A stretch of DNA of 64,000 nucleotides, taken from assembly GCA_027218345.1 (NCBI GenBank), contig GCA_027218345.1_3950.1. One strand, written 5' to 3'. This document shows, piece after piece, positions 1-64,000 of the stretch. The notes beneath the pieces were generated by a model that did not search any database, was not told the DNA's origin, and worked only from the letters and a program-made list of their open reading frames with translations. The stretch's first letter is position 1, and the number at the start of each line of letters is the position of its first letter. The position numbers were made by a program, and so were the translations under genes. The DNA is from a phage.

Positions 1-98
1 AAAAAAAGCCCTGTCTAAAAATACTCTTCGGTAGCGAAAGGAAGAATACTTATAGCAGGGCATTATTATTATTTTAATTGAGAGAGAGTAAAATAACT

Positions 99-174
99 TG
101 GAGAATCCGAGGGGACTCGAACCCTTGTAAACCTGTCTTGCAGACAGGTACATATCCATTTCTGTCACGGATTC
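99..174 (-). tRNA. tRNA-Cys (anticodon GCA)
   Basis: Minus-strand cloverleaf by hand: encoded CCA, T-loop TTCGAGT, anticodon loop CTGCAAG, acceptor cggattc/gaatccg, discriminator U. Confidence 0.6.
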
Positions 175-178
175 AAAT

Positions 179-271
179 TGGAGGAAGATACCAGACTTGA
201 ACTGGTACACCGATTTCTCAGCTACTGGCAGTTTAGCAAACTGCTCCCTTACCTTTTAGGGTTAATCTTCC
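179..271 (-). tRNA. tRNA-Ser (anticodon GCU), class II
   Basis: 93 nt, encoded CCA, perfect acceptor ggaagat/atcttcc, T-arm ACCAG-TTCAAGT-CTGGT, anticodon loop TTGCTAA, long variable arm. Confidence 0.6.
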
Positions 272-272
272 A

Positions 273-1007
273 TTATTTCTGTAATGCGTTCTTCATTTCT
301 GGTGTTGCAATAGCATCAATTACACCAGTTTTACAAGCATCATCAAACCAGTCTGGTAAGATACCTGCTAAGAACCCATTGATATTCGTTTTAAGGTACT
401 CTGCAATAAGGGCAGCTTCTTCTTCAATCATCTGCACAACTTCATCTGCATAAGCTGTAATCTTTGAAATACCTTCATTAATCTTACTGACAGCTTGGTT
501 AGCTAAATCAGAAACAGTATCAAGACCCTTGTCAATAGCGTCTTGTAAGTCACTTAACACACCATTAACACTATCTAGTGTACTGTTAATCATGTCAATA
601 GCTTTTTGACCATACTCTGTAGCAACACCCATGATACCACTGAATGGTGTACAACCAACTTGTTCTCCTGCTGCACCCATAACATTGGAGTATCCTTTTG
701 CTACCTGCATACGTGATGAAAACTCATCAATAGACTTTTGACCGTAGTCTGTTAGGGTCTTAGTAGTTGCTGTAGTGCTTGTAAGGCTTGTTGTAAAGCT
801 GTTTAGGAGGACTGTTGTAAGTCCAGCAGCAACAAGTTTCTCCTTCATTGTAGGGTCTGTTACAGAGCTAATAGAGCTTACAAGTGATGTAGAGGCAGCT
901 ACGGTTCCGCCGAGAACTGCTGCACCAGTAATAAGTGGGTTAGAAAACCCTTTACCGGTTTTTAAGAGATTAAAAATCTCCTTACCTTGTCCTGTCATCT
1001 CTTTCAT
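273..1007 (-). CDS. hypothetical Ser/Thr/Ala-rich protein inside the tRNA cluster
   Basis: ORF with ATG (MKEMTGQ) preceded by AAGGTG; upstream part of the listed ORF overlaps a tRNA and is dropped. Confidence 0.45.
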   Translation of the reverse strand: MKEMTGQGKEIFNLLKTGKGFSNPLITGAAVLGGTVAASTSLVSSISSVTDPTMKEKLVAAGLTTVLLNSFTTSLTSTTATTKTLTDYGQKSIDEFSSRMQVAKGYSNVMGAAGEQVGCTPFSGIMGVATEYGQKAIDMINSTLDSVNGVLSDLQDAIDKGLDTVSDLANQAVSKINEGISKITAYADEVVQMIEEEAALIAEYLKTNINGFLAGILPDWFDDACKTGVIDAIATPEMKNALQK

Positions 1008-1025
1008 TAAGCACCTTTGAAATTG

Positions 1026-1100
1026 GTAGTCCAGTGGGATTTGAACCCTCTTCTCATGTTTTTCAGACACGCGCTTTAACCATATAAGCTACTTGGACTA
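1026..1100 (-). tRNA. tRNA, probable Phe (anticodon GAA); CCA not encoded
   Basis: Perfect 7-bp acceptor tagtcca/tggacta, T-loop TTCAAAT, anticodon loop CTGAAAA; D-region irregular. Confidence 0.45.
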
Positions 1101-1105
1101 TAAAT

Positions 1106-1181
1106 TGGGGTGACCTACGGGATTTGAACCCGTATAGACCATGTTCACAGCATGGGTCATTACCATTTATGATAAGGCCAC
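1106..1181 (-). tRNA. tRNA-His (anticodon GUG)
   Basis: Encoded CCA, discriminator C, T-arm ACGGG-TTCAAAT-CCCGT, D-stem tcat/atga, anticodon stem ccatg/catgg with loop CTGTGAA. Confidence 0.65.
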
Positions 1182-1212
1182 ATTTAAGGACTCTCGTAAG
1201 AACCCTTAGAAG

Positions 1213-1288
1213 TGGCAGCGGCATAAGGATTTGAACCTTAATAAGACAGCTTCAGAGACTGCTGCATTGCCAGTTATGCTATACCGCT
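1213..1288 (-). tRNA. tRNA-Gln (anticodon CUG)
   Basis: Encoded CCA, discriminator G, T-arm TAAGG-TTCAAAT-CCTTA, D-stem gcat/atgc, anticodon loop CTCTGAA. Confidence 0.5.
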
Positions 1289-1293
1289 AAATT

Positions 1294-1372
1294 TGGTACT
1301 CCATATCGGATTCGAACCGATACATAACACAGATTTTAAGTCTGGCCTCTCTGCCAATTGGAGTAATGGAGC
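1294..1372 (-). tRNA. tRNA, class-I shape, anticodon probably UAA (Leu-type)
   Basis: Encoded CCA, discriminator A, T-arm ATCGG-TTCGAAT-CCGAT, D-loop AATTGGCAGA, anticodon loop CTTAAAA; short variable region. Confidence 0.4.
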
Positions 1373-1374
1373 AT

Positions 1375-1450
1375 TGGCGGGGGATGTTGGAATTGAACCA
1401 ACTTCTTCGATTTCAAAGACCGAGGTTTTAACCTTGTAAACTAATCCCCT
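1375..1450 (-). tRNA. tRNA-Gln (anticodon UUG)
   Basis: Encoded CCA, discriminator G, T-arm GTTGG-TTCAATT-CCAAC, D-stem gttt/aaac, anticodon stem tcggt/atcga with loop CTTTGAA. Confidence 0.55.
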
Positions 1451-1458
1451 TTAAATCT

Positions 1459-2016
1459 TTACTTTCTCAGTGGATGAATAAAGAATGCCAACATAACTCT
1501 TTCCCTTGAGAATGCTCTTTCTTCTGGGACAACACTTTTTAGTTTCCATCCAATATAAATTCTCCAGTAAAATTGTTTACCAAAGATTTTAATTGATGGG
1601 ATAAAAGCGAATAATCCCCAAGCATTCCTGTTCCACATTAGGAGATAACCAGTCTGATTATCTTCAGGGTTAGAACTTACGTTGATATTACCTTTCCACT
1701 TAGTAACATCTTTTACATCTCTTCCTAACACATGGTAAGAGAAGTTATAAGCTTTGTTTCTCCAGAGCCATCCAACTCTCTGCAAATAGACACCTAGCTT
1801 ACCAATCTTTCTAATCTTAGCCCATCTTTTAACGTGGCCTTCATCACCATCAATTGGGTTATCATATGTCTCCATCCATCTGAATCCAAAAGGGAGATGT
1901 CCTTTCTTCTCACTGTAGAATGGAACTACGAAAGGTGCTAAGATGACTGCTAGGGTTGCTGCAAATGGTTCTAGTAAAGCTAGGAAAATCCATGAAGCAT
2001 ACTTCAAATATCTCAT
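1459..2016 (-). CDS. hypothetical protein with N-terminal hydrophobic segment
   Basis: 185-aa ORF between tRNA genes; N-terminal stretch of about 25 hydrophobic residues. Confidence 0.45.
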   Translation of the reverse strand: MRYLKYASWIFLALLEPFAATLAVILAPFVVPFYSEKKGHLPFGFRWMETYDNPIDGDEGHVKRWAKIRKIGKLGVYLQRVGWLWRNKAYNFSYHVLGRDVKDVTKWKGNINVSSNPEDNQTGYLLMWNRNAWGLFAFIPSIKIFGKQFYWRIYIGWKLKSVVPEERAFSRERVMLAFFIHPLRK

Positions 2017-2035
2017 CTAAATAGCCTCTTAAAAT

Positions 2036-2113
2036 TGGTGTTCCAAGACGGATTCGAACCGTCACTAATACAAGGTTTGAGCTTGCATCCTCTGCCAATT
2101 GGGATACTGGAAC
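2036..2113 (-). tRNA. tRNA, class-I shape, anticodon CAA (Leu-type)
   Basis: Encoded CCA, discriminator A, T-arm GACGG-TTCGAAT-CCGTC, acceptor gttccag/ttggaac, D-loop AATTGGCAGA, anticodon stem gcaag/cttgt with loop CTCAAAC, 6-nt variable region. Confidence 0.45.
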
Positions 2114-2114
2114 A

Positions 2115-2189
2115 TGGTACTCACTAAAGGACTTGAACCTTTTTCTTCATCTTGTAAGGGTGATGTTTTACCATATAAACTAAGCGAGT
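2115..2189 (-). tRNA. tRNA-Val (anticodon UAC)
   Basis: Encoded CCA, T-arm AAAGG-TTCAAGT-CCTTT, D-stem gttt/aaac, anticodon loop CTTACAA. Confidence 0.55.
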
Positions 2190-2284
2190 GTGAAAGAGGT
2201 CTGAAGTTGTGCCGCTAACTCAACTCCGTGGAATTTGTTACGGTCTTCAGTTGACACCAGCGGTCTTTCACTTGACCTCTGAAT

Positions 2285-2361
2285 TGGTGCTGCTCACAGG
2301 ACTCGAACCTGCATTTCCATCCTTACAAGGGATGTGTAATAGCCAATTATACGAAAGCAGC
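2285..2361 (-). tRNA. tRNA-Thr (anticodon UGU)
   Basis: Encoded CCA, T-loop TTCGAGT, anticodon stem catcc/ggatg perfect, loop CTTGTAA. Confidence 0.6.
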
Positions 2362-2367
2362 TTTATT

Positions 2368-2442
2368 TGGAGCATCCAGAGGGAATCGAACCCTCAACCT
2401 CAGTTTGGAAGACTGTAATTTTCCCGTTTAAACTATGGATGC
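2368..2442 (-). tRNA. tRNA-Gly (anticodon UCC)
   Basis: Encoded CCA, discriminator U, perfect acceptor gcatcca/tggatgc, T-arm GAGGG-TTCGATT-CCCTC, anticodon loop CTTCCAA. Confidence 0.6.
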
Positions 2443-2448
2443 ACTAAT

Positions 2449-2524
2449 TGGTGGAGAAGCAGGGAATTGAACCCTGTACTTAAGTTTGCAAAACTTATGT
2501 TTTAACCATGTAAACTACATCCCC
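2449..2524 (-). tRNA. tRNA-Ala (anticodon UGC)
   Basis: Encoded CCA, G3:U70 wobble in acceptor, D-stem gttt/aaac, perfect anticodon stem taagt/actta, loop TTTGCAA. Confidence 0.65.
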
Positions 2525-2530
2525 AATGTC

Positions 2531-2606
2531 TGGTACAGGTGGAGGGAATTGAACCCATCGTCTTACTGATTAAGAGTCAGCCGCATAACCATTTTGCTAC
2601 ACCTGC
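2531..2606 (-). tRNA. tRNA-Lys (anticodon CUU)
   Basis: Encoded CCA, discriminator A, T-loop TTCAATT, anticodon loop CTCTTAA; T-stem has mismatches. Confidence 0.5.
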
Positions 2607-2613
2607 ATTAATT

Positions 2614-2690
2614 TGGTACACCTAGAGAGATTCGAACTCACACTGAGCAGATTCTAAGTCTGCTGCCTCTACCAGTTGGGCTATAGGTGC
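2614..2690 (-). tRNA. tRNA, class-I shape, anticodon UAG (Leu-type)
   Basis: Encoded CCA, discriminator A, D-loop AACTGGTAGA, perfect anticodon stem gcaga/tctgc, loop CTTAGAA, 5-nt variable region. Confidence 0.5.
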
Positions 2691-2948
2691 ATTAAATCTT
2701 TTTAGAGAACTTCTAAGAACCTAAGCAACAAGGTTCCACAACAAGCTGTAATAACCTTAGAAGCCCTCTAAAAAGACCTAAAAAGGTCTTTACATAGTCT
2801 TGTTTAATCCGGTGACTAGAACCTTTGGAGAGCTTGATATTATCTCTTCTCCGTGACACCTACTAGGTGCTTTATCAGTGTGTACGACAATACACGAGGG
2901 ATACCAAAGCAACATCCGAATGAAGCTTGGCTTTAAAATCTTATTAGG

Positions 2949-3036
2949 CGGTAAGTAAAGGAGTCGAACCCTCACCGTATCTCTACAGTGGCAACTGTTT
3001 TCAAGACAGTTTGGCTACCATTAGCCGCTACCTACC
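2949..3036 (-). tRNA. tRNA-Ser (anticodon UGA), class II; CCA not encoded
   Basis: 88 nt, discriminator G, anticodon stem actgt/acagt with loop CTTGAAA, long variable arm, T-loop TTCGACT. Confidence 0.55.
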
Positions 3037-3049
3037 CCTAATAAGACTT

Positions 3050-3132
3050 TGGCATGGGACGGAGGAGTTGAACCCCTTTGAAACGGTGTTGGAAGCCGTT
3101 GCTCATGTCTTAGAGTCTTAACATCGTCCCAC
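3050..3132 (-). tRNA. tRNA, non-canonical 83 nt, anticodon possibly CCA (Trp)
   Basis: Encoded CCA, discriminator G, acceptor gtgggac/gtcccat, T-loop TTCAACT; D region enlarged, fold uncertain. Confidence 0.4.
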
Positions 3133-3275
3133 ACTATAATTCGAAGCTTACCGTATTATCTCAACACTGTAAAGCCCCTTCTCAGATTATTTACATGTTC
3201 TGGAAAACATGAGATACAGACCACCTCCCTACAGGAAGACCCGCTTAGGTCGTCTAAGTAATCTGCTAACTAAAT

Positions 3276-3357
3276 TGGTCGAGGCGGCAGGACTCGAACC
3301 CGCATACTCCACTTACTCGGTTAACGGCTGTTTAGAAGACAGCTGAGATACGCCCCG
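3276..3357 (-). tRNA. tRNA-Arg-like (anticodon UCU), non-canonical architecture
   Basis: Encoded CCA, acceptor cggggcg/cgcctcg, T-arm GCGGG-TTCGAGT-CCTGC, stem-loop gctgt-CTTCTAA-acagc; no normal D-arm found and about 23 nt before the T-arm. Confidence 0.4.
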
Positions 3358-3561
3358 TAATTATCTTTAAAGACTCTCTTAGAAAGCCCTTAAAGATGCC
3401 CACCTTATTAATCATACCGTGGGCGAGTACGCCAAATTCTTTGATGAGGGGTTGGAAGACCTCACTGGTGTTTAGCCTATCAAGCTACTGCCAGAAAAAC
3501 ATTGTCGTTTGCATTTATTTTAAATTTGCAAAATAGACGCTACGCAACGAAAACTAAGGTT

Positions 3562-3590
3562 ACTATAAAGTAGTCACATCTCAGTGTCAA
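3562..3590 (-). promoter_or_regulatory. sigma70-like promoter candidate inside the tRNA cluster
   Basis: On minus strand TTGACA, 17 nt, TATAGT. Confidence 0.35.
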
Positions 3591-3605
3591 CAACTTTATT
3601 GAAAT

Positions 3606-3683
3606 TGGTACTGTGAGAAGGATTCGAACCTTCTGCCTTTCGGTTATCAGCCGAATGCACATCCATATGTGCTAACCCACAAT
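3606..3683 (-). tRNA. tRNA-Ile (anticodon GAU)
   Basis: Encoded CCA, perfect T-arm GAAGG-TTCGAAT-CCTTC, D-arm gcac-ATATGGAT-gtgc, anticodon stem ttcgg/ccgaa with loop CTGATAA; acceptor pairs only with a 4-nt connector. Confidence 0.5.
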
Positions 3684-3760
3684 TGGAGGTTCAGATGGGA
3701 TTCAAACCCACATTCATAGGGCTTATGAGACCCTTGCATTACCTTATCTGCGACTGAACC
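3684..3760 (-). tRNA. tRNA-Met or Ile2 (anticodon CAU)
   Basis: Encoded CCA, perfect acceptor ggttcag/ctgaacc, T-loop TTTGAAT, anticodon stem agggt/gccct with loop CTCATAA. Confidence 0.55.
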
Positions 3761-3764
3761 ATTT

Positions 3765-3840
3765 TGGTAGAAGTGGAGGGATTCGAACCCATCGCCTTTC
3801 AGATTAAAAGTCTGCCGCATCACCATTCTGCTACACTTCC
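3765..3840 (-). tRNA. tRNA-Lys (anticodon UUU)
   Basis: Encoded CCA, discriminator A, T-loop TTCGAAT, anticodon loop CTTTTAA. Confidence 0.55.
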
Positions 3841-3846
3841 ATTAAA

Positions 3847-3986
3847 TTATCTTTGTAGATAAGCTACCCAGACTTGCTTAAGGTCTGTAGCGATGTGCCT
3901 TTTTGGGTTTAAATCTAGAATTTACCCTTTCACCCTTTGTGGTCGCATACTCACAGGTAAGCTTAATAACTTATCTACAAAGATAA
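3847..3986. repeat. pair of identical 16-bp palindromic hairpins in inverted orientation flanking 108 bp
   Basis: TTATCTTTGTAGATAA at 3847-3862 and its reverse complement at 3971-3986. Confidence 0.6.
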
Positions 3987-4268
3987 TTACCAGACCGTTG
4001 TTTATCATCTTAAGTGCTACCATTACACCAACTCGACATCTGCCGAGTGAAGGAATCGAACCTTCGCCTTTTCTTTACCGAGAAATAGATTGTTTAAGTT
4101 TTGCTGTAAACGGTCTTCTGTAAATTTGTTGAGCCAGACCAAGTTTTAAATTTTTCAAAATTAAATTGGCTTGAAATTTTAAGTAACTTGCTGTATTTGG
4201 TCTTCTGCTCCTTTAAAGGATGCTCGTAAGAACCCTTTAAGGGAGGGGCTAAATAGCCCTCTCAAAAT

Positions 4269-4343
4269 TGGCGAGGTGTGCGAGAATCGAACTCGCGGCT
4301 CAGGAGAGACAATCCAGTATTTTACCCGTCTAAACTAACACCC
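4269..4343 (-). tRNA. tRNA, probable Asp (anticodon GUC)
   Basis: Encoded CCA, discriminator G, perfect T-arm GCGAG-TTCGATT-CTCGC, D-stem gttt/aaat, anticodon loop TTGTCTC with one stem mismatch. Confidence 0.45.
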
Positions 4344-4350
4344 CAAAACC

Positions 4351-4779
4351 CTATGTACCATTTCTTAAGTACTTTTCTTTGCGTCTTGCTGAATTATAGT
4401 ATTTACGCCCTTCAGCATTTTTAGAAAGCCTACAAGCCTCACACCTGCATCCTCTTCTATAACCAGAAACTGTACCATGTTTAATTGGTGTGTACTTCCT
4501 TTCACCAATCTGTTTTGGTCTTGTTGCTTTCGAGTTACAGTGTATGTGGCTATATGAGATGTTATCTAGTGAAAAGAAAAGCTCTTTTGCATTTTCACTA
4601 TGTCTCCACGGAGTCTTATGCTCAATAGAGAAATCATCCCTAGTCATTTCTTTCCCGCACTGAAAACATCTATTTTGATTTGTTTTACATATAAAATCAA
4701 ATAGTAAATCTTTTACTAGCCTGTTTTGTGCAGTTCCTAAACTCATACCAAGCTGTGATTTGTATACTTCATCTCTCAT
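4351..4779 (-). CDS. HNH homing endonuclease
   Basis: HNH/zinc motifs CFQCGKE...IEHKTPW...SHIHCN and C-terminal CxC cluster; embedded in tRNA cluster; internal ATG start preferred over TTG. Confidence 0.65.
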   Translation of the reverse strand: MRDEVYKSQLGMSLGTAQNRLVKDLLFDFICKTNQNRCFQCGKEMTRDDFSIEHKTPWRHSENAKELFFSLDNISYSHIHCNSKATRPKQIGERKYTPIKHGTVSGYRRGCRCEACRLSKNAEGRKYYNSARRKEKYLRNGT

Positions 4780-4802
4780 GACTAAGTATCTCAATAAGTG
4801 TT

Positions 4803-4890
4803 TGGTGTGCCGTGTAGGAGTCGAACCTACCGAGTCTCAATGACAAGGGATTTACAGTCCCCACCGCTACCATCTACGGGATAACGACAC
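4803..4890 (-). tRNA. tRNA-Tyr (anticodon GUA), class II
   Basis: 88 nt, encoded CCA, perfect T-arm GTAGG-TTCGACT-CCTAC, anticodon stem-loop gggga-CTGTAAA-tccct, long variable arm. Confidence 0.6.
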
Positions 4891-4899
4891 ATTTAAATT

Positions 4900-4976
4900 T
4901 GGCGGTTAGTCAGGGATTCGAACCCTGTGCCATTCGCTTAACAGGCGACCGCACATACCTTATGTGCTTCCTAACC
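4900..4976 (-). tRNA. tRNA-Asn (anticodon GUU)
   Basis: Encoded CCA, discriminator G, perfect T-arm CAGGG-TTCGAAT-CCCTG, D-stem gcac/gtgc, anticodon loop CTGTTAA. Confidence 0.55.
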
Positions 4977-5053
4977 TTAATACATTGCCAGACCGTGTTT
5001 TTTCTTTTATCCGCAAAAAGTATTTTGTTGCTGAATACGGTCTTCTGCAAAAT

Positions 5054-5130
5054 TGGAGGCGGGTGCAGGAGTCGAACCTGCCGATACCATGCTAATGAGA
5101 CATGTGAGACGCCCTTTCTCTATACCCGCA
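5054..5130 (-). tRNA. tRNA-Met or Ile2 (anticodon CAU), second copy
   Basis: Encoded CCA, perfect T-arm GCAGG-TTCGACT-CCTGC, anticodon stem catgt/gcatg with loop CTCATTA; T1:C72 mismatch. Confidence 0.5.
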
Positions 5131-5221
5131 ATTCTTAATGACCAGACCAAATCTCTTCTTTGTCCGATTTACCTTCAGATGAATAAGATTAAGTTTGCTG
5201 TAATTGGTCTTCTGTCAAAAC

Positions 5222-5299
5222 TGGCGTTCCAGAAGGGATTTGAACCCTCAAATATCCACTTTGAAAGAGTGGTGACTTTACCATTTTGTCTACTGGAAC
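5222..5299 (-). tRNA. tRNA-Glu (anticodon UUC)
   Basis: Encoded CCA, discriminator G, perfect acceptor gttccag/ctggaac, T-loop TTCAAAT, perfect anticodon stem ccact/agtgg, loop CTTTCAA. Confidence 0.55.
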
Positions 5300-5306
5300 A
5301 TTAATT

Positions 5307-5382
5307 TGGTCTCTGTTGGAGGACTTGAACCTCCGGCCTTACCGCCCCAAACGGAACGCTCTACCAAGCTGAGCTAAACAGA
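5307..5382 (-). tRNA. tRNA-Pro (anticodon UGG)
   Basis: Encoded CCA, perfect acceptor ctctgtt/aacagag, D-arm gctc-AGCTTGGTA-gagc, T-arm GGAGG-TTCAAGT-CCTCC, anticodon loop TTTGGGG. Confidence 0.6.
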
Positions 5383-5548
5383 GATAAACTTTTCAAACTC
5401 TATGTAACCACTTTAACATTATTTTTTAGTGGTTGTCAAGAACTTTTTAAAATATTTTTCAGTATCTTAGAAAAGCTCTCATTTCGTTTCTATGTAGAAC
5501 ATATTAAAGGGTATCAAACACATTGTCAATACCCTTTTTTAAAACTTT

Positions 5549-6964
5549 TTACCAGATGTAACGGTCAATCATTACTGCTTTGAGCATTACGCTGATTGGG
5601 TCAAACTTCTCACCACCAAGCAGAGCTTTTAAAGTGGCTGGAGAGAAACCAGATACCATTGCTACACCGTTATCCTTAACAGACACTTCGCAAGTGCCAT
5701 TACGGTTTGCTAAGTACCAGAATACCAGTTGTGGCATCTCATATCCAGCTTTTTTGTACTTACTCTGAATTGCTTCAAAGTTTGTACGACCGTTAGCTCC
5801 ATCAACCTGATTGAACTCCATATCAGAGAAGATGATAAGCTTACTTGGCATATCTTTCTGAGTCAAGTTGTTTCTCTTACCTGTCTCAAGGATGCGGTCA
5901 AAAGCTGCTTGTAAGTTAGTTGAACCGTATTCAACATGTCGCATTACCTGACGGTGACGGTTCTTTAAATCGCCACTCAGTTCGATGAAATGAGGGTTTG
6001 TTGAATAAACCATTAACTCGTTCTTAAAGCAACCTGTATTGCGTTCTGCTACATACAAGGCAAGTGATACACCAATATCAAGGGCAGTAATTGAGCCAAA
6101 ATTCACCCAAGACATTGAACTTGAAACATCAGACATACATAGAATGTTTTCACCCTCTGCCATCCAGTTTGGTAGTGCTTTCCACTGCTCATTAGCAACA
6201 TCTGCATTACCATACTTAACAGATTTAATCACATCGTATGGGTAAACAGCACCAGCATTAATCTTAGTCTCACCTTTTGATAAAGACTCAATGTAAGCTT
6301 TGTAGCGTTCTCCATCTTTACGGTTAAACAGTTTTTGGTAACGTGCAGCAGCAAGTGAAGGAATCTTACTGTAGTCAATCTTACCAAACTCATTAGCAGA
6401 GATTTTTTGCTCAACCGTATCAGATAGTGCAGACAACAGTGTGCGGTACTCTTTCTCACTTAAGTTTGCAAACTTACAGAAACGTTTTACAAACTGCTTA
6501 TGACGTGGTTTGACTCGTGGTAACCACTTAGCTGCTAAACCTGCTGTTGCAGGGTCTAGTAATGCTGCTTCTAAATGTTTGAAGGCATCTGTCTCGAAAC
6601 GAGTACCTACGAAGATTTTGAAGTCATCAAAACGACCAAGTTCTGCAATCTTATCCATAATGCGAAGAACCTGTGTAGGCTCTAAAACTTTATCTTCAAT
6701 CGCTTGAAGCAAAACTGTTCTGAAGGCTTTACGCTCACCCATGCCTTCTCGTACATCTCGCATATGCAGTAAAATACGAACTGCAACATCAACATCCTCA
6801 CGCAAAGCTTTGTAGAACAGGTCTGGTAAGATTTCTACATTGCTACGGCTTGAACCAGCAGCTTTGTAAAAGTCTACAAGAGCAGACATTGATGAAGTAT
6901 GGTTTACAGCACCATTTTCAGTTCGACCTGCATGAAGGTGCGCATGTTTAAATAACTCGCTCAT
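5549..6964 (-). CDS. vWA-domain protein with MIDAS motif (DUF2828-like)
   Basis: 471-aa ORF; DxSxS motif (MSDVSSSM) followed by vWA-like hydrophobic strands. Confidence 0.6.
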   Translation of the reverse strand: MSELFKHAHLHAGRTENGAVNHTSSMSALVDFYKAAGSSRSNVEILPDLFYKALREDVDVAVRILLHMRDVREGMGERKAFRTVLLQAIEDKVLEPTQVLRIMDKIAELGRFDDFKIFVGTRFETDAFKHLEAALLDPATAGLAAKWLPRVKPRHKQFVKRFCKFANLSEKEYRTLLSALSDTVEQKISANEFGKIDYSKIPSLAAARYQKLFNRKDGERYKAYIESLSKGETKINAGAVYPYDVIKSVKYGNADVANEQWKALPNWMAEGENILCMSDVSSSMSWVNFGSITALDIGVSLALYVAERNTGCFKNELMVYSTNPHFIELSGDLKNRHRQVMRHVEYGSTNLQAAFDRILETGKRNNLTQKDMPSKLIIFSDMEFNQVDGANGRTNFEAIQSKYKKAGYEMPQLVFWYLANRNGTCEVSVKDNGVAMVSGFSPATLKALLGGEKFDPISVMLKAVMIDRYIW

Positions 6965-7045
6965 ATTTTACTCTCTTCTCTCATTTGGTGTTTGATGTGA
7001 CAGACTTTAGAGCAATTTTGTAGAGTCTGTCAACATCTTTTAAAA

Positions 7046-7417
7046 TTATTTTTTAAGCGTTGCTACAGCAGAGAACGTTGGTTTGTTATCTGTCTGAGAC
7101 TGACCACCATTATCAGGAGTCTTCTTAGTGTCTGCTGCAAGTGCTTTCATCTCACCTGCTGAGTGAGTAAAGATAGTTTTACCGACCTCAATCATACTCT
7201 TGATGGTTACGTCATCTGTGTTTAACCCGAACTCTGCAAGCTTAGCCGCGTCCCTTGTAACAATCGCCTCAAACAGCTTTGCAGCGAACTCAGCAGAATT
7301 ATCAATGGTCAGTTGAGCTTTTACGAGTGAGCTTTTGTTACGAGAGCCTTTTGGTCTTCCAGATGGGTTTCCAGACTGGCCTTTTTTAAACTGGCCTTTG
7401 TTTGTTCTGTTTTTCAT
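7046..7417 (-). CDS. hypothetical protein (GNPSGRPKG motif)
   Basis: 123-aa ORF, basic N-terminus. Confidence 0.5.
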   Translation of the reverse strand: MKNRTNKGQFKKGQSGNPSGRPKGSRNKSSLVKAQLTIDNSAEFAAKLFEAIVTRDAAKLAEFGLNTDDVTIKSMIEVGKTIFTHSAGEMKALAADTKKTPDNGGQSQTDNKPTFSAVATLKK

Positions 7418-7644
7418 TGGTATGCCTCTTATAAGACCTCTTAAAAGGCTTTTAAGATAAAAGATAGATATCCAGAAAGATATCTGTTTAAATAGCCTTT
7501 TTAGAGGAACCTTTTAAGTTATCTTCTAAGTATTTAGAAGCCTACACCTTGTCAAGTACTTTGTCAACAACTTTTTTAACTTGCAATAGTTCTTGACTTG
7601 TTGTATGGATTACTGTACCATCTTACTTAAGCTGTAGGTCTGCC
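7418..7644. promoter_or_regulatory. divergent promoter region between minus and plus gene blocks
   Basis: Intergenic, AT-rich, multiple TTGACA/TTGTCA hexamers including CACCTTGTCAAGTACTTTGTCAAC. Confidence 0.4.
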
Positions 7645-7808
7645 TTGTTCTACAAAGGAGACTTAATGAGAAAATCAAATAACCCGAAGAAAGGTAAAAA
7701 TACCAATCACTGTAAGGAATCAAAAAGGGTAGAGTTACTCTACTATTCATCCTCTGAAATTGGTCTGTACCTGTTCTTTCAAAATTACAGAAGACAAGAG
7801 GATTATCT

Positions 7809-8042
7809 ATGTGTAGTTCCCAATTAGAAATCGCAGATATTATAGATTTATATAAAACTGCAAAGAGTCATGGCTATATAACCTCAATTGGAAAGAATAG
7901 TCACTACGATGCTTTGACTGGAATGTATTTCAGGGCAATGGCTCAATCTAGTGAACAACACTTAATGGTTTCTTCCAGTGAGTTTACTTCGTTTCTCTAT
8001 TGCAGCAAAATTATAAATCGCAGGAGAACTGAAAAATGTTAA
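7809..8042 (+). CDS. hypothetical protein
   Basis: 77-aa ORF, first of plus-strand block. Confidence 0.3.
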   Translation: MCSSQLEIADIIDLYKTAKSHGYITSIGKNSHYDALTGMYFRAMAQSSEQHLMVSSSEFTSFLYCSKIINRRRTEKC

Positions 8043-8626
8043 CAGTAAGTTTTAATTACAATAGTGATGGCTCTGTATCAATTAATTCACCATATGCAAA
8101 TGACCTGCTTAAAGAGCTAGTCAATCAGTGTGATAGAGGTCTTCACTATGTTCAAAATTCTTTTAAACAGAAGACTATTGCTAATAACTTGATGCGTGTA
8201 ACAGTAACGGCATCGAATCCAAATTATGACTTTGATAGTGAAAGTCCGTACTCATTAGTTGCGCTTGGAGAGAGCAGACAATTCAAACTTGTTTGCCACG
8301 ACTCAGAAACATTCCTTAAGGTCTTTTCCAACCTTATCCATAATAATAAGTACAGCTACGTTGATGGTAGTGTAAATTTCTATCCAGCAAACTATACATG
8401 TTTGTTGGTTGATAATATGAGAAAAAGTAAGCAAGAGCCTACGGAAATTTCATTTGATGTGAACTCTAGTCCAGACGCAGAAACAAGTAAGAACTTTGAT
8501 ATGAGTTACGCATTGTCACTCAGTAAGAAATCCGAGTTCATTGATTATGTCAATGGATTTGGTTTTAAGTTTGATGAGAGTATGAATCTTAAAAAACTTA
8601 AGAACCTACTTAAGACCAAAGCTTAA
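8036..8626 (+). CDS. hypothetical protein
   Basis: 196-aa ORF followed by a hairpin terminator. Confidence 0.5.
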   Translation: MLTVSFNYNSDGSVSINSPYANDLLKELVNQCDRGLHYVQNSFKQKTIANNLMRVTVTASNPNYDFDSESPYSLVALGESRQFKLVCHDSETFLKVFSNLIHNNKYSYVDGSVNFYPANYTCLLVDNMRKSKQEPTEISFDVNSSPDAETSKNFDMSYALSLSKKSEFIDYVNGFGFKFDESMNLKKLKNLLKTKA

Positions 8627-8634
8627 GTGTGAAT

Positions 8635-8662
8635 AGGGGCTGATGCCCCTTTAACTATTTAT
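8635..8662 (+). terminator. candidate terminator hairpin
   Basis: AGGGGCTGATGCCCCT then T-rich tail. Confidence 0.4.
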
Positions 8663-8673
8663 AAGGATATTTA

Positions 8674-9045
8674 ATGAAAGCTAAGAGTGCAAAAGACTTT
8701 TATTGCTTCCTACAATCCTATATCAATTCCGTGCAAAATGGTGAAAGGTACAACCTTAATGATGTTATTCCAACACCTTTGACATGGAGACTCAGTAAAT
8801 GGCCTGAAGAAGATATTACACCAACAATCGAACAACGCACCTACAAACCCGAAATCAATATTCCAGACTCTGAGAATCTATTATATCCAATGTTCCATAT
8901 TGTTGGTCTTGGAAGATTCCTTATGGATATCCAGTATGTAATTGGTAAAGGTTATAAGGTTAAAGGTATTGTTGTTGGTGATGTATCTCCACAACATAAA
9001 GGCTATTTTAGATTAAACGCACGTTTAGAGGCTAAAAAGAAATGA
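8674..9045 (+). CDS. hypothetical protein, paralog of the N-terminal domain of the next gene
   Basis: Shares YKPE/YKPD, LLYP/LLYS and FLMDIQYVIGKG/FFMDLQYAIINGK motifs with the 9042 ORF. Confidence 0.55.
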   Translation: MKAKSAKDFYCFLQSYINSVQNGERYNLNDVIPTPLTWRLSKWPEEDITPTIEQRTYKPEINIPDSENLLYPMFHIVGLGRFLMDIQYVIGKGYKVKGIVVGDVSPQHKGYFRLNARLEAKKK

Positions 9046-9926
9046 TTAAAGCAAAGACTTACCCAGACTTCAAAGAATTTGTAAAGGGTTTCATTGCAAA
9101 TGTAAAGGCTGGTAAGAGGTATGATTTTAGAACATATCAAGAGGCTATTTTACCACTTACCTATAGCTCGTATTGGCCTGAAGCTGATATTGCAGAAGTT
9201 GAGAAGTTTGACTATAAACCAGACTATAAAGTTCCATTTAGTGATGAGTTGCTTTACAGTGTTGGTGCTCAAATGAGAACTTCTGACTTCTTCATGGACT
9301 TACAATATGCAATTATCAATGGCAAAGACGTTGATACAGTTTATTGTGAATGGCTGGCAAGAGTTAAACCATTCTCAATGTTGAATGCTAAGTTGAAGGA
9401 CGCTATCAAGCCACCATCAATCACTCAGCAACCAACCAATCAAACAGTAAATGAAGGTGGTACACTTACCCTAAGCGTTATTGCAACTAATGCCACTGGA
9501 TATCAATGGAAAAAGGATGGTGAGGATATCACTAGCGCCACATCTGCAACCTACACAAAACAGTCTGTAGCACCTTCTGATGCTGGTTCTTATACTTGTG
9601 TTGTGTCTGGAGAGGCTGGTACAAGTGTTACCTCAGATGCGGCAACAGTTACTGTTAACGCACTGCCTGTTATTACACAGCAGCCTTCTGGTCAGACTAT
9701 CAATGAGGGCGGAAACATCAACTTGGTAGTGGCTGCAACAGGTGCAACAGGTTACCAGTGGAAGAAAGGTGAGGAAGATATCCTCGATGCAACCGCTGCA
9801 ACTTACACTAAAGAAGGTGCAACCGCTGCTGATTCAGGAAGCTACACCTGTGTAGTTACTGGTGCAGGTGGCTCTGTAACATCTAACGCAGCAACAGTTA
9901 CAGTTAATCCAGCAGGGGAGGCATAA
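9042..9926 (+). CDS. Ig-like domain protein (two tandem Ig-like repeats)
   Basis: Two ~90-aa repeats each with GYQWKK...ATYTK...SYTCVV...ATVTVN pattern typical of Ig-like folds. Confidence 0.6.
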   Translation: MIKAKTYPDFKEFVKGFIANVKAGKRYDFRTYQEAILPLTYSSYWPEADIAEVEKFDYKPDYKVPFSDELLYSVGAQMRTSDFFMDLQYAIINGKDVDTVYCEWLARVKPFSMLNAKLKDAIKPPSITQQPTNQTVNEGGTLTLSVIATNATGYQWKKDGEDITSATSATYTKQSVAPSDAGSYTCVVSGEAGTSVTSDAATVTVNALPVITQQPSGQTINEGGNINLVVAATGATGYQWKKGEEDILDATAATYTKEGATAADSGSYTCVVTGAGGSVTSNAATVTVNPAGEA

Positions 9927-10390
9927 TGCAACTCTCAAGAAAAGGCTTAGAAGCTATTAAGTTCTTTGAAGGTCTTAAGTTAGAGGCTTACGAAGACTCT
10001 GCCGGAATCCCAACAATCGGGTATGGTACAGTCCGTATTGACGGAAAACCTGTTAAGATGGGTATGAAAATTACTGCTGAACAAGCTGAGCAGTATCTTC
10101 TCGCAGATGTTGAAAAGTTCGTTGCAGCAGTGAACAAAGCCATCAAGGTTCCAACTTCTCAGAACGAGTTTGATGCACTTGTAAGTGAAACATACAACAT
10201 TGGTATCACAGCTATGCAGGACTCTACATTTATCAAGCGCCACAACGCTGGTAATAAGGTAGGTTGTGCAGAAGCTATGCAGTGGTGGAACAAGGTTACA
10301 GTCAAAGGTCAGAAGGTCACTTCAAACGGCCTGAAAAACAGACGTAGAATGGAAGCTGACATTTATCTTGACAGTGTATACCCAAAGTAA
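9926..10390 (+). CDS. endolysin, T4-type lysozyme (GH24)
   Basis: N-terminal FEG...YEDSAGIPTIGYGT catalytic region of phage lysozymes; terminator hairpin immediately downstream. Confidence 0.8.
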   Translation: MQLSRKGLEAIKFFEGLKLEAYEDSAGIPTIGYGTVRIDGKPVKMGMKITAEQAEQYLLADVEKFVAAVNKAIKVPTSQNEFDALVSETYNIGITAMQDSTFIKRHNAGNKVGCAEAMQWWNKVTVKGQKVTSNGLKNRRRMEADIYLDSVYPK

Positions 10391-10399
10391 TATCTTCAT

Positions 10400-10428
10400 A
10401 GGCTCCTTCGGGAGCCTTTTTTTATTTT
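10400..10428 (+). terminator. rho-independent terminator after endolysin
   Basis: Hairpin AGGCTCCTTCGGGAGCCT followed by T7 run. Confidence 0.6.
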
Positions 10429-10442
10429 CTAAGGAGAAAACT

Positions 10443-10841
10443 ATGAAGCTTTGGGCTAGTGACTTTGGGACTTTTAAGTACACTCGTAATGGTTCGCTTG
10501 TACGCATTGTTGGAAACAATGTGGTTTCAAGAGGCGACAAGGTGTATACACGGTTCACTGTAGAGCTTGTTGAACTGTCACCTATTGAGTCTGTGAACAA
10601 TGGCCTGTTCAAGTTTGAGACTTACAATGTCAATGAGCATGGGCAATTCAACCCTCTTGGTGAAAGTGGACTTGATATTATTTCAGAACACCCGTTGACA
10701 AAAGAGCAACTTGCAAGTTATTATAAAACTGTTCTTGAAAGGCAGTTAGCAACACATGAACAAGAAGCTAACTACCATTTACAACATTGCGAAATTTTAA
10801 GAGAAAAAATCGAACAAGCAGAGAGAGGTTTTTATGAATAA
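10443..10841 (+). CDS. hypothetical protein
   Basis: ORF starting MKLWASD with strong AAGGAG RBS. Confidence 0.5.
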   Translation: MKLWASDFGTFKYTRNGSLVRIVGNNVVSRGDKVYTRFTVELVELSPIESVNNGLFKFETYNVNEHGQFNPLGESGLDIISEHPLTKEQLASYYKTVLERQLATHEQEANYHLQHCEILREKIEQAERGFYE

Positions 10842-11229
10842 TAACAGTCATATTCACGTTAAAGTTGATGTCAGTCGTTACAGCGAAAATGAGGAACTAG
10901 ACCTACAAGATGCTCTTCTCTTTGAGAAGAATGGTAATCTTCATTTGCATTTTGAAGGTACAAACACATATCTCCACAGATGCCGAGATGATGCAGATGG
11001 TTGCCCTGTTTTTGCTTGGTATAATTTAGAGTTTCCTCTTTACGCAATCCACTACCCAGATGGTGGAGAAGACTGGACAACTCAATCAATCTTTGATGAG
11101 CTTAACGGTATTCCTGTTGAGCAAGAAGAGCAAGAGCCTGTTGAACTCACCTTCACTTTTATCAAAGAAGAGAAAGTAGGTGAATTGTCCGTAACTGAAG
11201 CAATTCAAGTCACACAGGTTATTCGTTAA
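10834..11229 (+). CDS. hypothetical protein
   Basis: 131-aa ORF, overlapping stop/start with neighbours. Confidence 0.5.
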   Translation: MNNNSHIHVKVDVSRYSENEELDLQDALLFEKNGNLHLHFEGTNTYLHRCRDDADGCPVFAWYNLEFPLYAIHYPDGGEDWTTQSIFDELNGIPVEQEEQEPVELTFTFIKEEKVGELSVTEAIQVTQVIR

Positions 11230-11522
11230 TGAGTAAAGTACAGGTTATTTTCCCTATTTGTGACTTCTCACTAGAGCGTGAACTTGACCTGTACGAAGAA
11301 ATTACTGACGAAATCATCTGGTCTGTTGTAGAAGAGGCTATCAAGAAACTGTATGGTGGCCTCTTAAACCCAGCAAGTAAAAAGCTCAACACTAAACAAG
11401 TAGCTGATACGTACACTTCATATGATGCCTACAGCAAACCTTTTGAGAACACCTGCTTTGACCTTATGGTAGGTAATAACAAAGTCAATTATTTCTTCGT
11501 CAGAGAGTTTAACGATGAGTAA
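11229..11522 (+). CDS. hypothetical protein
   Basis: 97-aa ORF in tightly packed operon. Confidence 0.5.
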   Translation: MSKVQVIFPICDFSLERELDLYEEITDEIIWSVVEEAIKKLYGGLLNPASKKLNTKQVADTYTSYDAYSKPFENTCFDLMVGNNKVNYFFVREFNDE

Positions 11523-11859
11523 GCTCCATGTCACAGTGTACAAAAACTTCTCAGACATCAAAGAGTCTTTAACCAATAAGCTTGATATGCAACGGAAAAG
11601 ACTCTTTTTAATGTACGATATTGACAACTATAACCATCCTAAAGAGTTTAACTACAAAGATGGTACAAAGGTTGTTGAATTTGAAGATTCTGTAACGGTG
11701 TATGTCAAGCATGACTTACCAGCAAAGTATATAGGTATGTTAGAGTACTATATATTCAAACATACAGGTATGCGTGGTGAATCTGTCAAGATATCTTCTA
11801 TAGAAGTTTTTGAGAAACCTAACACACAACTTAAAAAGTATTTAATGAGGAAACTATAA
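11515..11859 (+). CDS. hypothetical protein
   Basis: 114-aa ORF. Confidence 0.5.
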   Translation: MSKLHVTVYKNFSDIKESLTNKLDMQRKRLFLMYDIDNYNHPKEFNYKDGTKVVEFEDSVTVYVKHDLPAKYIGMLEYYIFKHTGMRGESVKISSIEVFEKPNTQLKKYLMRKL

Positions 11860-12440
11860 TGTCCGAAGAGCAACAGAATATTACCCCACAAGTAACACTA
11901 GTCCAACATTTTGGGAACATTGAAGGTTGTGTTGCACTTTTTCAACCAAGTATCAATTCTCCTGCAAAAGTCTGTAAGTTGACTATGAATGTCAACAATA
12001 TCAGTGTTTGCCTTGTTGATGAAGTTCAATATTTCAAGTTTAATGACAGAGAGGTTGATGCTGCACTATTGAAGTACCGAGCAAGCCTCGAAAAAGACAT
12101 CGACCACAAAGAACTTGTAACACTGTTTGGTGACCTTCACAAGCTTCTTGAAAAGGTTATTAAGCGTACATACTACATGAACAATGGTTCAATCGTCACA
12201 ACTTTGATTTCTCCATGTATCTCAGAGCCAATTCTGACTGATGAAGGTGGATACTACGTAGTGGCATCAGCAGATTCTGATTGGTGGATGAAAAATACAG
12301 CACTTAAGACGGTTATTGAGGCTATTCGTGAGCATATCCCTTCATTCAGCCCGTGGAAAGGCAAAAGTGATGATTTCATTGCACTATTGAGTGAAGAGAG
12401 TAACAAGCGCAGTGCATTGCTGCCTAAAAAATACTCTTGA
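11859..12440 (+). CDS. hypothetical protein
   Basis: 193-aa ORF followed by hairpin plus T-run. Confidence 0.5.
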   Translation: MSEEQQNITPQVTLVQHFGNIEGCVALFQPSINSPAKVCKLTMNVNNISVCLVDEVQYFKFNDREVDAALLKYRASLEKDIDHKELVTLFGDLHKLLEKVIKRTYYMNNGSIVTTLISPCISEPILTDEGGYYVVASADSDWWMKNTALKTVIEAIREHIPSFSPWKGKSDDFIALLSEESNKRSALLPKKYS

Positions 12441-12523
12441 CCGAGTATACAACACTGGTTATGATGGGAGCTATCGAGAGGTAGTTCCCTTTTTAGTTTC
12501 TAGATAAGAGACATGGTAAAAGA

Positions 12524-12742
12524 ATGAAAAAACTAACTACAGTTGAAGATTACTACAAACTGTCCCTGTTAGAACAGTATCGTAGGAGCCAGAATATCAG
12601 AAAATGCTACGGTAAACACGCTGAAGGTGACTTTTACCGTTGCTACGATGCAGATTTAAAAGGTGTAACACCTAGAGGGAAAGTCCTGCAAAGACTTGTT
12701 GACCTTGAGTGGAACAAACGATTGAGAGGGGTTGGGAAATGA
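12524..12742 (+). CDS. hypothetical protein
   Basis: 72-aa ORF. Confidence 0.4.
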   Translation: MKKLTTVEDYYKLSLLEQYRRSQNIRKCYGKHAEGDFYRCYDADLKGVTPRGKVLQRLVDLEWNKRLRGVGK

Positions 12743-13242
12743 TTTACGAAGAAAGATACAAAATAGATTACCAGAAGACTGGTCATCATACTTCTCTTAG
12801 AGTAACCAAACCGAATGGAGATACCGGTATCATAGCACATTTTGGTGGTGATTATTGGTACGGTACAGGTTGCTTTGAAGGCTACAGTCAAGAATACTTG
12901 AAAGCTTTCTACAGAGACTTTACAAATGACTACAACAGGGTTGTTGACGAGAAGAATAAGTGCATTAAGCATGAACACCATGCCAGAGGTTGTCTGAATA
13001 TTGCTATGGTACTGGTTTTCTTCTTAGCAACATTACTAGCCGTATCAGCAATCAGCTACATAGCTCAAGACTTAACCATTACACAGATTACTGCAAAGGT
13101 ATATGATGTTTGGTACTTGTATGCTGTCCCTTTAGCTGGTATCATCATCTCACTACTAAGATTCAGAGTTCATAAGAAACGACTCAAAGACTCTGAGGTT
13201 AAACTTGAAGAGGTAAGTAAAGAATGCAACCTACAATTATAG
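12739..13242 (+). CDS. hypothetical membrane protein
   Basis: Two hydrophobic helices in C-terminal half; start moved to internal ATG. Confidence 0.45.
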   Translation: MIYEERYKIDYQKTGHHTSLRVTKPNGDTGIIAHFGGDYWYGTGCFEGYSQEYLKAFYRDFTNDYNRVVDEKNKCIKHEHHARGCLNIAMVLVFFLATLLAVSAISYIAQDLTITQITAKVYDVWYLYAVPLAGIIISLLRFRVHKKRLKDSEVKLEEVSKECNLQL

Positions 13243-13318
13243 CTGTATGTGTTCGTTTTGCAATCGCTGAAATGATTAACAAGGCAATCTTGAAAGATGC
13301 CTATGGAGAAACTAAGTA

Positions 13319-13543
13319 ATGATTAAGACACCTGTACCAATTTTTGGATTCCCTTCTATTGAAGAGTTCAAAGTTTATCTTGACAAAAACTTCTACAATG
13401 AGCAGCCTGTTACTCTGCTGAAGAGTGACCTATCAGAGCTTCTTGACATGGTTATCGAGGCAACTTCTGAGAAGGAACCTGAGCAGAAAGCTGAGAAGAA
13501 GACTAGTAAGAAATCCGATAAGAAAACTGAAAAGTCTGAGTAA
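13319..13543 (+). CDS. hypothetical protein with Lys/Glu-rich tail
   Basis: 74-aa ORF. Confidence 0.45.
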   Translation: MIKTPVPIFGFPSIEEFKVYLDKNFYNEQPVTLLKSDLSELLDMVIEATSEKEPEQKAEKKTSKKSDKKTEKSE

Positions 13544-13596
13544 TAACTTGAGGGGTTACTTGATAGCCCCTTTGTAGGAACTTAGAAGGTAGCGAA

Positions 13597-14061
13597 ATGA
13601 AAATTAAAGAAGTAGTTCAAAAAGCAATGCTTAACAACTCAACTAAAGATGAAATGTACAAAGAGATTTGTGATAAGTTGAATTGTTCAAGACATGCTGC
13701 TAAGGTTCTTGTACATTGTTTTATCTGGGAATGCTCAGAGGCTTATATGAAACATATAGCTTTTGAAAGTTCTAACTTACTAGGTGATGTAGAAGCTGGT
13801 GAGAAACTGAAAGAACCTGAGATGAAAACAGTTCCTAAAGTTGGTAATGTATACCGCCTTAAAGACTTCAAGACTGGAAAGATTGTTGCAAAAGGTGTAG
13901 TAGAATTTGTTTACCATGATGGTAAATACCTACTTAAAATATTTGAGTATGATAGCAGATATACACACTTGTGTGGTCTCACATTCTTAGTAACAGAAGA
14001 AGACCTCATTAAGAACAACAACAACAAGTTTGCAGTACCAGATTACCAAGTTTTACGATAA
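13597..14061 (+). CDS. hypothetical protein
   Basis: 154-aa ORF. Confidence 0.5.
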   Translation: MKIKEVVQKAMLNNSTKDEMYKEICDKLNCSRHAAKVLVHCFIWECSEAYMKHIAFESSNLLGDVEAGEKLKEPEMKTVPKVGNVYRLKDFKTGKIVAKGVVEFVYHDGKYLLKIFEYDSRYTHLCGLTFLVTEEDLIKNNNNKFAVPDYQVLR

Positions 14062-14623
14062 TGGTGTGATAGATATGGAAAAAGATAACTTAAAAGAAGT
14101 TGAAGGTAACTATCTAGTACTTGACTGGAATGATATTCGGGAAGCACTATCTAAAGAAAGCCTTGACATACTAGAGCAACTTATCTTCTCAGTACGTCAT
14201 ATCAGAGAAGTTAGAAATGGTAAAGAGCCACTTGAAGGAATCTTTGTAGAGAAGTCTTATCCGTTCTATGAAGACACTTTACAGAAAGTTAAGATGTACT
14301 TTAGACAGAAGAACCGTAAAGTGGTCACTATGGTCTCTCTTGGTGGACAGAGTATGTCTGTGATGGAAGATATCAACCCTAAGAGACCAAGTAAAGGTGT
14401 TTGTATAAAAATCACAGGTCATGAAGAGTATATCTCAGTGGATGACTTTAGTGCATTCTGTAATGGTTCTGCTGTCTTTAATGGGTTTCACTATGATATC
14501 CGAGTGTACCCAATCAAGGGAGATGATATCATGATGCAGGTATTCGATAACAACAACGGATTTACTCATTTTTATCAGACAACCAAGTCATCACTGAAGA
14601 CAGTTCTGGAAACACTGATTTAA
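14030..14623 (+). CDS. hypothetical protein (start uncertain)
   Basis: 197-aa ORF, last gene of plus block, followed by terminator. Confidence 0.45.
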   Translation: MQYQITKFYDNGVIDMEKDNLKEVEGNYLVLDWNDIREALSKESLDILEQLIFSVRHIREVRNGKEPLEGIFVEKSYPFYEDTLQKVKMYFRQKNRKVVTMVSLGGQSMSVMEDINPKRPSKGVCIKITGHEEYISVDDFSAFCNGSAVFNGFHYDIRVYPIKGDDIMMQVFDNNNGFTHFYQTTKSSLKTVLETLI

Positions 14624-14632
14624 AATATCTTA

Positions 14633-14665
14633 AGAGCCTCCTTAATTGGGGGCTTTTTAATTTTT
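14633..14665 (+). terminator. candidate terminator at end of plus-strand block
   Basis: GAGCCTCC...GGGGGCT hairpin then TTTTTAATTTTTAT. Confidence 0.45.
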
Positions 14666-16249
14666 ATAAAATTTATCGGTTGTCCCAACCTCTGGGTCAC
14701 CATCATATGTGAATAAAATATCTACCCTTCTTAACAACCTTCTTAAGCTTACTCTCTATATATATATAGTTATATAGTACTATATAGTATCTTAGTATCT
14801 ATCTAGTGGTCTTAATAGACCCTCTGTATAGCCCTTCTAAATAGCCCTCTAACAAACCTTCTTAACAACCTATACAATCACCTTAACCATCCCTCTACAC
14901 ACTCTTAGAAGCCCCTATACACCTCTTAATCTCTAGGTCAGCTATGTTACCCTCTATAGGTGTTCACTAGGAAATACTAAGCCTCTATATAGACTGTTTT
15001 AACAAACTTAACAGGAATATCTTTACAGACCTTATCTCACAAGGTCTAACACGGTACTAACAAGGTATCTTATAAGCCTGTTTCTACCTGTATTTTTAAA
15101 AGACTGTATAGGTAATTATTCAGAATTTTAAAATTTTTATAAAATAGAGTTGTCAAGTCATTTTTTAGGGTCTTTGAAGGAACTCAAAAATATCTGTAGA
15201 AGATGTATATCTGCTTGGTAGCCCTTAACAGTTCCTTAACACCCCCTTTGCAAAATTTTAAAATATCATTAACAATCTCTTAACAGTTCTCACATCTTCT
15301 TAACAACTCTTCAAAGGTCTTAACAGATTCTTAACAGAACTAACAAGAGCGTAACAGTTTCTTAACAGTTGATACATAGCCTTTACAGATGCTTAACAGA
15401 TGACTAACAAGAGCTATATAGTTAATTTTTAAGGGTTATTTTGTAAAGATAATTAACAAGTTCCTAACAAGTGTTTAATCTTTTTAACAAGCTATTAACA
15501 TGGTCACTATCTCTTCCCTTATTGTTCCCTTCCTCTCTTAGTGACCCTTTAAACATACCTCTTAAAAGCTCTCTATAGCTCTGTATAGCCCCTTTTAAAC
15601 CTCTTCCTAGTATCTACCCCTCAACTGTATGGATAGCTCTTTATAGGGCTTTACAGGGGCTTTAAAGGCTATGCCAAAGGTTCTTACAAGGCTTTTACAT
15701 GGTTGTAACAGAGATTTAACAAGGGGCTAACAAGTATAACTATGTAGGGTTTGTTAAGAAATTGTTAAGAAAATGTTAAGGGGGCTAGCATTTACGTAAC
15801 TTTTAAGCTATCTATCACGTAACTCTATAGTTTCTTTTACGTAACTTTGAAGTAACTTCATAGCCCCTTTTTAGTAGTTCACAAGGAACTAACGAGATAA
15901 TAAAGCTTATAACCTTATAAGATTCTTTTAAGCCTCTATAAAGCCCTGTAAAGAGCTTTTTAAGGTGAGTTAATGCAATCCATTAAGTTAGGTTGATAAG
16001 GCTGTTATAGGGCTTTGTAGAGCGTTTAAGGGGTTGCCCTTCCCTTTCGGGTTATGGGCTTGTATTTAAGTTGATTTGATAAAAGGCTATAGAGTAGACT
16101 ATAGAGTTATTACTTTTTAAGGTCTGATAAAGTTCTGACTTGTTAGGTGGGTTTTAAGATTCTGGAAAGGGATTTGATAGACGTAAAAAAGCCCCATTTA
16201 AGGGGCTGTAAAGGTATCTGGGGCTATTCAGCCCCCGTTAATTGACAAT
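14666..16249. repeat. ORF-free repeat-dense tract (iteron-like arrays)
   Basis: Clusters of TTAACAG/CTAACAAG, ACGTAACT and GTTAAG direct repeats, TATATAG-rich segment, several GC hairpins; no ORF of 60 aa or more. Confidence 0.6.
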
Positions 16250-16780
16250 TTACAGATTTTTGATTGTCTCGTCAATATCTTTTTCAATATCTTTTAAAGT
16301 TTTTTCTAAGTTCTTGATATTGAAAGTTAAGCCTTCACCGATGGTTTTAGCGTAACCGCTAGGACGTGAGTTATATAGTTCGATTTCTTCCACTTCGAAG
16401 AGACTAACCAACTCACCGCTTACATTGTAAGCCATTGAAACAGTGTTTACAGGGGCTTTATAAAACTTGTTCAATGACTTGAGAGAACGTTCATAAGCCA
16501 TTTTATAACTGTTTAAAAGGCTTTTAACGTGTTTGTGAACGTTTTTACACTCATCTAAGTAAAGCCCTAAAAACATCGGGAGAAGTTCCGCTACAGCTTG
16601 CATAAAATGAGAGGCTGCAACGGTTGCAACATTACGACGATGAACGTAATAAGCCCCTTTTTCTGATTTGGTGATTGTTGCAAAGTGTACACCATTACAA
16701 CGAAATTCGTAGGTATCTTTAACAGGCTTAGACATTACAGCATTTGAGCGGATGTAATTGATGGCTTTGAACTTGTTCAT
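16250..16780 (-). CDS. hypothetical protein
   Basis: 176-aa ORF preceded by conserved type-A cassette. Confidence 0.5.
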   Translation of the reverse strand: MNKFKAINYIRSNAVMSKPVKDTYEFRCNGVHFATITKSEKGAYYVHRRNVATVAASHFMQAVAELLPMFLGLYLDECKNVHKHVKSLLNSYKMAYERSLKSLNKFYKAPVNTVSMAYNVSGELVSLFEVEEIELYNSRPSGYAKTIGEGLTFNIKNLEKTLKDIEKDIDETIKNL

Positions 16781-16999
16781 TTTGACTCTCCTAGTTTAAG
16801 GATTTTATTTAGTGGGGAGGTCATCCCTCCCGTTGATTAGTAATTTACTTGTTTTGATATCTGATTGCAAGCAATTTTTTAAGCTTATCTATAAAGAATC
16901 TTTTAAGTTAATCCCTTTTAGATAAACCCCCTCGAACAACATTACCAATGTCAAGGGGCGTTGTCAATACTTTTTTGAAAGTTTTTTGTAAGTTATTGA

Positions 17000-17341
17000 T
17001 TAACTGATGAATATTTTTTCAGGTTTTACATAGCTGATACGTTGGTTTTTTAGCAGGTCATCCCAGATTAGCGCGGCAATATGAGAATAGCCGGATTCAC
17101 GTAAAAGCTTCATTGCTTTACTTCTCGTTTCGAAGCGGCTTGCATAGTACTCACTATTCAGAGTTGTTCTCTTCCCTTCATTGTCTACATGGATAATCTG
17201 CATCACTTGAAAGGGGCTTGTGTCCTCGCCTTTATTCCACTGTTCAAAGTATTTTAGGCACTGCATAGGTGACATCTTATCACTGACCTGAGTTGACCAA
17301 GATGCGCCAGCTTTATCGGTAATTACGGTTACATAAGCCAT
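17000..17341 (-). CDS. hypothetical protein
   Basis: 113-aa ORF preceded by type-A cassette. Confidence 0.5.
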   Translation of the reverse strand: MAYVTVITDKAGASWSTQVSDKMSPMQCLKYFEQWNKGEDTSPFQVMQIIHVDNEGKRTTLNSEYYASRFETRSKAMKLLRESGYSHIAALIWDDLLKNQRISYVKPEKIFIS

Positions 17342-17430
17342 TTTTGAATCTCCAGTTTAGGACTTTATTTAGTGGGGAAGGTCATTCCCTCCCCGTTGAT
17401 TGACAATTTACAGACTTTTATCAGGCTTGT

Positions 17431-17664
17431 CTAGTCTTTTTCAATGATAATTTCATACTGACCATCTACGCTGTCAAAATAGATACCGTCTTCATCTTCT
17501 GTCTTAAAGTAACATTGGATATCATCACTAGCGGGATAGTCTTGCCTTGCTATCTGGCACACTTGAACAGCATTTTCTTTACTCCCTGTAAACTCCTCAA
17601 GCCCTTTAAAATCGCATGAATGACCGTTACAAATAGAAAGGATGAGATAAACGGTTGTAAGCAT
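17431..17664 (-). CDS. hypothetical small acidic protein
   Basis: 77-aa ORF with hydrophobic N-terminus. Confidence 0.45.
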   Translation of the reverse strand: MLTTVYLILSICNGHSCDFKGLEEFTGSKENAVQVCQIARQDYPASDDIQCYFKTEDEDGIYFDSVDGQYEIIIEKD

Positions 17665-17730
17665 GATTTAAGCCTCCTAAAAGCCCCTACAAGGGGCTGA
17701 TTAGTGTTTATAAGGTGATTGCATAGGTTT

Positions 17731-18273
17731 TTAGAAAAAGCTCTTTAAATCCTCTTCTGCAATGTTTCCTGTCAGTGTATCAATGATGTCACAAAAAACC
17801 TGAATACTGTCTGACTGTTGAACACTTTTAGCGAGAAGCTCCAGAGACTCATCAAGATAGTTTAAATTTGGGTTATCCAATGAAGGAAGACAAAAAGGTG
17901 AATACATAGCGTTAAACTCTGTTGTATAGACCTTTTTAATCCAATTTACATCAAAGTACTCTGTAAAACTTGCTACACTCGACATATTATCACAAGAATA
18001 ATCATCATTTAGTTCATCCTCTGGAATATCGAGTTCTAAGATAACAATATTTTGGGTTTTCATCTGGAAGGCCGCCGTAATAGTGGCGTTCCCTAGAGCT
18101 TGCTGGATACCTTCGGATGTTATCTCTTCCTCATCGTCGCCACAGATTTTATTTTCTGGATACACGTAAAAATTGCCGTCCATATCCGAACAATTCCATG
18201 CGCCTGATGGTTTATCACCGTTATTAATCAGGTTGAGGAAATTTTCTTGAGTAGTACCGTGAAAACATTTCAT
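17731..18273 (-). CDS. hypothetical strongly acidic protein
   Basis: 180 aa, very high Asp/Glu content and few basic residues; preceded by type-B cassette. Confidence 0.5.
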   Translation of the reverse strand: MKCFHGTTQENFLNLINNGDKPSGAWNCSDMDGNFYVYPENKICGDDEEEITSEGIQQALGNATITAAFQMKTQNIVILELDIPEDELNDDYSCDNMSSVASFTEYFDVNWIKKVYTTEFNAMYSPFCLPSLDNPNLNYLDESLELLAKSVQQSDSIQVFCDIIDTLTGNIAEEDLKSFF

Positions 18274-18360
18274 TTTTGAATCTCCTAGTTTAAGGATTGA
18301 GTGGTAAAGCTCTTTATCTGGGGCTTACTTTATCGAACTATAAGCCCCTTGTAAAGTGCT

Positions 18361-18609
18361 TTATTTAACTTTCTTTGAGAAAACTAGTTTGACTGCAACT
18401 GTAGGAATCTCGCCAGCAGTTGTAACCAGCATTACTTTTTGAGTAACCAACCTATAGCCGTTCTTTGCAGCGTATGCGGTGAAACGGTTAACATTGTAAC
18501 TATAAGTTTTTGCCGTGTTATCTGGCATGTGGTAAATGAAAGGTTTACCCAAATTTTCTTCTTGTGTCAATAATCTACAGGTATCGGGAATGTTAAAGTA
18601 GTTCATCAT
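18361..18609 (-). CDS. hypothetical protein
   Basis: 82-aa ORF preceded by type-B cassette. Confidence 0.45.
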   Translation of the reverse strand: MMNYFNIPDTCRLLTQEENLGKPFIYHMPDNTAKTYSYNVNRFTAYAAKNGYRLVTQKVMLVTTAGEIPTVAVKLVFSKKVK

Positions 18610-18702
18610 TTTTAGAATCTCCAGTTTAGGATTTAGTGGTAAAGCTCTTTATCTGGGGCTTAAGTTATCAACTTTTAAGCCCCTTGTAAAGTACTTTATT
18701 TG

Positions 18703-18900
18703 TTATTTTTTGACAACTTTTAAAACTGCAAGATAGCCTAAGCAATAAGAATCACCGAAGAGAGTCCTACCCATGAAAGAATCCTCTTTGATATCCTTTG
18801 CAGTGACAGTTTTTTCTACGCCGTTGGAAAGGACTATATCGCCAACTTTGATATCTTTGATGTGTGTAGTTTCAATGGTTAAACCATTAATAATAGCCAT
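18703..18900 (-). CDS. hypothetical protein
   Basis: 65-aa ORF preceded by type-A cassette. Confidence 0.45.
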   Translation of the reverse strand: MAIINGLTIETTHIKDIKVGDIVLSNGVEKTVTAKDIKEDSFMGRTLFGDSYCLGYLAVLKVVKK

Positions 18901-19000
18901 TTTTGAATCTCCAGTTTAGGACTTTATTTAGTGGGGAAGTTCATTCCCTCCCCGTTGATGTGTAATTTAATCTATCTAAAAACCAGTGTCAACAAAATTT

Positions 19001-19405
19001 TTAGAGTTCTGCATAAATTGCATCACAGATATCACGGAAGTCGTGATTAGTCAAATTACGCTGCAACCAAGTGGCGAAAAAGTCAGCGATTGCAAAATTA
19101 GCATCATACTCGACAGATAGCCACACTTTAACAGCAAATCGGAACATTTTCAAATCTAACTCTTTATTCATTACCTTAGATTTGCCTAACATGTCGGACA
19201 TTTCATATTGCGCACCGTCTAGCGTGATACCTGCTGCAACGTCAGCCAATGAATTTTTTACGTTTTCAACGTCTAAAATAACGCTTTGAATCTTTCCGAT
19301 AATGTTGTGCAATGTCTCATCAGGCGCTGATGATGTCATAATGTTGATTCGATTAACGGTCAAACGTGCTTTTAAGGTTGATAATTCACGGTTATTAATA
19401 GCCAT
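19001..19405 (-). CDS. hypothetical protein
   Basis: ORF trimmed to ATG (MAI...) after GGAGAA RBS inside type-B cassette. Confidence 0.5.
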   Translation of the reverse strand: MAINNRELSTLKARLTVNRINIMTSSAPDETLHNIIGKIQSVILDVENVKNSLADVAAGITLDGAQYEMSDMLGKSKVMNKELDLKMFRFAVKVWLSVEYDANFAIADFFATWLQRNLTNHDFRDICDAIYAEL

Positions 19406-19491
19406 TTTTAAGTTCTCCAATTTAGGATTGAGTAGTAAAGCTCTTTATCTGGGGCTTAAGGTATCAACTTCCAAGCCCCCTGTAAAGTACT

Positions 19492-19764
19492 TTACACTAA
19501 ATGCAGTTTTTTACCTTTTACTATAATGTAACTCGATGCGCTATTGCTACATACATCTTGATAAATTCTGCGCAAACGGCCTTCGTAGTGTACTTTCCAA
19601 CTGGTTGGAATCTTTTTACCGTATCCCGTAGCAGTTTTTTGGAGTCCTGCTACTTGCCAATCTAAGATATGTTGTTCAGCTTGTAAATCTTCAAAGTGCA
19701 TCACCCCGTTGATGTAGTGGCGTAGGGTTACATTCAAAGTGCGACCGTTGTTAGTAGTATACAT
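19492..19764 (-). CDS. hypothetical protein
   Basis: 90-aa ORF preceded by type-A cassette. Confidence 0.45.
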   Translation of the reverse strand: MYTTNNGRTLNVTLRHYINGVMHFEDLQAEQHILDWQVAGLQKTATGYGKKIPTSWKVHYEGRLRRIYQDVCSNSASSYIIVKGKKLHLV

Positions 19765-19852
19765 TCTAGAATCTCCAGTTTAGGACTTTATTTAGTGGGG
19801 AAGTTCATTCCCTCCCCGTTGATGTGTAATTTAATCTATCTAAAAATCAGTG

Positions 19853-20185
19853 TCAAACACTTTGTTTTCGTTTGCTCAATTCTTGAACAATTACAGCGTG
19901 ATAGTCTTTCAAGTCACTGATATTTAAAGCATTTATTAGTGAATTATAATCATCGACTAACTGAAAATTATCTTTGAAAATGTCACTGATTTGATAAGTT
20001 CTTGCCCTGAATCTGAAGCTCATCTCTAACCGTTTTAATTGTTCATCACTTAAACGCTCTAGAAAGCTCATTACAAGGCTATTGCTAACCTGTTGTGTGA
20101 TTGCCTTACTTGCCAGATTATAGGCGCTATAAGCCTTATAGAGCGCCAGAATAGCGATGATTGCAGTTATGCCCATCATTAACAT
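19853..20185 (-). CDS. hypothetical membrane protein
   Basis: 110-aa ORF with N-terminal hydrophobic helix. Confidence 0.45.
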   Translation of the reverse strand: MLMMGITAIIAILALYKAYSAYNLASKAITQQVSNSLVMSFLERLSDEQLKRLEMSFRFRARTYQISDIFKDNFQLVDDYNSLINALNISDLKDYHAVIVQELSKRKQSV

Positions 20186-20475
20186 GGTGTTGCCTCTTTA
20201 CGTGATACTTTGCCATTTACAGATATCTCATAAGATTCTAATAAATCGCTTTTAGACTTTACTGGACTTTTAAAAGTATCATCATAGATATTGACTTGTA
20301 ATACAGGTTTTTTATACTCCCTGCAACTGTTCCATAAGCAAATAACTACACGACGACCTTTTATTTTGCCGTGTAACCATTCCATAACATCATGGCTATT
20401 CCTTGATGTTTCAATGAAATCAATTTTGTTGAGTAATTTGCTCAGATTTTCACGCACTTGATTTGATAATTTCAT
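20179..20475 (-). CDS. hypothetical protein
   Basis: 98-aa ORF preceded by type-B cassette. Confidence 0.45.
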   Translation of the reverse strand: MKLSNQVRENLSKLLNKIDFIETSRNSHDVMEWLHGKIKGRRVVICLWNSCREYKKPVLQVNIYDDTFKSPVKSKSDLLESYEISVNGKVSRKEATPC

Positions 20476-20567
20476 TTTAGAATCTCCTAGTTTAAGGGCT
20501 TTATTTGGTAAATCTCTTTATCTGGGGCTATCCTACCAGCTTGATAACCCCGTGTAAAGAAATCTAT

Positions 20568-21080
20568 TTAGTTCTTAAAGATATTCATCACTGAATCTTT
20601 CAACGATTCCAAACGTTCTAATACTTCAGTTTCTGCGTCTGAGTTGTTCACTTCTTCTTTTAGTCTGTCATCTAAATCATCGCCGTCACTATAGCACCAA
20701 TCAAAAGCGTAACCAATATAAAAACTGTCTAAAATTGTTTGACCATTTGCATCGACAACTTTCGCGGCAAGGTTGTACTCTGAAGCCTCTAAATCTCTTT
20801 CTAGTTCTTTCTGTAAGCTTGCGTAAGCCTCTTTTGATGGATTTTCCCGGCCTTGTTTTGCATAGTCACTAGAAAGCTGTTTAAGGCTGTAATGTAAAGG
20901 GATTGCATATTTAAATTCATTACGCTGACAGTTGGGATTTTTAACAGTCACGCCGCCTTGATGGTCATCTGTAAACTTCCAATTATCAAGATTATGGCTT
21001 GCTTCATAACAATTGACAGCTTCGTAAATAATGGTGAATTTTTCTTTTACAACTTCAAAGGTAGCGTCTACAGTTTTCAT
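20568..21080 (-). CDS. hypothetical acidic protein
   Basis: 170-aa ORF preceded by type-B cassette. Confidence 0.5.
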   Translation of the reverse strand: MKTVDATFEVVKEKFTIIYEAVNCYEASHNLDNWKFTDDHQGGVTVKNPNCQRNEFKYAIPLHYSLKQLSSDYAKQGRENPSKEAYASLQKELERDLEASEYNLAAKVVDANGQTILDSFYIGYAFDWCYSDGDDLDDRLKEEVNNSDAETEVLERLESLKDSVMNIFKN

Positions 21081-21167
21081 TTTTGAATCTCCTAGTTTAA
21101 GGATTTAGTGGTAAAGCTCTTTATCTGGGGCTTAAGATATCAACTTTTAAGCCCCCTGTAAAGTACT

Positions 21168-21461
21168 TTATTTGTTAATTTTCAGCTTTGCATAACTTCT
21201 CATTGTACGAATGGGGGATGTTAATGCTACGCGTCTAATGTATGCCTTTTTCGTGTATACAGTTGTCTTCCCGATATTGTTTACACATGTAAAAAGGTTT
21301 ATCGGTGAATTTTTTAACTTCAACTGTTTATCAGCCTTCACGCCCCACCTTACAGCAGATTGTTTTCCGTTGTCAACCACTTTCCCGCATAACTTTTTAG
21401 CCATAACGCGAGCGTCATCACGAGTTTTTGCAGCAATTACAACGTTTTTGATAATAGCCAT
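21168..21461 (-). CDS. hypothetical protein
   Basis: ORF trimmed to ATG (MAII...) after GGAGAA RBS inside type-B cassette. Confidence 0.5.
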   Translation of the reverse strand: MAIIKNVVIAAKTRDDARVMAKKLCGKVVDNGKQSAVRWGVKADKQLKLKNSPINLFTCVNNIGKTTVYTKKAYIRRVALTSPIRTMRSYAKLKINK

Positions 21462-21547
21462 TTTTAAGTTCTCCAATTTAGGATTTAGTGGTAAAGCTCT
21501 TTATCTGGGGCTTACTTTATCGAACTATAAGCCCCTTGTAAAGTACT

Positions 21548-21931
21548 TTATTTGTTAATTTTGAGGATTGTTACATAACCATCACTACCGATGATTTGCG
21601 ACGCTCCAACTTTTTCTACTGAATAGCCCATATTTTCAAGATGATAGACAGCATCATCATAACCATATGCGCCGCCCTGATAACGTCTCTTATCGCATCT
21701 TATCAGGTTTTTCCCACGTCCAGCAAGTGCATTGAGAATAGTTTTTTCGCTTGAAAGCGTACCATCTATCATAGTTGCCGTGTAGTGGTTGATTTTATTC
21801 CCGTTGATATCATACTTAAAATTGAATGCGTGAACAACAATTTTATTCCCTTTAAAATTCTCATCAAGTGACTTCTCCAGTGCGTTGCGAAAGTTGTCTT
21901 TGTTGATGAATTTAGGTGCACGATATGCCAT
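21548..21931 (-). CDS. hypothetical protein
   Basis: 127-aa ORF preceded by type-A cassette. Confidence 0.5.
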   Translation of the reverse strand: MAYRAPKFINKDNFRNALEKSLDENFKGNKIVVHAFNFKYDINGNKINHYTATMIDGTLSSEKTILNALAGRGKNLIRCDKRRYQGGAYGYDDAVYHLENMGYSVEKVGASQIIGSDGYVTILKINK

Positions 21932-22452
21932 TTTTGAATCTCCAGTTTAGGACTTTATTTAGTGGGGAAGGTCATTCCCTCCCCGTTGATGCAAATACTA
22001 GATAACCACGTTCAAAGAGTCAAGAAAAAATTTTAAAAATATTTTTGGCAAAACTGTAATGAAACGGGCGCACACGACTACCACAAAACAGAACACAAAT
22101 CAAGAATTATTTCTCAATCCGCTACAAATTTTTCTCTTGACTTTTGGGGAGAGGGGGAGTAAGAGGGGGAGAGGGGTTGGTCTGGCTCTCTATAAAAACC
22201 TACCTGCACAATCCTAAAATGATTTTTCTTGCCCGACCTGAGTGTGGTCTGCACGTTTTGAAAATGAAAAAGCTCTTTGGAGATTATCTGCACAGTTTGA
22301 AAATGAATTTTCTCTTTGGAGTTCAAAATTCTCTCTACAGATTTCTCTACAGAACTCTACCTGCACAATTCTGAAATGAAAAAGCCCTCCTTACCTGAAA
22401 AATTTACCAGATAAGAAAGGCTTAGGCTATTGTGAATATACTACAGAGTTTC

Positions 22453-23238
22453 TTAGTTCTTTGCGTCTAAGAAGGTAACTTCTGGTGAAGAGAAAACTGT
22501 CTCGATATCCTCATCAGTTCTTGCATAGATATAAGTATCTGCATCACTGCCAAATGTTACTGCAATCCTGTGATTGCTCTTCGACAGGTGGGTAACTAGA
22601 GCGTTACTCAGAGACATCTTTTCAACCGGAGGGTTACTTTGATGTATCTTACCTTTTCTTCGTCTGAAGAGGGTAACTGCGTTATCTGTGAACACTGCTA
22701 CACCTGCAAAGTATTCTGGTTCACAGTAGTTCTTCCAACCTGAGAGTAACTTGTGGTACATCTCTCCTTCATAGACATATAGATAAACATCTACACTCTT
22801 CATCACCTGATTGATGATAACTGTGACGGCTTGAGGGTCAAGTCCATCGATACCTGCACCAATCATAGGTAAACCAACTTTCTTCAACTGATTGACTTCA
22901 CAGTATCTGTTAAGCTGCTTCAAAGATGACTCTAAAGCACTGTATCGGGCATCTTTACCAGTATGAAGTTGGGTGTAAAGGTTAGCTATACGACCTTGTT
23001 TTAAACGTGCTACAGAGAAATTACCTAGTAAATTTTCACAGGGTTTGTGGCGAATGCCACCTGCAAACAGGTAAACTTCTGTGTCAGTATCATACACTTT
23101 TGGATAACGCTTAGAAATAGTTGCTGCAATACCTGCACCCATGAAATTCATACAGTTGCAACCATGACCAATGATGTCAAACTTACCTTTATCAAATGCG
23201 TCAAATATATCGCCATTGATGATTTTTACAATACCCAT
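22453..23238 (-). CDS. macro-domain protein (putative ADP-ribose processing enzyme) with C-terminal extension
   Basis: N-terminal GDIFDA...DIIGHGCNCMNFMGAGIAATI and LPMIGAGIDG resemble macro-domain ADP-ribose binding loops. Confidence 0.55.
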   Translation of the reverse strand: MGIVKIINGDIFDAFDKGKFDIIGHGCNCMNFMGAGIAATISKRYPKVYDTDTEVYLFAGGIRHKPCENLLGNFSVARLKQGRIANLYTQLHTGKDARYSALESSLKQLNRYCEVNQLKKVGLPMIGAGIDGLDPQAVTVIINQVMKSVDVYLYVYEGEMYHKLLSGWKNYCEPEYFAGVAVFTDNAVTLFRRRKGKIHQSNPPVEKMSLSNALVTHLSKSNHRIAVTFGSDADTYIYARTDEDIETVFSSPEVTFLDAKN

Positions 23239-23439
23239 TTAACATCTCTCCCAAGATTCTTTATCTTCTGAAGGCTTTACACGTTGCCCTTCGTGGTCTA
23301 CCCAGATACATCCACAACCTTCACAGATTACTGGCATTGCATAGCCAGCTTTAAAGTCATCTTCAGTGATAAGACCTTTTAAGTCTCCTGTATCACGCCC
23401 GAACATTTCGATAGCACAATCTTTGCAGAAGTCAGCCAT
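23239..23439 (-). CDS. small zinc-ribbon protein
   Basis: CKDC...CEGCGC cysteine pairs; start moved to internal Met. Confidence 0.4.
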   Translation of the reverse strand: MADFCKDCAIEMFGRDTGDLKGLITEDDFKAGYAMPVICEGCGCIWVDHEGQRVKPSEDKESWERC

Positions 23440-23659
23440 GAATAATTGCCTCTTGAATGATGATACCTTTGCCACAACGACTTTTGAAGTCTTCCAATGG
23501 TTGTGAGATGAAGCCACGCAAGCAATAACTAAATGCTAATTTTTCCCTGTAGGCTATCACATCATTTGCTGTAAATGGAATCACTTTATTTCTTCCAATG
23601 AATACTGCTGAACGTACAATCTTGCGGGTCTTTTTATCTCTGGCTAGTATTACTTTCAT
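23432..23659 (-). CDS. hypothetical protein
   Basis: 75-aa ORF. Confidence 0.35.
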   Translation of the reverse strand: MKVILARDKKTRKIVRSAVFIGRNKVIPFTANDVIAYREKLAFSYCLRGFISQPLEDFKSRCGKGIIIQEAIIHG

Positions 23660-23960
23660 AGTTTACCTTCTCAGTTAGCTCATACAAGTCAACATGCTCA
23701 ATGCTATCAATGTTGATACCAATCTTTTTGAAGCGTTCTATCACTTCGTTGTCAGTCATCCATATCAGACACCAATGATTCTGAATGGATTCTTCAAGAA
23801 GGTCAACACAATCTTTAAAAGTTTTTGTATCACTTCTTGTTCCGACTACTGCGATTGTCCCATACAACCACTTACCATTACCATAAGATACTTGTGCTAC
23901 GCCAACTTCTTTATCTTTCTCGTAGTAAACGGCTACAAAGTCTCTTCCATTAATCTGCAT
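23634..23960 (-). CDS. hypothetical protein
   Basis: 108-aa ORF. Confidence 0.45.
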   Translation of the reverse strand: MQINGRDFVAVYYEKDKEVGVAQVSYGNGKWLYGTIAVVGTRSDTKTFKDCVDLLEESIQNHWCLIWMTDNEVIERFKKIGINIDSIEHVDLYELTEKVNYESNTSQR

Positions 23961-23962
23961 AG

Positions 23963-24235
23963 TTACTTCCTCGTTTTAAGAACTGCTAAGATTTCTTTAG
24001 AGTCTGGTAAGAACCATGTGTAGTGATTCTCTTTGATTTCTGGATGAGTGTCAACCTTTATTTTGCACTCTTTACCAACATGCTTAAGCTGTGCTGTGAT
24101 ACCTTGCATAAAGATGTGACACATTACATTATCCATAATCGTAGGTAAGAAATCAATCCTCATGTAAGTATCTTTCGGTCTCGGTAGAAGTAAGTAACCT
24201 TCTGTGTAGAAAGTTTCATCATTACTTTGTGTCAT
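23963..24235 (-). CDS. hypothetical protein
   Basis: 90-aa ORF. Confidence 0.45.
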   Translation of the reverse strand: MTQSNDETFYTEGYLLLPRPKDTYMRIDFLPTIMDNVMCHIFMQGITAQLKHVGKECKIKVDTHPEIKENHYTWFLPDSKEILAVLKTRK

Positions 24236-24474
24236 TACTGCTTATTCCCTAATAAAATCATATCAATCAAGTTGTTAGCTTTCATAGTACACTGATAGTA
24301 CCCGTCACGATAAAACTCAAGGGCTTCTGATAAGTCTGCACCAGTGTTACCTTTGACAGCATATCTTACATCTTCCTGAGTGTACTTATCACTTTCACTT
24401 ACTTGGGAGTTTTTGAATGTATTGCTCACTTTGTTCGTTGAACACCCTGACATAGTTATCAGTAACACAAACAT
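24235..24474 (-). CDS. putative outer-membrane lipoprotein (o-spanin-like), overlapping the previous gene in another frame
   Basis: Signal peptide with lipobox LITMSGC; overlaps 3' end of the 24395-24742 ORF. Confidence 0.4.
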   Translation of the reverse strand: MFVLLITMSGCSTNKVSNTFKNSQVSESDKYTQEDVRYAVKGNTGADLSEALEFYRDGYYQCTMKANNLIDMILLGNKQ

Positions 24475-24742
24475 TATAAAACTCTGGCTTAGTCTTTTCA
24501 TATGTCAGTACCTCTTTTGTGTGCTTATTCTTAGCAAGCACGTCTTTCAAATCATTTTTGTAATTGGTGCTCAGTGTAGCTAATCCTTCCTGATAAGCAT
24601 CTTTAGCAACACTTATTAGCTTCTGGTTGTTTAGCTCAGTTTCAGCAACTTGGTAGTCTCTATAAGAGTATCCTCCCCAGACACCTGCCCCAACTAAGAA
24701 AACAATTATGAAAGTAGCTTGACAGAACTCTTTAAATGTCAT
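24395..24742 (-). CDS. putative i-spanin-like protein (N-terminal TM helix, helical periplasmic domain)
   Basis: N-terminal hydrophobic helix FIIVFLVGAGVWGG then charged helical region; overlapped by lipoprotein ORF. Confidence 0.4.
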   Translation of the reverse strand: MTFKEFCQATFIIVFLVGAGVWGGYSYRDYQVAETELNNQKLISVAKDAYQEGLATLSTNYKNDLKDVLAKNKHTKEVLTYEKTKPEFYNVCVTDNYVRVFNEQSEQYIQKLPSK

Positions 24743-24754
24743 TTAACAATCTCC

Positions 24755-24785
24755 TGAAATGAAAAAGGCTCCCGAAGGAGCCTGT
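24755..24785 (-). terminator. rho-independent terminator
   Basis: Minus-strand hairpin GGCTCCTTCGGGAGCC followed by TTTTT. Confidence 0.55.
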
Positions 24786-24794
24786 ATCTTAACC

Positions 24795-25259
24795 TTAACC
24801 GAGGACTTTAGCAAGGATATTCGCAGCCATCGAAGAAGCTTTTGCAGCAGCAACTACGCCAGCTTTGACAGTGCTATCCTTAATAGCAGATACCGTTGCA
24901 GCATCAGTAAAGAGATAAGTGATTGTTTTGGAACCACTTGTAAAGGAAAGCATAAGGGTAGTTTCCAGATTGAAAGAGCGATACGGAGCACCTTCTTTAA
25001 CGATACCTTCAGCACCTAACTCTGAAGCCTTACCCATATCATAGATAGTCATCAGGTTTTCTTTGTGTGCAGTCGTTGAACCAACACCTTTTACGTGCTT
25101 CTTAACGTTCAACAATGCACGATATTCACGAATGCTGCCATCAGCTTTTACATTAACAGCACGGAAAATTTTACCTTCAAAGTTACCTTGAATCATTTTA
25201 CGAACTACTTCAGATTTGTTTGCCGTATCGTCCAGTGCTACCGTAATGATATTGTTCAT
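24795..25259 (-). CDS. hypothetical protein
   Basis: 154-aa ORF followed by hairpin terminator. Confidence 0.45.
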   Translation of the reverse strand: MNNIITVALDDTANKSEVVRKMIQGNFEGKIFRAVNVKADGSIREYRALLNVKKHVKGVGSTTAHKENLMTIYDMGKASELGAEGIVKEGAPYRSFNLETTLMLSFTSGSKTITYLFTDAATVSAIKDSTVKAGVVAAAKASSMAANILAKVLG

Positions 25260-25269
25260 AAGTTTTCTC

Positions 25270-25965
25270 TCAATGTTTAACTAACATGGTTTTAATGTGT
25301 GGAAGGATTCTGTTTACCTTCTGAACATTCTTCTCTGTATCTTCTATAAAGCATACTATATTAAAGTAAGGAAGAATGCAAGACTGAATCATCCTCACTT
25401 TCAAACTTTCTGCACTTATAGAGTTAGCTCCAAAACCACGCATAAAAAGCATGTAATCATGCTCTATGTAATGCCTTAAAAACATCTCAGTAGGTACTCT
25501 CTGAGATTCACCTCTCGCTGTCAAGAGTCCAATAGTAGCATGATTAGAGATTGCATCAATAATATTGAAAACATACGTTGGTTTTGCACTTACAGAATCA
25601 AGCAAATTAGTGTACTGTGAAAATGAACCATCAATCAGTTCCGTTGAGCAATCTTCGTGATTAAAATTTGTAAGAACACCATCAATATCTGCTAAGATGA
25701 GGTTACCTTTTTCTACAAGGTCTTTATTGACTATGACTAAACTGTCACGTCTTACACCTATAGATTGCCCCGTCTCTTTATCCACAACGTTCACAATCGG
25801 TTCTGAAGTGTGGAACTCTTCAAGTGAACATACAACTTCTCTTGCAGTGTCTTCAAAATCCCTGCACTGTTCTGGAGTCCATACACAGGAATCAAGACCT
25901 AACTCATGAGGATGTAAGTCATAAGCATGACACAGGACTTCATCAGACTTTCTTAATTTTTTCAT
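25270..25965 (-). CDS. HAD-superfamily hydrolase-like protein
   Basis: Motif LILADIDGVLT matches HAD motif I (DxDG). Confidence 0.5.
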   Translation of the reverse strand: MKKLRKSDEVLCHAYDLHPHELGLDSCVWTPEQCRDFEDTAREVVCSLEEFHTSEPIVNVVDKETGQSIGVRRDSLVIVNKDLVEKGNLILADIDGVLTNFNHEDCSTELIDGSFSQYTNLLDSVSAKPTYVFNIIDAISNHATIGLLTARGESQRVPTEMFLRHYIEHDYMLFMRGFGANSISAESLKVRMIQSCILPYFNIVCFIEDTEKNVQKVNRILPHIKTMLVKH

Positions 25966-26491
25966 GGTTTACCTTAGAAATGTTTGTTGCAAATTCACAT
26001 TGAGCAATAACTTTCATGTTGTTATAGACATCTTGAGAATATTTCTTAGCTTTAGGGATTCTGTACGAATACCCAGCATTATATGATGCTAAAACTTTTT
26101 GTAAAGTCTTCTTTGACTTTGGCTGACCATGCACCTTTGTCCAAAACTCAAGTTCTTTGTGCGTTTCCTTTGCAGCATAGTCAAAGTCTTTTAAGAGTTT
26201 CTTTTTAGCCACATTAGGACTAATTTTGTTACGCTTTACAACAGTCTTCAAGTGATTCTGGAAAATACCATAATCATGTGTCTTTTTATTCTCTACCTTC
26301 AGACCTAACTCTGACTCTTGTAAGGCTATAGCAGCTAGAGTGATACCCCAACCTTTACCCATGTTATTCTCACCATACTGGTAAGCTTTTAACATGTTTA
26401 CTTTTTGGCTAATTGATAGCTCTGGGCAGTCAACTGCATAAGATAAGTGTGCTGTAAACATTAAGCACAAACCTAGAATCAATTTCTTCAT
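25943..26491 (-). CDS. secreted protein with lytic-transglycosylase-like motif
   Basis: N-terminal signal peptide; ES...GL...YGIFQ resembles SLT catalytic region. Confidence 0.45.
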   Translation of the reverse strand: MKKLILGLCLMFTAHLSYAVDCPELSISQKVNMLKAYQYGENNMGKGWGITLAAIALQESELGLKVENKKTHDYGIFQNHLKTVVKRNKISPNVAKKKLLKDFDYAAKETHKELEFWTKVHGQPKSKKTLQKVLASYNAGYSYRIPKAKKYSQDVYNNMKVIAQCEFATNISKVNHEKIKKV

Positions 26492-26552
26492 TGGTTCTCC
26501 TGTTTAGTTTATCGTGACAACAATTATACAGCACTCTGCACAAAATACAAAT

Positions 26553-26582
26553 AAAAAAGGCCGCCGAAGCAGCCTTTTAAGA
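26553..26582 (-). terminator. candidate terminator after rIIB
   Basis: Minus-strand GC-rich hairpin (GGCTGCTTCGGCGGCC) then T run. Confidence 0.45.
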
Positions 26583-26591
26583 AATTACTTA

Positions 26592-27701
26592 TTAGATTTC
26601 ACGTTTACGTTGAGAGATGAGTTCACCAGCAGTGCCAACGATGACATGCAAAGCTTCAGTCTTACCGTCCCATGCTTCCAGCACTTTACGTTGATTATCA
26701 ACGATTGCTGCAACTTCATAACGAGAGGAACGCATCTTCATATCGTTGTAATCAGTTGGTACGGATACAACGTCTCGTGGATGGACACGAACCTTCAGAA
26801 TTGTATCACCTGAGAAGCAACGAACATAATCCCAAGCACCAACGTGAAGACCTTGAGAGCAAGTCACGTTACGGTTATTATCAACCATCCAACGTGGCAT
26901 TTCTACAACGTTACCCAAATCATTAGGTACTCTGTAGGTGTGAGAGTCAACCAGCTTGCCTTCACGAGTAGAGACTTTCTTCCAACCAATGATGTAACCT
27001 TCTTCATCAATTTCAACATCAAGGTGAGATACAAATCCCCAAAGTTGTTCTACGGAATCTTTAGATGGGTTTTCCATCAGCTTTTCGAAGAACATTACAA
27101 GGCGTTCAAAACCCTTATCTCCAGTCTTCATCATGTGAAGAATACGGTCAACCAGAGTAGAACGCATCTCAACAGCACCGTAGAATAACTTATCACCTTT
27201 GATTGTGATAGCACCCTGAGTGAAGTTTTCGATAGACTTACGAATGTTCATCAGTTCAAAGGCTTTCTTAAACTCACCTTTCACAACATGAACTACAATC
27301 TCTTGATAGTTCGGATGAGTAGACTCAACAATTTCAGACTCTGAACCATAAGTCATAATTACAGAGTCACCAGTAATCATGTACTCAATCTTGTCATCTT
27401 TCTGCATAGCTTCATGTAGTTTATTTACTGGAGCTTTCTGTACAGACTCTTTAACAACCTTTTCAACTGGTTTGTCAGCTTTCTTTTTAAAGGTCTTAGC
27501 AACTTGCTTCAAAGTCTTCGTAGCTGGTGTAGAAGTCGCCTTCTTATTCCCTTTTAAGGTTGCTTCATGACGCTCTACAGCACGACCGACTGAACGGGTT
27601 GAGGTGTTAAATTTCTGTGCAATAGCTGTTTTAGTCAGCTTGCCCTCTTTAACCAGTTTGTAAATTTCTGCGTCAATCTGTGCTTTAGTTTTAGTAGTCA
27701 T
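26592..27701 (-). CDS. rIIB: rIIB-like protein
   Basis: 369-aa ORF directly downstream of rIIA-like gene with N-terminal HTH-like region; assignment by synteny. Confidence 0.5.
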   Translation of the reverse strand: MTTKTKAQIDAEIYKLVKEGKLTKTAIAQKFNTSTRSVGRAVERHEATLKGNKKATSTPATKTLKQVAKTFKKKADKPVEKVVKESVQKAPVNKLHEAMQKDDKIEYMITGDSVIMTYGSESEIVESTHPNYQEIVVHVVKGEFKKAFELMNIRKSIENFTQGAITIKGDKLFYGAVEMRSTLVDRILHMMKTGDKGFERLVMFFEKLMENPSKDSVEQLWGFVSHLDVEIDEEGYIIGWKKVSTREGKLVDSHTYRVPNDLGNVVEMPRWMVDNNRNVTCSQGLHVGAWDYVRCFSGDTILKVRVHPRDVVSVPTDYNDMKMRSSRYEVAAIVDNQRKVLEAWDGKTEALHVIVGTAGELISQRKREI

Positions 27702-27779
27702 CTTATTACTCTCTCTTGTCAGTTAATAATCATTTTGTGATGCTATTTTAAGGGGCTTTGAAGCCCCTTGTCAAATACT

Positions 27780-30146
27780 TTAATCGTAATCTGTTGTACC
27801 TTCTGGAACACATTTTACATCAAAGCCTAAGAACTTACTCACTTCGATGGGTGACACTTTATTCCAATCTAAATGAGAAAGCAAGAAGTTTTCTTGTTTT
27901 CTTTTTGAAAGGTAGTTTGTCACCTTAATAACCATACGGTCACCAGCTTTCTTAATTTTCTTGTACAGCTTTGTATCATTGTCAAGACAGTCTTTCAAAG
28001 TTTTCAATACACTAATGGTATAAGTGTATGCAAATGGTGCAGCAACGTATTGGATTTTACCGAACATTGCCTCTACAGCCTCTTCATTTCCTTCTAGGAA
28101 GATAGTTTTGTTTGTATCCCTTGAATAACAATACCCGCGAGAAATCTTCCTGTTATTAAACGTAAAGTCTCTGGCAATAATCCAACTGCTTGTAAGGTCA
28201 AGGACACCATTCATATAGATACGCGTCATATATCTGTTATGGTTAATCCAGTGAACATCAGTTAAGCTGTCGTTCAAGAGTTTCTCATCTACTTCAATCC
28301 AATCTTCTGGTATCTTTTTCCAATTTGCTTTTCGGAAAACATAGACTGTCTTACCTGTAACATTAGCAACTGACTTAGCTACATCTTCTGGAGATGAGCA
28401 AAAACATTCACCATCAACTGTGTCACCAATTGCCTTAATGTAAAGCTGAGGTTCTTCAATTGTGTCTAAGTCCTCTGACACCTCTTTGTAGGAGGCTACA
28501 CCTTCTGCTGGAACAGCTTTCCAGAGTTTTACAACACCTCTTACAGCTTCTTTACGCTGATAATGGTGTTCCTTATCAGACATCTTCACAATCTTTAACA
28601 AACTCTTATCAAGTTTGTGTAGATTGATTAGGTCGTCTAACTCTTTCTCATTAGAGAATACGAAGACAATACCGTTGTATCTGTGAAACAGACTTGACTC
28701 GCTGGCATAGTCTCGACATGCACCACGTAGAATCTGGTTGCGTCCTACAGTCTTCTCAGTACCGTTTTTATTGCGACGGTCATTAATCACGAACAAAAAC
28801 TGTTCAATTTGGCTTTTACGCATTACACCAAAGATATTGAACATACTTGCCTCTTGAGTGTAGGAAAGTGCTGTTGCACGAATCTTACTCTCTAAAGAGT
28901 TGAACTTGACATAAGCAACTGGGTTATAAAGATAATCTACTTTAGGGATATTGTTCCCGTTCCTATCAACCTTAATATTGCCTTTACCGTCACGTTCATA
29001 AATGACTGAGCCGTCTTCTGCGTAGATAATCCCACGACGAATGTTTAGCAATTCTTCTTCCAGAGAATCAAGCTTAACGCCTCCCCACTCTAGCTTTGGA
29101 CACACAGCATTAAACATCTCTCGTGAGTTCAAACGTAACTCAGCATAAGCCTGTGCAGCATCCATGAGTGTAGGTTGGCTATTAACTTTCTTGATAACAT
29201 CCTTTGTAATGGCTTCAGTTATCTTTTTAGTAGCCTCAATGATAACATTTTTTGTAGTGTCATTCATCTGCAATGCTTCACGAGAAGCTGCAATAGCAAC
29301 TGAACCAATAGGCATGTAGATGTTTACAAGGTCTACGCTCCTACGGAAAAATTCTGGCAATACTTTGAAGAAATCATCTCCAAGTAATGCTTCCATGTTA
29401 ACAGGGTAGGCAATGTTACCCATCACCACATTAAACTCTGTTCTGTTAGCGCCAGAACGCCAGCTTTGCTTATGAATCATGGCATCATAAACACCTTCTT
29501 CACGGGCAATGACGTTCATATCTGCTAATACATCGTCGTACTCAATATTACTTTCTGGTTTTACAGTGAAGTATGAGTACACATTCCCAGCTTCTTCAAA
29601 GAACTTTGAGATACGGTGGTCAGCAACTGCCACACGTACAGCTAAACCATTAGGTTCTTTTGTTGGGTTAGTTGTCAGCTTAGTTACTTGAGGGATACCA
29701 TTCTCAAGATAAACAGAGTACTTATTAACAACACCGTCAACATAGCTAGATACTGTGAATGACTGAGCAATTGCAAATGGTGACTTTGAGCCGATACCCA
29801 TTGCACCAATGTAGTCATTAGAGTCATTCTTCGTAGAAGCTCCATAGTTTAGGTACAAACTCATAACTTTATCATGAGTCAATCCAGTTCCAAAATCACG
29901 AACTTCGAAGTAAGGCTCAAAACGAGTAGGTAAATGCACATGGAATGGAATGTTCTCTTTTCCAGCTTCTTTCTGAGCATCTACTGCGTTACATGACAGT
30001 TCACGAATCACTGCCCTTTCTTTAAAGGTGTATACACCAGAACTCAAAAGGCTGAACATCTCAGGTGTCATTGTAATCTGTGCTTGAGATGTCTCTAAAG
30101 AAGTTGAACTCTTAATCACTTCTGCGTGGTCATTTACCATGCGCAT
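27780..30146 (-). CDS. rIIA: rIIA-like protein with N-terminal GHKL-type ATPase fold
   Basis: 788 aa; motifs VRDFGTGL and GAMGIGSKS (Bergerat fold) near N-terminus. Confidence 0.6.
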   Translation of the reverse strand: MRMVNDHAEVIKSSTSLETSQAQITMTPEMFSLLSSGVYTFKERAVIRELSCNAVDAQKEAGKENIPFHVHLPTRFEPYFEVRDFGTGLTHDKVMSLYLNYGASTKNDSNDYIGAMGIGSKSPFAIAQSFTVSSYVDGVVNKYSVYLENGIPQVTKLTTNPTKEPNGLAVRVAVADHRISKFFEEAGNVYSYFTVKPESNIEYDDVLADMNVIAREEGVYDAMIHKQSWRSGANRTEFNVVMGNIAYPVNMEALLGDDFFKVLPEFFRRSVDLVNIYMPIGSVAIAASREALQMNDTTKNVIIEATKKITEAITKDVIKKVNSQPTLMDAAQAYAELRLNSREMFNAVCPKLEWGGVKLDSLEEELLNIRRGIIYAEDGSVIYERDGKGNIKVDRNGNNIPKVDYLYNPVAYVKFNSLESKIRATALSYTQEASMFNIFGVMRKSQIEQFLFVINDRRNKNGTEKTVGRNQILRGACRDYASESSLFHRYNGIVFVFSNEKELDDLINLHKLDKSLLKIVKMSDKEHHYQRKEAVRGVVKLWKAVPAEGVASYKEVSEDLDTIEEPQLYIKAIGDTVDGECFCSSPEDVAKSVANVTGKTVYVFRKANWKKIPEDWIEVDEKLLNDSLTDVHWINHNRYMTRIYMNGVLDLTSSWIIARDFTFNNRKISRGYCYSRDTNKTIFLEGNEEAVEAMFGKIQYVAAPFAYTYTISVLKTLKDCLDNDTKLYKKIKKAGDRMVIKVTNYLSKRKQENFLLSHLDWNKVSPIEVSKFLGFDVKCVPEGTTDYD

Positions 30147-30332
30147 AATACTTTCCTCTTAGTTTACTGTTAAATTACTTATTAAACATTTTACCAGAAC
30201 CACCACACATAGGGCAACAACCTGCTCTTGTATACCCTTCTCCGTTACAGTAGTCACACTTCTTGTGTTCTGCAAAGTACTTACAAAGAAGATAAACAAG
30301 GACTGCTACACTACCAAGTGACAGTAAAATTT

Positions 30333-30668
30333 CTATCCAATATGCTTGCATGACTCACCTCTCATATTTTTGTAAAGGATAAAGCTTCTGTCATGGACGA
30401 TACTTGTAGATACTGCAAAGTTACTTTCAAGCATCTGTTTGTTTGGATTGTAGAAGCTTTTTTTAAACTCGTCAAGTGCAAATTGGTGATTATCTGGAAG
30501 ACCTTTTATGCAGACCTTTATTGTGATTGCTGCTGCGACCTTGCCAGTCAGTTCTTCTTTAGCTGCTACTAAAATTTTGTTAAGGAACTTATGACCATCT
30601 TCAGGATTCTTGATGTTCTCCCAACGTTCTTCTAAGATAATGTTGATGTTCATCTCTTTTATTTTCAT
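30333..30668 (-). CDS. hypothetical protein
   Basis: 111-aa ORF. Confidence 0.45.
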   Translation of the reverse strand: MKIKEMNINIILEERWENIKNPEDGHKFLNKILVAAKEELTGKVAAAITIKVCIKGLPDNHQFALDEFKKSFYNPNKQMLESNFAVSTSIVHDRSFILYKNMRGESCKHIG

Positions 30669-30683
30669 AGTTTTCTCCAGAAA

Positions 30684-30710
30684 TTAAAAAGGCTCCCGTA
30701 GGAGCCTCTT
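30684..30710 (-). terminator. rho-independent terminator after nadV
   Basis: Minus-strand hairpin GAGGCTCCTACGGGAGCC then TTTTT. Confidence 0.55.
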
Positions 30711-30721
30711 ATCATATACTT

Positions 30722-32505
30722 TTAAAGCTGCTTGTCAATATTATTTCGAATATCGCCAAGAGTTGTGTAACCGAACTGCTCAGAGTCACTAAAGACTAAA
30801 CGTAAAGCACAAGCTGGATGTTCAAGCACATCTGCAAAGCTCTGGAATCCATAGCCATCTACAGCTTTCAGCTTATCACCATCCCACATGGGCGCTACAC
30901 CACCAAAAGCAGACTTCTTAACACCGCTATCTGTTTTAGGGTCTTTTGCAAGCATAATCTCTTTACCACCAATGCTTGCAAGAGTTGCTTTGACAGCAAA
31001 TGCAAAGGTGTCACGAGTCATGTACTGGTAAGTATAAGAACCTACACCAAACACTACGTTAGAGCTTGCAAAACCCATTTCATACAGACGCTTCAGGATT
31101 TCGTTTGCACGTTCCAACGTGATAGAGTCACCATAGATAAGGCCGATATGTTCATCCAGTACCTTAAAACCTTTAGAGTTGATAGTTCCTCCAAAGATGT
31201 TATACAAGGTCTTAATAGCTCCATCAATCTCTGCTACAGGACGTGTTACAACGTTTGCAGAACCAACCATATAAGCATTCTTCAACATCACTGTATCAGC
31301 AACTTCAAAGTCTTCTCTGTCAACAACCATTTCGTAGCCTTCTGACAGTAGCCATCCAGCAATGCCATAGTTGATGTTTTCAAGCTTCATGTTCAGAACA
31401 GCATTCAACATTGTGTCACTAGCTTCCAGCTTGCTTAGGTGCTCGTAATAAGCCTTCTTAGCACACTCTAAGTGGATTGCTTTATAGCCTGTGACAATAT
31501 GTACAGGGTCTCCAGAGTCAGGGCGAATTACCAGTTTGCCGTCACGTTCCATAATCTCTTTACGAAGTGCTGGTAATATAACTGATACAGTTCTCCAGAA
31601 GTTATAAGTATCTGAAACAACACTTGCAATACCAGTTGGGTAAGTTTCTGTTAAGAAACGACGGAAGGTTTGTAACTCACCTTTAAAGCGTCTTTCTTCT
31701 TCAATCAACTCATTACCACCTTCCCAAGCAATGTTTGCACACATTACAGAGTGTTCAGTGGCTGGTACAGAACTGCCAATATCAGAAATTGGGTAAGACT
31801 GTCCATAGATGCGTTTAGCTGTATATACAGCAGGGAAGCTATCAGTTCCTTTAAAGCTGGTTAAGTGACCTACAGCATTAAATGCGTCATCGGTAAAGCC
31901 GGACATACCACGCATAGCAAAGTCATGGCACTGATAAGGTAAATGTAAGTCATTGTCACAAGTAAGGTCAGCCCACTTCTTACAGATGCGTTTATAATGC
32001 AATGCAATAGTCGCAATGGTACAAGCCTTCCAAATCTCAGCAGAGAAAGCATCTTCCAGATAACCTGCTACCCAATGGAAACCTGAAACAGTGTTCTGGA
32101 AGACAATCATTGGGACACGCATAGGGACAACTGTGCCTTCTTCTACAGCGTATACTTCAACTGGTAGATAACCTAAGTCGTGAAGTGCTTCCCAATGCTC
32201 TCGACCGATAGCATCTTTACCCAGAACACCATTCATGACTTCTAAGATTTCGTCAATTGCTTCTTTTTTATCACGTTCAAAGAAAGTGGCGTTCCAGTGG
32301 TCTATCAAGTAATCTTTAACAAAACGTTGAATACCAAAAGCCACTACACCATCAATTGCTAAGGGGCTGTTAAACCATTTATCACTACGTGGTGTCAGGT
32401 TGAACATCAAATATTCTGTTGCACTAGGATATTGATTGATATGGCCTGATTTGTAGCAATCTGCGTTAAGTCCTGCTGGAACTGCATAAAGTGATTTAGT
32501 CATCT
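30722..32505 (-). CDS. nadV: nicotinamide phosphoribosyltransferase (NAMPT)
   Basis: Large ORF with NAMPT-like regions; start set at MTKS after a hairpin; terminator hairpin downstream. Confidence 0.75.
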
Positions 32506-32550
32506 TGTAATCTCTCTCAAAAGTGGGGCTTACAAGCCCCATGTAATAAT

Positions 32551-33450
32551 TTAATCAAGGTTTGCTACAGTTACTTGACCATAGTGTGACAAACCACGGT
32601 CTTTCGCTTCACCTAAAGTATTTGTAGTGTAGATATGGTCGATTCCGTTGTCAAGCAAGTTTTCAACACCTTTAGAGAAAATCCCATGTGTTACATATAG
32701 TTCCACACGTTTTGCACCTGCTTCACGAAGATGTTTGGCTGCTTCTATGAAGGTTCTACCACCATCACAGATATCATCCAGAATCATGACGGTTTTATCT
32801 GTCAAATCAACATCATCAAGGATTCGCATACCAGTAATTTCACCAGTCTTAAGGTTACGCACTTTAGACATTGTGATGTATGGTTTATCCACCTCTTTAG
32901 CGGTCTCTGCAACCTTCTTAGCAGCACCTGCATCTGGGGCTACTAAGTAATCAATCAGTGGGTCATTTGCATAGTGGACTGCAATTTCCTTTTGAGGAAT
33001 ACTCTGGAAGCAATTGAAAAGGTTATCTGGAACGTAACTGTGAGGGTCAACTGCACAGACTGCACCAAATCCCATTGCATTCACCTGTTTAGCAAAAACC
33101 TTTAAAGCTGCTGCATCACCTTTAAACATGTGACGGTCATATCGTGCATTTGGTAAGTAGTAAAAAATGACAGTCTTCAGGGCATAATCATGAGGAACTA
33201 AATCATCAATTGATTCTTTAGCAAGTGCCACAGCAAACAATGTGTCTTTGTCATAACCCTTTACAATCATAACCACATTGTTAATAGATGATGCTGCATA
33301 AGCAGTAAAATCAACAAGCTCTTGTGAAAAATGTCCACCAATCTCACCAGAAGGGAATTGGATGATGTTAAACTCTTCTTCATGAGTTCCTTTAGTCGGT
33401 GAATGAACTGTAACACGGATAGATGTTTTCATAGTTTCTCTCTTAGTCAA
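32551..33450 (-). CDS. prs: ribose-phosphate pyrophosphokinase-like (PRPP synthetase family)
   Basis: PRPP-binding loop VMILDDICDGGRTF and LVAPDAGAAKK typical of PRPP synthetase fold. Confidence 0.7.
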   Translation of the reverse strand: MTKRETMKTSIRVTVHSPTKGTHEEEFNIIQFPSGEIGGHFSQELVDFTAYAASSINNVVMIVKGYDKDTLFAVALAKESIDDLVPHDYALKTVIFYYLPNARYDRHMFKGDAAALKVFAKQVNAMGFGAVCAVDPHSYVPDNLFNCFQSIPQKEIAVHYANDPLIDYLVAPDAGAAKKVAETAKEVDKPYITMSKVRNLKTGEITGMRILDDVDLTDKTVMILDDICDGGRTFIEAAKHLREAGAKRVELYVTHGIFSKGVENLLDNGIDHIYTTNTLGEAKDRGLSHYGQVTVANLD

Positions 33451-33721
33451 AAGTTACGTTTGTTACTGCCATTGCAGATTTGCATTTTGCAGGGTCTACA
33501 ACGTGATAAAGTACACTACAGTTACCTGTGCTGTCTGGGACAGGCTTTACCCATTGATGCTTTATAGTTGGCTCTCCTAAGTCTTTGTAAGAACCATCTG
33601 TAAAGTTGTTTACCATCTCAAGTGCAATTGGTTCTGGAACATGACCGCGTATCATGTACATCTCACAACCATTACCACCTTCACTGACTAATGGTAAAAT
33701 CTCCCACTTTTCTTTAGCCAT
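33443..33721 (-). CDS. hypothetical protein
   Basis: 92-aa ORF. Confidence 0.4.
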   Translation of the reverse strand: MAKEKWEILPLVSEGGNGCEMYMIRGHVPEPIALEMVNNFTDGSYKDLGEPTIKHQWVKPVPDSTGNCSVLYHVVDPAKCKSAMAVTNVTFD

Positions 33722-34229
33722 TGTAAGTTGCTCTATAAACTGTCTCGAACTTCAACAGGAGAGATATTGCCAAATCTGTATAGTTGTTGTCAAGCACATC
33801 TGGCATATTATTTTTGATATATTTCTCTTGCTCTTCATAGGTCATCTTAGGGATACTTAGGAGGCTATCTCCTTGCTTCTGGTTATCAGCTTTAGTTTGG
33901 ATAAACCAGTTCGCACAGTGATGTTCACCACCTTTTGTAACAGGTTTGTGGTGGCCTAGTGTAAATGTTTGCTTACCCGTATACCTGCAAAGATTGTTCA
34001 GTGTTGCAATGGTGTTCTTCACAACACACCATTCATACAGGTTATCTATTGTGTAGTGTGGGTAATAACGGACAAGTGCTCTTTCACGGAAGTTATCATG
34101 ATTCCAAAGAACCATGTGATTAGAATTTGAAGGGTCATATTTGTGGGAGTCTATAAACTCTTGACGCTCATCAAAGCTGAGTCTTAGAACTGACATTGCA
34201 ACCGAACGTTTCAGGTTTGACAGGTACAT
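33714..34229 (-). CDS. HNH endonuclease
   Basis: Motif LGHHKPVTKGGEHHCANWFIQTKADNQKQGD (His-Asn-His core). Confidence 0.6.
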   Translation of the reverse strand: MYLSNLKRSVAMSVLRLSFDERQEFIDSHKYDPSNSNHMVLWNHDNFRERALVRYYPHYTIDNLYEWCVVKNTIATLNNLCRYTGKQTFTLGHHKPVTKGGEHHCANWFIQTKADNQKQGDSLLSIPKMTYEEQEKYIKNNMPDVLDNNYTDLAISLLLKFETVYRATYNG

Positions 34230-34280
34230 TTTACCTCCAAAATAAAAAGGGAACCTTTACAGTCCCCTTATAGTATCTGT

Positions 34281-34601
34281 TTACTGAGCTACTTTCAAGA
34301 TGCTTGTGAATGAAATCTCACTCTCATCCATAAACTCTTTTGCTTCTCCAGTAACTTTCACAAAGTTATCTAGGCAGATAATCTTCTTATCTTTCTTGCT
34401 GTAGGTTAGCTTAACCTTTTCAATATCTTTCTTAGAACTTTTCTCTTCATTGAAGAGTTTTACAGCCTCTTTAAACGGTAGGTATGAACCATCGTCGTCG
34501 CTAATAAAACCTGTGCCACAATAGTAGAAGTTGTATTCTTTAGCCATAAACTGGCACAGTACGAAAATCTGTAATTTGCGAGTGTTATAAACTTTGCTCA
34601 T
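34281..34601 (-). CDS. hypothetical protein
   Basis: 106-aa ORF. Confidence 0.45.
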   Translation of the reverse strand: MSKVYNTRKLQIFVLCQFMAKEYNFYYCGTGFISDDDGSYLPFKEAVKLFNEEKSSKKDIEKVKLTYSKKDKKIICLDNFVKVTGEAKEFMDESEISFTSILKVAQ

Positions 34602-34603
34602 GA

Positions 34604-34861
34604 TTATTTAGCCTTCTTATTGCGTTTACGGTTACGAGCTTTCTTAGCTGCTCGTTTAATAGCTGCTGCACCAGTTGGTCGATGTGCTTGTTTTTTACCA
34701 CCTTTACCACGGCCTACATAGATACTTTTCATAATCTCATTAGCCAGCTTCTCATCCATCTTGAAGTTCTGCATAAGGTGAGTCACATCAACGCCAGTGA
34801 GCATACCTAATGAAGCTAGTGCTGCTTTTACTTTTGATTTAAAACTGTTCCAGAGTCCCAT
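34604..34861 (-). CDS. hypothetical protein with basic C-terminus
   Basis: 85-aa ORF, Lys/Arg-rich tail. Confidence 0.45.
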   Translation of the reverse strand: MGLWNSFKSKVKAALASLGMLTGVDVTHLMQNFKMDEKLANEIMKSIYVGRGKGGKKQAHRPTGAAAIKRAAKKARNRKRNKKAK

Positions 34862-34984
34862 TTCGTATCTCTCTCAATCTTTTCACAAAATGTTTTAAGT
34901 TCTTTTCAGTGACACAAACGGTTAAGTTTGTTCTGTAGAACATTGTAAAGTGCCCTTTACCGATAACCTACTTTACGACTAGAC

Positions 34985-35470
34985 TTACTCTGCTCGCCAT
35001 TGACAATCGCCTTGCCATCCATACTCTTTTCTCCAGAGGTTTTGGTTATCAGAACCACGATATGGTTTAACTGTTGGTTTAGAAGAATCATACTTACCAT
35101 CAATCACCACGTCAACATATTTCATCACATCTAGATGAATTTTTTCGTGTAACTGAAAACCTGTCCAGAGCCAGATAGACTTTTCTGGGTAAACAGTTTT
35201 AATACGTTTACATATGTTGGTGACTTCTTGAATGTTTCTGTCATCAAGAGGTTCTCCACCAAGTATTGACAAACCACTGATGGCCTCATCATCCATTAAT
35301 TTAATGATGCCGTAGAGGTTTGCATAAGTAAACTCTTTACCAGCATTAAACTTCCAAGACTCCCTGTTAAAGCAGCCTTCACAGTGATGTTTACAACCAG
35401 CTACGAAGAGGCTTACACGAACCCCTTCGCCATTAGCTGTGTCAAATGGTCGAATCTCCATGTAATTCAT
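34985..35470 (-). CDS. nrdG: anaerobic ribonucleotide reductase activating protein (radical SAM)
   Basis: CKHHCEGC radical-SAM cysteine motif; adjacent to nrdD. Confidence 0.8.
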   Translation of the reverse strand: MNYMEIRPFDTANGEGVRVSLFVAGCKHHCEGCFNRESWKFNAGKEFTYANLYGIIKLMDDEAISGLSILGGEPLDDRNIQEVTNICKRIKTVYPEKSIWLWTGFQLHEKIHLDVMKYVDVVIDGKYDSSKPTVKPYRGSDNQNLWRKEYGWQGDCQWRAE

Positions 35471-35479
35471 CTAGTTACC

Positions 35480-35779
35480 TCACCAATACATATAAGTGCT
35501 CTGAGCAGCTTTCTTTGGAGACTTGCTGTCAATGTCAAAATCTTCATCTAAGAAGGATGTCTTAGAAAGCTGACTGATTTGTGTTCTTGTAAGACGTTTA
35601 GTAGCCTTCTTAATCTCTCTACAAGGCTGACTTGTAAAGTCATAAGAGCCACCTTTTCTGGACATCATATCAGAATGGAAGTAGACATCTGAAGCATTTT
35701 CTCTGTTACGTACCTCATTTCTCCACTCATAGAGTCCGTGAACGTTCTTTAAACCTTTTCTTCGAATTGTTTTACTCAT
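35480..35779 (-). CDS. hypothetical protein
   Basis: 99-aa ORF. Confidence 0.45.
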   Translation of the reverse strand: MSKTIRRKGLKNVHGLYEWRNEVRNRENASDVYFHSDMMSRKGGSYDFTSQPCREIKKATKRLTRTQISQLSKTSFLDEDFDIDSKSPKKAAQSTYMYW

Positions 35780-36171
35780 TCAAACACCACCTGACAAGGA
35801 ACCTGTTTAGTAATAAATTCTTCACAGTGTTCTTTAATGAAGTTTTGTAATGGCACACAATCTTGTGCACAAGTCATTAGCATAATGTACTCTGGATTCA
35901 TGATGTTTTCAAGAGTGTAGAAGACAACATCATCAGATAATTCATGACCGTCTTCTTCAGACCAAGTTCCAGAGACTACAGCTAATTTGTCAAGCAACTC
36001 ATTAGGCAACGCTGCACCATCTTCTACGGAATCACTTAGAACGTTGTCACTGATGTACAATGTGAAGGTCGTATGGAATGTTGAATATCTTACGTGATTC
36101 TTTTCGCAAGAGCCACACTCTGAGGCGTAATCTTTAATCCACTCTAACTGTTTTTGATTCAACTTAATCAT
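35776..36171 (-). CDS. hypothetical protein
   Basis: 131-aa ORF. Confidence 0.45.
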   Translation of the reverse strand: MIKLNQKQLEWIKDYASECGSCEKNHVRYSTFHTTFTLYISDNVLSDSVEDGAALPNELLDKLAVVSGTWSEEDGHELSDDVVFYTLENIMNPEYIMLMTCAQDCVPLQNFIKEHCEEFITKQVPCQVVFE

Positions 36172-36368
36172 AATTTCACCTTAGTTGGTAATGCACTGAA
36201 TGCTATAGCTAACCCTAAAAATGGTTTGAAACATGACCATAAATCCATCTGACCATGATATGCGAAACTCCATTGTGGGTCTGAAAAACCCCATACCATA
36301 ACACTAACCCCAAAGAAGAAGATTAGAATGTGGAGTATGTATATCAACGTTTTTGATATTTTAAACAT
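36168..36368 (-). CDS. small membrane protein
   Basis: 66-aa ORF, hydrophobic. Confidence 0.4.
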   Translation of the reverse strand: MFKISKTLIYILHILIFFFGVSVMVWGFSDPQWSFAYHGQMDLWSCFKPFLGLAIAFSALPTKVKL

Positions 36369-36522
36369 TTTAACTTATCTCTCAACTCACAATAAGAGAG
36401 TCCTAAAAAGAACCCTAGTAAGACAGAACCTATGAACAACCCAATAATACTCTCTGCCATATCTAACATCCAATAAAAAAGGTGATGTAAGCCTATCAAG
36501 ACTCACACCACCTTGTCAAGTT

Positions 36523-37470
36523 TTACATAGAAACTCTGTCACGAATCTCAGCAATTTTTGCATCATTCATTCGGGATTCACCTTTAATCTTAGTCCATCC
36601 AAGATAACCACACACCCTGTTAATCACAGAGATATCATGTGAATGGCAAACCTCACATTCTTCAACATCAGCCTTTGGTCTGTTACCACAATGCTCACAG
36701 ATTGCTAAGTCAAAGTTAAGCCCCTGATAAAAACCTTTCAACATCCCTCTGGTAATACAACTTTTAAGTGCTGTTAAGTTTTCTGGGTTAGCTACCCTTA
36801 CATACTGGATTCTGCCACCTCTACAGATGTGGAAGAATGGCTCTTCTAAGTCCTGCTTCTCAAATGGTGAAATGTTTGCTGCAACATTCATATGGAAACT
36901 GTTTGTAAAGTATTCCTTGTCAGAAACGCCTTTGATAACACCAAACATATCTCTGAACTGTTTTAGCTGAGTTCCACACAATGACTCTGCTGGAGTGCCA
37001 TATACTGCATACAGGAAGCCATCTTCATTCTTAAACTCTTCAGTTTTCATGTTAATGTATGCCAGAACATCGTATGCAAAACTAGAACTTCCAACTTCAT
37101 GGAGTCGTTTACCTTCAGCAAGAACAGATAACTCATCAAGCGCAGTAACCCCAAAAGAAGCTGTGAAGGACTTCACGATATCCCAACCAACCTTGTCGGT
37201 AGGTTTTTTAGTTCCTTTGTACAAACCACCTTGTGTGAATGCAAGAGGGTTAGAACTTGCTGGCATATTAGCAATCATTTCGTAGCGTTTCTTGTGGAAG
37301 CTGCGAATCATCTCTAGGTACTTATCAAGCTCTTTCCAGAAATCTAAACCATTCTCTTTAGAATACTGGTAAATCATTGGTAAGTTCAAAGATACCGCAC
37401 CAATGTTAGCACGACCTACATAAAACTCTTCACCATCTTCGTTATGGTATGGTGATAAAAATGCTCTACA
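36523..37470 (-). CDS. nrdD: anaerobic ribonucleoside-triphosphate reductase, exon 2
   Basis: Frame continues upstream of the listed ORF to CRAFLSPYHNEDGEE; C-terminal glycyl-radical motif RVCGY and CxxC...CxxC. Confidence 0.85.
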   Translation of the reverse strand, partial: CRAFLSPYHNEDGEEFYVGRANIGAVSLNLPMIYQYSKENGLDFWKELDKYLEMIRSFHKKRYEMIANMPASSNPLAFTQGGLYKGTKKPTDKVGWDIVKSFTASFGVTALDELSVLAEGKRLHEVGSSSFAYDVLAYINMKTEEFKNEDGFLYAVYGTPAESLCGTQLKQFRDMFGVIKGVSDKEYFTNSFHMNVAANISPFEKQDLEEPFFHICRGGRIQYVRVANPENLTALKSCITRGMLKGFYQGLNFDLAICEHCGNRPKADVEECEVCHSHDISVINRVCGYLGWTKIKGESRMNDAKIAEIRDRVSM

Positions 37471-37786
37471 CTTGTTGTTCAGGTAAGTTCGCTACGCTTA
37501 CCCCGCTTTATTCAAGCTGCTTACTGTCGCCAGTAAGTCCAGACTATATCTTCTACTTATTTCTAAGTAGCGTACCATTTCGAGTCGCTTGACCCTACAC
37601 CGCTACATTCATCACGGTTAGTCGTTCGGCATTTAGATGTATTCAAACTCATATTCGAAGTTACTTGGCATGTAAGACTCCTATGTTGTATAGTTTCTTA
37701 CATCGTACATCATTTAGCACAGGATTGTCTACTCTTGTAGAGTTTCCCTGTTTAGGCACGTTTTAGATGAGCTATAGAGCTTGTTA
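37471..37786 (-). mobile_element. group I intron (ORF-less) in nrdD
   Basis: 316 nt between exons; 5' exon ends in U, intron ends in G; conserved core similar to T4 td/nrdD introns plus GACUA/UAGUC P7 pairing. Confidence 0.7.
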
Positions 37787-38983
37787 ACCCATCGGCGAAA
37801 TAACCTTGCCAGAACGCTCAAAAGCTTCTGCTACAGCACCATGACCAGATACACTTAAGAAATCTGGATACATCGCTTTAGAGCAACACTCAATAGCTTT
37901 ACTGTACAGGTGACTTTGACAGATATTTTCATCATGTCTCTTCTGGTCATAAATATAAACCAGTTTAGGGAATACAACAGGCTTCTTGCTCTTACCTTGT
38001 CCATTCATACGAACATCTAGGAGAGTACTTGCAATCATGTATTGTAGCCGGTTGTCTTCATTAGACATATCTGAGTCAAGTAAACCAAATGTCAAAGTTG
38101 TGAATGCGAAATCACCACGGCTGCAAGGTACGGTGTTTAGCTTCATTTCAAGTGATTGAAAACCTTGAGTCAATTCAAGCTGTAGCTGCTCCATGACATA
38201 ATTATGGTAATGTTCTTTAGGAATACCATAAGATGCTGCTTTCTCAGCATGGTAACGTAGAGACTTCTTAGCATACGGTACAAGTACCTTATCAATCTCT
38301 GCTAAAGTAAAGCCACCAAATTGCTGTGCAGTTGCTGAAAGAACTACATCACCAATAACCTGTAAGGCTGACAGCACAGACTTTGGTTCACAGTATTCAA
38401 TGCCAGACATTTCAAAGCCACCTTTCAGTACTTTACCAATGTCAAACAAGCAACAGTTAATACCACCAAAAATTAGGTCTCTTAAATCATGGATATAGAT
38501 AAACCCTTTTTCAATGGCTTCAAGTTCCTCTGGTGTTAAGTGGTACTGTTTAAAGATTTCTTTAGTCAGATAACCACGAATAATTGAACCTTTTGTAGAA
38601 ATTAAACTGCTGTCAAAATTAGCGTTTTCTCTGTCACCTAAGAAGAGTGTATCTTTGGTCTTCTGGTAGAGTTCATCCCAATTTTGAGCAACCTCTTTAC
38701 GGTAATTTCTATATGTTGAGTAAGACTCATAAATCTCGTGATTGACTTCTGCCAAAGCACCCTCAACAATACTGTGAATATCATTTACTGAAACGAGTAA
38801 ATTATTCTGCTTAGTGGACTTTACCAGAATCCTCATAAATGCTGACTCAAGAGCTTGGGTAACATCTGGTGGAAGCTCTTTATAACCAACTCTGTTAGCT
38901 GACTTTGTGACTGCTACTAAAACTTTTTTGATATCAGGTTCTTCGAGTGAGCCATTCTTTTTAATAATCTGTACTTTGTTCAT
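37787..38983 (-). CDS. nrdD: anaerobic ribonucleoside-triphosphate reductase, exon 1
   Basis: ORF ends ...ISPMG then in-frame TAA that begins the intron; joins exon 2 to give conserved SPMG-CR. Confidence 0.85.
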
Positions 38984-39001
38984 TATTGCCCCTTTACATG
39001 C

Positions 39002-39026
39002 TAAAAAGGTCTCCGAAGAGACCCTT
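39002..39026 (-). terminator. rho-independent terminator upstream of nrdD
   Basis: Minus-strand hairpin GGTCTCTTCGGAGACC then TTTTT. Confidence 0.5.
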
Positions 39027-39031
39027 TCATT

Positions 39032-39238
39032 TTAAATCTTTTTAGAAAACTTCGCAAAGAGTTCTCTTAGTTTTTCAGTGATGTCCAGATGTATCTCTAG
39101 GATTTCAAATATAACCCATAGTAACATGACTCCAAACAACAAACCTTGTTTAAAGTCAGTAAATAGGTTAGCAATAAGCATACCAATTACAATAACTGGT
39201 GCATCAATAACCAAACCTTCCCAAAGGCGTTTAAGCAT
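39032..39238 (-). CDS. small membrane protein
   Basis: 68-aa hydrophobic ORF. Confidence 0.4.
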   Translation of the reverse strand: MLKRLWEGLVIDAPVIVIGMLIANLFTDFKQGLLFGVMLLWVIFEILEIHLDITEKLRELFAKFSKKI

Positions 39239-39473
39239 TATTCACCTCTGCCATAAAATTCTGTAGCGTCCCAACAGGTTTTAGGTTTTGTCCATCAGTT
39301 TTCATGATGAATGGCATCTGACGAACTGGCATCTGTGCAATGTCCATTAGTTCCGATAGCTCATAGTCCTGCCCTAACATTCTCACAACATGGTCAATAC
39401 CACGAGCTTTTGCAAAATTCTTTGCAGTCTCACACTGAGGGCATCCAGTTTTGGAGTAAATTACATAAGTCAT
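39231..39473 (-). CDS. glutaredoxin-like protein
   Basis: CPQC active-site motif after beta strand, 80 aa, adjacent to nrdB. Confidence 0.7.
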   Translation of the reverse strand: MTYVIYSKTGCPQCETAKNFAKARGIDHVVRMLGQDYELSELMDIAQMPVRQMPFIMKTDGQNLKPVGTLQNFMAEVNNA

Positions 39474-40547
39474 TAAGGAACCTCTAAAAATCCACTATTC
39501 AAATCATCTACAACAGTATTCAACAGGTACGCGCCATTCTGTTGCTCCTGATTAGCATTCTGCTCTTTATCAATTTCCATCTTCTTAATCATGTACTTCA
39601 AAGGTGGTTCTTTAGGAGCTACAAAATCTCTTTGAATGCCAAACATATCATACAGTGGGGCAGCATTATAGTAAACCCACTCATGAAGAAGCTTTGTATT
39701 CAAGCCAACTACAGCACGTCCTTCGGAGAAGATATAATACGACCATTTCTCTTCACTTTCAACTACTTCATCTAAGATTACTTTAATCTCTGGAAGAATT
39801 TGTTGAAAAGCTTTCTGCCACTCATCATCTCTTAAAGTTTCTTTTAAAACTTCAATATCAATTTTAGTGTGAAGGATTTCGTCAAGCATAATTTTCTGGA
39901 CAGCTTGAGCAATACCCTGAAATTTATCTTGAGCATCAAGTGCAAAGGTACATGCAAAGGATGCCATAAAAGATATACCTTCAAGTGCAGTCACTGCAAA
40001 CAGCCCTTTTAGAATCACTTTATGGAAGTGTAAAGGGTCTTTGTCCAGAAGTGAATCACGCACATAACTCAGACGGTAGTTTATACCTTCATCCAGTAAT
40101 TCTTCAAGAACACGATTCACAGTTTTTAATCGGTCTTGCACAGCAACATTCTGGTTAATCTCATCTAAGATTGTTTCAGGGTTTTTAATACATTGCCTCA
40201 CAATCTCTGAGTAAGTAAGAGCATGTAGGTTTTCAATCTCAGACTGCTTCATAATTGCAGTTGCATAGATGTCATCAGAGATAAATGGTGCAAAGGCAAA
40301 TGCCAAGCTCTTAGCAACTTGAGTATCCGCCTCCCATTGCCACTTAAGAATCTCAAGCATTACACCTGACATTGATGCTGGGACACTCTCAAAATCAAGA
40401 CGAGATTGTTCAAAAGGGAACTCATCTTCTGACCAGTCTTGTGCTTTTTGTTGTTTATAAAGTTCAAAGATTTTTGGGTAGTGTTTATTAAGTGAGTCAA
40501 AAGTTTTTCTCTCACCACCTAAAAAGATTGGGTGCTGGTTAATCATA
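39473..40547 (-). CDS. nrdB: ribonucleotide reductase class Ia beta subunit
   Basis: Ferritin-like di-iron ORF next to nrdA; start set at MINQHPIF. Confidence 0.85.
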
Positions 40548-40801
40548 GCGTGATTTCTCCTTTCTTTATCATTTCTAAGGCTTGTTTTCTGTCTAAAACT
40601 TCCCAATTTTCTTTGTTAAACATCTCATAAGGTCTTGCGTAGATTTTACCATCTGCTATAGAGATGTAAGAGATACCAGCAACCCATGAGTCATCCTTTT
40701 GTTTTATCATCATATCTGTGCTACTCACATAGTACATCGTTTTCCGAGGCTTGTGGAGCAAGTATATAGGCCGCTCATGTTTTTCTATTAAATCTTTCAT
40801 G
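40544..40801 (-). CDS. small hypothetical protein between nrdA and nrdB
   Basis: ATG after GGAGAG RBS; stop overlaps nrdB start (ATGA). Confidence 0.4.
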
Positions 40802-40855
40802 GTCTCTCCAAAGTTATTTTTAAAGGGTCTTTTACGACCCTCATAGTTGTTAAAA

Positions 40856-43090
40856 CTAAACACCACAACCCTCGCAATAAGCATCTTGCAGTGCAGATTT
40901 ACCTACACCAATGCGACTGTTAAGGTAGTACATGGTTTTCATACCTACCGAGTTGGCATAAATCATGTACTTCAAAGCTTGAGCCAATGATACCTTCTTA
41001 GCTTTTGCGTAGTCAACATAGAAGTCTGAAGAGATAGCTTGACCAGTGAACTTTTGAACAATTGCATAACAATCAATCAGGTCAAAGGTGTCAATACCCC
41101 AAGCAATTTCATAGACATACTTCAACTCTTCATAATCTGGAACAATAAACAGTACGTTACCAGTTGCAGACTTTTTAGTTAAAATAAAGTCACGAATTGG
41201 GTACAAGCCATTTGTTGTATTAGTTGCTAGTGAAGAACTCTCGTTAGGCATGTAAGCTTCTAATACAGAGTTACGGATTCCACCATTTTCTTTAATACGT
41301 TGTGCTAAGTCATCCCAATCATATCTTAGTTTTGCATCATGCTTCTCATCAATCTTCTTGTTAGCTGTCTTTGGAGGAACCCACCCTTCAGGATACTTAG
41401 TGAACTGCATATACTCAGGTACACCACGTTCTTTAGCAAGTCTTAAAGAAGCTTCGTGTAAGTAGTAAGAGTGCATTTCAGCAAGCTCATGAAGCTTCGT
41501 CTTACCTGCCCTTGAAGAATAGTTCACGTAGTTCTTCGCAAGGTAATGAGCCACATTCGTAAGGCCAATCCCAACAGAGCGACGCTTCTGAACATGGTTG
41601 CGCATCGACGGATACGGATAATCCATAAGGTCAATAACGGAGTCAACCATTGCAAGAGCATAATAAGCAACGTCAGCGTATTCATCTTCTGAAATTCTCC
41701 CTGCAACCAAACTAGCTAGGAAGCAAAGAGCCACCTCACCATCCTCTTTCACAGCATCGTCTCTGTAAAGGTCTGTCTCCTTCTCAAAGCCGTATACTGG
41801 CAACACAATTTCCATACAAAGATTTGACATCTTCAAAGGCTCTTTAAATGGTGTATGTGTGTTTGCATTATTTGTGAAGAATGGGTACACACGACCTGTT
41901 GCGTAACGTTGCTGGATAAACAGTTTAGCAATTTCACGAGCCTTTACTCGTCTGTGCTTAACACCAGAATGTACTGCGTGACCAACTGCCATAGCAAACT
42001 CATCAGCAGATGCAGTGTAGAACATATCATAAAGTTTTGGTGCATCCTTGTAAGAGAATAGCAACCAATCTGTATCATATTGAACACACTGCCAGAAATA
42101 ATCATTTGTACCAAATGAGTAGTCCATCTCATTAATACGTTTAGAAGGGACCGTTGTAGGGTGCTTCAAACGTAGTAAATCTTCAATCTGCGGGTCTAGA
42201 GCGGTGTAGAAGTTGTTAGCTGAACCACCACGACTCTTCTGTTTATTTGCCTCTACAGATGAACGTACAAGCTTGTAATAAGGTAGTTTACCCATGTGTT
42301 CAATAGTGTTTTGACGGATACCATCACCAATAGTACGAGTCTCCATCAACATACCAATACCAGCTTGCTTCGTAGTCATATCATAAGCAACCTTTGCAGC
42401 AATACCCAGCGACTCAGCAGTATCGTTTGCCTTAATCAAACAGCATGACGCATAACCTGACTTAGTAGCACGTAAACCATTCAGATAAGGCGTAGGAGCG
42501 TTAATCTTCAGGTCAGATAGGTAAGTGTACAGCTTAATAACATCTTGCAGTCTACGGTGCTTTGGTTGCTTCTCGAAGGCTTTCATAGCCATACCCATAA
42601 ACATAAATTGTGGTGACTCAAAAAGTCTTCCCGTTTTAATATCACGGATACCATATTTATCTCTGAACTGCTTCAACACTGCATAGCCGTAAGAGATATC
42701 TTTTGAGTGCACAATGTATCCTTGCAGATATTCAAGCTCTTCCTGAGAATAGTCCATCTTCTCCCAAAGTCCTGCTCTCTCCATATTTTTAACGAAGGTA
42801 ACCAGCGTAGGAACCTTAGTAAAGCCTCCAAAGGCTTCTTTGTAGATAATACCCAAAAGCAGTCGTCCAGCCATATCTGAGTACTCTTGAGTTTGTTTAT
42901 CAACACAAACATCAATCATGGCTTGGTGCATCTCTTTTGTAGTGCAACCCTCATAGACACGTTTCATAGCTTCCATAGTGACTTCTGACCAGATAATTCC
43001 ACGTTTATCTGCCCATGATGCCCACTTATTCAGTCTTTCTGGGTCAAAGCTTACTACTGTACCGTTTGATTTTTTAATTGTCTTAATCAT
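40856..43090 (-). CDS. nrdA: ribonucleotide reductase class Ia alpha subunit
   Basis: 744-aa ORF, N-terminal ATP-cone-like region, C-terminal CEGC. Confidence 0.9.
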   Translation of the reverse strand: MIKTIKKSNGTVVSFDPERLNKWASWADKRGIIWSEVTMEAMKRVYEGCTTKEMHQAMIDVCVDKQTQEYSDMAGRLLLGIIYKEAFGGFTKVPTLVTFVKNMERAGLWEKMDYSQEELEYLQGYIVHSKDISYGYAVLKQFRDKYGIRDIKTGRLFESPQFMFMGMAMKAFEKQPKHRRLQDVIKLYTYLSDLKINAPTPYLNGLRATKSGYASCCLIKANDTAESLGIAAKVAYDMTTKQAGIGMLMETRTIGDGIRQNTIEHMGKLPYYKLVRSSVEANKQKSRGGSANNFYTALDPQIEDLLRLKHPTTVPSKRINEMDYSFGTNDYFWQCVQYDTDWLLFSYKDAPKLYDMFYTASADEFAMAVGHAVHSGVKHRRVKAREIAKLFIQQRYATGRVYPFFTNNANTHTPFKEPLKMSNLCMEIVLPVYGFEKETDLYRDDAVKEDGEVALCFLASLVAGRISEDEYADVAYYALAMVDSVIDLMDYPYPSMRNHVQKRRSVGIGLTNVAHYLAKNYVNYSSRAGKTKLHELAEMHSYYLHEASLRLAKERGVPEYMQFTKYPEGWVPPKTANKKIDEKHDAKLRYDWDDLAQRIKENGGIRNSVLEAYMPNESSSLATNTTNGLYPIRDFILTKKSATGNVLFIVPDYEELKYVYEIAWGIDTFDLIDCYAIVQKFTGQAISSDFYVDYAKAKKVSLAQALKYMIYANSVGMKTMYYLNSRIGVGKSALQDAYCEGCGV

Positions 43091-43105
43091 TTTTGAATCC
43101 TACAG

Positions 43106-43132
43106 ATGAAAAGAGCCTCCGAAGAGGCTCCC
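43106..43132 (-). terminator. rho-independent terminator upstream of nrdA
   Basis: Minus-strand hairpin GAGCCTCTTCGGAGGCTC then TTTTC. Confidence 0.55.
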
Positions 43133-43136
43133 TAGT

Positions 43137-43475
43137 TTAAATCTTGAAAATTTGCTCATTCTGCCACATATCGTAAAACTTATCACTTACTTTTGTGACT
43201 GAAGAAGTGTGCATACAATTCAGGGAGAACCATGATGATGTATTATCATCCATAAGTGTTTCAAGTTTTTGTGTAACGTTCACATCCATGTCTGCAACAA
43301 CGTAATTGCCTCGCATCTTGCAAACAATTCTTCCAAACAAGATTGCACTTCTACCTCTTCGGTCATCACAGTACATAACTGTGTCCCCGTGCTTAACATC
43401 TTGTCCGAGGCTGTCAACGCCTAACTTAGCACCTGAGACAATATCATCATAAGATAACTTTTTTGCTTTAGACAC
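43137..43475 (-). CDS. hypothetical protein
   Basis: 112-aa ORF followed by terminator hairpin. Confidence 0.45.
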   Translation of the reverse strand: MSKAKKLSYDDIVSGAKLGVDSLGQDVKHGDTVMYCDDRRGRSAILFGRIVCKMRGNYVVADMDVNVTQKLETLMDDNTSSWFSLNCMHTSSVTKVSDKFYDMWQNEQIFKI

Positions 43476-43800
43476 GGTATTTCTCCAAGTTTCTTTTTAG
43501 ATATAACCAACCATAGTCAGTCCTTTCTACACCCATAAAGAGCGGAGCCATCACAACTTTACCGAAAGTATTTCTGTGTTGGCAGATTTCAAAGGAATAC
43601 TCTTTCTCAATATCAATCCCATATTTGTACAGGACTGCTTTTAAAACTTGTTCATTGTCCAGAAGTGTATCTGGAGTCTCACCATATTTTTCTAGTAACG
43701 GGTCATTCATGAACACCGTCATAGAAATATTGTAGTTTGAGAAGTGGCTCTTCTGAGCCACACCCTCTTTATTAATGTTCTGTGAATCCATTATAACCAA
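43468..43800 (-). CDS. hypothetical protein
   Basis: 110-aa ORF. Confidence 0.45.
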   Translation of the reverse strand: MVIMDSQNINKEGVAQKSHFSNYNISMTVFMNDPLLEKYGETPDTLLDNEQVLKAVLYKYGIDIEKEYSFEICQHRNTFGKVVMAPLFMGVERTDYGWLYLKRNLEKYRV

Positions 43801-44527
43801 CCCCTTTTAACCAGCACTTCAGGTTATTAGCATCATAATTCAGTTTCGGGTATGAGGTTACATGGAACTGCTCACCATCATAATAGACAATATCTGCAAT
43901 CCATAGTCCATTCTCTTTACAGAAGTCTTTATCTGCTTTAGAGGTAATTGGATTAACTTCTACAAAACCATCTACACCCAAATCCTTTAAGCTACCTACA
44001 ATACCTTTGCAGATAACGCATGTCTCAGATACTACCACAAAAAGTTCTTGGCTTTCAAGTTCTACAATGTATTCACCAAGCTGTACTTTTGGGAGATTCG
44101 ATTGCTTCATAATCTTCCCATCGGCTACACGAACAATTGCGTACCACTCTTTACCATCAACTATTGACATTCTGACAATACAATCTTGACCAGTACGCTT
44201 CTCAATATCTGCAAGACGTTTTAAAGCTTCTTCATAGTTATCTGTGTACTTCAGGTCATTATTATGGCAAACAGCTTTCATAGCACCGTTATGGTCATGT
44301 TGTGACAGATAAATCAAGCCGTCAAGAACATATTGCAAATCTGCCTGAGCATCCAGTGTCTCAATGGGGTCTTTCTCTTCAATTGCTTTTACAAGCTCTT
44401 TTGCTTCTTCAAGCATACACAGAGATTGAGATTTCAAAGATTCCCAATACTCATTACTGTAAGGTTGCTTTTGAGTGTTTCCACAACGAAGGTTCCAGTT
44501 TTTTACTGATTCTCTTGAGTTAAACAT
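43772..44527 (-). CDS. hypothetical protein, possible MazG-like NTP pyrophosphohydrolase N-domain
   Basis: N-terminal EEAKELVKAIEEKDP...DLQYVLDGLIYL weakly resembles MazG helices. Confidence 0.35.
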   Translation of the reverse strand: MFNSRESVKNWNLRCGNTQKQPYSNEYWESLKSQSLCMLEEAKELVKAIEEKDPIETLDAQADLQYVLDGLIYLSQHDHNGAMKAVCHNNDLKYTDNYEEALKRLADIEKRTGQDCIVRMSIVDGKEWYAIVRVADGKIMKQSNLPKVQLGEYIVELESQELFVVVSETCVICKGIVGSLKDLGVDGFVEVNPITSKADKDFCKENGLWIADIVYYDGEQFHVTSYPKLNYDANNLKCWLKGVGYNGFTEH

Positions 44528-44766
44528 TCGGACTCCTTAAAATATTTGTTAACCTTTAGCTCTCGTGTTTCAATATATTCTAGATGCTCACGTAGCTCTT
44601 GACGTTTAAGCATTAGGTGCTGCATTTGAGACTCAACAGCTTCAACTTCTTTAATTATTGATTCTCTAGCATTTGCAAGGATGCGCTCAAGTTCTTCAAT
44701 CTTGCTGTCAACTTTTGCTACATGACTCACAGCTTTGCTTTTGTTAAACATTTTATTCTCTCTCAA
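44503..44766 (-). CDS. hypothetical coiled-coil protein
   Basis: 87-aa ORF, heptad-like charged repeats. Confidence 0.4.
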   Translation of the reverse strand: MRENKMFNKSKAVSHVAKVDSKIEELERILANARESIIKEVEAVESQMQHLMLKRQELREHLEYIETRELKVNKYFKESECLTQENQ

Positions 44767-44772
44767 TAGTTG

Positions 44773-45270
44773 TCAAGCACAATTTGCTTTCATTACCTTA
44801 TGGATTCTTTTTTCAGCGTCTTCATAAGTTTCTTTAGTGATAAACTTAATTGCTGCAATATTGGCATTGTAGAAGAGTCTGAGCTTCGAGTCAATCCTTT
44901 TTGTCATTACATCGAATTTATGTTGAAGGTTAGCTTCACCATAAACTAGGCCACCTTTTGTGTAGTAGGTCTGAATAATGTAAAAGTCAAAAAATTCTTT
45001 TCCAAAGCTTTCAATATCTTTTTTAATATACTCAGAAGAAGTTTCATAAGTCATCCAATCACTCTCCTTAGTAACTACCTTCTTCCGAGTCTTGCCAGCA
45101 ACTTTTCTTTTGGTCACGCTATTAAACTGTTTCCTTCCGATATAATATTGCCCAGTCTTCTTACAGTGTACTAAATAGACAAAACCAAAATGTTTAGTGG
45201 GGTCAACTTCCCCACATAAAGATACCCAATGACCGTAGGTGGGGCAATTGCCAAATCCTTTAATTTTCAT
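44773..45270 (-). CDS. putative GIY-YIG-type endonuclease
   Basis: FVYLVHCKKTGQYYIGRK resembles the GIY...YIG motif. Confidence 0.45.
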   Translation of the reverse strand: MKIKGFGNCPTYGHWVSLCGEVDPTKHFGFVYLVHCKKTGQYYIGRKQFNSVTKRKVAGKTRKKVVTKESDWMTYETSSEYIKKDIESFGKEFFDFYIIQTYYTKGGLVYGEANLQHKFDVMTKRIDSKLRLFYNANIAAIKFITKETYEDAEKRIHKVMKANCA

Positions 45271-46300
45271 TCATACATGGCTCCCAATTATATTTCTTAA
45301 AAGTGAAATCGTCTTTCTTGTTTCTTTCCTGATAAGCTAAGAAAAAGTGTTGCTGCATTAACTCTAAAGGTGTTCTGGTAATTGTTTGACCATCCCATGA
45401 TACATAAGTGTAGGAGTCTTTCTTAGCATATAGCTCGTAAATTGCATCAAGACACTCTTTATAAGTATTTTTCCCTTCAAGAGCCTTCATCACAGCAGCT
45501 TTGCCAACACCCTTTAAACCAAAATAATTATCCGCATTATCACCAGCCACAGCTTGGTAACAAAGAAATTTAAAACCTACCCCAACTGTCTTCTTAGCTT
45601 TTGGTGTCGATTTTATTGGACAATCCCAAATTTCACCAACGTTGTTATCAGCAATGAAAATCAAAGGTGACTTTTCATAGGTCATATCAATGCAGTAAGT
45701 CCCTTCAGCTTGACGAAGGTCTTTATCAATACTCATTAAGGCAGCCTTTTTTCCCATCTTTTCAGCTTTAGCAATAACGATAGAGTCAGCTTCAAATCCA
45801 TCAAGAATCAATTTGAACTCTGGTCTTGACAGAAGGTATTCACGACAAGCGACTAAGTGTGTTGGTGTGACAGCATCTTTACGGTTACCTTGATATTGGT
45901 GCTCAAGACCTTTAATGTCTTTGTGTTTATGCACACCTTTCTCTGTTAAATAACCTACCCAAGTTCTTTCTTTACCAACAACCTTAAGCCATTCCTGAAG
46001 CACCTGTTGAGTAGCCATGATAGCTTCTTTTTCACTCTTAGCTTCTTTCCAAGTCTGTCTTTCCCATTCATCTTCATCAAATGTCAGGCCAAGTTCTTCC
46101 ACAAGGATTCTCTGGTCTGCTAACCATCTTGCAGCATCTTTCGCATTGTCAAATGGTTCAGATTCTTCTGCTGTGAGTTTATTGACGTATTTATATTTTG
46201 CTTTCTCAACTACACAAGCACCTTTATAGGCAATGCTGTCAGAGTCAATAAAAACATGTGTAACTGAATCGGGAAGTTTTGTTAATGTGTACTTCTCCAT
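45260..46300 (-). CDS. 5'-3' exonuclease / flap endonuclease
   Basis: N-terminal VFIDSDSIAY acidic motif and helix-hairpin-helix GLKGVGKAAVMK typical of FEN-family nucleases. Confidence 0.75.
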   Translation of the reverse strand: MEKYTLTKLPDSVTHVFIDSDSIAYKGACVVEKAKYKYVNKLTAEESEPFDNAKDAARWLADQRILVEELGLTFDEDEWERQTWKEAKSEKEAIMATQQVLQEWLKVVGKERTWVGYLTEKGVHKHKDIKGLEHQYQGNRKDAVTPTHLVACREYLLSRPEFKLILDGFEADSIVIAKAEKMGKKAALMSIDKDLRQAEGTYCIDMTYEKSPLIFIADNNVGEIWDCPIKSTPKAKKTVGVGFKFLCYQAVAGDNADNYFGLKGVGKAAVMKALEGKNTYKECLDAIYELYAKKDSYTYVSWDGQTITRTPLELMQQHFFLAYQERNKKDDFTFKKYNWEPCMNEN

Positions 46301-46362
46301 TATGGCTCTCCATATGAAAAAGCCCCATACTAAGTACAGGGCTTTAAAGTAACTTTTAGAGA

Positions 46363-47220
46363 TTAGTCTTCTGTATCGAAGTCTTCATCTTCTTCGTCAT
46401 CTGGGTCTGGCAAATCTTCATCATCACCATCATCAGAATCATTCGAAGGTTTATGGTCTTTTGCGTCTTCTTCAGTGATTTCACCGTTATCTTCAACACC
46501 ATCAAGACCAAGCATAGCCAGTTCGTCTTCATCCAGTTCAGGTTCACCGTTAGCACCGTTACCACCAGTGTAAGGTACAAGAGTATCAATGATAAACTGT
46601 TCCTGAATAGGTTTTGTCAGAACATTGTTCTCAAAAGTGTAGAAGTGAGTAGAAAGAATCACACTACCAAAAGAACCGTTACCGACTGCAATATCTGGAT
46701 GAATTACATCATAGTTCTTGTCATCTTCATGTTTATCAGATGCTTGAGCTTTGATTTTCTTCATCGGCTGTTTAACAGCTACACGCTTACCATTTACTTC
46801 TTCAATCAGCATCACAGGGAATGACTGTTTAGCTGTCCATACAGCACCATCTTTATAAGCTGCTGCACGACTTACTTTCAAGATGTGGTAAGTGTCTGCT
46901 TCAAATGGTGGTTTGCAACCAAACTTCTCTTCGAAGTCATCTGCATCAACTGCTTCAGTAGTAACTTTATCCCAACCTTCTGGGTTTTTCTTAGACTTAG
47001 TAAACTCTTTAAATAGTTTGTTACCATCTTCTGCCAGAATTGAAACACTGTAGTTACAATCTTTTCCTGGGAATTTCTTATCAATGGATTTACCTTTTGC
47101 CGGACGTGGTGAAGTGTTCAGGTAATAAAACCAAACATCTTTCAACAGGTAACGCAGAGTTTGACGTTCAGTACCATTGTACTTCTCTACCGGAGCTTTC
47201 ATTTTAACAACTTTAGACAT
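46363..47220 (-). CDS. putative single-stranded DNA-binding protein with acidic C-terminal tail
   Basis: 285 aa, C-terminal ~45 residues almost entirely Asp/Glu, placed between exonuclease and primase-helicase. Confidence 0.45.
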   Translation of the reverse strand: MSKVVKMKAPVEKYNGTERQTLRYLLKDVWFYYLNTSPRPAKGKSIDKKFPGKDCNYSVSILAEDGNKLFKEFTKSKKNPEGWDKVTTEAVDADDFEEKFGCKPPFEADTYHILKVSRAAAYKDGAVWTAKQSFPVMLIEEVNGKRVAVKQPMKKIKAQASDKHEDDKNYDVIHPDIAVGNGSFGSVILSTHFYTFENNVLTKPIQEQFIIDTLVPYTGGNGANGEPELDEDELAMLGLDGVEDNGEITEEDAKDHKPSNDSDDGDDEDLPDPDDEEDEDFDTED

Positions 47221-47292
47221 TATTTAAACCTCTATCTCAATTTATGAAGAGTACCAATTCTAATTTGTTGATACTCTATTGTCAAACATTAA

Positions 47293-47442
47293 TTACTGGA
47301 AGTTGTGCTTATCTTTAGAAGCTGCTTTACGTGCAGTTTTTCCAGTTCTTACACGCTTCTCTTCATAGTATTTTGCTGGTTTACCAGCAGTGGCTTTTAA
47401 GGAATCCCCAAAAACTTGTTCAAATGCTTTAGAGTGTTTCAT
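47293..47442 (-). CDS. small basic protein (below the ORF-track cutoff)
   Basis: ATG after strong GGAGAA RBS; about 49 aa, Lys/Arg-rich. Confidence 0.4.
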   Translation of the reverse strand: MKHSKAFEQVFGDSLKATAGKPAKYYEEKRVRTGKTARKAASKDKHNFQ

Positions 47443-47726
47443 GATATTCTCCGATATACTTGATATTCAAACACATTTTCTTTAATTATAAACAGCCAAC
47501 CAATATTATGTCGAGGTATAGTAATAGTGACTGTTATTATACTGTGATGGAACTTTTCTTCTACCTCAACGCCTCCATCACATTTCATGTAGAGCATTCT
47601 ATAGAACCTATCAACCTTTGTCAAACACTCTTCCTGAAATTTATTTAAACTTTTTTCTTCAAAGAAGGGTATGAACCCCTCTCTTTTATAACTATCACTC
47701 AGTTTCAAACGGGCAGTCATCTGCAT
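47439..47726 (-). CDS. hypothetical protein
   Basis: 95-aa ORF. Confidence 0.4.
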   Translation of the reverse strand: MQMTARLKLSDSYKREGFIPFFEEKSLNKFQEECLTKVDRFYRMLYMKCDGGVEVEEKFHHSIITVTITIPRHNIGWLFIIKENVFEYQVYRRIS

Positions 47727-49686
47727 CCTCGCTTAATACAGGTGGAATTGTTGAGCTTTGACGTTGTTCTTCAGTATAGACTTCACCAGTCTCACGGTCA
47801 AACACTTCATCCTCATAATGAGGTAAAGAGTCATCGTAATGGTCTTCAGCTTCACCAATACCAAACTGTTGACGAATATTTTCTGCTGCACCATCAATAT
47901 CAACACCACATCCAGAAGCTTTGATAAGACGTCCTGTATCTGGATTGTACCAAGTATGACCAGCAATACCTGTTGACTTACCATGACGACGACATTTAGT
48001 TAACTTGATTTTTGTCAAGTTTTTCTTAACAGGGTCTGGGTCAACCTTGTTACGCATTAACAGAATGTTGTTCATAGAAATCTGGAAATACGCACCAGAG
48101 CCTTTGATATCCTCTTCAGAGATATCTCCACCTTCAGAGTTGGCTTTCTGACCACCTGCACTCTTACGAACGTGACAGACGTTTACCTGTGCATACTGGT
48201 AGCGTTTGCAACGACGCAATAGCTCAGATAAAACTTCCTCTTCATCCGTATCTGAACGTGACAGAGCCAACGTAATAGGGTCAAGAATAATAATCTTACA
48301 GTCTAAGCTGTTAACAAGATAGTCAACAAACTCCAGCAAGTTATCTTGGTCAATTGCCCCTTGATGGTCTACGATGTGGATACGACGACCTTTAGACAGT
48401 TCTGCGTGTGCCTTCTTCAATTCATCCCAATCACGTTCGTCATAAGGAATCTCAGAAATCTGCTTGCTTAGGTGGATTGCACAGAGCATCTCCATCAACT
48501 CTTCATAGGTATCTTCTACAGGAATTACACCAATATTGTAATCGGTATCTTTCCAAGCAGTATAAATCATTTCACGAGTGTATGCAGATTTACCCACTGA
48601 AGATGGTGCTGCCAGAGTTGTAATCTCACCTAAACCATAACCGCCATAAGTCAGTCTGTTCAAATCTCCGAAAGATTCTGGGAAAGGAATCAATGGAATC
48701 TGACCACGATTCTTCATTGCCTCAAAACCATCTGCGAAGTTCTTGATACCAGCAGGACAGTAACGAGGTGCATTGTAGATACGCTGCTTAAATCCTTCCA
48801 GAACTGTATCTTTCTCTTTATAGAACTTTGTCCACCATTCGTTAAGGTCTTTTACACCTTCTGGATACTGGAATAAACGAACCTTCTCAATAGGGAGGAT
48901 ACCAGCAGCCTCTTTGGTAGCTTTAGCACCTGCTTCATCGTTATCAAAGCACAAGTAAATCTCATCAAATGATGTGATGTACTGATAGTTGTCTTTGATA
49001 GACTTAATGTTTGCACCGGATGGAACAGATACGTGACAGTAATTCTTACGACGAGACTTGTCTTTAATCGCAAGAGAAGTCATATAGATTGCTGTCGCAC
49101 ATTCCATCTCACCTTCCCAGATGAATAGACGGTTACCACCTTCTGGAGCAATCCATGAACCGAACATTGCCAGCTCACCTTTAATGTCTCCAACACCACC
49201 AGAAAAGTCTTTTAGCTTACCACGTAGGTGCTCTTTTGGATGGTCTTCTGGGTAACGGTGACGAACACGGTAGCCAACATGCTCTAGTTTGCCATCTTCA
49301 TTGCGTTTGTAAGTTGGGTAGAAATGTGCGTCAATTTCACCATCACTGTCAATGTCAACCTTGATACCTAAGCGTTCAAGAACTTTTGCAGGAATCTTCC
49401 TATCTTTCAAGTCCATAGCTTCTAGGTTTTCTTTTACATCTTCTAAGTCCATTCCACGGAAAGTACGGTTTTTATTGTCTGAACCAGTAGAATAAGTGCT
49501 CACGATTTGTCCTTTATCAAAATCCCACTCTGGGAAACCTTTGTTACAACTAAAGCAAGTCATTGAATAAGAATCATCGTCATGATGATAGATTGAACCA
49601 GCATCTGATGAACCACAACGTGGACATGCACAATGACCAATAAACTGACCAGCCTCTTTCAATTTACGACCTTTAGACATTAGCAC
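47695..49686 (-). CDS. bifunctional DNA primase-helicase (T7 gp4-like)
   Basis: N-terminal zinc ribbon CPRCGS...CFSCN, central primase region, C-terminal Walker A GLGEITTLAAPSSVGKSAYT. Confidence 0.85.
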   Translation of the reverse strand: MLMSKGRKLKEAGQFIGHCACPRCGSSDAGSIYHHDDDSYSMTCFSCNKGFPEWDFDKGQIVSTYSTGSDNKNRTFRGMDLEDVKENLEAMDLKDRKIPAKVLERLGIKVDIDSDGEIDAHFYPTYKRNEDGKLEHVGYRVRHRYPEDHPKEHLRGKLKDFSGGVGDIKGELAMFGSWIAPEGGNRLFIWEGEMECATAIYMTSLAIKDKSRRKNYCHVSVPSGANIKSIKDNYQYITSFDEIYLCFDNDEAGAKATKEAAGILPIEKVRLFQYPEGVKDLNEWWTKFYKEKDTVLEGFKQRIYNAPRYCPAGIKNFADGFEAMKNRGQIPLIPFPESFGDLNRLTYGGYGLGEITTLAAPSSVGKSAYTREMIYTAWKDTDYNIGVIPVEDTYEELMEMLCAIHLSKQISEIPYDERDWDELKKAHAELSKGRRIHIVDHQGAIDQDNLLEFVDYLVNSLDCKIIILDPITLALSRSDTDEEEVLSELLRRCKRYQYAQVNVCHVRKSAGGQKANSEGGDISEEDIKGSGAYFQISMNNILLMRNKVDPDPVKKNLTKIKLTKCRRHGKSTGIAGHTWYNPDTGRLIKASGCGVDIDGAAENIRQQFGIGEAEDHYDDSLPHYEDEVFDRETGEVYTEEQRQSSTIPPVLSEDADDCPFETE

Positions 49687-49873
49687 CTCTTCGTTGTAGT
49701 TCTGCCTTCAATCCGTTTTCAATCTTGTCCAGTTCATGAATTTCATCTGCAATCTCTTTCCTTCGTGATTCAACTCTCTTAAGACGTTCAATCATTACCT
49801 CATTGGAAAGAGATGAGAGTTCCACTAAACGGTGGTCAATAACTTTAAAATTGTCTTTTACTCTCATCTTCAC
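49673..49873 (-). CDS. hypothetical protein
   Basis: 66-aa ORF. Confidence 0.35.
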   Translation of the reverse strand: MKMRVKDNFKVIDHRLVELSSLSNEVMIERLKRVESRRKEIADEIHELDKIENGLKAELQRRGANV

Positions 49874-49881
49874 TCTCTCTT

Positions 49882-50625
49882 TTAAACTTTAATGATGGCT
49901 CTTAGCTTGTTCTCAAGGTCTGCAAGAGTACCATTATTATGAATAATGTCACGCTCATATTTTGTAGAAATCCCATTTTCTGAAACATGTGATGAAACTT
50001 TGTCCACATTGTCTCTTTTTACTTCAATAGTTTGGTGTGCAAATCTACTCAGCCATTCAGCTTCAGAGTCAAATCTTAAATCACTGATTAAGACAAAACC
50101 ATATTGATTTCTAAGTGAGCACATTTCATGGAATCTAACCATTCTTTTTTCAAGGTCTTTAGACCAGAACTTGTCGCCCATTACTTTACGGACAACTTCA
50201 GTACCCCAAATCTGTTGAATTTGTCTTGATGAGAATTTATACTTTTTACTAAATCCCAGACGTGTTAATAGGGTAGGTTTAGCAACCTTCTTAAGCTCCA
50301 TGATTAATCGTCCGGTTAACTCTGACATAAGCTTGAAGTCCATATGGTAACGTTCATCTCTGAAGGTGAACTCCATAGCTTCCGTAACTTTAAACATCAG
50401 CTCAGGATATGATAAGTCAAATACCTGTGGAGTCTCTTTAGTTTCACCATACAGGTCATTCCAAGTCAGGTCAAATATCTTTGATGCAGACAGTTTAAGG
50501 TTGTCTGCAAAGGCCATTACAGCAACATTGTAACCATACTCATCCTCTAAGATGTTCTTCACAATAGAACATGAAGTGTCTTTTCCAGAACGTGCCTTTC
50601 CAGTAAATGCAATAATATCACTCAT
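49882..50625 (-). CDS. deoxynucleoside monophosphate kinase-like P-loop kinase
   Basis: P-loop GKARSGKDT near N-terminus. Confidence 0.7.
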   Translation of the reverse strand: MSDIIAFTGKARSGKDTSCSIVKNILEDEYGYNVAVMAFADNLKLSASKIFDLTWNDLYGETKETPQVFDLSYPELMFKVTEAMEFTFRDERYHMDFKLMSELTGRLIMELKKVAKPTLLTRLGFSKKYKFSSRQIQQIWGTEVVRKVMGDKFWSKDLEKRMVRFHEMCSLRNQYGFVLISDLRFDSEAEWLSRFAHQTIEVKRDNVDKVSSHVSENGISTKYERDIIHNNGTLADLENKLRAIIKV

Positions 50626-50686
50626 TTTATCTCCCTTAATTACTAAAAAGCCCCCAACTAAGGAGGCTTGTAAGATTTATAAAGAC

Positions 50687-51487
50687 TTAGTGCAGTTGGT
50701 CAGCATACTCTTTTTCAGCCATAGCTGAGATTTGCTTCACAAAATCATCACCGAAGTTAATGCGTAGCTTCTCTTCAATGATTGAAGCACCAATATTCAC
50801 CAAAACATCATTGATTGCTTGCATACTAACGCCACCAGTCATTTCCTCAATGAACTCAATGCTCACACCCATCATCTGTGACAGTTGGATTAGTGCAACG
50901 ATATTCATCATCGTAGAGATAGCTGGAATCATCAGTGCAACTTTCACCTGAAGTGGTTCAATGTCAGCTACAGAGTCATTTTCAGCAGCTTCTTCCAAAG
51001 ACTCTTTAGTTTGCTGGATAATCTCTTTGATTCGTGGGTTTAATTCTTCTACGCCCCAATCAAGTTTTTCATATCGTGAAAGTTTCTCTTCCATACGCTT
51101 CTCAAGAACAGCCATAACAGCACTGGTTGATGAAATTAACAGGTCAATTAGTTCATCATTACCTGCGAGTAGTAGCAAGTCTTTTTCTTCAGTGGTCATG
51201 GCAATATAGTCATTTTTCTGCATCTCATAAAAAATGAACTCTGCAAGAGCATCAACACCTACAACGATAGATGCTAAAGCAAGTGTTTTGTCGCAAAGCA
51301 TCATGTTGACCTGTTCTGCAAAAGCACCGTTATCAGACTTGTCTTCAGGCAAGTTATAGCTTGCAGGCATAAACTGTTCTGTGTAGTTGTTGCCACGAAG
51401 AATCATAGCCATGCTTTCTACGGCATTGATTAAGAACGCTTCGTCAATACCTTTTTCTTCAAGCATCTTTTCTACATCGATATTCAT
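50687..51487 (-). CDS. hypothetical protein
   Basis: 266-aa ORF. Confidence 0.5.
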   Translation of the reverse strand: MNIDVEKMLEEKGIDEAFLINAVESMAMILRGNNYTEQFMPASYNLPEDKSDNGAFAEQVNMMLCDKTLALASIVVGVDALAEFIFYEMQKNDYIAMTTEEKDLLLLAGNDELIDLLISSTSAVMAVLEKRMEEKLSRYEKLDWGVEELNPRIKEIIQQTKESLEEAAENDSVADIEPLQVKVALMIPAISTMMNIVALIQLSQMMGVSIEFIEEMTGGVSMQAINDVLVNIGASIIEEKLRINFGDDFVKQISAMAEKEYADQLH

Positions 51488-51488
51488 A

Positions 51489-51911
51489 TTATTTCTCTCT
51501 CAGTTGGTTAAGTTTCTTTCTAGAACATTTTAAGTTTTCGGATGAAGAAAAGTCAAGTGTCTTTTCAGAACGTGGATAATAGTGCCTATCCCAAGAAGTT
51601 TCAACATCGTTAATCAGTGACGCTAGATTACACAGGTCTGTACCACTTTGCAACCTCTTTTTAAGAGAATCTAGTAAAGCAACTGTGTCTTTAGCTTTAC
51701 GTCTCGCTGTAGCAACATCTTTCATATGCTCAAATACAGAGCATTTTAAGTCATCTTCATAGTTTTCAGACAACTCTATTTCATGTTGTATATCAACCAT
51801 TCTCCTGTGATGGTGAGCATATTCCCGTTGAGCAGCAATGTCAAGTTCTTCCAACTTCTGCAAAGCTCTAACAAAGTCAGCTATGTCTGGGTGAACAAAC
51901 ATTTTCTGCAT
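51489..51911 (-). CDS. hypothetical protein
   Basis: 140-aa ORF, first gene of the minus block. Confidence 0.5.
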   Translation of the reverse strand: MQKMFVHPDIADFVRALQKLEELDIAAQREYAHHHRRMVDIQHEIELSENYEDDLKCSVFEHMKDVATARRKAKDTVALLDSLKKRLQSGTDLCNLASLINDVETSWDRHYYPRSEKTLDFSSSENLKCSRKKLNQLREK

Positions 51912-52168
51912 GTAAGCCTCTTTTAAGTAACTATTAAGTTTTAATCTTTTATCTTAACGTATTCTATACGTTATACTTTAAAGCTTTTTAAAAGCTATTA
52001 AATAATCTTTTAAGAATTTTAAAGTATCTGTATAGTTAAACTGTTAAGTAACCTTTTAAGTAAAAACCCACTTCGCAAAGATTAACACCTTGTCAAGTAC
52101 ATTGTCAACTTGCTTTTTATAATTTTTTGCAGTAATGTATGTGGTTAATGATTTTAGAGGGAGTAAAA
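51912..52168. promoter_or_regulatory. divergent promoter region upstream of DNA polymerase and the minus block
   Basis: Contains CACCTTGTCAAGTACATTGTCAAC, near-identical to the motif at 7556, plus TATAAT. Confidence 0.4.
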
Positions 52169-54311
52169 ATGGAAAACGTAGATTTTAAAAACTTACATTT
52201 GGTTGGCGATACAGAAACTGATGGTTTACTCCTTGAGTTCACTAAAGTACACGTAATGGCTTTCGCAGACTATAAATCTGACGATGAAGAGCCACCTGTA
52301 TGGGTCTTTACAGATGAGCCTATCCTCGGTCACAAGTACACTAAGTACATTAAGGGTGGTTTACGTGAAGGTGTTGAGTTTGCGTTAAAGGCAAAACGAC
52401 TTTGTATCCATAACGGCCTCGGTTATGACTGGTGGGTCTTCAATCACATTGCACCGGATTTATGGAACTTTGATAATCCAAAGTGTAAGCCGTGGAGTAA
52501 TTTCTTTCAGGATTCTCTTATCCAGTCTCGTGTTCAGTGGATGGATAGACCAACTCCAAAGGGTTATAAAGGTGCTCATGGCTTGGCTGCATGGGGTGCT
52601 CGTGTTGGTGTCCGTAAACCAGAGATTGAACATTGGGGTGTGTGGAATGCAGAAATCTTCACTCGTGTTGTGGAAGATATCCGTATTAACGCCAAAACTA
52701 AACGCGCACTAGATAATGAATATCTCAAGCTGAAGAAGTGTGGCATAGACACCTATGAAACCTATATGCGAGCTAAAGAAACATCTTTCTGGATGAGTCA
52801 ACAAGCTATCAATGGTTGGAAAGCTGATAAAGAGCTTATGGAGTTCCATGTAAAGGAACTTGACAAGTTGACTAATGAGCTTGCTTCGGAAGTTGAACCA
52901 CATCTTCCTCCAACTATTAAGACCAAAGGTAAAGTTACTGGGGAAGAGTTTGCAAAAGCTTGGAATGAGTATGTTGAAGCATTTGGTCATGCAGATGGAC
53001 TGAAGAGAATCACCAAGTACCCTAAGACAAAGTATCGTCAGCAGGTACGTAATGGTGAAATGCAGACATATGAAATCAAGCCATTTGGTAAGCCAACTAC
53101 AAAGATTTTTAACATTGAAAAGAGAAATTGCTATACGCCAACCAACTCTGTAACTGGTGAAGAGTACAAGGAAGGTTTTGTAGCAATGAAGGATGCTCGT
53201 GCAATTTGCAATGAGTTGAACGCAAAGATTGGTAAGAAATGCAAAGACTGGAAGCCAGTAAAAACAGTCAAAACTGTGAAGTACTATAACAGCCACGTTG
53301 TTAACCACTTTGAACTTGAGTCAAGTCGCTACACAGGATTGATTGATGCACCATATACACCAATTGAGTTTGAAGTTTCTCGTATGACTCAGGTAGCAGT
53401 TGTTAAAGACTACTTGAAATCAGTTGGTTGGATTCCAGATGACTGGAACTACAAGAAAGACTCAGATGGTCGCCCTGTCAAAGTTTGTCGTTTCAAAGAC
53501 AATAAAAAGATGATTACAAAGCATCCTAAGTGGCAGGAGATGGTTGAGCGGTGTGGTTTGAGCTATGTTGAGCATGAAGGTGTACAGTACATTGAGCATA
53601 ACTGGTCTGTGAAGAAATACACAGATTTGCTTGAGCCTTGCTTAATCCGTACTTCACCAAAACTTACTGAATCATCTTATGATACGATTGAAGGTGAACT
53701 TGGACAGAAGATTGCTAAGTACTATACTTTGATGCACAGACGCAGAACTATTGAGAACTCAAAGGATGATGAAAAAGGTTGGTTGAACCAGATTCGTCCT
53801 GATGGTCGCCTTAGTGCTGGTGCAATGGTATTTGGTACTTCAACTGGACGTATGACACAATATGGTATTGTAAACGTACCGTCTGGTGCTGCTGTCTATG
53901 GAGCACCTATGAGGGCAGTGTGGATTTGTGAAGATGGAACCAACGTAGTCTCCGTTGATATGAACTCAGCCCAGCTAGTTCTTCTTTGCAACTTTATGGG
54001 TGATAAAGAGTTCACTAAAGCAGTAACTGAAGGTAAAGAGTCAGTAGAATTTACCAAGCAAGAAGATGGGAGGTATTATTGCAAACATCTTGATAAGTAC
54101 CTTAATCCAGAAACTGATAAGTATCTTCGTTATGATGCTGAGAATGACCTCTATGAGGTCTACACAGGGACTGATGCGCATACACTGAACAGTATTTACT
54201 TTGGTCTGAACAAGGAGGAAGATATTGTTCGTTGTAGGGAGACACAGGATGAGGAACTTCTTCACGAGATTACAAAAGGCCGTAAGAAAGCCAAAAATGG
54301 CATTTATGCGT
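52169..54311 (+). CDS. DNA polymerase family A, exon 1
   Basis: 3'-5' exo motif LVGDTETDGL at N-terminus; ends inside motif B (RKKAKNGIYA); start set at MENVDF after GAGGGA RBS. Confidence 0.85.
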
Positions 54312-54578
54312 CAGTGGCGCATGTAAAACGTTGTGAATTGCTGGAAGCCTAAGTCTGTAAAGATATGGTAATCAGCAGCGAAGCCTCTTAAGAGGAACGT
54401 TCAGAGACTATCGAAAAGCATACTTAACGTATGAACTGAGTAGAGTAGGGTGGTAAGCTAATGACCATCCCAAGTGCAACGGTAGCACCACTGCTACGTG
54501 ATATAGTCCGACACTCCGTAGAAATGCGGAGAAGTTCATAAGAGAACTGGTACACCTTGCGAGTGTATTGACCAGATG
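54312..54578 (+). mobile_element. group I intron (ORF-less) in DNA polymerase motif B
   Basis: 267 nt; exon ends in U pairing with intron GCGCAU guide (terminal U-G wobble); P/Q/R/S-like elements AATTGCTGGAAG, AATCAGCAGCG, GTTCAGAGACTATCG, GATATAGTCCG; intron ends in G. Confidence 0.7.
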
Positions 54579-55135
54579 TATTGTTCGGGGCTGGAGACGA
54601 GAAGTTTGCAAAAACTATCAAGGCATCATCTACGGAAGAAGGTGCATTGACTAAACAAACTTACTATATGCGTCTGCCAAAGATTAAGAAGTTACTTGAT
54701 AGCTTAGAAGCCGATTTTAAGGCGTCTAAAAAGGCTCTGGAAGAGGTTTTTGGGAAGAATTCTTCAATTGCTAAAGGTGGTTATATCAGGGTCGCTGGAG
54801 CATGGATATGGTGCAAATCTCCACATAAACTACTGAACTACCTCCTGATGAGTTCGGAAGCACAGATTCAGAATGAGGCCATCAACCTAGCAGCAAGAAA
54901 AGCCTGTGAAGATGGCCTGACAAAACTGAATGCTCGAAAACCAGCTATCGGAGCAAGGTTACTTCTGGCATATCACGATGAAAATAGTTGGGAATGTCCA
55001 GAGGGTATGACACATGATATGAAAGCAATTGCTGACTGGATGTATGGACAAGCTTCAAAAAACTTAGGTTTGAGGAAAGAAACACTTGTAACTGGTACAG
55101 CAAAGGTTGGTAAGAGCTGGTATGAGGTACATTGA
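54579..55135 (+). CDS. DNA polymerase family A, exon 2
   Basis: Begins LLFGAGDEK (rest of motif B), contains motif C YHDE; spliced product gives RKKAKNGIYALLFGAGDEK matching T7-type motif B. Confidence 0.8.
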
Positions 55136-55138
55136 TTA

Positions 55139-55672
55139 ATGGATTTAATTTTACAAAAACGTTTAAAGGAGCTGCTGCACTATGACCCCGAAACAGGGGT
55201 CTTTACTTGGCTTCGTAGAGAAGGTAAATCAAGAGCTGTTAGTGTTTTTAACAGTAATTATGCAGGAAAGGTGGCAGGTAATATCCAGACTGACTCAAGT
55301 GGTCATAAACAGATTAGTATCTATTTTGACAAGAAAGCACATAAAGCACACAGACTCGCATGGCTTTACGTGTATGGCAAGATGCCAAAAGGTATCATTG
55401 ACCATATCAACGGCGACTCACTTGACAACAGGATTGTAAACTTAAGGGAAGCAGATGATTTTCAAAGTGCTTGGAATAAAGGTAAACCAGTCACCAATAA
55501 ATCTGGGTACAAGGGTGTAAGTCTTAAGAAGAAGTCTGGTAAGTGGGTCGCACAGATAAGTTATAAAGGTAAGAAGATGTTTTTAGGTTACCATGACACA
55601 CCTGAAGAAGCCCATAAAGCTTACTGTGAAGCTGCTATTAAACTCCACGGAGAGTTTGCAAAACTAAGTTGA
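55139..55672 (+). CDS. free-standing HNH homing endonuclease with AP2-like DNA-binding domain
   Basis: HNH motif KGIIDHINGDSLDNRIVNLR and AP2-like YKGVSLKKKSGKWVAQISYKGKKMFLGYHDTPEEA; starts 4 nt after polymerase stop. Confidence 0.75.
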   Translation: MDLILQKRLKELLHYDPETGVFTWLRREGKSRAVSVFNSNYAGKVAGNIQTDSSGHKQISIYFDKKAHKAHRLAWLYVYGKMPKGIIDHINGDSLDNRIVNLREADDFQSAWNKGKPVTNKSGYKGVSLKKKSGKWVAQISYKGKKMFLGYHDTPEEAHKAYCEAAIKLHGEFAKLS

Positions 55673-55723
55673 CAAGGTGCTCAGGGAAGAGTACCTTATA
55701 CAATATCTTGTATAGGAGAGCTT

Positions 55724-55933
55724 ATGAGCCACCGTGGAAGAACCCATGCAGCGATGATGAAAGGTGCTTCAAAAGAGACTATCAAAAATCGTAAGCAGAA
55801 GTTGTTTGAGAGAATGAACAGGTTAATTGACAATTCATCTCTTTCAGGTTCTGAGAAGGTTTTCTTGAAAGGTAATCTGAAAAGCATTGCACAAGAACTT
55901 GTAGATATTGAATATTGGAGACATCAAAAATGA
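55724..55933 (+). CDS. hypothetical protein
   Basis: 69-aa ORF. Confidence 0.4.
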   Translation: MSHRGRTHAAMMKGASKETIKNRKQKLFERMNRLIDNSSLSGSEKVFLKGNLKSIAQELVDIEYWRHQK

Positions 55934-56148
55934 CACTTGCAGACGTTATTCAGCAACTTCATGATAACTGCTACACTCCAGAGTTAATTCAGGAGATGTC
56001 CATTGCAGTCATGCCTAGCAAGTTCGTAAAAACCTTTAACAACGACGCTTTAAGGTCTACACACATCCTTATCGTTGACGGTAAGATTGCAAAAGACCGT
56101 ACTGGAGTACTTAAAGGTGAACGTATTGATATTCTGGAGTTGCTATGA
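55915..56148 (+). CDS. hypothetical protein
   Basis: 77-aa ORF. Confidence 0.4.
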   Translation: METSKMTLADVIQQLHDNCYTPELIQEMSIAVMPSKFVKTFNNDALRSTHILIVDGKIAKDRTGVLKGERIDILELL

Positions 56149-56280
56149 AGAAAATGTACAGTCTCTGGGGAAGGGTTGGTGAAGGTTTTGACTGGACACT
56201 TCTTCGTTCAAACGTTAAACGTAGTGAATTACCAGAACTCATCACTCACTATTTAAAAACATACAGAGAGGTAGACTATC

Positions 56281-56538
56281 GTGAACAATAAGGTTAAGAG
56301 TTGTGTGAAAGCAATGGTTGCACTTGGAGTAATTTTTCTATCTGGCTGCAATCCCTCTTACGAGGACAAAAATGCTTCTTATAGTCTCCCACCAGAGATG
56401 CAAGATTGCAAAGTCTATAAGTTAAATGGGGATGCAATAAGCAGAGATATTGTTGTTGTCAGATGTCCAAACTCTCAAACAACAACATCTTATAGCTATG
56501 GCAAAAATGGTCAATCACATACTACGGTTATTGAGTGA
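56281..56538 (+). CDS. small lipoprotein
   Basis: GTG start after GAGAGG RBS; signal peptide with lipobox FLSGC. Confidence 0.5.
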   Translation: MNNKVKSCVKAMVALGVIFLSGCNPSYEDKNASYSLPPEMQDCKVYKLNGDAISRDIVVVRCPNSQTTTSYSYGKNGQSHTTVIE

Positions 56539-56548
56539 GGTTTTCACG

Positions 56549-56755
56549 ATGGAAGTCCTAGTAAACTATATCTACTGTTATGATGTTGTTCACTCCACTA
56601 CAACGGTAGCTCAACGTAACCCAATCGTACCACGAGAAGGTGAATTGGTTCGCATTGAGGGTTGGACTTACACTGTGGAAAGCATCATTCATAAGTTTGA
56701 TGTTGCTGGCGATGTTCAAGTTATCGACGTAGAAATTGGTGGTAAGAGAAAATGA
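56549..56755 (+). CDS. hypothetical protein
   Basis: Internal ATG (MEVLV) after GAGGT RBS; overlap with lipoprotein gene avoided. Confidence 0.4.
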   Translation: MEVLVNYIYCYDVVHSTTTVAQRNPIVPREGELVRIEGWTYTVESIIHKFDVAGDVQVIDVEIGGKRK

Positions 56756-56970
56756 CTGTAGAAGATAAATTTAAGAACGCAGTTCTTACAGAAGATGGTG
56801 AGCTTGAAACATTCATTCTTCGTGTTGATGGTAAGCTATTCCGGTGTCGTTGTGGGTCAAACTGTTTCCATAAACCAGATAAAAATGACTTAGAGCTTTA
56901 CGCATGTAATGCTTGCAATACTTGGTATCACTCAGAGGTTAAAAATGACAATTCTGTACAAACAAAATAA
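56752..56970 (+). CDS. small zinc-ribbon protein
   Basis: CRCGSNC...CNACN cysteine pairs. Confidence 0.45.
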   Translation: MTVEDKFKNAVLTEDGELETFILRVDGKLFRCRCGSNCFHKPDKNDLELYACNACNTWYHSEVKNDNSVQTK

Positions 56971-58045
56971 AGATGGCTCTTTCAATGTCTGGTCATGCGT
57001 TGCTGTAGGTGACAAAGTTATTACAACCTACGGTAAAGAAAATGGCAAGATGATGTTTGAAGAGTATACAGCAGAACCTAAAAACATCGGTAAAAAGAAT
57101 GAGCGTAATGCTGAACAACAAGCTCTCTTTGAAGTTGCTGCTAAGTATAAAAAGCAAGTTGACCGTAAAGGTTATGCTTACACAAAAGAGTCTGCACAGA
57201 ATACTGAGAAGGTAGGTGTACAGCTTGCTCATGATGCTGCAAAGGTTAGCCATGCAAAGTATCTGAAGTTCCCTGCTGATGCTCAACCAAAACTTGATGG
57301 TGTCCGTTGTAGAATTTCAAGAGGTGATGATTCAGTTAGTTTCACGGCTTATTCTCGTGAGAATACTGTTTATAAAATACCTACTGAGCTAACACCTGAC
57401 ATTATGACTATGTTAAGACTCCATGCAGACGTTGATGAGTTTGACGGGGAGGTTTATGCTCATGGGTGGGACTTAGAAGATATTGTCTCCATGATTAAAA
57501 ATGAAGACAACCCAGACAGACATCTTCTTAAGTTTTACTGGTATGACATCTGTGATAGCACTAAGACGTGGCCTGAACGTAGGGATATTATTGAGACTTC
57601 ACCATTGAATGACTTGAGAGATGGCTGTAAAGTTGTCCCTGTTAAGTCTCGTCGTGTAAACTCTTGGGAAGAATTTGATGAAGCTCATGATAAGTGGGTT
57701 GAAGTTAAGTTTGAAGGTGCAATGTACCGTTCAATCTCTGAAGACTCCTTCTATGAGTGTTGTCACCGTTCATACTTCTTGATTAAGCACAAGAAGATGC
57801 ACACTGAAGAGTTTAAAGTGACTGGTGTAAAGACTGATAAACGTGGTCATGGTAAGTTCGTTGTAGAGACTCTTCCTAACGTCTTTGTAGATGTCTCATG
57901 GAAGACTACTCATGAGAAGAAACAGTATCTTGCTGAACATCCTGAAGAGTTTATCGGGAAACCTTTAACGGTTCAGTTCCAGAAGATGACTCGTAAGGGG
58001 TCTTTACAGTTCCCTGTTGGGTTAGTTATACGAGATTATGAATAA
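56945..58045 (+). CDS. ATP-dependent DNA ligase
   Basis: Nucleotidyltransferase motif I KLDGVR; start set at second ATG after GAGG RBS. Confidence 0.75.
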   Translation: MTILYKQNKDGSFNVWSCVAVGDKVITTYGKENGKMMFEEYTAEPKNIGKKNERNAEQQALFEVAAKYKKQVDRKGYAYTKESAQNTEKVGVQLAHDAAKVSHAKYLKFPADAQPKLDGVRCRISRGDDSVSFTAYSRENTVYKIPTELTPDIMTMLRLHADVDEFDGEVYAHGWDLEDIVSMIKNEDNPDRHLLKFYWYDICDSTKTWPERRDIIETSPLNDLRDGCKVVPVKSRRVNSWEEFDEAHDKWVEVKFEGAMYRSISEDSFYECCHRSYFLIKHKKMHTEEFKVTGVKTDKRGHGKFVVETLPNVFVDVSWKTTHEKKQYLAEHPEEFIGKPLTVQFQKMTRKGSLQFPVGLVIRDYE

Positions 58046-58051
58046 AAGTTG

Positions 58052-58079
58052 TTGACATAGAAAATTTGGTGAGTATACT
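58052..58079 (+). promoter_or_regulatory. sigma70-like promoter candidate
   Basis: TTGACA, 16-nt spacer, TATACT. Confidence 0.45.
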
Positions 58080-58286
58080 GAGCAGCATAAACCAACAGGT
58101 ACTCACCAGCATCACTTAAGAGTCTTCTAAGAGGGTTTTAAGTGATGTTTGGTTTGGTATGGAAGGATGGCAGTAGCCTTATAAAAAATCTGCCAAATAA
58201 GCTATAAAATCTGTTGACAAGTCAGGTGTTATAGCTTATTTTTATGCTCAACGTAATACAAAATTTAATATAACTTTGAGGTCATT

Positions 58287-58670
58287 ATGAAAAAGGTTTT
58301 ATTAGCTGCTGCAATGGTTATGGCAATGAATTTACAAGTCAATGCAACAGAACTTCCAAATGTGGACTTGTCAGGTGTTCCAGAAGACACTTGCCAGATT
58401 GTTAAAGGTGTTGCCATAGCTAATGGTGAGTTACTTAAACCAATCTCTGAAGAGTCTTTGACAGAGATGACTGATAAGGTGACTGACTATCAATATCGCG
58501 TTCTTGCAGAGTATTTCCTGCAATCTGCAAATATTAAAGAGAAGCACCATGACGATATTGATGTACAGGCTATGCTCAACCATCGTATCCAGTTTAAAGA
58601 AGATTTGATGCAAAAAGCTATGTATGGTGTTGAGTATTTCTTAGAAAACAGAAGCTGCACAGGTATTTGA
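58287..58670 (+). CDS. secreted/periplasmic hypothetical protein
   Basis: N-terminal signal peptide MKKVLLAAAMVMAMNLQVNA. Confidence 0.5.
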   Translation: MKKVLLAAAMVMAMNLQVNATELPNVDLSGVPEDTCQIVKGVAIANGELLKPISEESLTEMTDKVTDYQYRVLAEYFLQSANIKEKHHDDIDVQAMLNHRIQFKEDLMQKAMYGVEYFLENRSCTGI

Positions 58671-58671
58671 T

Positions 58672-58884
58672 ATGGCTCTTAAAAAGTTACATCCCAGAAG
58701 CGGTTATGGTAAGATAATTGACGATACAGATGGCTTTACAGTCTTTACAGTTATCTGTCAAGATGATTCACAGATTGAAAAGGCTCTTGATGATTATCTT
58801 AACGATGAACGTGAAAAGGTTAGGGCTACAAACATAGATTCATTAATTGACACTTCACGCAAACGGAAGAAGAAAGATGAATGA
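58672..58884 (+). CDS. hypothetical protein
   Basis: 70-aa ORF. Confidence 0.4.
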   Translation: MALKKLHPRSGYGKIIDDTDGFTVFTVICQDDSQIEKALDDYLNDEREKVRATNIDSLIDTSRKRKKKDE

Positions 58885-59176
58885 GGTTTTTGACCCTTAT
58901 GCCCCACAAGATGATTGGGAGGCTGATAGAGAGGCTGAAATGGAGAGCTATATTTGTCCAATGGATGTAGACGAGATGAGAGACTTCGTTGCACATCGTT
59001 TTAAGAGAGAGATTAAATCCAGAGGTCTTTCTCAAGAGCAAGTTGCTAAAATTTGTGGCATCTCTCAGGCTCGTGTATCCAACATAATCCATCTCACTGG
59101 TAACGTCTCACTTGAGTATATGTTGGAAGTGTGTGAAAAATTTGGTGTTAATTTCAATTTAAGGTTGGCAGATTAA
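58877..59176 (+). CDS. helix-turn-helix DNA-binding protein
   Basis: HTH-like segment LSQEQVAKICGISQARVSNI. Confidence 0.55.
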   Translation: MNEVFDPYAPQDDWEADREAEMESYICPMDVDEMRDFVAHRFKREIKSRGLSQEQVAKICGISQARVSNIIHLTGNVSLEYMLEVCEKFGVNFNLRLAD

Positions 59177-59177
59177 T

Positions 59178-59537
59178 ATGAAACGTGAAAACATTATCCA
59201 CTCTGAAAACTTCGCATTAGGCTTTTATGGCGTACCAACTCACCTTGAAAAGTATTATGGTGTGAAGATTCTCTCCAATCTCATTATGGCTTACAAAGAT
59301 GGTAAGATTAAGCACACTGAGAAGAAACGTGTCATGGGCTATATGGCTGTAGGTTCAGCAATCTCGAACATTAAGCTGGAAACCACTAGCAGTCAGACTG
59401 TGAAAGACCACTTCATCAAAGAGCTTTACCAGAATCTTGATGGGGTAGATGTTCAGGCTGTTTGGCTGGATGTTGATGGTCATAACTACACAAGTTTTGT
59501 TTTCAAAAACGATGACATTAAGTGCTTGTTCCCATAA
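59178..59537 (+). CDS. hypothetical protein
   Basis: 119-aa ORF. Confidence 0.45.
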   Translation: MKRENIIHSENFALGFYGVPTHLEKYYGVKILSNLIMAYKDGKIKHTEKKRVMGYMAVGSAISNIKLETTSSQTVKDHFIKELYQNLDGVDVQAVWLDVDGHNYTSFVFKNDDIKCLFP

Positions 59538-59550
59538 TAGGTGATTAACT

Positions 59551-60066
59551 ATGATTGATATCTACTTACAAGATGCTCATGCAGATTTCCTTAAAGAGAT
59601 GCTTAAAAAGTTTATGGCTTCACAGTATGAGAATGAAGCATCTTTTAAAATAGTTACATGTGGTGATGAAGCTGGTTTTGTTGAGATTGAACATGAAGGT
59701 ACTGGTAAGACTGTTTGTAAGCTACCTGATAGTATGTTCTCTAACACATTCTTAACAAAGACTAGTATAAGTGTTAAGCTTGTTCCTCAGATTGAAACAT
59801 ACTCTGGTACAGATTACCCTAAAGGCTTTAAGTCACTGATGAAGCACTTCTTGGATGACTTTGTAAGTAATCTTCTTAGTGAGATAACAGAAAGCCGTAC
59901 AATATTAACTGTAGAGAATATCGGAGGAACTATCAGGATTACTTCTGACCGCTACTCTATGAGTCTCTTCGACTTCGTTCCTAAGAACTTTGATGGTATT
60001 CTGGATGAAGAAGATGACTGTGTAGACTTTATATTGGTTCTTGAACCAGTTTTTGAGGTTAAATAA
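59551..60066 (+). CDS. hypothetical protein
   Basis: 171-aa ORF. Confidence 0.5.
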   Translation: MIDIYLQDAHADFLKEMLKKFMASQYENEASFKIVTCGDEAGFVEIEHEGTGKTVCKLPDSMFSNTFLTKTSISVKLVPQIETYSGTDYPKGFKSLMKHFLDDFVSNLLSEITESRTILTVENIGGTIRITSDRYSMSLFDFVPKNFDGILDEEDDCVDFILVLEPVFEVK

Positions 60067-60327
60067 ATGAAAATTGAACACTGCTATGAGTCTGATGGAA
60101 CACCTATCCGTTGTCCACATTGTGGGTGTACAGACTTGCAAGGTGAAGTTCATGTGATTGTTAATGGTCATATAGCTGAAGAAAGTACTACATGTGTTGG
60201 TTGTGGTGAGCATCTATCATTCTGGGCTTATGGTTCATACCAACCTGCACCACACTTAATCTACCATAGCAATAAAGCTGTGAAGAATGTTATCAATTGG
60301 TTCATTAAGAAAGGATTTACAAAATGA
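60067..60327 (+). CDS. small zinc-ribbon protein
   Basis: CPHCGC...CVGCG cysteine pairs. Confidence 0.45.
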   Translation: MKIEHCYESDGTPIRCPHCGCTDLQGEVHVIVNGHIAEESTTCVGCGEHLSFWAYGSYQPAPHLIYHSNKAVKNVINWFIKKGFTK

Positions 60328-60869
60328 TTAAATTAATCTTTGCAAGTGGTGAAAATGGTGAGTTTGGTACTCCAACTGGTATGCCGTGGCCTCGACATAA
60401 ACAGGACATGCAAGAGTTTAAGAGACTCACTAAAAACAACTTAGTAGTGATGGGTAACGAGACTTTCAAGACTCTGGGGAGTAAGCCTTTACCAGAACGT
60501 GCAAATCTCATCTTAACAAATTCTGTACCATATCTAGGCATAGACTTTGGCAAAGATGATGTGATGTATGCTAAGGCCAGCAAAGAATCCTTTGGAGCAT
60601 TTTTGAAGTATCTTGATAGCTCTATTGATGAAGATGTCTTTGTAATTGGTGGTGCAGGTGTTCTTGTCAATGCTTTGCCGTATGCTGGTGTAGTTTTCCA
60701 TACAGTTTTCCATAAAGTTACTGAAGAGGCCACTGTGTATTTACCTTTTGAAAACTTCTTTGATAAGCTGTATGATAACCGTGTATTTGCAAAGGTACAG
60801 TCAAGACCCTCAGATGATGGTAAAGCAACCTTTGAAATCTATGTTCCACAAGTAAAAGGGCACTTTTGA
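60324..60869 (+). CDS. folA: dihydrofolate reductase
   Basis: N-terminal IFASGENGEFG...MPW and VVMGNETFKTLG resemble DHFR NADPH/folate-binding motifs; adjacent to thyA. Confidence 0.8.
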   Translation: MIKLIFASGENGEFGTPTGMPWPRHKQDMQEFKRLTKNNLVVMGNETFKTLGSKPLPERANLILTNSVPYLGIDFGKDDVMYAKASKESFGAFLKYLDSSIDEDVFVIGGAGVLVNALPYAGVVFHTVFHKVTEEATVYLPFENFFDKLYDNRVFAKVQSRPSDDGKATFEIYVPQVKGHF

Positions 60870-60870
60870 T

Positions 60871-61770
60871 ATGTCACAAGCTGATTTGAGTTACAAAAAT
60901 ATCCTGAACCATGTTTTATCCGTTGGTGAACTGCGTACTACACGAACTGGAGACGTTATCTCTGCATTTGCTCCACCACAGTTTCGTTTTGATATGCGTA
61001 CTGGTTTCCCACTCTTAACATCTAAACAGGTGTTTACAAGGCAAGTTATTGGGGAAGCTTTATGGTTCCTGAATGGTGAGAATAAACTGGGTGAACTCCG
61101 TTACCGTACTTGGGGTGAAAATGACGGAGAACGTTGGACTATCTGGTCAGATGATTTTAAACGCTGGTTAAGTTCTAATTATTCTTCTGAACAAGATTGG
61201 TTAGAGGATGCAGGTGGAAGAATCTATGGGGTTCAGTGGAGAAACTTTGAAGGCCATAACGGTTGTGTTGTAGACCAGTTAGAGACCTTAGTAACGAAGA
61301 TGAAGGGTGATATCACAGACCGTTACATGCTTGTTAATGCTTGGAATGCAGCAGATATTGCAGCAAACTCAATGGCTCTAGCACCTTGTCATGTTCTGTT
61401 TCAGATTTATATTACTAACGAGGGTGAAGTTGACTTACAATGGTATCAGCGTTCTGTAGACACCTTTTTAGGACTTCCATTTAACATTGCATCTTATGGT
61501 TTTATTCTGGAAGTTCTTTGCAAGATGACTGGATACACTCCACGATACTTGATAGGTGTCTTTGGGGATACTCAGATTTATCAGAACCATATGAAGCAGG
61601 TTTATGAACTGATGAACAATGAAGAGTTCCATGCACCTACTTTTGAGATTGGTGTTCAGCTTAACACTCTAAGTGATTTAAAACATCTTACTGCAAGTGA
61701 TTTTATTGGTGGCATTAACAATTACCAACATGCAGGAAAGATTGAAGCACCTTTGTCAGTAGGTAAGTAA
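60871..61770 (+). CDS. thyA: thymidylate synthase
   Basis: Motifs LAPCHVLFQIY (catalytic Cys), RSVDTFLGLPFNIASY; 299 aa. Confidence 0.9.
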   Translation: MSQADLSYKNILNHVLSVGELRTTRTGDVISAFAPPQFRFDMRTGFPLLTSKQVFTRQVIGEALWFLNGENKLGELRYRTWGENDGERWTIWSDDFKRWLSSNYSSEQDWLEDAGGRIYGVQWRNFEGHNGCVVDQLETLVTKMKGDITDRYMLVNAWNAADIAANSMALAPCHVLFQIYITNEGEVDLQWYQRSVDTFLGLPFNIASYGFILEVLCKMTGYTPRYLIGVFGDTQIYQNHMKQVYELMNNEEFHAPTFEIGVQLNTLSDLKHLTASDFIGGINNYQHAGKIEAPLSVGK

Positions 61771-61771
61771 A

Positions 61772-61815
61772 AACAAAAAAGGCTCCCGTAAAAAGGAGCC
61801 TTAAAATTTTATTTT
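61772..61815. terminator. bidirectional terminator between thyA and the convergent minus-strand genes
   Basis: Hairpin GGCTCCCGTAAAAAGGAGCC flanked by an A run upstream and T run downstream. Confidence 0.6.
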
Positions 61816-62180
61816 TCAGTATTCTTTGTGTTCTTCTCAGTAATAGCTTGGAGGGCTGATACTGATTGAGCCAGATTATTCACACTGTCAGAGAATTTAT
61901 CAAGAGTTTTGGTAAGTTTTGCGTTTTCACCCTTAACATTCTCTAACTGAACTTTCTGGTTCTCCATCCCTAGCTGAATCAGTCTCATGTCAGACTGTAA
62001 ATCACGAATAGCTGAATAGTTACTTTTGGAATAATTATCTAGCTGCTGTAACTTTGTTGTGACAGACACTTCTTGCTTACCACTTGAAACTTGCATAGTG
62101 GTATACATCCCAATAACACTAAAAATACCAACTACAATTGCACCAATATTATTTTTAAAAGCTTCCTCTAGCCACTTCAT
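61809..62180 (-). CDS. membrane-anchored coiled-coil protein
   Basis: N-terminal TM helix IGAIVVGIFSVIGMY then helical region. Confidence 0.45.
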   Translation of the reverse strand: MKWLEEAFKNNIGAIVVGIFSVIGMYTTMQVSSGKQEVSVTTKLQQLDNYSKSNYSAIRDLQSDMRLIQLGMENQKVQLENVKGENAKLTKTLDKFSDSVNNLAQSVSALQAITEKNTKNTEK

Positions 62181-62374
62181 TTATTCTCCCCCTTAAAAGC
62201 TTTTTCTAAGTTATCTACGAACTCATCATCAATAGGTGTGTCTGTTTTACTCGCAAGGTATCTTGCAAGCCTAAAGAACACTTTCTCAATCATGTATTCA
62301 CTTAGAAGGGATAAAATGAGTTTCCAGAAGAAGCTACCTAGATTTTTTAGAAGAATTGCTAGGATTGTAGGCAT
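62177..62374 (-). CDS. small membrane protein
   Basis: 65 aa with N-terminal hydrophobic helix. Confidence 0.4.
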   Translation of the reverse strand: MPTILAILLKNLGSFFWKLILSLLSEYMIEKVFFRLARYLASKTDTPIDDEFVDNLEKAFKGENK

Positions 62375-62453
62375 TTAATCACCTCATCAGCCAAGATGGT
62401 GAGAATACCCATAAAGAATATTAACACCATCTTAACAATCAGTCAACAAGGGA

Positions 62454-63986
62454 TTAAGCAGCTCTCACCCAAGCCATTAACTTGTAGAACTGGTTAGTAA
62501 CACTAAATGCTGACCCAGAACCTGTACCACCAGTGTTACCACTGACTGTGTGGCTGTGAGCACCAATACCTACAGAGTGGGAATGGTCGCCAGCACCGCT
62601 TGTAGTACCAGACCATGTATGTGTATGGTTACCAGTTGTGTTAGTGTTAGGGAATTTATTGTCCCTTCTGTCAAGCCAGTCAAGAGTTCTCGTCTTGTTA
62701 TTGCTAACAGTTGTATAACCGTACTGAGCATCACCACCATTAACCAATAGCAGACCTAAGTGGTGAGCGTGGTTACCAGCAGCACTTGTTGTACCACTTA
62801 CAGAGTGAGTATGACCACCAGTGCTATTAGTGTTCTTCGTACCATAATCAAAAGATGAAGTGGTAGCAGAGAATCTATGGGTGTGTGATGGTAAGTTGCC
62901 AACAGATAGCGTCACAGAATCTGAACCACCAGTTGTAGCAACATCTGAACCATTTGCTGCTGCAATTCTGATAGTTCTCCCAACACCATTGTTCAGGTAC
63001 GTCCAAGTTAGACCAGGAAGTGCTGTATTAGGGTCAACATTACTGTTAAACCACGTTACGATACCTACTGGATAGATTTTGTTAAGGTCTGTAGAGTCAC
63101 TTACTGCCTGTGCAATCTTCTGGTCAGTTTCTGCTTTAGTGTATGCACCAATTTCTGAAGGGGTTGGTTTATCTTGGTCTGTATAGATTTTAGACCATAC
63201 CTGCTCAAAGCCATACCCATCTCGTGCTGTTCTATACCAAAAACCCCCATTTCTGTAGAGAAATTTTAACTGAACGGCTGGTGTAGAACCAAGACCCTGA
63301 AACATATGGTAGACTAGCTGTGTTGAACCAGCAGTTTTATCCGTAACACTATACAGACCTGTTTTTGCATTCCATGCAACACCATCACCATCCTTTTCAG
63401 AAGCTGTGCCAGTAACACTTGCGAGCATATACCTAGAGTTTGCGGCAGATTGGGTATAGTATCTAGCATCTAAGTTAGAGAAGTCAGATGGTTGAACTTG
63501 ACCAGTAATGATTAGATTCTTATTAGCCTTAATCGCTGAAGGCATAAGAGTAATTTGAGTCCCAGAGTAGCTGTTGTTTAAGGCTACATCATTAGAGTTT
63601 GTGCCACCTACACCTACCCACCACCTAGATACATTCTCAGTGTCAACACCACGGATATATTGTGGAAGCCCCTGTGTTAAGTTCCTCAATACTAAGCCTT
63701 CATTATTTGATACAATAGTCTGCACATTCACGAAAGTGTTAGACACATTAATCTTAGCAAGATTATTCAAAGTAGCTGCTGGAATATATCTAGAGTCAAT
63801 GTTAGTCCAATCAGATGGTTGAACTTGACCAGTGATTTTTACACTCTTATTAAATGTAGCACCAGACGAGTTTAAGACAATTGAGGTATTGCCCTTGTAA
63901 TCGTAAAATGTGATATTGTCATTTGCATCACCTTTACCGATATACCACAGATTATTGTTTTCAACATCTTTTGCTAGGATGAACAA
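62454..63986 (-). CDS. tail fibre protein (partial; 5' end likely beyond window)
   Basis: Gly/Ser/Thr-rich with repeated HxH motifs ([35 protein letters not shown]); reading frame runs to window end. Confidence 0.6.
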
Positions 63987-64000
63987 AGACTCATTAACAG

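Follow-up and report, generated by a model that had tools for sequence, protein, structure and literature searches.

The window analysed here, a stretch of 64 kb, is the genome of a Felixounavirus (Felix O1-like phage). It contains a tRNA gene cluster (Table 1) in which small ORFs and an ORF for an HNH endonuclease lie between the tRNA genes, and which includes three tRNA-Leu genes with short variable regions as well as class II tRNA-Ser and tRNA-Tyr genes. ARAGORN detected no long-armed (class II) tRNA-Leu in the 64 kb. Standard finders overlook several non-canonical tRNA-like elements of the cluster; a tRNA-like element that may correspond to Arg lies at 3279–3357. Aberrant or truncated tRNA remnants occur in the cluster together with the three tRNA-Leu genes. 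The adjoining “RNA-binding protein”, compared with PDB sequences by phmmer as a check for Ro60, gave no match.

Table 1. Coordinates of the tRNA gene cluster, the three short-armed tRNA-Leu genes and the class II tRNA genes used for comparison.
Feature	Coordinates	Strand	Description	Evidence
Phage tRNA gene cluster	99..5383	(-)	24 ARAGORN-called tRNAs, most with encoded CCA	
tRNA-Ser(GCU)	179..271	(-)	93 nt, class II, long arm kept	ARAGORN
tRNA-Leu(UAA)	1294..1372	(-)	type I shape, 79 nt with encoded CCA	ARAGORN, Rfam, parse
tRNA-Leu(CAA)	2036..2113	(-)	type I shape, 78 nt with encoded CCA	ARAGORN, Rfam, parse
tRNA-Leu(UAG)	2614..2690	(-)	type I shape, 77 nt with encoded CCA	ARAGORN, Rfam, parse
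tRNA-Ser(UGA)	2947..3036	(-)	90 nt, class II	ARAGORN
tRNA-Tyr(GUA)	4803..4890	(-)	88 nt, class II	ARAGORN

The three tRNA-Leu sequences parse into cloverleaves with all four arms of the type I fold. In tRNA-Leu(UAA), an acceptor stem GCTCCAT/ATGGAGT with a G1.U72 wobble is combined with a 3-bp D stem (CTC/GAG) and the D region CAATTGGCAGA, an anticodon stem CCAGA/TCTGT that carries a C27.U43 mismatch, the loop CTTAAAA, the variable region GTTATGT (7 nt) and the T arm ATCGG-TTCGAAT-CCGAT. tRNA-Leu(CAA) shares the D region CAATTGGCAGA, here within the stem TCC/GGA, and has the acceptor stem GTTCCAG/TTGGAAC, the anticodon stem GCAAG/CTTGT with the loop CTCAAAC, the variable region ATTAGT (6 nt) and the T arm GACGG-TTCGAAT-CCGTC. 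The third gene, tRNA-Leu(UAG), again begins with a G1.U72 wobble (acceptor GCACCTA/TAGGTGT), followed by the D stem GCC/GGC with the D region CAACTGGTAGA, the anticodon stem GCAGA/TCTGC, the loop CTTAGAA, the variable region TCAGT (5 nt) and the T arm GTGAG-TTCGAAT-CTCTC, in which U50 faces U64. U48 is the last nucleotide of each variable region and A73 is present in all three tRNAs. The C27.U43 mismatch of the UAA tRNA, the U50.U64 mismatch of the UAG tRNA and the A37 of the latter, where host leuW has G37, were counted as imperfections against these genes. Since their variable loops form no hairpin and comprise 5–7 nt including nucleotide 48, the three tRNAs fit the definition of type I established for Streptomyces coelicolor.

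The Rfam model RF00005 recognizes all three with E-values from 5e-8 to 1e-10 and with scores of 47.5 (UAA), 44.0 (CAA) and 57.3 bits (UAG), the gathering score being 29. The first-pass annotation of this DNA had proposed tRNAs at exactly the coordinates called by ARAGORN, folded them as class I cloverleaves with short variable regions, and read the anticodons (taa, caa and tag in the ARAGORN output), the anticodon loops, A73 and the Leu-like D-loops as they appear in the parse. It had also noted that class II Ser and Tyr tRNAs, and no class II Leu tRNA, are found in the cluster, with which ARAGORN agrees; run as the check that had been suggested, the program called all three genes tRNA-Leu without a long arm.

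Thermodynamic folding of single sequences is of little help here: RNAfold does not recover the cloverleaf of tRNA-Leu(UAA) and the z-scores are weak (-0.16 to -1.8), so that comparative evidence was used instead. When 33 short tRNA-Leu of numerous phages were aligned, pairing held in 97.6 % of cells, compensatory change was seen for 19 of the 20 pairs, and not one of 500 shuffles came up to the observed values. The class I cloverleaf is thus not a chance fold. U8, A14, G18, G19, U33, A35, U48 and A73 are invariant in this set, and A15 is found in at least 90 % of its members. At closer range, tRNA-Leu(UAA) is 98.7 % identical to the tRNA-Leu(TAA) of Mooglevirus Sf14 and tRNA-Leu(CAA) is 100 % identical to its Sf14 counterpart, while 100 % identical copies of tRNA-Leu(UAG) exist in many Felixounavirus records. 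Between Felixounavirus and Mooglevirus the three genes are among the best conserved of the cluster, their tRNA neighbours falling to 63–85 %.

This conservation bears directly on the idea that the genes are decaying pseudogenes, i.e., remains of class II tRNA-Leu that suffered deletions. Each of the three does contain a stem mismatch or wobble pairs, and truncated or aberrant tRNA remnants accompany them in the cluster. However, 98.7–100 % identity across genera next to neighbours at 63–85 %, the same architecture with compensatory changes in unrelated phages, and Rfam scores well over the threshold leave such decay with hardly any credibility.

The first-pass annotation regarded these genes as odd on the premise that the tRNA-Leu of bacteria normally belongs to class II, which is correct, with published exceptions (PMC6614811, PMC6582537). 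The annotation had left two readings side by side, an unusual short-arm tRNA-Leu or a tRNA of another identity that reads Leu codons. According to a review of identity elements (PMC9976931), E. coli LeuRS needs A73, A15-U48, G18G19 and A20a, whereas the long arm is dispensable; the same review reports that tRNA-Leu variants deprived of the variable arm or of the anticodon arm keep activity. The set listed there for E. coli LeuRS (A73, U8:A14, A15-U48, G18G19, A20a and U54:A58) is complete in all three phage tRNAs, each of which also has a Leu anticodon of the NAG or YAA type. Their D arms are of the Leu type, with a 3-bp stem, A20a and a D region CAAYTGGYAGA that corresponds in register and length to GAATCGGTAGA and AAATTGGTAGA of E. 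coli. The elbow pairs G18:U55, G19:C56 and U54:A58 can form, and the T loop is TTCGAAT in 3/3. As to how specific such a D loop is, AAYYGGNARA at position 14 occurs in 69 % of the long tRNA-Leu that had not been selected by pattern, and in about 3 % of the non-Leu tRNAs of the pool, where it stands in the context of a 4-bp D stem.

Scores from models point in the same direction. A covariance model, R1, built from 25 short tRNA-Leu of phages outside the Ounavirinae gives 84.2 bits to the UAG, 71.1 bits to the UAA and 68.3 bits to the CAA tRNA, the best value among the other 21 tRNAs of the cluster being 60.3. Published tRNAscan-SE isotype scores of the Sf14 counterparts place Leu first (67.4, 49.1 and 60.2), which together with the LeuRS identity set supports the short-arm tRNA-Leu reading. 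For Leu(UAG), Leu lies only narrowly above Ile2, Lys and Arg. Whole-sequence similarity with the anticodon masked also puts Leu on top for all three, with weak discrimination and with Leu(UAG) close to Arg and Lys.

The near-equal isotype scores of Leu(UAG) for Ile2, Lys and Arg are what can be said for the other reading, in which Leu codons would be read by a tRNA charged with another amino acid, amounting to phage-directed recoding or mistranslation. As the anticodon is ignored by LeuRS, AlaRS and SerRS, it can in principle be separated from identity. Nevertheless, each tRNA has Leu as its top isotype and a D arm of Leu type. To our knowledge, the three anticodons lack the nucleotides used by IleRS, LysRS, ArgRS, MetRS, ValRS and PheRS, which counts against a change of identity. 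Positions 3:70 are U:A, U:A and A:U, so the G3:U70 pair of AlaRS substrates is absent, as are the long arm and the G73 that would serve SerRS. Another identity thus finds no support and is very improbable. The three genes are best read as type I tRNA-Leu.

One of the closest references is the host. E. coli leuZ (UAA), leuX (CAA) and leuW (UAG) have the same anticodons as the three phage tRNAs and share with them a 3-bp D stem, unpaired 13/22, an 11-nt D region NAAYYGGYAGA, a variable region that ends in GU48, A73 and CCA; leuZ even has the G1.U72 pair seen in the UAA and UAG phage tRNAs. They differ in the variable region, which in the host tRNAs is 13–15 nt long and forms a hairpin as opposed to 7, 6 and 5 nt in the phage tRNAs, where the long class II arm is absent, and in their stem sequences, which are unrelated. 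The UAG anticodon loops also differ at three positions (CUUAGAA in the phage, UUUAGGU in the host). Recent capture from the host was considered and rejected, blastn of Leu(UAG) having found no match in 5,426 complete E. coli genomes.

Other short tRNA-Leu have been described. S. coelicolor has only one LeuRS and possesses, next to type II tRNA-Leu, a natural type I tRNA-Leu(CAA) with a 5-nt loop (ACAGC), in which U8:A14 matters and 5 nt is the shortest loop that works (PMC6614811). This loop is similar to NCAGU, a frequent form in the phage set. However, the Streptomyces tRNA is chromosomal, comes from an actinomycete and has C48, whereas the phage tRNAs combine U48 with the E. coli-type identity set; moreover, A73 is no identity element for the S. 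coelicolor LeuRS, while the phage tRNAs must suit an enterobacterial enzyme. The S. coelicolor study makes no mention of phages. In mycobacteria, a tRNA gene cluster has been reported to include a tRNA-Leu(UAG) whose variable loop is short (Behra, BMC Evol Biol 2019, PMC6582537). This array resembles the phage cluster in that it looks mobile, contains an HNH endonuclease and coexists with a long-looped housekeeping isoacceptor, but it belongs to another host phylum and its short-loop tRNA-Leu is the subject of a one-sentence remark without analysis. Animal mitochondrial tRNA-Leu(UUR) is also type I, with an identity that depends on A73 and A14 (PMC9976931). It is an organellar tRNA with its own LeuRS and a core that is often floppy or degenerate, in contrast to the canonical bacterial core of the phage tRNAs. 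Finally, arm-less or minimalist E. coli tRNA-Leu is described as a LeuRS substrate provided that A73 and the D/T contacts are kept (Asahara 1993, 1998; Larkin 2002; as cited in PMC9976931). Those molecules are laboratory constructs; the phage tRNAs are natural, conserved genes. A literature search on type I tRNA-Leu of phages or of Felixounavirus found nothing specific.

The explanation we favour, with a probability of roughly 80 %, is that the three genes produce working type I tRNA-Leu that are charged by the host LeuRS and decode leucine codons for an AT-rich phage. The analysis shows that the genes are real and establishes their fold, conservation, identity elements and distribution; that they are expressed, charged with leucine by the LeuRS of E. 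coli or Salmonella and used in protein synthesis is inferred. The phage molecules would be host-style tRNA-Leu minus the variable-arm hairpin. They would be transcribed with the rest of the phage tRNA operon, matured by enzymes of the host and leucylated by its single LeuRS. The UAA tRNA would read UUA and UUG, the CAA tRNA UUG, and the UAG tRNA CUA together with other CUN codons. They may thereby supply UUA, UUG and CUA decoding capacity to a phage of 39 % GC, in which these codons would be much more frequent than in its enterobacterial host. In the ORFs of the window, UUA accounts for 24 %, CUU for 27 %, CUA for 11 % and CUG for 15 % of Leu codons; in E. coli, CUG makes up about 50 % and CUA about 4 %. 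The host E. coli tRNA-Leu are type II, and during infection the two forms would coexist.

A phage-encoded LeuRS was considered and rejected, as no ORF of the window is long enough for an enzyme of about 860 aa. None of the seven window ORFs of at least 400 aa matches a synthetase family (two match no Pfam family at all), and charging must accordingly be by the host LeuRS. E. coli LeuRS did not charge the S. coelicolor type I tRNA-Leu(CAA) (Wang, NAR 2019, PMC6614811), and it is described there as charging type II tRNA-Leu only. A contact of its C-terminal domain with variable-arm nucleotides 47f–47i, cited in the same paper, would be lost in the phage tRNAs, which counts against charging. However, the Streptomyces tRNA has C48 where the phage tRNAs have A15/U48, so that the failure may not transfer to them.

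The Streptomyces result also lends some weight to a non-decoding role, in which the RNAs would be made but would be poor substrates of the host LeuRS, acting, for example, as a decoy or sponge that ties up host factors with affinity for tRNA, or marking where the operon is to be processed. The non-canonical tRNA-like elements of the cluster fit such a role, and phage T5 has annotated tRNA-like stable RNAs without assigned function. On the other hand, the anticodon loop always keeps U33 and A35, and only Leu anticodons occur in the set. Nothing is missing from the LeuRS identity set, the genes encode CCA and have undamaged tRNA cores, and the choice of anticodons complements the codon usage of the phage itself. 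A decoy needs neither A73 nor A15:U48, nor three distinct Leu anticodons kept across genera, which makes a non-decoding role improbable.

The shape is not restricted to Felixounavirus. Phages of Actinomycetota, Bacillota and Pseudomonadota, crAss-like phages and bacterial tRNA arrays also contain short tRNA-Leu; a Bxz1-like mycobacteriophage has three of them. IMG/VR was searched with a pattern for the Leu D loop and anticodon, AATTGGTAGA-N9-YTTAGR, and the counts of arm length refer to samples selected by pattern, among the matches listed. At 57 tRNA-rich IMG/VR loci, the matches listed include 17 tRNAs of <=78 nt among 95 Leu, none among 48 Ser and one among 19 Tyr. For bacterial array loci the ratios of short to long, again among the matches listed, are 127:16 for Leu, 0:67 for Ser and 2:34 for Tyr. 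Arm loss is thus essentially confined to Leu among the sampled class II tRNAs. As a reason we propose that, among the synthetases that charge bacterial class II tRNAs, only LeuRS can do without the arm, so that its loss is possible in Leu and largely not in Ser or Tyr. Since molecules of this shape are found in many tRNA clusters, phage-borne or mobile, short-armed tRNA-Leu is uncommon, yet no new kind of molecule. The tRNA-Leu(UAG) of T5 is class II (85 nt) and so is the tRNA-Leu of T4, and the older biochemistry is therefore unlikely to have met the short form.

Why the arm is missing can also be explained by counter-defence. The tRNAs would then stay leucine tRNAs, the dispute being only about the reason for the loss: removal of the arm would hide phage tRNA-Leu from toxins of the host or of competitors directed against class II tRNAs or host tRNA-Leu while leaving it chargeable, and Leu codons would still be translated once host tRNA-Leu has been inactivated. 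Host tRNA-Leu1 becomes cleaved upon infection by T4, and human SLFN11 attacks type II tRNAs. The concentration of short tRNA-Leu in phage and mobile tRNA arrays and the three positions at which the phage Leu(UAG) anticodon loop departs from that of the host are in line with this proposal, as are reports that phage tRNAs escape anticodon nucleases by sequence changes (eLife 2023, Nat Commun 2024). Yet Ser and Tyr retain their arms in the same arrays, so that a class II-specific toxin would still cripple translation. Most sampled phage tRNA-Leu, that of T5 included, are long-armed (78 of 95 among the matches listed), and neutral loss of a dispensable element accounts for the same pattern. We know of no tRNA-Leu- or class II-directed toxin for the Salmonella or E. 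coli hosts of Felixounavirus, which also counts against this explanation. Arm loss as an evolved evasion of nucleases or nucleotidyltransferase toxins that act on class II tRNAs or tRNA-Leu (AbiEii/MenT-like, Schlafen-like or phage-induced cleavage of tRNA-Leu), with charging by LeuRS kept, is consequently rather unlikely. If it were true, enterobacterial LeuRS would accept a natural type I tRNA-Leu, the opposite of what the one published cross-species test showed. A paper on bacterial Schlafen proteins, checked for class II specificity, lends no support because the cleavage it describes takes place in the anticodon arm of Lys, Met, Ala and other tRNAs without preference for class II.

Annotation pipelines already name these genes tRNA-Leu, which makes re-annotation unnecessary. 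Textbooks and the sole biochemical study of bacterial type I tRNA-Leu regard the short-armed form as a rarity. Here, many related phages of E. coli and Salmonella, a large group, strictly conserve three short-armed tRNA-Leu with the full E. coli LeuRS identity set, and the shape recurs across phages of at least four bacterial phyla. The loss of the arm in Leu, never in Ser and almost never in Tyr in the sampled sets, amounts to a natural experiment, and the distribution fits a bacterial LeuRS that can do without the long arm and that would leucylate these tRNAs. The phage tRNAs offer a ready-made compact tRNA-Leu scaffold, and they raise the questions of whether enterobacterial LeuRS charges such tRNAs and whether loss of the arm may permit escape from tRNA-directed immunity.

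Over 300 phage records match the first 6 kb of the window; the closest are Felixounavirus phages of Salmonella and Escherichia (about 95% identity over full length), i.e., Felix O1-like myoviruses of the subfamily Ounavirinae. By ARAGORN the window encodes 24 tRNAs, all on the minus strand within 99-5383 and most with an encoded CCA. Three of them are short-armed leucine tRNAs. Their coordinates and anticodons, proposed in the first-pass annotation, are exactly those of ARAGORN; their Rfam scores lie above the gathering score of the tRNA model (29), and GenBank records of relatives carry 'tRNA-Leu (x3)' at matching positions. A position-by-position parse reproduces the short variable regions, anticodon loops, A73 and leucine-like D-loops described earlier. 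The UAA, CAA and UAG species measure 79, 78 and 77 nt with CCA, have variable regions GTTATGT (7 nt), ATTAGT (6 nt) and TCAGT (5 nt) and anticodon loops CTTAAAA, CTCAAAC and CTTAGAA, respectively, and all three carry A73; the D region reads CAATTGGCAGA in two and CAACTGGTAGA in one. The first-pass annotation found no class II tRNA-Leu in the cluster, although class II tRNA-Ser and tRNA-Tyr are present; ARAGORN calls no long-armed tRNA-Leu in the whole 64 kb.

Features of the tRNA cluster and its surroundings
Feature	Position	Strand	Basis or remark
tRNA-Leu(UAA)	1294-1372	minus	ARAGORN; Rfam tRNA 47.5 bits
tRNA-Leu(CAA)	2036-2113	minus	ARAGORN; Rfam tRNA 44.0 bits
tRNA-Leu(UAG)	2614-2690	minus	ARAGORN; Rfam tRNA 57.3 bits
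Two tRNA-Ser (93 and 90 nt), tRNA-Tyr (88 nt)	in cluster		ordinary class II (ARAGORN)
DUF7338 ORF	1459-2016		slot of tRNA-Arg(ACG) in phage Sf14
tRNA-like element with Trp-like loop	3049-3132	minus	uncalled
UCU tRNA-like gene, 81 nt	about 3279-3357	minus	uncalled
Non-coding stretch from tRNA-Ile to the UCU element	3359-3595	minus	weak Rfam matches: tmRNA 15.9 bits, E=0.0024; permuted tmRNA 21 bits
Probable truncated tRNA remnant	4041-4114	minus	weak tRNA-model match, 13 bits
HNH endonuclease ORF	4351-4794		inside tRNA cluster
471-aa ORF	5549-6964	minus	directly downstream of cluster on coding strand; Pfam DUF2828 and DUF7788; PHROG 850 'RNA-binding protein'

An identical parse of E. coli K-12 leuZ (UAA), leuW (UAG) and leuX (CAA) shows what host and phage tRNAs have in common: U8 directly after an acceptor stem of 7 bp, a D stem of 3 bp in which position 13 does not pair with A22, a D region of 11 nt (N-A-A-Y-Y-G-G-Y-A-G-A), G-U48 at the end of the variable region, A73 and CCA. 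They differ in architecture only at the variable region, where E. coli has 13–15 nt including a hairpin and the phage has 5–7 nt. In this the phage genes resemble tRNA-Leu minus the arm, and not another class I tRNA that acquired a leucine anticodon. Within the cluster, the combination A14, A15, U48 and A73 occurs only in the three tRNA-Leu and in tRNA-Thr, whose D stem, unlike theirs, has the normal 4 bp. All identity elements listed for E. coli LeuRS in a tRNA identity review are present in each of the three by the same parse. In Shigella phage Sf14 (Mooglevirus, same subfamily), whose three tRNA-Leu are equal in length and 98.7%, 100% and 98.7% identical to those of the window, tRNAscan-SE isotype-model scores tabulated in a 2025 study rank Leu first throughout: 67.4 for Leu_TAG (then Ile2, 65.7), 49.1 for Leu_CAA (then Lys, 36.1) and 60.2 for Leu_TAA (then Lys, 54.2). 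The variable arm is nowhere mentioned in that study.

Relatives are widespread among phages. A blastn search with the UAG gene against 50,697 phage genomes returned ungapped, near-full-length matches annotated as tRNA-Leu in Bxz1-like mycobacteriophages, in Streptomyces, Gordonia and Pseudomonas phages, in Certrevirus-like phages (Cronobacter, Klebsiella, Enterobacter), in Enterococcus Schiekvirus and in one crAss-like phage. Several of the matched phages examined carry tRNA-Leu of 74–78 nt beside long tRNA-Ser and tRNA-Tyr, and a T4-like Pectobacterium phage has one of 76 nt; T5, by contrast, encodes a class II tRNA-Leu of 85 nt. In an alignment of 33 distinct short tRNA-Leu, a class I cloverleaf whose D stem has 3 bp is paired in 97.6% of cells, and 19 of its 20 pairs show compensatory changes, a degree of pairing that none of 500 shuffles and no slid register of these sequences approaches. 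The set shows no variation at U8, A14, G18, G19, U33, A35, U48 and A73 or in the T-loop core, and conservation of A15 is 90% or more. A class I leucine covariance model built from 25 short tRNA-Leu, every Ounavirinae sequence being left out, places the three window tRNA-Leu on top (84.2, 71.1 and 68.3 bits); among the other 21 window tRNAs, tRNA-Glu reaches 60.3 bits and the remainder 53 or less. The first-pass annotation had left a choice between unusual short-arm tRNA-Leu and tRNAs reading leucine codons with another identity. Host-like features, LeuRS elements, leucine isotype scores and the class I model support the former. As for the latter, no AlaRS or SerRS determinant is found in any of the three: G3:U70 is absent (3:70 being U:A, U:A and A:U), as are a long arm and G73.

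Some individual features deserve mention. The UAG species has the loop CUUAGAA with A37, versus UUUAGGU with G37 in host leuW, and would therefore be without m1G37; its T stem contains a U50.U64 mismatch in common with Cronobacter phage CR3. The UAA species has a C27.U43 mismatch. The G1.U72 wobble of the UAA and UAG species occurs in 13 of the 33 short phage tRNA-Leu and also in host leuZ. Enterococcus phage Bop (locus L128) encodes at 4993-5068 a short tRNA-Leu(UAG) with, assuming a 7-bp acceptor parse, an apparent G3.U70, the alanine identity pair; its cluster also holds a long-armed tRNA-Leu(UAA) and an annotated tmRNA.

To what degree arm loss is specific to leucine can be judged from two selected samples, neither of them a census. 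An IMG/VR scan, whose pattern covers the D loop and UAG anticodon loop only and is hence blind to arm length, yielded at least 120 matching loci. Among the matches listed, 57 loci have five or more tRNAs; these contain 17 short tRNA-Leu (78 nt or less without CCA) out of 95, as against 0 of 48 tRNA-Ser and 1 of 19 tRNA-Tyr. In bacteria (one genome per species), a pattern fitting only short-armed tRNA-Leu(UAG) gave at least 89 such genes called by ARAGORN, 68 of the 89, among the matches listed, lying in tRNA arrays (8 kb with at least five tRNAs) of Acidobacteriota, Actinomycetota, Planctomycetota, Myxococcota, Bacteroidota and others. Short-to-long ratios in these arrays, again among the matches listed, are 127:16 for Leu, 0:67 for Ser and 2:34 for Tyr. 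Leu differs clearly from both Ser and Tyr in this respect. Among the bacterial contigs (L131-L250), Acidobacteriota with dense arrays include Pyrinomonadaceae and Terriglobales, and single-gene cases occur in Pseudonocardia and other actinomycetes.

The simplest account would be that the arm, being dispensable for bacterial LeuRS, has repeatedly been lost from compact phage tRNA genes, while tRNA-Ser and tRNA-Tyr would retain it because SerRS and TyrRS require it; this fits the asymmetry in both samples. Loss of the arm might alternatively hide these tRNAs from toxins directed at class II tRNAs, a preference suggested by a 2026 preprint for the abortive-infection toxin AbiEii, but since tRNA-Ser and tRNA-Tyr would still be exposed, this explanation appears unlikely. 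Variable region aside, some short genes are 84–93% identical to long-armed ones (93% for loci L051 and L107), which points to recent independent losses. Other short genes are closer to the window lineage (C13; variable loops NCAGU or AUGUU) than any long gene is, which suggests that a short-armed lineage has long circulated among phages. A search of 5,426 complete genomes of E. coli gave no similar sequence.

The cluster also contains elements that escape standard annotation. The UCU gene combines a 7-bp acceptor stem, the invariant G-UAUCUCA, a normal T arm, an encoded CCA, a discriminator A or G, the loop CUUCUAA (anticodon UCU) on a stem of 5 bp, and a 23-nt variable region; no D arm is recognisable. 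ARAGORN and the Rfam tRNA model miss it, Rfam giving only a tRNA-Sec match of 23 bits, and it is absent from the annotation of every GenBank record examined. It occupies the syntenic slot of a canonical tRNA-Arg(UCU) in Sf14, recurs in other Felixounavirus phages and has copies 85–88% identical in Justusliebigvirus (~145 kb), jumbo (~350 kb), Klebsiella, Listeria-labelled and T4-like phages. An alignment of 16 variants is paired in 99.1% of cells, with compensatory change at 13 pairs, and none of 500 shuffles reaches this level. The gene probably encodes a tRNA-Arg(UCU) of non-canonical form. The Trp-like element has an acceptor GTGGGAC/GTCCCAT, G73, CCA and a T arm, an anticodon-like loop holding CCA closed by a C.A mismatch, and an oversized D region without GG; it is about 90% conserved in Sf14 and scores 15.5 bits with the class I leucine model. 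The probable remnant resembles only the 3' half of a tRNA (T arm GAAGG-TTCGATT-CCTTC plus acceptor 3' strand). The stretch with the weak tmRNA matches is about 90% conserved in Sf14, and ARAGORN finds no tmRNA there. For the 471-aa product, annotated in relatives as RNA-binding or vWFA protein, a sequence search of the PDB gave no match; in Streptomyces phage StarPlatinum a 'Ro-like RNA binding protein' adjoins the tRNA cluster. The 471-aa product may itself be Ro60/TROVE-like, with the odd tRNA-like RNAs as possible partners.

Short-armed tRNA-Leu have been encountered before. Streptomyces coelicolor tRNA-Leu(CAA), with a 5-nt variable loop, is charged by the single LeuRS beside type II species (PMC6614811), and a mycobacterial comparative study devotes one sentence to the short variable loop of a tRNA-cluster tRNA-Leu(UAG) (PMC6582537). 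Neither ties them to phages, and full-text searches, with subscription journals largely outside, returned no discussion of them in Felixounavirus or other phages. The window tRNA-Leu are new, well-conserved members of a known but little-noticed kind. E. coli LeuRS does not charge the S. coelicolor type I tRNA at all, and the authors state that it charges type II tRNA-Leu only (PMC6614811). However, the S. coelicolor variable loop (A44-C45-A46-G47-C48) has C48 where the phage tRNAs have U48 paired with A15, a pair that the E. coli enzyme reportedly requires, and the S. coelicolor enzyme has a different identity set (C74 instead of A73). From these differences we infer that the negative result would not carry over to the phage tRNAs.

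Between sister genera the cluster turns over in gene content (Sf14 counterpart, locus L130, 6152-10763): identity is 63–78% for the tRNAs of Asp, Tyr, Ile and Thr, but 100% for Gly, Ala, Lys(CUU) and Leu(CAA). The three tRNA-Leu, at 98.7–100% between Felixounavirus and Mooglevirus, are among its most conserved members. None of the seven window ORFs of at least 400 aa matches a synthetase family, so that charging must depend on host LeuRS. At 38.8% GC, the window distributes its leucine codons (64 non-overlapping ORFs, each of at least 100 codons) as UUA 24%, UUG 15%, CUU 27%, CUC 8%, CUA 11% and CUG 15%. In E. coli, CUG accounts for about 50% and CUA for about 4%. Relative to these general background values for the host, the UAA, CAA and UAG anticodons cover codons that the phage favours more, in agreement with the 2025 Sf14 study, which classes the three tRNA-Leu as consistent with codon compensation.

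What the first reader, a model, noticed from the sequence alone, without database searches (positions are those of the whole stretch)
3276..3357. tRNA-Arg(UCU)-like gene with aberrant architecture
A clean acceptor stem, encoded CCA, a canonical T-arm and a perfect stem-loop gctgt-CTTCTAA-acagc are present. However the anticodon-like arm sits only 7 nt after the acceptor stem, with no recognisable D-arm, and about 23 nt lie between it and the T-arm. It could be a D-arm-lacking or rearranged tRNA, a pseudogene or a tRNA-like regulatory RNA. The 83-nt tRNA at 3050-3132 is also irregular.
Basis: seen in the sequence. Interest (0 to 1): 0.45.

Follow-up and report, generated by a model that had tools for sequence, protein, structure and literature searches.

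The report
Phage arginine tRNA with rewired core
This Felix O1-like phage, and many unrelated phages, carry a conserved arginine tRNA gene whose D-stem encloses the anticodon arm and whose D-loop sits just before the T-arm, a layout that standard tRNA finders miss and that I could not find described.

Summary
On the minus strand at 3357->3276 there is a 7-bp acceptor stem, A73 and an encoded CCA. There is also a canonical T-arm and a 5-bp anticodon arm with loop CUUCUAA (UCU). No D hairpin lies between them. It is not a pseudogene. At least 54 distinct homologues occur in unrelated phages, including Felixounavirus, Justusliebigvirus, Mydovirus, T5-like Klebsiella phages, jumbo phages, and Streptomyces and Vibrio phages. 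All helices covary (98.7-99.2% of cells paired). A fourth short helix joins UCUC (just after U8-A9) to GAGU, 26 nt downstream, and so encloses the anticodon arm. All three of its Watson-Crick pairs covary. The next stretch, AAGUGGAGUA-U, reads like a D-loop (A14, R15, G18, G19, A20, A21) plus Y48. Anticodons are almost all Arg (UCU, CCU, UCG, ACG), with A20, C35 and A/G73. A few members are Ile (GAU, UAU). The phage has no other tRNA-Arg, and 29% of its Arg codons are AGA. Sister genera carry a canonical tRNA-Arg(UCU) at the same position. Best reading: a functional tRNA-Arg(UCU) with a rearranged core. Charging and the L-shape are inferred, not shown. Two other things lie nearby: an irregular tRNA-Trp-like gene and an unannotated tmRNA-like tag RNA.

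The parts
3351..3357 (-). Acceptor stem, 5' strand (CGGGGCG).
   Evidence: Pairs with 3280-3286. All 7 pairs covary in the family.
3349..3350 (-). U8 A9 connector.
   Evidence: Invariant in 44 of 44 aligned members.
3345..3348 (-). Helix 2 (D-stem equivalent), 5' strand UCUC.
   Evidence: C-N-C pairs with G-N-G at 3316-3318. Pair 12:41 is UA36/GC8/AU6/CG4. Pair 13:40 is CG/GC, plus UA. Pair 11:42 is CG/AU/GC.
3344..3344 (-). Single A between helix 2 and the anticodon stem (equivalent of position 26).
   Evidence: A in 36 of 44 members, C in 7, U in 1.
3327..3343 (-). Anticodon arm GCUGU-CUUCUAA-ACAGC. The anticodon UCU is at 3336-3334.
   Evidence: All 5 stem pairs covary. The loop is C32 U33 UCU A37 A38. 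The family uses UCU, CCU, UCG, ACG, GAU and UAU.
3319..3326 (-). Linker CGUUAACC (equivalent of the variable loop, bulged out of the helix 2/anticodon stack).
   Evidence: CGUUAA is conserved in the main subfamily. Divergent members have only 3-5 nt here.
3315..3318 (-). Helix 2, 3' strand GAGU.
   Evidence: It covaries with 3345-3348. The second GAGU copy (3305-3308) does not change when the 5' strand does.
3304..3314 (-). Displaced D-loop-like connector AAGUGGAGUA plus U (proposed A14, R15, G18, G19, A20, A21 and Y48).
   Evidence: AA, GG and the final AU are invariant, including in divergent members. The A after GG is A in 43 of 44 members and U only in the UAU (Ile) member. The canonical orthologue has D-loop AAUUGGAUA.
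3287..3303 (-). T-arm GCGGG-UUCGAGU-CCUGC.
   Evidence: Three of the 5 pairs show double changes. The loop is UUCRANY.
3279..3286 (-). Acceptor stem 3' strand CGCCUCG plus discriminator A73 (3279).
   Evidence: The discriminator is A or G in 42 of 44 members.
3276..3278 (-). Encoded CCA end.
   Evidence: Read directly. CCA is encoded in most family members.
3562..3590 (-). Sigma-70-type promoter TTGACA-17-TATAGT. It would drive the tag RNA plus this tRNA as one transcript.
   Evidence: 11 of 12 consensus matches. PD06 has a comparable promoter directly upstream of its copy of the tRNA.

Best explanation
The element is a functional phage tRNA-Arg that reads AGA (and probably AGG). Its core is wired in a non-canonical order.

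After the acceptor stem and U8-A9, the chain enters one strand of a short helix (UCUC). It continues through a single A into a normal anticodon arm and leaves through an 8-nt linker. It then forms the other strand of the short helix (GAGU). Only after that does it run through a D-loop-like stretch (AAGUGGAGUA-U) into a normal T-arm. In standard numbering, block 10-21 and block 22-47 appear in the order B-A instead of A-B.

The short helix stacks on the anticodon stem. That gives about the same 10 layers as D-stem plus position 26 plus anticodon stem in a normal tRNA. The displaced D-loop can still supply A14 (to U8), R15 (to Y48), G18/G19 (to the T-loop) and A20. The three new chain junctions are 9->22, 47->10 and 21->48. 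Each joins residues that are neighbours in the canonical L-shape. So the molecule can plausibly fold as an L, be cut by RNase P, be charged by host ArgRS (A20, C35, U36, A73) and be carried by EF-Tu (7/5 acceptor/T stack).

Shown here: the secondary structure including the long-range helix; family-wide conservation; restriction to Arg and Ile anticodons; the absence of any other tRNA-Arg in the phage; and replacement of a canonical tRNA-Arg(UCU) at the same position.

Inferred: expression, the L-shaped fold, arginylation and use on the ribosome.
For: (1) Structure. In alignment A1 (44 distinct sequences), 99.2% of cells are paired, 16 of 20 pairs carry double changes, and 0 of 500 shuffles reach this. 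Versions with the 3' partners slid by 1-3 columns give 34-46% paired. With 54 members including divergent ones, 98.7% are paired, 18 of 20 pairs covary, and all three pairs of helix 2 covary. A scan that left the 3' strand of helix 2 free found UCUU/AAGU, UCAG/CUGU and UCAU/AUGU. All the top mutual-information pairs are the proposed pairs. RNAalifold finds the acceptor, anticodon and T helices on its own.

(2) Core nucleotides. U8, the A-A after helix 2, GG, and the A-U before the T-stem are invariant.

(3) Identity. The anticodons are UCU (nearly all), CCU, UCG and ACG. The A20 equivalent is A in 43 of 44 members, and U only in the UAU member. The discriminator is A or G in 42 of 44. The Arg identity set A20, C35, U/C36 (as that review writes it; given as U/G36 elsewhere in this report, from my own knowledge) and A/G73 is taken from PMC9976931.

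(4) Need. The 24 canonical tRNAs in the window include no Arg. The complete REP9 tRNA cluster has no Arg other than this element, which is annotated 'tRNA-OTHER Nd_NNN'. AGA makes up 29% and AGG 8% of Arg codons in 43 long ORFs.

(5) Same position in relatives. Suspvirus and Mooglevirus carry a canonical tRNA-Arg(UCU) at exactly this place, after the same upstream RNA.

(6) Breadth. Members occur in Felixounavirus, Justusliebigvirus PD06, Mydovirus KB57, a T5-like Klebsiella phage (Riker), the jumbo phage fEgEco12, Streptomyces phage BoomerJR, Vibrio phage 1.170.O and many IMG/VR contigs. A scan of 185,579 species genomes found only four members, all on MAG contigs, three of which also carry ARAGORN-called tRNA genes (14, 3 and 1); only L080 is a clear tRNA cluster.
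Against: There is no direct evidence of transcription, processing, CCA-ended mature RNA, aminoacylation or ribosomal use.

Helix 2 has only 3 Watson-Crick pairs plus a conserved U.U, and RNAalifold does not predict it. The single-sequence minimum-energy fold is different and no better than shuffles.

The 3D argument is reasoning from known tertiary contacts in canonical tRNA. It is not a model or a structure. By sequence, the 5' strand (YCUC) looks like canonical 10-13 and the 3' strand (GAGY) like canonical 22-25. So in space the helix would have its strands exchanged relative to a normal D-stem, and the canonical base triples could not be identical.

Much of the family was collected with sequence patterns that fix parts of the linker and the D-loop-like stretch. 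The invariance of those columns is therefore partly built in. The divergent members found with the covariance model reduce this concern but do not remove it.

The literature search covered open-access papers only.
Confidence: 0.72

Rival explanations
1. It is a tRNA-like RNA that is not used in translation. It could be a decoy or sponge for a host tRNA-directed nuclease or modification enzyme. Or it could be mainly an RNase P processing handle that defines the 3' end of the upstream tag RNA.
For: It lies directly 3' of the tmRNA-like tag RNA on what looks like one transcript. In other phages that tag RNA is followed by tRNA-like domains or by tRNAs. The architecture is not one known to work on ribosomes.
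Against: A decoy or processing handle would not need all of the following: conserved Arg-family anticodons with U33 and A37, the A20 equivalent, A/G73, a 7/5 acceptor/T stack and an encoded CCA. In PD06, fEgEco12, KB57 and Riker the element occurs without the tag RNA, among ordinary tRNA genes or behind its own promoter. It takes the place of the only tRNA-Arg(UCU).
Confidence: 0.15
2. It is the tRNA-like domain that works with the upstream tag-encoding RNA as an unusual tmRNA, charged with alanine through G3.U70.
For: In the window the acceptor stem has G3.U70 and A73, which is the AlaRS identity pair. A tmRNA-type tag ORF (ANDNVFLAVA*) lies 122 nt upstream on the same strand.
Against: G3.U70 is not conserved. 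Pair 3:76 is GC20/GU7/AU6/CG6/UA5. The element has a full anticodon arm, which tmRNA lacks. Most family members have no tag RNA nearby. In Suspvirus a canonical tRNA-Arg sits in its place behind the same tag RNA. If RNase P cuts at position 1, the two RNAs are separated.
Confidence: 0.04
3. It is a decaying tRNA pseudogene, or a chance tRNA-like arrangement left by recombination in the tRNA cluster.
For: ARAGORN and the default Rfam run do not call it. Most GenBank records leave it unannotated or call it 'tRNA-OTHER'. One truncated copy (L072) and one interrupted copy (L077:1458-1540) exist.
Against: There are 54 distinct sequences with 98.7% of cells paired and compensatory changes in all four helices, across phages of Gram-negative and Gram-positive hosts. 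Loop and core nucleotides are invariant.
Confidence: 0.03
4. The gene is rearranged, but the RNA is cut and rejoined into a canonical tRNA. This is what happens with the permuted tRNA genes of some algae and archaea.
For: Block order differs from the canonical order. Some phages encode RNA ligase and kinase-phosphatase repair enzymes (own knowledge).
Against: The 5' and 3' ends are already in normal order, so two internal cuts and two ligations would be needed. I did not specifically look for a bulge-helix-bulge or other splice motif at the block junctions. The linker and the junction nucleotides are themselves conserved as if they function in the mature RNA. The hosts are bacteria without a tRNA splicing endonuclease (own knowledge).
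Confidence: 0.02

Closest known systems
Canonical bacterial and phage tRNA-Arg(UCU). Examples are E. coli argU and the gene at the same position in Suspvirus EcSzw_1/CHB7 (L085:363-439).
   Same: Shared features: a 7-bp acceptor stem, U8-A9, a 5-bp anticodon stem with loop CUUCUAA, a T-arm with UUCGARU, A/G73, CCA, the D-loop motif AAUUGGA with A20, and the same genomic position and the same presumed job of reading AGA.
   Different: In the canonical gene the D-loop lies between the two D-stem strands, and the anticodon arm follows the D-arm. Here the anticodon arm lies between the two strands, and the D-loop motif follows them, directly before the T-arm.
D-arm-lacking mitochondrial tRNAs, such as metazoan mt tRNA-Ser(AGY/UCU) (review PMC7609411).
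   Same: No D hairpin in the usual place. The anticodon arm starts a few nucleotides after the acceptor stem.
   Different: The mitochondrial RNAs are short. They replace the D-arm with a short flexible connector, and I believe they have lost the G18/G19 contacts with the T-loop (own knowledge). This RNA is full length (79 nt plus CCA). It keeps the GG, A14, A21 and Y48 equivalents and a standard T-loop, and it has a covarying D-stem equivalent.
tRNAs with 8/4 or 9/3 acceptor/T configurations (allo-tRNAs and phage 8/4 tRNA-Ser and tRNA-His; Mukai et al., PMC5389517).
   Same: They are natural non-canonical cloverleaf variants found in bacteria and their phages, detected only by dedicated searches.
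   Different: Those variants change helix lengths but keep the order of the four arms. This element has a normal 7/5 acceptor branch but a different order of the core segments. The neighbouring element at 3050-3132 is the one that resembles the 8/4 type.
Permuted and split tRNA genes of Cyanidioschyzon and of archaea (own knowledge).
   Same: The order of tRNA segments in the gene differs from the standard order.
   Different: In those genes the 3' half precedes the 5' half, and processing restores a canonical mature tRNA. Here the ends are in normal order, the rearrangement is internal, and it is expected to remain in the mature RNA.
The tRNA-like domain of tmRNA.
   Same: Acceptor stem, T-arm, reduced D region, CCA, and in this window G3.U70. 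A tag-encoding RNA lies next to it.
   Different: The element has a complete anticodon arm with Arg anticodons. G3.U70 is not conserved in the family. The family is mostly found without the tag RNA.

Membership tests
tRNA (canonical cloverleaf; Rfam RF00005) | 7-bp acceptor stem, discriminator base, 3' CCA. | tested here: met
   3357-3351 pairs with 3286-3280. A73 is at 3279 and CCA at 3278-3276. All 7 pairs covary.
tRNA (canonical cloverleaf; Rfam RF00005) | T-arm: 5-bp stem and 7-nt loop UUCRANY. | tested here: met
   GCGGG-UUCGAGU-CCUGC. In the family, 99% of cells are paired.
tRNA (canonical cloverleaf; Rfam RF00005) | Anticodon arm: 5-bp stem and 7-nt loop with U33 and a purine at 37. | tested here: met
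   GCUGU-CUUCUAA-ACAGC. All five pairs covary.
tRNA (canonical cloverleaf; Rfam RF00005) | D-arm hairpin (stem 10-13/22-25 closing the D-loop) between position 9 and the anticodon arm. | tested here: not met
   Only UCUC-A separates A9 from the anticodon stem. The Rfam alignment deletes 15 model positions. The partner strand and the D-loop motif lie 3' of the anticodon arm.
tRNA (canonical cloverleaf; Rfam RF00005) | Score at or above the curated gathering threshold; detection by a standard tRNA finder. | tested here: inconclusive
   31.2 bits against a gathering score of 29, but only with permissive filters. The default gathering run does not list it. ARAGORN is negative for the window and for homologues. 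GenBank annotators' tools give 'tRNA-OTHER Nd_NNN'.
tRNA-Arg as recognised by bacterial ArgRS | A20 in the D-loop, C35, U/G36, A/G73 (PMC9976931). | tested here: met
   C35 and U36 are present. The A following GG (the A20 equivalent) is A in 43 of 44 members. A/G73 occurs in 42 of 44. Whether ArgRS can reach the displaced A20 cannot be tested here.
D-arm-lacking (mitochondrial-type) tRNA | The D-arm is replaced by a short unpaired connector and D-loop/T-loop contacts are lost. | tested here: not met
   A covarying helix equivalent to the D-stem exists. The GG and other core nucleotides are invariant.
tmRNA tRNA-like domain | A conserved G3.U70 alanine identity pair, no anticodon arm, and covalent or paired linkage to the tag reading frame. 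| tested here: not met
   G3.U70 occurs in only 7 of 44 members. An anticodon arm is present. Most members have no tag RNA nearby. ARAGORN finds no tmRNA.
Permuted tRNA gene (processed to a canonical tRNA) | The 3' half lies upstream of the 5' half, with processing motifs at the junction. | tested here: not met
   The acceptor 5' and 3' strands are in normal order and enclose the whole gene.
8/4 non-canonical tRNA (Mukai et al.), considered for the neighbouring element 3050-3132 | An 8-bp acceptor stem with a 4-bp T-stem, 12 bp in all. | tested here: inconclusive
   GUGGGACG/CGUCCCAU (8 bp) and GGGG/CCUC (4 bp) can be drawn. A 7/5 fold with an A49.C65 mismatch uses the same nucleotides. The few homologues do not vary at the deciding pair.

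The most novel reading that the evidence does not exclude
The rewired core is an adaptation, not an accident. It keeps charging and decoding but removes the contiguous D-arm hairpin. That would make this tRNA-Arg (and the Ile versions) invisible to a host tRNA-directed defence nuclease or modification enzyme. This would explain why the gene has spread horizontally among unrelated phages and has displaced the canonical tRNA-Arg(UCU) in Felixounavirus. If so, it would also show that the ribosome, EF-Tu, RNase P and ArgRS accept a tRNA whose core strands are connected in a different order.
Probability: 0.2. Interest if true: 0.88.

Novelty: new variant of a known kind. Interest (0 to 1): 0.72.

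Why it matters
If this RNA is charged and used, it is a natural tRNA whose core segments are connected in a different order from the universal cloverleaf. It would still keep the nucleotides that build the L-shape. That would separate what the translation machinery needs in three dimensions from what it needs in chain connectivity. It would also offer a new scaffold for engineered tRNAs.

There are practical consequences. Standard annotation (ARAGORN, default Rfam, PGAP-style pipelines) misses or mislabels the gene. As a result, Felix O1-like and many other phages, including therapeutic candidates, appear to lack a tRNA-Arg that they most likely have. Studies that compare phage tRNA sets with codon usage are biased in the same way.

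The gene is widespread in phages and almost absent from cellular genomes. It also replaced the canonical gene at the same position. Together these make it a candidate for a phage-specific adaptation in the contest over host tRNA pools.

Tried and rejected
1. tmRNA idea. I first suspected a tmRNA-like domain, because of G3.U70, A73 and the tag ORF upstream. I rejected this because G3.U70 is not conserved and the two elements occur independently of each other.

2. Single-sequence fold. The minimum-energy fold pairs CUC with the second GAGU copy and breaks the anticodon stem. I rejected it because the anticodon stem covaries, and only the first GAGU changes together with the 5' strand.

3. Long variable arm. 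I looked for a hairpin within the 23-nt region (CC...GG), as in a class II tRNA. There is no covariation for it.

4. Standard tools. ARAGORN and the Rfam gathering run gave no call for the element.

5. Covariance model on tag-RNA loci. Model R1 found no rewired tRNA at 58 tag-RNA loci.

6. Cellular genomes. The scan found only MAG contigs, with four true members.

7. Literature. Five full-text searches aimed at this tRNA architecture found no description of it., listed with them originally, targeted the tag RNA and tmRNA instead. The review of non-canonical tRNAs does not mention phages or this layout. A catalogue of candidate viral structured RNAs mentions tRNA-like candidates, one of which overlaps a tRNA-Arg prediction. 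I could not check whether that candidate is this family.

8. Tag RNA. I tried to find a tRNA-like domain for the tag RNA in its flanks. I found repeated stem units and T-arm-like hairpins in prophage versions but could not assemble a convincing tmRNA.

Full report
**Context.** The window comes from a Felix O1-like phage (Felixounavirus). The region is 97-98% identical to Salmonella phage BPS17W1 and Escherichia phage REP9. A cluster of 24 canonical tRNA genes lies on the minus strand between 99 and 5383. The finding sits inside this cluster.

The minus strand 3357->3276 reads CGGGGCG UA UCUC A GCUGU CUUCUAA ACAGC CGUUAACCGAGUAAGUGGAGUAU GCGGG UUCGAGU CCUGC CGCCUCG A CCA.
- So is the perfect stem-loop with an Arg(UCU)-type loop.
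- The spacings of 7 nt and 23 nt are also as described.

ARAGORN does not call the element, and the default Rfam run does not list it. With permissive filters the Rfam tRNA model reaches 31.2 bits against a threshold of 29. It does so by deleting the D-arm and inserting 20 nt in the variable region. So software finds no canonical fold. Some GenBank records label the homologous gene 'tRNA-OTHER Nd_NNN' or simply 'tRNA'. Most leave it unannotated.

**It belongs to a conserved family, not a decaying gene.** BLAST found copies 84-88% identical in unrelated phages:
- Justusliebigvirus PD06
- jumbo phage fEgEco12
- Mydovirus KB57
- the T5-like Klebsiella phage Riker
- Streptomyces phage BoomerJR
- a Vibrio phage copy at 76% identity, with anticodon CCU

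Pattern scans of IMG/VR added dozens more. Forty-four distinct sequences were aligned (A1). I tested a structure with four helices. In it, 99.2% of cells are paired and 16 of 20 pairs carry changes on both sides. None of 500 shuffles reaches this, and versions with the partners slid by 1-3 columns give 34-46% paired. RNAalifold recovers the acceptor, anticodon and T helices on its own. Every top mutual-information pair is one of the proposed pairs.

**The fourth helix is the key point.**
- UCUC, directly after U8-A9, pairs with the first GAGU of the 23-nt region.
- Where the 5' strand is UCGC, UCAC or UCCC, the partner is GCGU, GUGU or GGGU. The second GAGU copy stays unchanged.
- A covariance model built from A1 found divergent members scoring 38-76 bits. 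Canonical tRNAs score at most 34.
- With these members included, all three Watson-Crick pairs of this helix covary: 11:42 is CG52/AU1/GC1, 12:41 is UA36/GC8/AU6/CG4, and 13:40 is CG51/GC2. That alignment is fitted to the model, so it leans towards the structure.
- To remove the bias from my own search patterns, I scanned with a pattern that leaves the 3' strand free. It returned eight new loci with UCUU/AAGU, UCAG/CUGU and UCAT/ATGT.

So the D-stem equivalent is real, and it encloses the anticodon arm.

**What follows the helix looks like a D-loop.**
- The next 11 nt are AAGUGGAGUA-U. The commonest family form is AAUUGGAGUA-U.
- The canonical tRNA-Arg(UCU) of the related Suspvirus has the D-loop AAUUGGAUA.
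- The A-A, the GG and the final A-U are invariant. This also holds in divergent members whose connector is 12-17 nt long.
- I read these as A14, R15, G18, G19, (A20), A21 and Y48.
- In the divergent members the linker after the anticodon stem shrinks to 3-5 nt, the size of an ordinary variable loop.

The general plan is: acceptor, U8-A9, strand a, N, anticodon arm, linker, strand a', D-loop-like stretch, T-arm, acceptor. In standard numbering, blocks 10-21 and 22-47 are in swapped order.

**Inference on the fold.** Strand polarity means the 5' strand must occupy the place of 22-25 and the 3' strand the place of 10-13. The three new junctions are 9->22, 47->10 and 21->48. Each joins residues that are neighbours in the canonical fold, through the 9-12-23 triple, the 45-10-25 triple, and the stacked 8-14-21 and 15-48 layers. 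This part rests on established tRNA structure knowledge. It is not a computation.

**Evidence that it is the phage's tRNA-Arg.**
- Anticodons in the family are UCU (nearly all), CCU, UCG and ACG. A few members from one contig carry GAU and UAU.
- The Arg members keep the bacterial ArgRS identity set: the A20 equivalent, C35, U/G36 and A/G73 (PMC9976931).
- The A20 equivalent is A in 43 of 44 members. It is U only in the UAU member. A/G73 occurs in 42 of 44.
- The window's 24 canonical tRNAs include no Arg.
- In the complete REP9 genome the tRNA cluster is bounded by protein genes. It contains no Arg apart from this element.
- AGA makes up 29% of Arg codons in the window's long ORFs, and AGG 8%.
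- In the sister genera Suspvirus (EcSzw_1, CHB7) and Mooglevirus (ESh22), a canonical tRNA-Arg(UCU) occupies exactly this position, directly after the same upstream RNA. The rewired gene is therefore a positional replacement for the canonical one.
- A scan of one genome for each of 185,579 bacterial and archaeal species found only four true members. All are on MAG contigs, three of which also carry ARAGORN-called tRNA genes (14, 3 and 1); only L080 is a clear tRNA cluster. So the family appears to be specific to phages.

**What is not shown.** Transcription, RNase P processing, the L-shaped fold, arginylation and ribosomal use are all inferred. A good sigma-70-type promoter lies at 3590->3562, and PD06 has a similar one directly upstream of its copy. 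Helix 2 is short and thermodynamic prediction does not find it.

**Rivals.** See the rival entries for details.
- A non-translational tRNA-like RNA: about 0.15.
- A tmRNA partner: about 0.04. Rejected because G3.U70 is not conserved and the two elements occur independently.
- A pseudogene: about 0.03. Contradicted by the covariation.
- RNA-level rearrangement into a canonical tRNA: about 0.02.

**Comparison with what is known.**
- It works like a tRNA-Arg(UCU) and meets every defining feature of a tRNA except the D-arm hairpin.
- It is not a D-armless tRNA of the mitochondrial type, because it keeps a D-stem equivalent and the D/T-loop nucleotides.
- It is not an 8/4 or 9/3 variant (PMC5389517).
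- It is not a permuted gene of the algal or archaeal kind.
- Five full-text searches aimed at this tRNA layout found no description of it; searched for the tag RNA/tmRNA instead. The review of non-canonical tRNAs has none either (PMC7609411).
- The search covers open-access papers only, so an earlier description elsewhere cannot be excluded.

I therefore file it as a new variant of a known kind.

**Side findings.**
1. *Element at 3132->3050.* This is an irregular tRNA-Trp-like gene.
   - Its anticodon stem covaries (AACGG/CCGUU against GUAAG/CUUAC).
   - The loop reads as CCA if C31.A39 closes it.
   - It has G73, and A1-U72 in relatives. Tryptophan identity rests on the discriminator, the anticodon and the first pair (PMC9976931).
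   - A 3-bp D-stem covaries (CUC/GAG against CAC/GUG).
   - A 7-nt connector precedes that stem.
   - The acceptor/T branch can be drawn as 8/4.
   - Trp is the other amino acid missing from the canonical set.
2. *Tag RNA between the promoter and the rewired tRNA (about 3553->3358).* This is a structured RNA with a tmRNA-type tag frame, GCA AAC GAC AAU GUU UUU CUG GCA GUA GCU UGA = ANDNVFLAVA* (3512->3480).
   - Homologues occur in Kuttervirus, Carvajevirus and many lambdoid prophages. Their tags follow AN[DE]xx[FY]LAVA and differ mainly by synonymous or conservative changes.
   - A pseudoknot helix covaries.
   - The RNA is present in 171 of 5,426 complete E. coli genomes and is unannotated there. 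In the one E. coli prophage I examined (L154) it lies between the Q antiterminator gene and the holin gene.
   - ARAGORN finds no tmRNA, and Rfam gives only weak tmRNA-type hits.
   - I could not identify its tRNA-like partner.

Noticed in passing
window 3358-3553 (minus strand); tag frame 3512->3480: An unannotated structured RNA carries a tmRNA-type tag reading frame (ANDNVFLAVA*) directly upstream of the tRNA and behind a strong promoter. Homologues with tags AN[DE]xx[FY]LAVA occur in Kuttervirus (Cba120), Carvajevirus, many lambdoid prophages (between Q and the holin gene in the one examined, L154) and 171 of 5,426 complete E. coli genomes. Changes in the tag are synonymous or conservative, and a pseudoknot helix covaries. 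ARAGORN finds no tmRNA and Rfam gives only weak hits (tmRNA 15.9 bits, tmRNA_permuted 21 bits). I identified no tRNA-like partner.
   Followed up: partly
window 3050-3132 (minus strand): A second irregular tRNA, probably tRNA-Trp(CCA). The anticodon stem covaries with relatives. The loop is 9 nt, or 7 nt closed by C31.A39. It has G73 and A1-U72/G1.U72, a 3-bp D-stem with a compensatory change, a 7-nt connector AUGUUAA and a possible 8/4 acceptor/T branch. ARAGORN and Rfam both miss it. It is restricted to Ounavirinae.
   Followed up: partly
L074:4121-4197, L074:5182-5262, L074:5269-5347; L070:2689-2763; L042:3788-3865: The same rewired architecture is used with other anticodons. One viral contig has GAU twice and UAU once (Ile), and ARAGORN calls no Ile or Arg tRNA there. 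Other contigs have ACG and UCG (Arg). In these members the linker is only 3-5 nt.
   Followed up: partly
L085:447-566 and L087 (about 438-557), Suspvirus: Suspvirus has an extra tRNA-like RNA of about 120 nt, with a 7-bp acceptor stem, a T-arm and CCA but a long unassigned interior. It lies between the canonical tRNA-Arg and the Trp-like element, and is absent from the window.
   Followed up: no
L010:598-1094; records tootiki and vB_EcoM_I14.1; L086:201-548: HNH homing-endonuclease genes lie immediately next to, or overlap the annotation of, the rewired or canonical tRNA-Arg in several phages. This could explain cassette-like replacement and horizontal spread of the gene.
   Followed up: no
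window 54249-54531 (+) and 37520-37894 (-): Two group I introns reach the Rfam gathering score, at 62.8 and 54.3 bits.
   Followed up: no
L088, L104, L153 (prophage versions of the tag RNA), -150 to +350 around the tag: Repeated units of the form GGUAAGAGCAUUG ... CAGUGCUCUUUCC(A) flank the tag RNA. They form stems of about 10 bp, and some enclose a T-arm-like hairpin preceded by AUUAUUGG. The unit upstream of the tag RNA ends in UCCA. They may be tRNA-like processing signals or parts of a split tRNA-like domain. This is unresolved.
   Followed up: partly

What the first reader, a model, noticed from the sequence alone, without database searches (positions are those of the whole stretch)
3990..5214. 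Recurrent CCAGACC ... GGTCTTCTG inverted-repeat elements filling gaps between tRNA genes
Four tRNA-free gaps (3990-4120, 4134-4207, 4988-5047, 5142-5214) each start with CCAGACC and end with (C)GGTCTTCTG. On the transcribed strand this gives a stem (AGACC/GGTCT) closing a 50-110 nt AT-rich insert. They are not cloverleaves and carry no ORF. They resemble the stable small RNAs or processing stems found in other phage tRNA clusters.
Basis: seen in the sequence. Interest (0 to 1): 0.5.

Follow-up and report, generated by a model that had tools for sequence, protein, structure and literature searches.

The report
Phage Y-like RNAs beside Ro60-like gene
The four repeats in this Felix O1-type phage's tRNA cluster belong to a large, undescribed family of small structured RNAs that always lie next to, and on the same strand as, a Ro60-shaped protein gene, so they are probably that protein's "Y RNA" partners; they also closely resemble the unexplained Class I RNAs of Dictyostelium.

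Summary
On the transcribed (minus) strand each element reads NRC-AGA-[AGACCNN]-NUW-CAGCAA ... [NNGGUCU]-G-GYN. That is a 7-8 bp terminal stem plus a 3-bp outer helix, both with compensatory changes, followed by an invariant CAGCAA.

The gene 333 nt upstream (5549-6964, minus strand; Pfam DUF2828+DUF7788) has a Ro60 fold.

A covariance model built only from 24 elements of distant phages picks E4, E3 and E2 as the three best hits in the 64-kb window (about 28 bits, E about 5e-4). Across roughly 2 Mb of other loci its hits are strand- and gene-specific: 34/34 and 51/51 lie on the protein-sense strand, and 17 of 19 control hits fall in the six control loci that hold the gene.

E1 (130 nt) is the long form. 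Its V, T, closed acceptor-like and D arms follow the YrlA layout.

The elements lack the canonical Ro-binding motif and fall below the Rfam thresholds, so they are a new variant of Y RNA.

A model trained only on dictyostelid Class I RNAs also finds these phage and bacterial elements (49/49 on the sense strand).

Expression and protein binding are inferred, not shown.

The parts
5549..6964 (-). Ro60-fold protein gene (471 aa; DUF2828 + DUF7788/vWA), the proposed protein partner
   Evidence: Pfam DUF2828 3.9e-29 and DUF7788 1.7e-43. PHROG 850 'RNA-binding protein'. AlphaFold2 model pLDDT 86, pTM 0.86. The top 12 Foldseek PDB hits are all Ro60/Rsr/phage Ro60, full length, E 2e-7 to 2e-5, TM 0.5-0.65. 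No significant sequence-level PDB hit.
5140..5216 (-).
   Evidence: R1 covariance model 28.5 bits, E 3.6e-4, best hit in the window. Stem AGACCAA/UUGGUCU followed by UUA-CAGCAA.
4986..5049 (-).
   Evidence: R1 28.0 bits, E 4.6e-4. Rfam Dicty_Class_I_RNA 24.0 bits. Dicty-only model R2 16.9 bits. The interior is replaced by unrelated sequence in relatives while the ends are kept.
4132..4209 (-).
   Evidence: R1 27.6 bits, E 5.6e-4. Rfam Dicty_Class_I_RNA 15.3 bits.
3988..4122 (-).
   Evidence: It has the same 5'/3' module as E2-E4. The MFE fold and the RNAalifold consensus of 6 orthologues both give outer stem, V hairpin, T arm, AS hairpin and D arm.
4101..4106 (-). Invariant CAGCAA of E1 (equivalents: 4188-4193 in E2, 5028-5033 in E3, 5195-5200 in E4)
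   Evidence: Invariant in all four copies and present in every one of the 72 elements collected by a scan that required CAGCAA. U at -2 occurs in 70/72 and A/U at -1 in 71/72, and those two positions were not selected for.
4049..4065 (-). E1 T-arm mimic GAAGG-UUCGAUU-CCUUC
   Evidence: Partial Rfam tRNA match to model positions 43-63. Conserved in orthologues.
4031..4048 (-). E1 closed acceptor-like (AS) hairpin ACUCGGC-AGAU-GUCGAGU
   Evidence: Fully compensatory between genera: ACACG/CGUGU in SUSP1 and Sf19, ACCCUUC/GAAGGGU in Mijalis. It follows the T stem with no spacer and is followed by U-G before the D stem, as at tRNA positions 8-9.
4013..4029 (-). E1 D-arm mimic GGUGU-AAUGGUA-GCACU (loop with GG)
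   Evidence: Equivalent arms occur in distant long forms.
4067..4089 (-). E1 V (variable-arm-like) hairpin
5410..5529 (-). Two sigma70-like promoter matches (TTGACA-17-TAATAT at 5529-5501; TTGACA-18-TAAAGT at 5439-5410) between the gene and tRNA-Pro; a terminator-like hairpin at 5537-5506
   Evidence: Consensus scan only: 6 promoter-like sites found against 8.4 expected, so this is weak evidence.
4900..5383 (-). Flanking tRNA genes (Pro, Glu, Met, Asn) that bracket E4 and E3 with 4-9 nt spacers
   Evidence: ARAGORN. Spacers read from the sequence.

Best explanation
E1-E4 are genes for small non-coding RNAs that partner the Ro60-fold protein encoded just upstream. They are a phage version of the Ro60/Y-RNA ribonucleoprotein.

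Shown: (a) the protein has the Ro60 ring+vWA fold; (b) the RNA module is a terminal 7-8 bp stem, then 2-3 nt and an invariant CAGCAA on the 5' side, an A-rich run before the 3' strand, and YCUG at the 3' end, and it defines a large family that covaries and is found almost only next to, and on the same strand as, genes of this protein family in phages and in bacterial and archaeal genome assemblies; (c) E1 adds a tRNA-like domain in the YrlA order (V, T, closed acceptor-like stem, D).

Inferred: the RNAs are transcribed with the tRNAs from promoters downstream of the protein gene. They would then be released by the tRNA-processing enzymes, because only 4-9 nt separate them from the flanking tRNAs. 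RNase P at the next tRNA's 5' end and 3' trimming would leave the terminal helix as an exonuclease block. The stem+CAGCAA module would be the protein's binding site. The variable loops, including E1's tRNA mimic, would tether or gate other factors, as Y RNAs do for PNPase.

The likely biological role is RNA surveillance or repair of tRNA-type substrates, and/or defence evasion. The orthologous protein of Felixounavirus Bas63 (gp130) was reported to counter the Ppl defence system.
For: - Fold: the top 12 PDB matches are all Ro60.
- Independent model: R1 was built from 24 elements of non-Ounavirinae phages. Its three best hits in the window are E4, E3 and E2 (27.6-28.5 bits, E about 5e-4), and the next hit scores 16 bits.
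- Linkage in viral loci: in 54 viral loci not used for training, 34/34 hits (E<=0.05) lie on the protein-sense strand, mostly within 500 nt of the gene.
- Linkage in genome assemblies: in 80 bacterial/archaeal assembly loci with a homologue, 51/51 hits are sense-strand, in 39 loci.
- Control: in 908 kb of phage DNA picked by a loose sequence pattern, 17 of 19 hits fall in the 6 loci that contain the gene.
- Motif-first test: 75 of 150 TWCAGCAA sites on the sense strand have a perfect 7-bp partner for positions -10..-4. The shuffled control gives 5.8%, and the antisense strand gives 3/94.
- Scan: 102 sense hits against 17 antisense and 13.7 in shuffles, with 52 within 500 nt of the gene.
- Covariation on 62 untrained hits: 98.8% of cells paired against 63% shuffled, and 161 double-change cells against 42 (0/500 shuffles).
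- Long forms in a distant phage match Rfam YrlA at 38.9, 28.7 and 25.2 bits (E 2.6e-6 to 0.025).
- E1's AS stem is fully compensatory among genera, and RNAalifold recovers the V/T/AS/D layout.
- Strand: G.U wobbles in the Mijalis E4 and E1 stems fit the minus strand only.
- YrlA criteria from Chen et al. 2014, PMC4201824; Bas63 gp130 from PMC11482910.
Against: - There are no expression or binding data; everything about the RNP is inferred from genomic linkage and analogy.
- The canonical Ro60-binding motif GNCGAAN0-1G is absent.
- The protein is not a TROVE protein by sequence.
- E1 gets no Rfam YrlA hit even at E<=10, and relatives stay below the gathering score of 69.
- Single-sequence folding energies are ordinary (z -0.8 to -2.1).
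- About a third of the viral DUF2828 loci (24 of 75) and about half of the assembly loci (41 of 80) show no detectable element.
- 33 of 57 stem-bearing pattern matches had no DUF2828 gene inside the (often short) stretch of DNA held.
- The promoter matches are no more frequent than chance.
Confidence: 0.78

Rival explanations
1. The elements are cis-acting sites on the mRNA or precursor transcript, such as autoregulatory operators or stabilisers bound by the DUF2828 protein, and not free-standing small RNAs.
For: In many distant loci the element lies 20-60 nt after the stop codon or within about 100 nt before the start codon of the gene, that is, in its UTRs.
Against: In this phage there are four copies 0.3-1.6 kb downstream, each bracketed by tRNA genes that will be excised. 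Other loci hold arrays of 3-6 copies (L067, L076, L141). The long forms carry elaborate tRNA mimics, as free YrlA RNAs do.
Confidence: 0.1
2. The elements are spacer or processing hairpins that only guide maturation of the polycistronic tRNA precursor.
For: They lie inside a tRNA cluster with 4-9 nt spacers. About half of the distant DUF2828 loci also have tRNA arrays nearby.
Against: The same module occurs beside DUF2828 genes where no tRNA is within 6 kb (L011, L012, L016, L024, L026, L027). Most gaps between tRNAs in this window lack it, and R1 finds nothing else. A processing stem would not need an invariant single-stranded CAGCAA.
Confidence: 0.05
3. The elements are decayed or rearranged tRNA genes.
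For: E1 contains T- and D-arm sequences.
Against: The arm order is permuted (T arm, closed acceptor-like hairpin, D arm) and there is no anticodon arm. That layout is conserved, with compensatory changes, across genera and in unrelated phages. E2-E4 have no tRNA features.
Confidence: 0.03
4. The elements are miniature mobile elements or targets of the nearby HNH homing endonuclease, acting as DNA.
For: They have terminal inverted repeats and four copies, and an HNH ORF lies at 4351-4794.
Against: The copies are syntenic in all Ounavirinae genera whether or not the HNH gene is present. No copies occur elsewhere in 64 kb. There is a strict strand bias relative to the protein gene and G.U wobbles in the stems.
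Confidence: 0.02

Closest known systems
Bacterial and phage Y RNAs YrlA/YrlB bound by Ro60/Rsr (Rfam RF02553; Chen et al. 2014, PMC4201824; Thermus phage phiLo Yrl1/2, PMC12135203)
   Same: They are encoded within a few kb of a Ro60-fold gene on the same strand, and their 5' and 3' ends form a stem. One RNA (E1) has a tRNA mimic in the order V, T, closed acceptor-like stem, D, while the other, shorter RNAs lack it (as YrlB does). Several different RNAs occur per genome. Long forms in related loci hit RF02553 at E down to 2.6e-6.
   Different: The partner protein belongs to Pfam DUF2828/DUF7788, not TROVE. The conserved GNCGAAN0-1G / CGAA motif is replaced by UWCAGCAA directly after the 5' strand of the stem. 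Scores stay below the Rfam gathering threshold, and E1 is not detected at all. The earlier YrlA survey searched only TROVE-annotated genomes, so it could not have covered this family.
Dictyostelid Class I RNAs (Rfam RF01414; Kjellin et al. 2021, PMC7919456)
   Same: They start with AAG and have a 6-7 bp terminal stem that covaries. The motif (C)CUUACAGCAA follows the 5' strand directly. An A-rich run precedes the 3' strand, and the 3' end is CUG(U). They are about 60 nt long and occur as many clustered copies. Some members carry a T-arm-like hairpin (asu_can_20, ppa_can_99). RF01414 is repeatedly the best Rfam match of short forms (24.0, 15.3, 24.3 bits). A model trained only on 22 dictyostelid RNAs finds the phage and bacterial elements: 29/29 and 20/20 hits on the sense strand, best E 7e-5 and 3e-5.
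   Different: The Dictyostelium RNAs are eukaryotic, driven by the DUSE promoter, reported as unique to Dictyostelia, and their known direct binder is the RRM protein CIBP. Scores here are below the RF01414 gathering score of 41.5. A fixed-register PWM comparison gives only moderate similarity. Whether Dictyostelium encodes a DUF2828 protein could not be checked.
Metazoan Y RNAs (RF00019)
   Same: They are small RNAs whose terminal helix is the Ro60 binding site and whose loop is variable and recruits other proteins.
   Different: There is no sequence similarity. The conserved bulged helix GGUCCGA/UUGACC is absent, and no Rfam hit was found.
Stable small RNAs of the phage T4 tRNA cluster (species 1 and 2; from my own knowledge, not tested)
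   Same: They are non-tRNA small RNAs encoded between the tRNA genes of a lytic phage and released by tRNA-processing enzymes.
   Different: T4 has no adjacent Ro60-like gene, and no sequence comparison was made here.

Membership tests
Y RNA / YrlA (RF02553) | Encoded within about 4 kb of the Ro60 gene, on the same strand | tested here: met
   The gene is at 5549-6964(-). E4 starts 333 nt and E1 ends 1561 nt downstream of its stop codon, all on the minus strand.
Y RNA / YrlA (RF02553) | Partner is a Ro60 orthologue (TROVE domain by sequence; HEAT ring + vWA by structure) | tested here: inconclusive
   Fold: met. Sequence: Pfam gives DUF2828/DUF7788, and the best PDB profile hit to a TROVE protein has E 0.75.
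Y RNA / YrlA (RF02553) | GNCGAAN0-1G (CGAA) motif near the 5' end | tested here: not met
   All four copies have CAGAAGACC...UNCAGCAA instead. The family consensus is UWCAGCAA.
Y RNA / YrlA (RF02553) | tRNA-like domain in the order V, T, AS stem-loop, D, enclosed by the terminal stem | tested here: met
   Met for E1 only. E2-E4 lack it, as YrlB does.
Y RNA / YrlA (RF02553) | Rfam gathering score (69 bits) | tested here: not met
   E1 gets no hit at E<=10. Related long forms score 25-39 bits.
Y RNA / YrlA (RF02553) | Physically bound by Ro60; tethers PNPase or another effector | not testable with these tools
   Needs RIP, EMSA or a structure.
DUF2828-linked stem+CAGCAA RNA (family defined here, model R1) | Significant hit to a model built without any Ounavirinae sequence | tested here: met
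   E4 28.5, E3 28.0 and E2 27.6 bits, E 3.6-5.6e-4, the top three of 64 kb. For E1 only the 5' part aligns (11.6 bits), because E1 is the long form.
DUF2828-linked stem+CAGCAA RNA (family defined here, model R1) | Sense strand of, and close to, a DUF2828 gene | tested here: met
Dictyostelid Class I RNA (RF01414) | AAG start, short covarying terminal stem, CUGU end | tested here: met
   The window copies read ..AAG-ACCNN...NNGGU-CUGG. The family consensus is AAG...CUG(U). The last base is G, not U, in the window copies.
Dictyostelid Class I RNA (RF01414) | 11-nt motif CCUUACAGCAA next to the 5' stem (invariant U3, C6, C9, A10, A11) | tested here: met
   C6, C9, A10 and A11 are present in all four copies; U3 is present in E1 and E4 only.
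Dictyostelid Class I RNA (RF01414) | Rfam gathering score (41.5 bits), or a significant hit to a dictyostelid-only model | tested here: inconclusive
   RF01414: 24.0 bits (E3) and 15.3 bits (E2). R2: E3 16.9 bits, E 0.26, but family members in other phages reach 29 bits, E 7e-5, with 49/49 hits on the sense strand.
Dictyostelid Class I RNA (RF01414) | DUSE promoter about 60 nt upstream; restricted to Dictyostelia | not tested
   This is a eukaryotic promoter element. By organism the window is a phage of enterobacteria.
Miniature inverted-repeat mobile element | Dispersed copies, target-site duplications, no strand preference | tested here: not met
   The copies occur only in the tRNA cluster, are syntenic across genera, and are strand-specific.

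The most novel reading that the evidence does not exclude
The stem+CAGCAA RNAs and the DUF2828 Ro60-fold proteins form an ancient ribonucleoprotein. It would be a sister of Ro60/Y RNA and would span phages, bacterial (pro)phage regions, perhaps giant viruses, and eukaryotes. Under this reading the Class I RNAs of Dictyostelium are its eukaryotic members. Those RNAs have been known since 2004, are thought unique to social amoebae, and have no known mechanism. Their missing partner would then be a DUF2828-type protein. The uncharacterised DdR-21 pull-down protein DDB_G0281243 is an obvious candidate to check.
Probability: 0.45. Interest if true: 0.9.

Novelty: new variant of a known kind. Interest (0 to 1): 0.8.

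Why it matters
It gives a first candidate RNA ligand to a very large protein family of unknown function. DUF2828/DUF7788 has 5,784 cluster representatives at 50% identity. It is present in the classic Salmonella phage Felix O1 and in the model phage Bas63, where the protein was reported to counter the Ppl defence system.

It extends the Ro60/Y-RNA principle to a second protein family with a different recognition motif. It also shows again that tRNA mimicry accompanies such RNAs.

It explains unannotated gaps, and some spurious 'hypothetical' ORFs, in hundreds of deposited phage genomes.

It makes a long-standing question directly testable, namely what Dictyostelium Class I RNAs bind and do. 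It does so by pointing to a specific protein family and by supplying bacterial and phage systems in which the RNP can be dissected.

Tried and rejected
- Rfam scans of the region: no family reaches its threshold; there are only weak Dicty_Class_I_RNA hits and a partial tRNA hit.
- Sequence-level link of the protein to Ro60 in the PDB: none significant. Only the fold comparison worked.
- Reading the conserved 5' block as a sigma70 promoter (TTTACA...): the spacing and the -10 hexamers do not fit across copies (read). The promoter scan does not call them.
- Intrinsic terminators: no U-tract follows the stems.
- A family-wide outer helix with a bulged G (UUAA...G-UUAA): pairing is no better than in shuffles. 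The 3-bp outer helix is specific to Ounavirinae.
- First reciprocal pattern scan: I used the wrong register (AAGG+6N). It mostly returned a chance match replicated in one gut-phage lineage, inside what looks like coding sequence. It was repeated with the right register.
- Fixed-register PWM comparison with Dictyostelium RNAs: only moderate scores, because the G-to-CAGCAA distance varies by +/-1 nt. It was replaced by a covariance model.
- A model of the long form: the MAFFT alignment of 7 distant long forms was too poor to build one.
- Looking for a Dictyostelium DUF2828 protein or DDB_G0281243: it is not in the truncated proteome held as a supplement, and the searchable literature gives no annotation. 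The afdb50 library was unavailable.
- R1 hit at 59807-59877(-): it lacks CAGCAA and scores E 0.31, so I rejected it.
Full report
**1. What is there**

The window is a Felix O1-type phage (Ounavirinae). A 1.4-kb query spanning the finding matches 260 phage records, mostly Felixounavirus. ARAGORN finds 24 tRNA genes, all on the minus strand, between 99 and 5383.

Read on the transcribed (minus) strand, all four share the 20-nt block CAGAAGACCNNNTNCAGCAA. This block occurs nowhere else in the 64 kb, even at 3 mismatches.

The terminal stem is 7-8 bp, not 5 bp. It comes in two versions related by compensatory changes: AGACCGU/ACGGUCU in E1 and E3, and AGACCAA/UUGGUCU in E2 and E4. Outside it, after an AGA/G internal loop, lies a 3-bp helix that differs in every copy but always pairs (UAC/GUA, AGC/GCU, UGC/GCA, GAC/GUC). 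Orthologues of E3 switch between UAC/GUA and UGC/GCA.

Minimum-free-energy z-scores of the single sequences are unremarkable (-0.8 to -2.1). The case therefore rests on comparison, not on thermodynamics.

None of the GenBank records examined annotates these stretches. Felix O1 has only an 'unknown' ORF94 on the opposite strand across E1 and the structured RNA 3' of it, and it is probably spurious.

**2. The neighbouring gene**

A 471-aa ORF lies at 5549-6964 on the same strand, 333 nt upstream of E4.

- Pfam sees DUF2828 and DUF7788.
- PHROGs calls it 'RNA-binding protein'.
- Sequence searches of the PDB find nothing significant. The best profile hit is E 0.75, to a TROVE protein, in the MIDAS motif.
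- An AlphaFold2 model built from 27 homologues (pLDDT 86, pTM 0.86) has as its 12 best PDB matches only Ro60 proteins: Xenopus Ro60, Deinococcus Rsr and Thermus phage Ro60. The alignments are full length, with E 2e-7 to 2e-5 and TM 0.5-0.65.

A preprint on the Felixounavirus Bas63 reached the same structural conclusion for the orthologue gp130. It showed that gp130 counters the Ppl defence system, and it merely speculated that some of the downstream 'tRNA genes' might be Y RNAs (PMC11482910).

The systematic YrlA survey searched only genomes annotated with a TROVE protein (PMC4201824). It could not have covered this family.

**3. The elements form a large family tied to that gene**

I fetched 80 viral loci encoding homologues at 39-99% identity, each oriented with the protein on the plus strand. 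A mechanical scan looked for a stem of at least 7 bp, then 2-3 nt, then CAGCAA, then the complementary strand. In the 75 non-Felix loci it gave:

| Measure | Result |
|---|---|
| Hits on the protein-sense strand | 102 |
| Hits on the other strand | 17 |
| Mean hits in shuffled sequence | 13.7 |
| Sense hits within 500 nt of the gene | 52 |

Because that scan selects for pairing, I ran a motif-first test. Of 150 distinct TWCAGCAA sites on the sense strand, 75 have a perfect 7-bp partner for positions -10..-4 within 185 nt. The rate is 5.8% when the 7-mer is shuffled, and 3 of 94 on the antisense strand.

Features that were not selected for are also conserved: A at -10 (56/72), G at -9 (68/72), U at -2 (70/72), an A-rich run before the 3' strand, and YCU at the 3' end of the stem (G after the stem was the selection filter, so it is not independent evidence). 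Lengths are bimodal, 46-77 nt and 89-183 nt.

**4. Independent membership test for the window**

I built a covariance model, R1, from 24 short elements of distant phages, with no Ounavirinae sequence. Searching the whole window with filters off, the three best hits are E4, E3 and E2 (28.5, 28.0 and 27.6 bits; E 3.6-5.6e-4). The next hit scores 16 bits, E 0.31, and lacks CAGCAA.

R1 results elsewhere:

| Search set | Size | Hits at E<=0.05 | Location of hits |
|---|---|---|---|
| Viral loci not used for training | 54 loci | 34 | all on the sense strand |
| Bacterial/archaeal assembly loci with a homologue at 33-42% identity | 80 loci | 51 | all on the sense strand, in 39 loci, mostly 50-500 nt upstream of the gene |
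| Control: phage DNA picked only by a loose sequence pattern | 908 kb, 100 loci | 19 | 17 in the six loci that contain the gene; the other two are in a tRNA cluster and at a locus edge |

On 62 untrained hits, 98.8% of stem cells pair, against 63% in shuffles and at most 43% when the partner strand is slid. All 7 pairs show double changes (161 cells against 42). That alignment is fitted to the model, so remains the unbiased control.

In the reverse direction, I examined sequence-pattern matches in IMG/VR. Of those with a stem, 24 of 57 have a DUF2828 gene in the stretch held (23 on the same strand). Of those without a stem, 3 of 81 do.

**5. E1 is the long, tRNA-mimicking form**

Inside the shared terminal module, E1 carries, in this order:

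- a V hairpin;
- a T arm (GAAGG-UUCGAUU-CCUUC);
- a hairpin that follows the T stem with no spacer (ACUCGGC-AGAU-GUCGAGU);
- the dinucleotide UG;
- a D-like arm with a GG loop.

This is a cloverleaf in which the acceptor end is closed and the anticodon arm is replaced by the terminal stem. It is exactly the layout that defines YrlA.

The closed hairpin is ACACG/CGUGU in Suspvirus and in Sf19, and ACCCUUC/GAAGGGU in Mijalis. The T and D arms stay constant. RNAalifold on six orthologues returns the same five helices.

Long forms from unrelated phages have the same order, with U at the position equivalent to tRNA U8. In locus L076 three of them match Rfam YrlA at 38.9, 28.7 and 25.2 bits (E 2.6e-6, 0.0024, 0.025; gathering score 69). 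E1 itself is too divergent for that model.

**6. Likely mechanism**

Shown: the protein fold, the RNA family, the strict genetic coupling, and the tRNA mimic.

Inferred by analogy with Ro60/Y RNA: the stem plus single-stranded UWCAGCAA is the protein's binding site, and the variable interior recruits or gates other factors. In relatives the interior of E3 and E4 is swapped for unrelated sequence while the ends are kept. That fits a modular design of this kind.

Biogenesis is also inferred. TTGACA promoter matches lie between the gene and tRNA-Pro, though such matches are no more frequent than chance. Only 4-9 nt separate E3 and E4 from the flanking tRNAs. RNase P and the tRNA 3'-end enzymes would therefore release the elements, and the terminal helix would protect their ends.

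About half of the distant loci also have tRNA arrays, and some have tmRNA, next to the gene. That points to tRNA-type substrates. The Ppl phenotype of Bas63 gp130 points to a role in defence evasion.

**7. Comparison with known families**

The elements work like Y RNAs but fail two membership criteria of YrlA: the GNCGAAN0-1G motif and the Rfam threshold. Their protein partner is also not a TROVE protein by sequence. I therefore file them as a new variant of the Ro60/Y-RNA kind.

Unexpectedly, the best Rfam match of short forms in three different phages is the Dictyostelium Class I RNA family (24.0, 15.3 and 24.3 bits; gathering score 41.5). The published description of that family matches point by point (PMC7919456):

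- AAG start;
- a 6-bp covarying terminal stem;
- CCUUACAGCAA directly after the 5' strand;
- an A-rich run before the 3' strand;
- a CUGU end;
- length of about 60 nt;
- clustered multi-copy genes.

Two dictyostelid members even contain T-arm-like hairpins, GGUUCGAUCC and GGUUCGAAUCC.

To test the resemblance, I built a model from 22 dictyostelid RNAs only (R2). In 937 kb of phage loci it gives 29 hits at E<=1, all on the protein-sense strand and almost all identical to R1 elements (best E 7e-5; E3 of the window scores 16.9 bits). In 518 kb of bacterial-assembly loci it gives 20 hits, again all on the sense strand (best E 3e-5).

A fixed-register PWM gave only moderate similarity, because the spacing varies by one nucleotide.

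Class I RNAs were reported as unique to Dictyostelia. Their pull-down partners were CIBP, GuaB, NdkC and the uncharacterised DDB_G0281243. I could not determine whether Dictyostelium encodes a DUF2828 protein. The family does occur in plants, according to the papers that mention it, and 'mimiviral-like' DUF2828 proteins have been reported.

**8. Verdict**

The elements are best explained as Y-RNA-like partners of a Ro60-fold protein. They are members of a widespread RNA family that, as far as the searched literature and Rfam show, has not been described. The protein family is very large, with 5,784 representatives at 50% identity.

Expression and binding remain to be shown. The possible identity of this family with Dictyostelium Class I RNAs is the most novel reading and is directly testable.

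Noticed in passing
window 3841-3989 (-): A 149-nt structured RNA candidate lies directly 3' of E1. It has a 24-bp closing stem, MFE -48.3 kcal/mol and z -7.2. It is conserved in Felix O1, SUSP1, Sf19 and Mijalis, with six compensatory pairs. An inner hairpin, CAGACC-UUAAGCAA-GUCUGG, echoes the ends of the E elements. It is not annotated in any record seen.
   Followed up: partly
window 4351-4794 (-): A 147-aa HNH endonuclease ORF lies between tRNA-Asp and tRNA-Tyr. It is present in only about 22 of 260 related records, which suggests a mobile homing-endonuclease insertion. It has no Pfam hit.
   Followed up: partly
window 3279-3358 (-) and about 3040-3130 (-): These are tRNA-like stretches that ARAGORN does not call. 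The first gives a weak tRNA-Sec model hit (23 bits), and relatives annotate a tRNA-Arg(TCT) in that region. The second has a T-arm-like GGGGUUCAACUCC.
   Followed up: no
window 3893-4123 (+): A 76-aa ORF lies antisense to E1 and to the 3841-3989 structured RNA, and corresponds to Felix O1 'ORF94, unknown'. Its sequence contains EGIEPSP, the usual translation of an antisense T arm, so the annotated CDS is probably spurious.
   Followed up: partly
L008-L047 (distant DUF2828 loci): In 22 of 40 loci, tRNA arrays and sometimes tmRNA genes lie beside the DUF2828 gene on the same strand, often starting less than 600 nt downstream.
   Followed up: partly
L046 5734-5833 (+): In this variant the stem+CAGCAA module encloses a D arm, an anticodon-like arm and a T arm in normal tRNA order. 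The family stem therefore replaces the acceptor stem, which is a second way of embedding a tRNA mimic.
   Followed up: no
short forms in L016, L019, L024, L026, L060, L067: Many short forms carry one or two extra internal (A)GCAA repeats, for example ...AAAGCAAUU...ACGCAAAC... These could be further protein contacts.
   Followed up: no
L209 1693 (+), contig GVMAG-S-1101171-79: A 42-nt stem+CAGCAA match (AAGGAUUCGUUCAGCAA...GAAUCCUGUU) lies on a contig binned as a giant-virus MAG. No DUF2828 gene is present in the 9.4 kb held. DUF2828 proteins have been described as 'mimiviral-like'.
   Followed up: no
L060 7928-7982 (+): An Rfam NsiR1 (cyanobacterial nitrogen-stress sRNA) hit at 38.6 bits, just under its gathering score of 39, overlaps the 3' end of a putative long-form element.
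   Followed up: no
L023 11696-11922 and L072 4253-4443: Group I intron matches (71.5 and 40.9 bits) lie near DUF2828 genes in two distant phage contigs.
   Followed up: no
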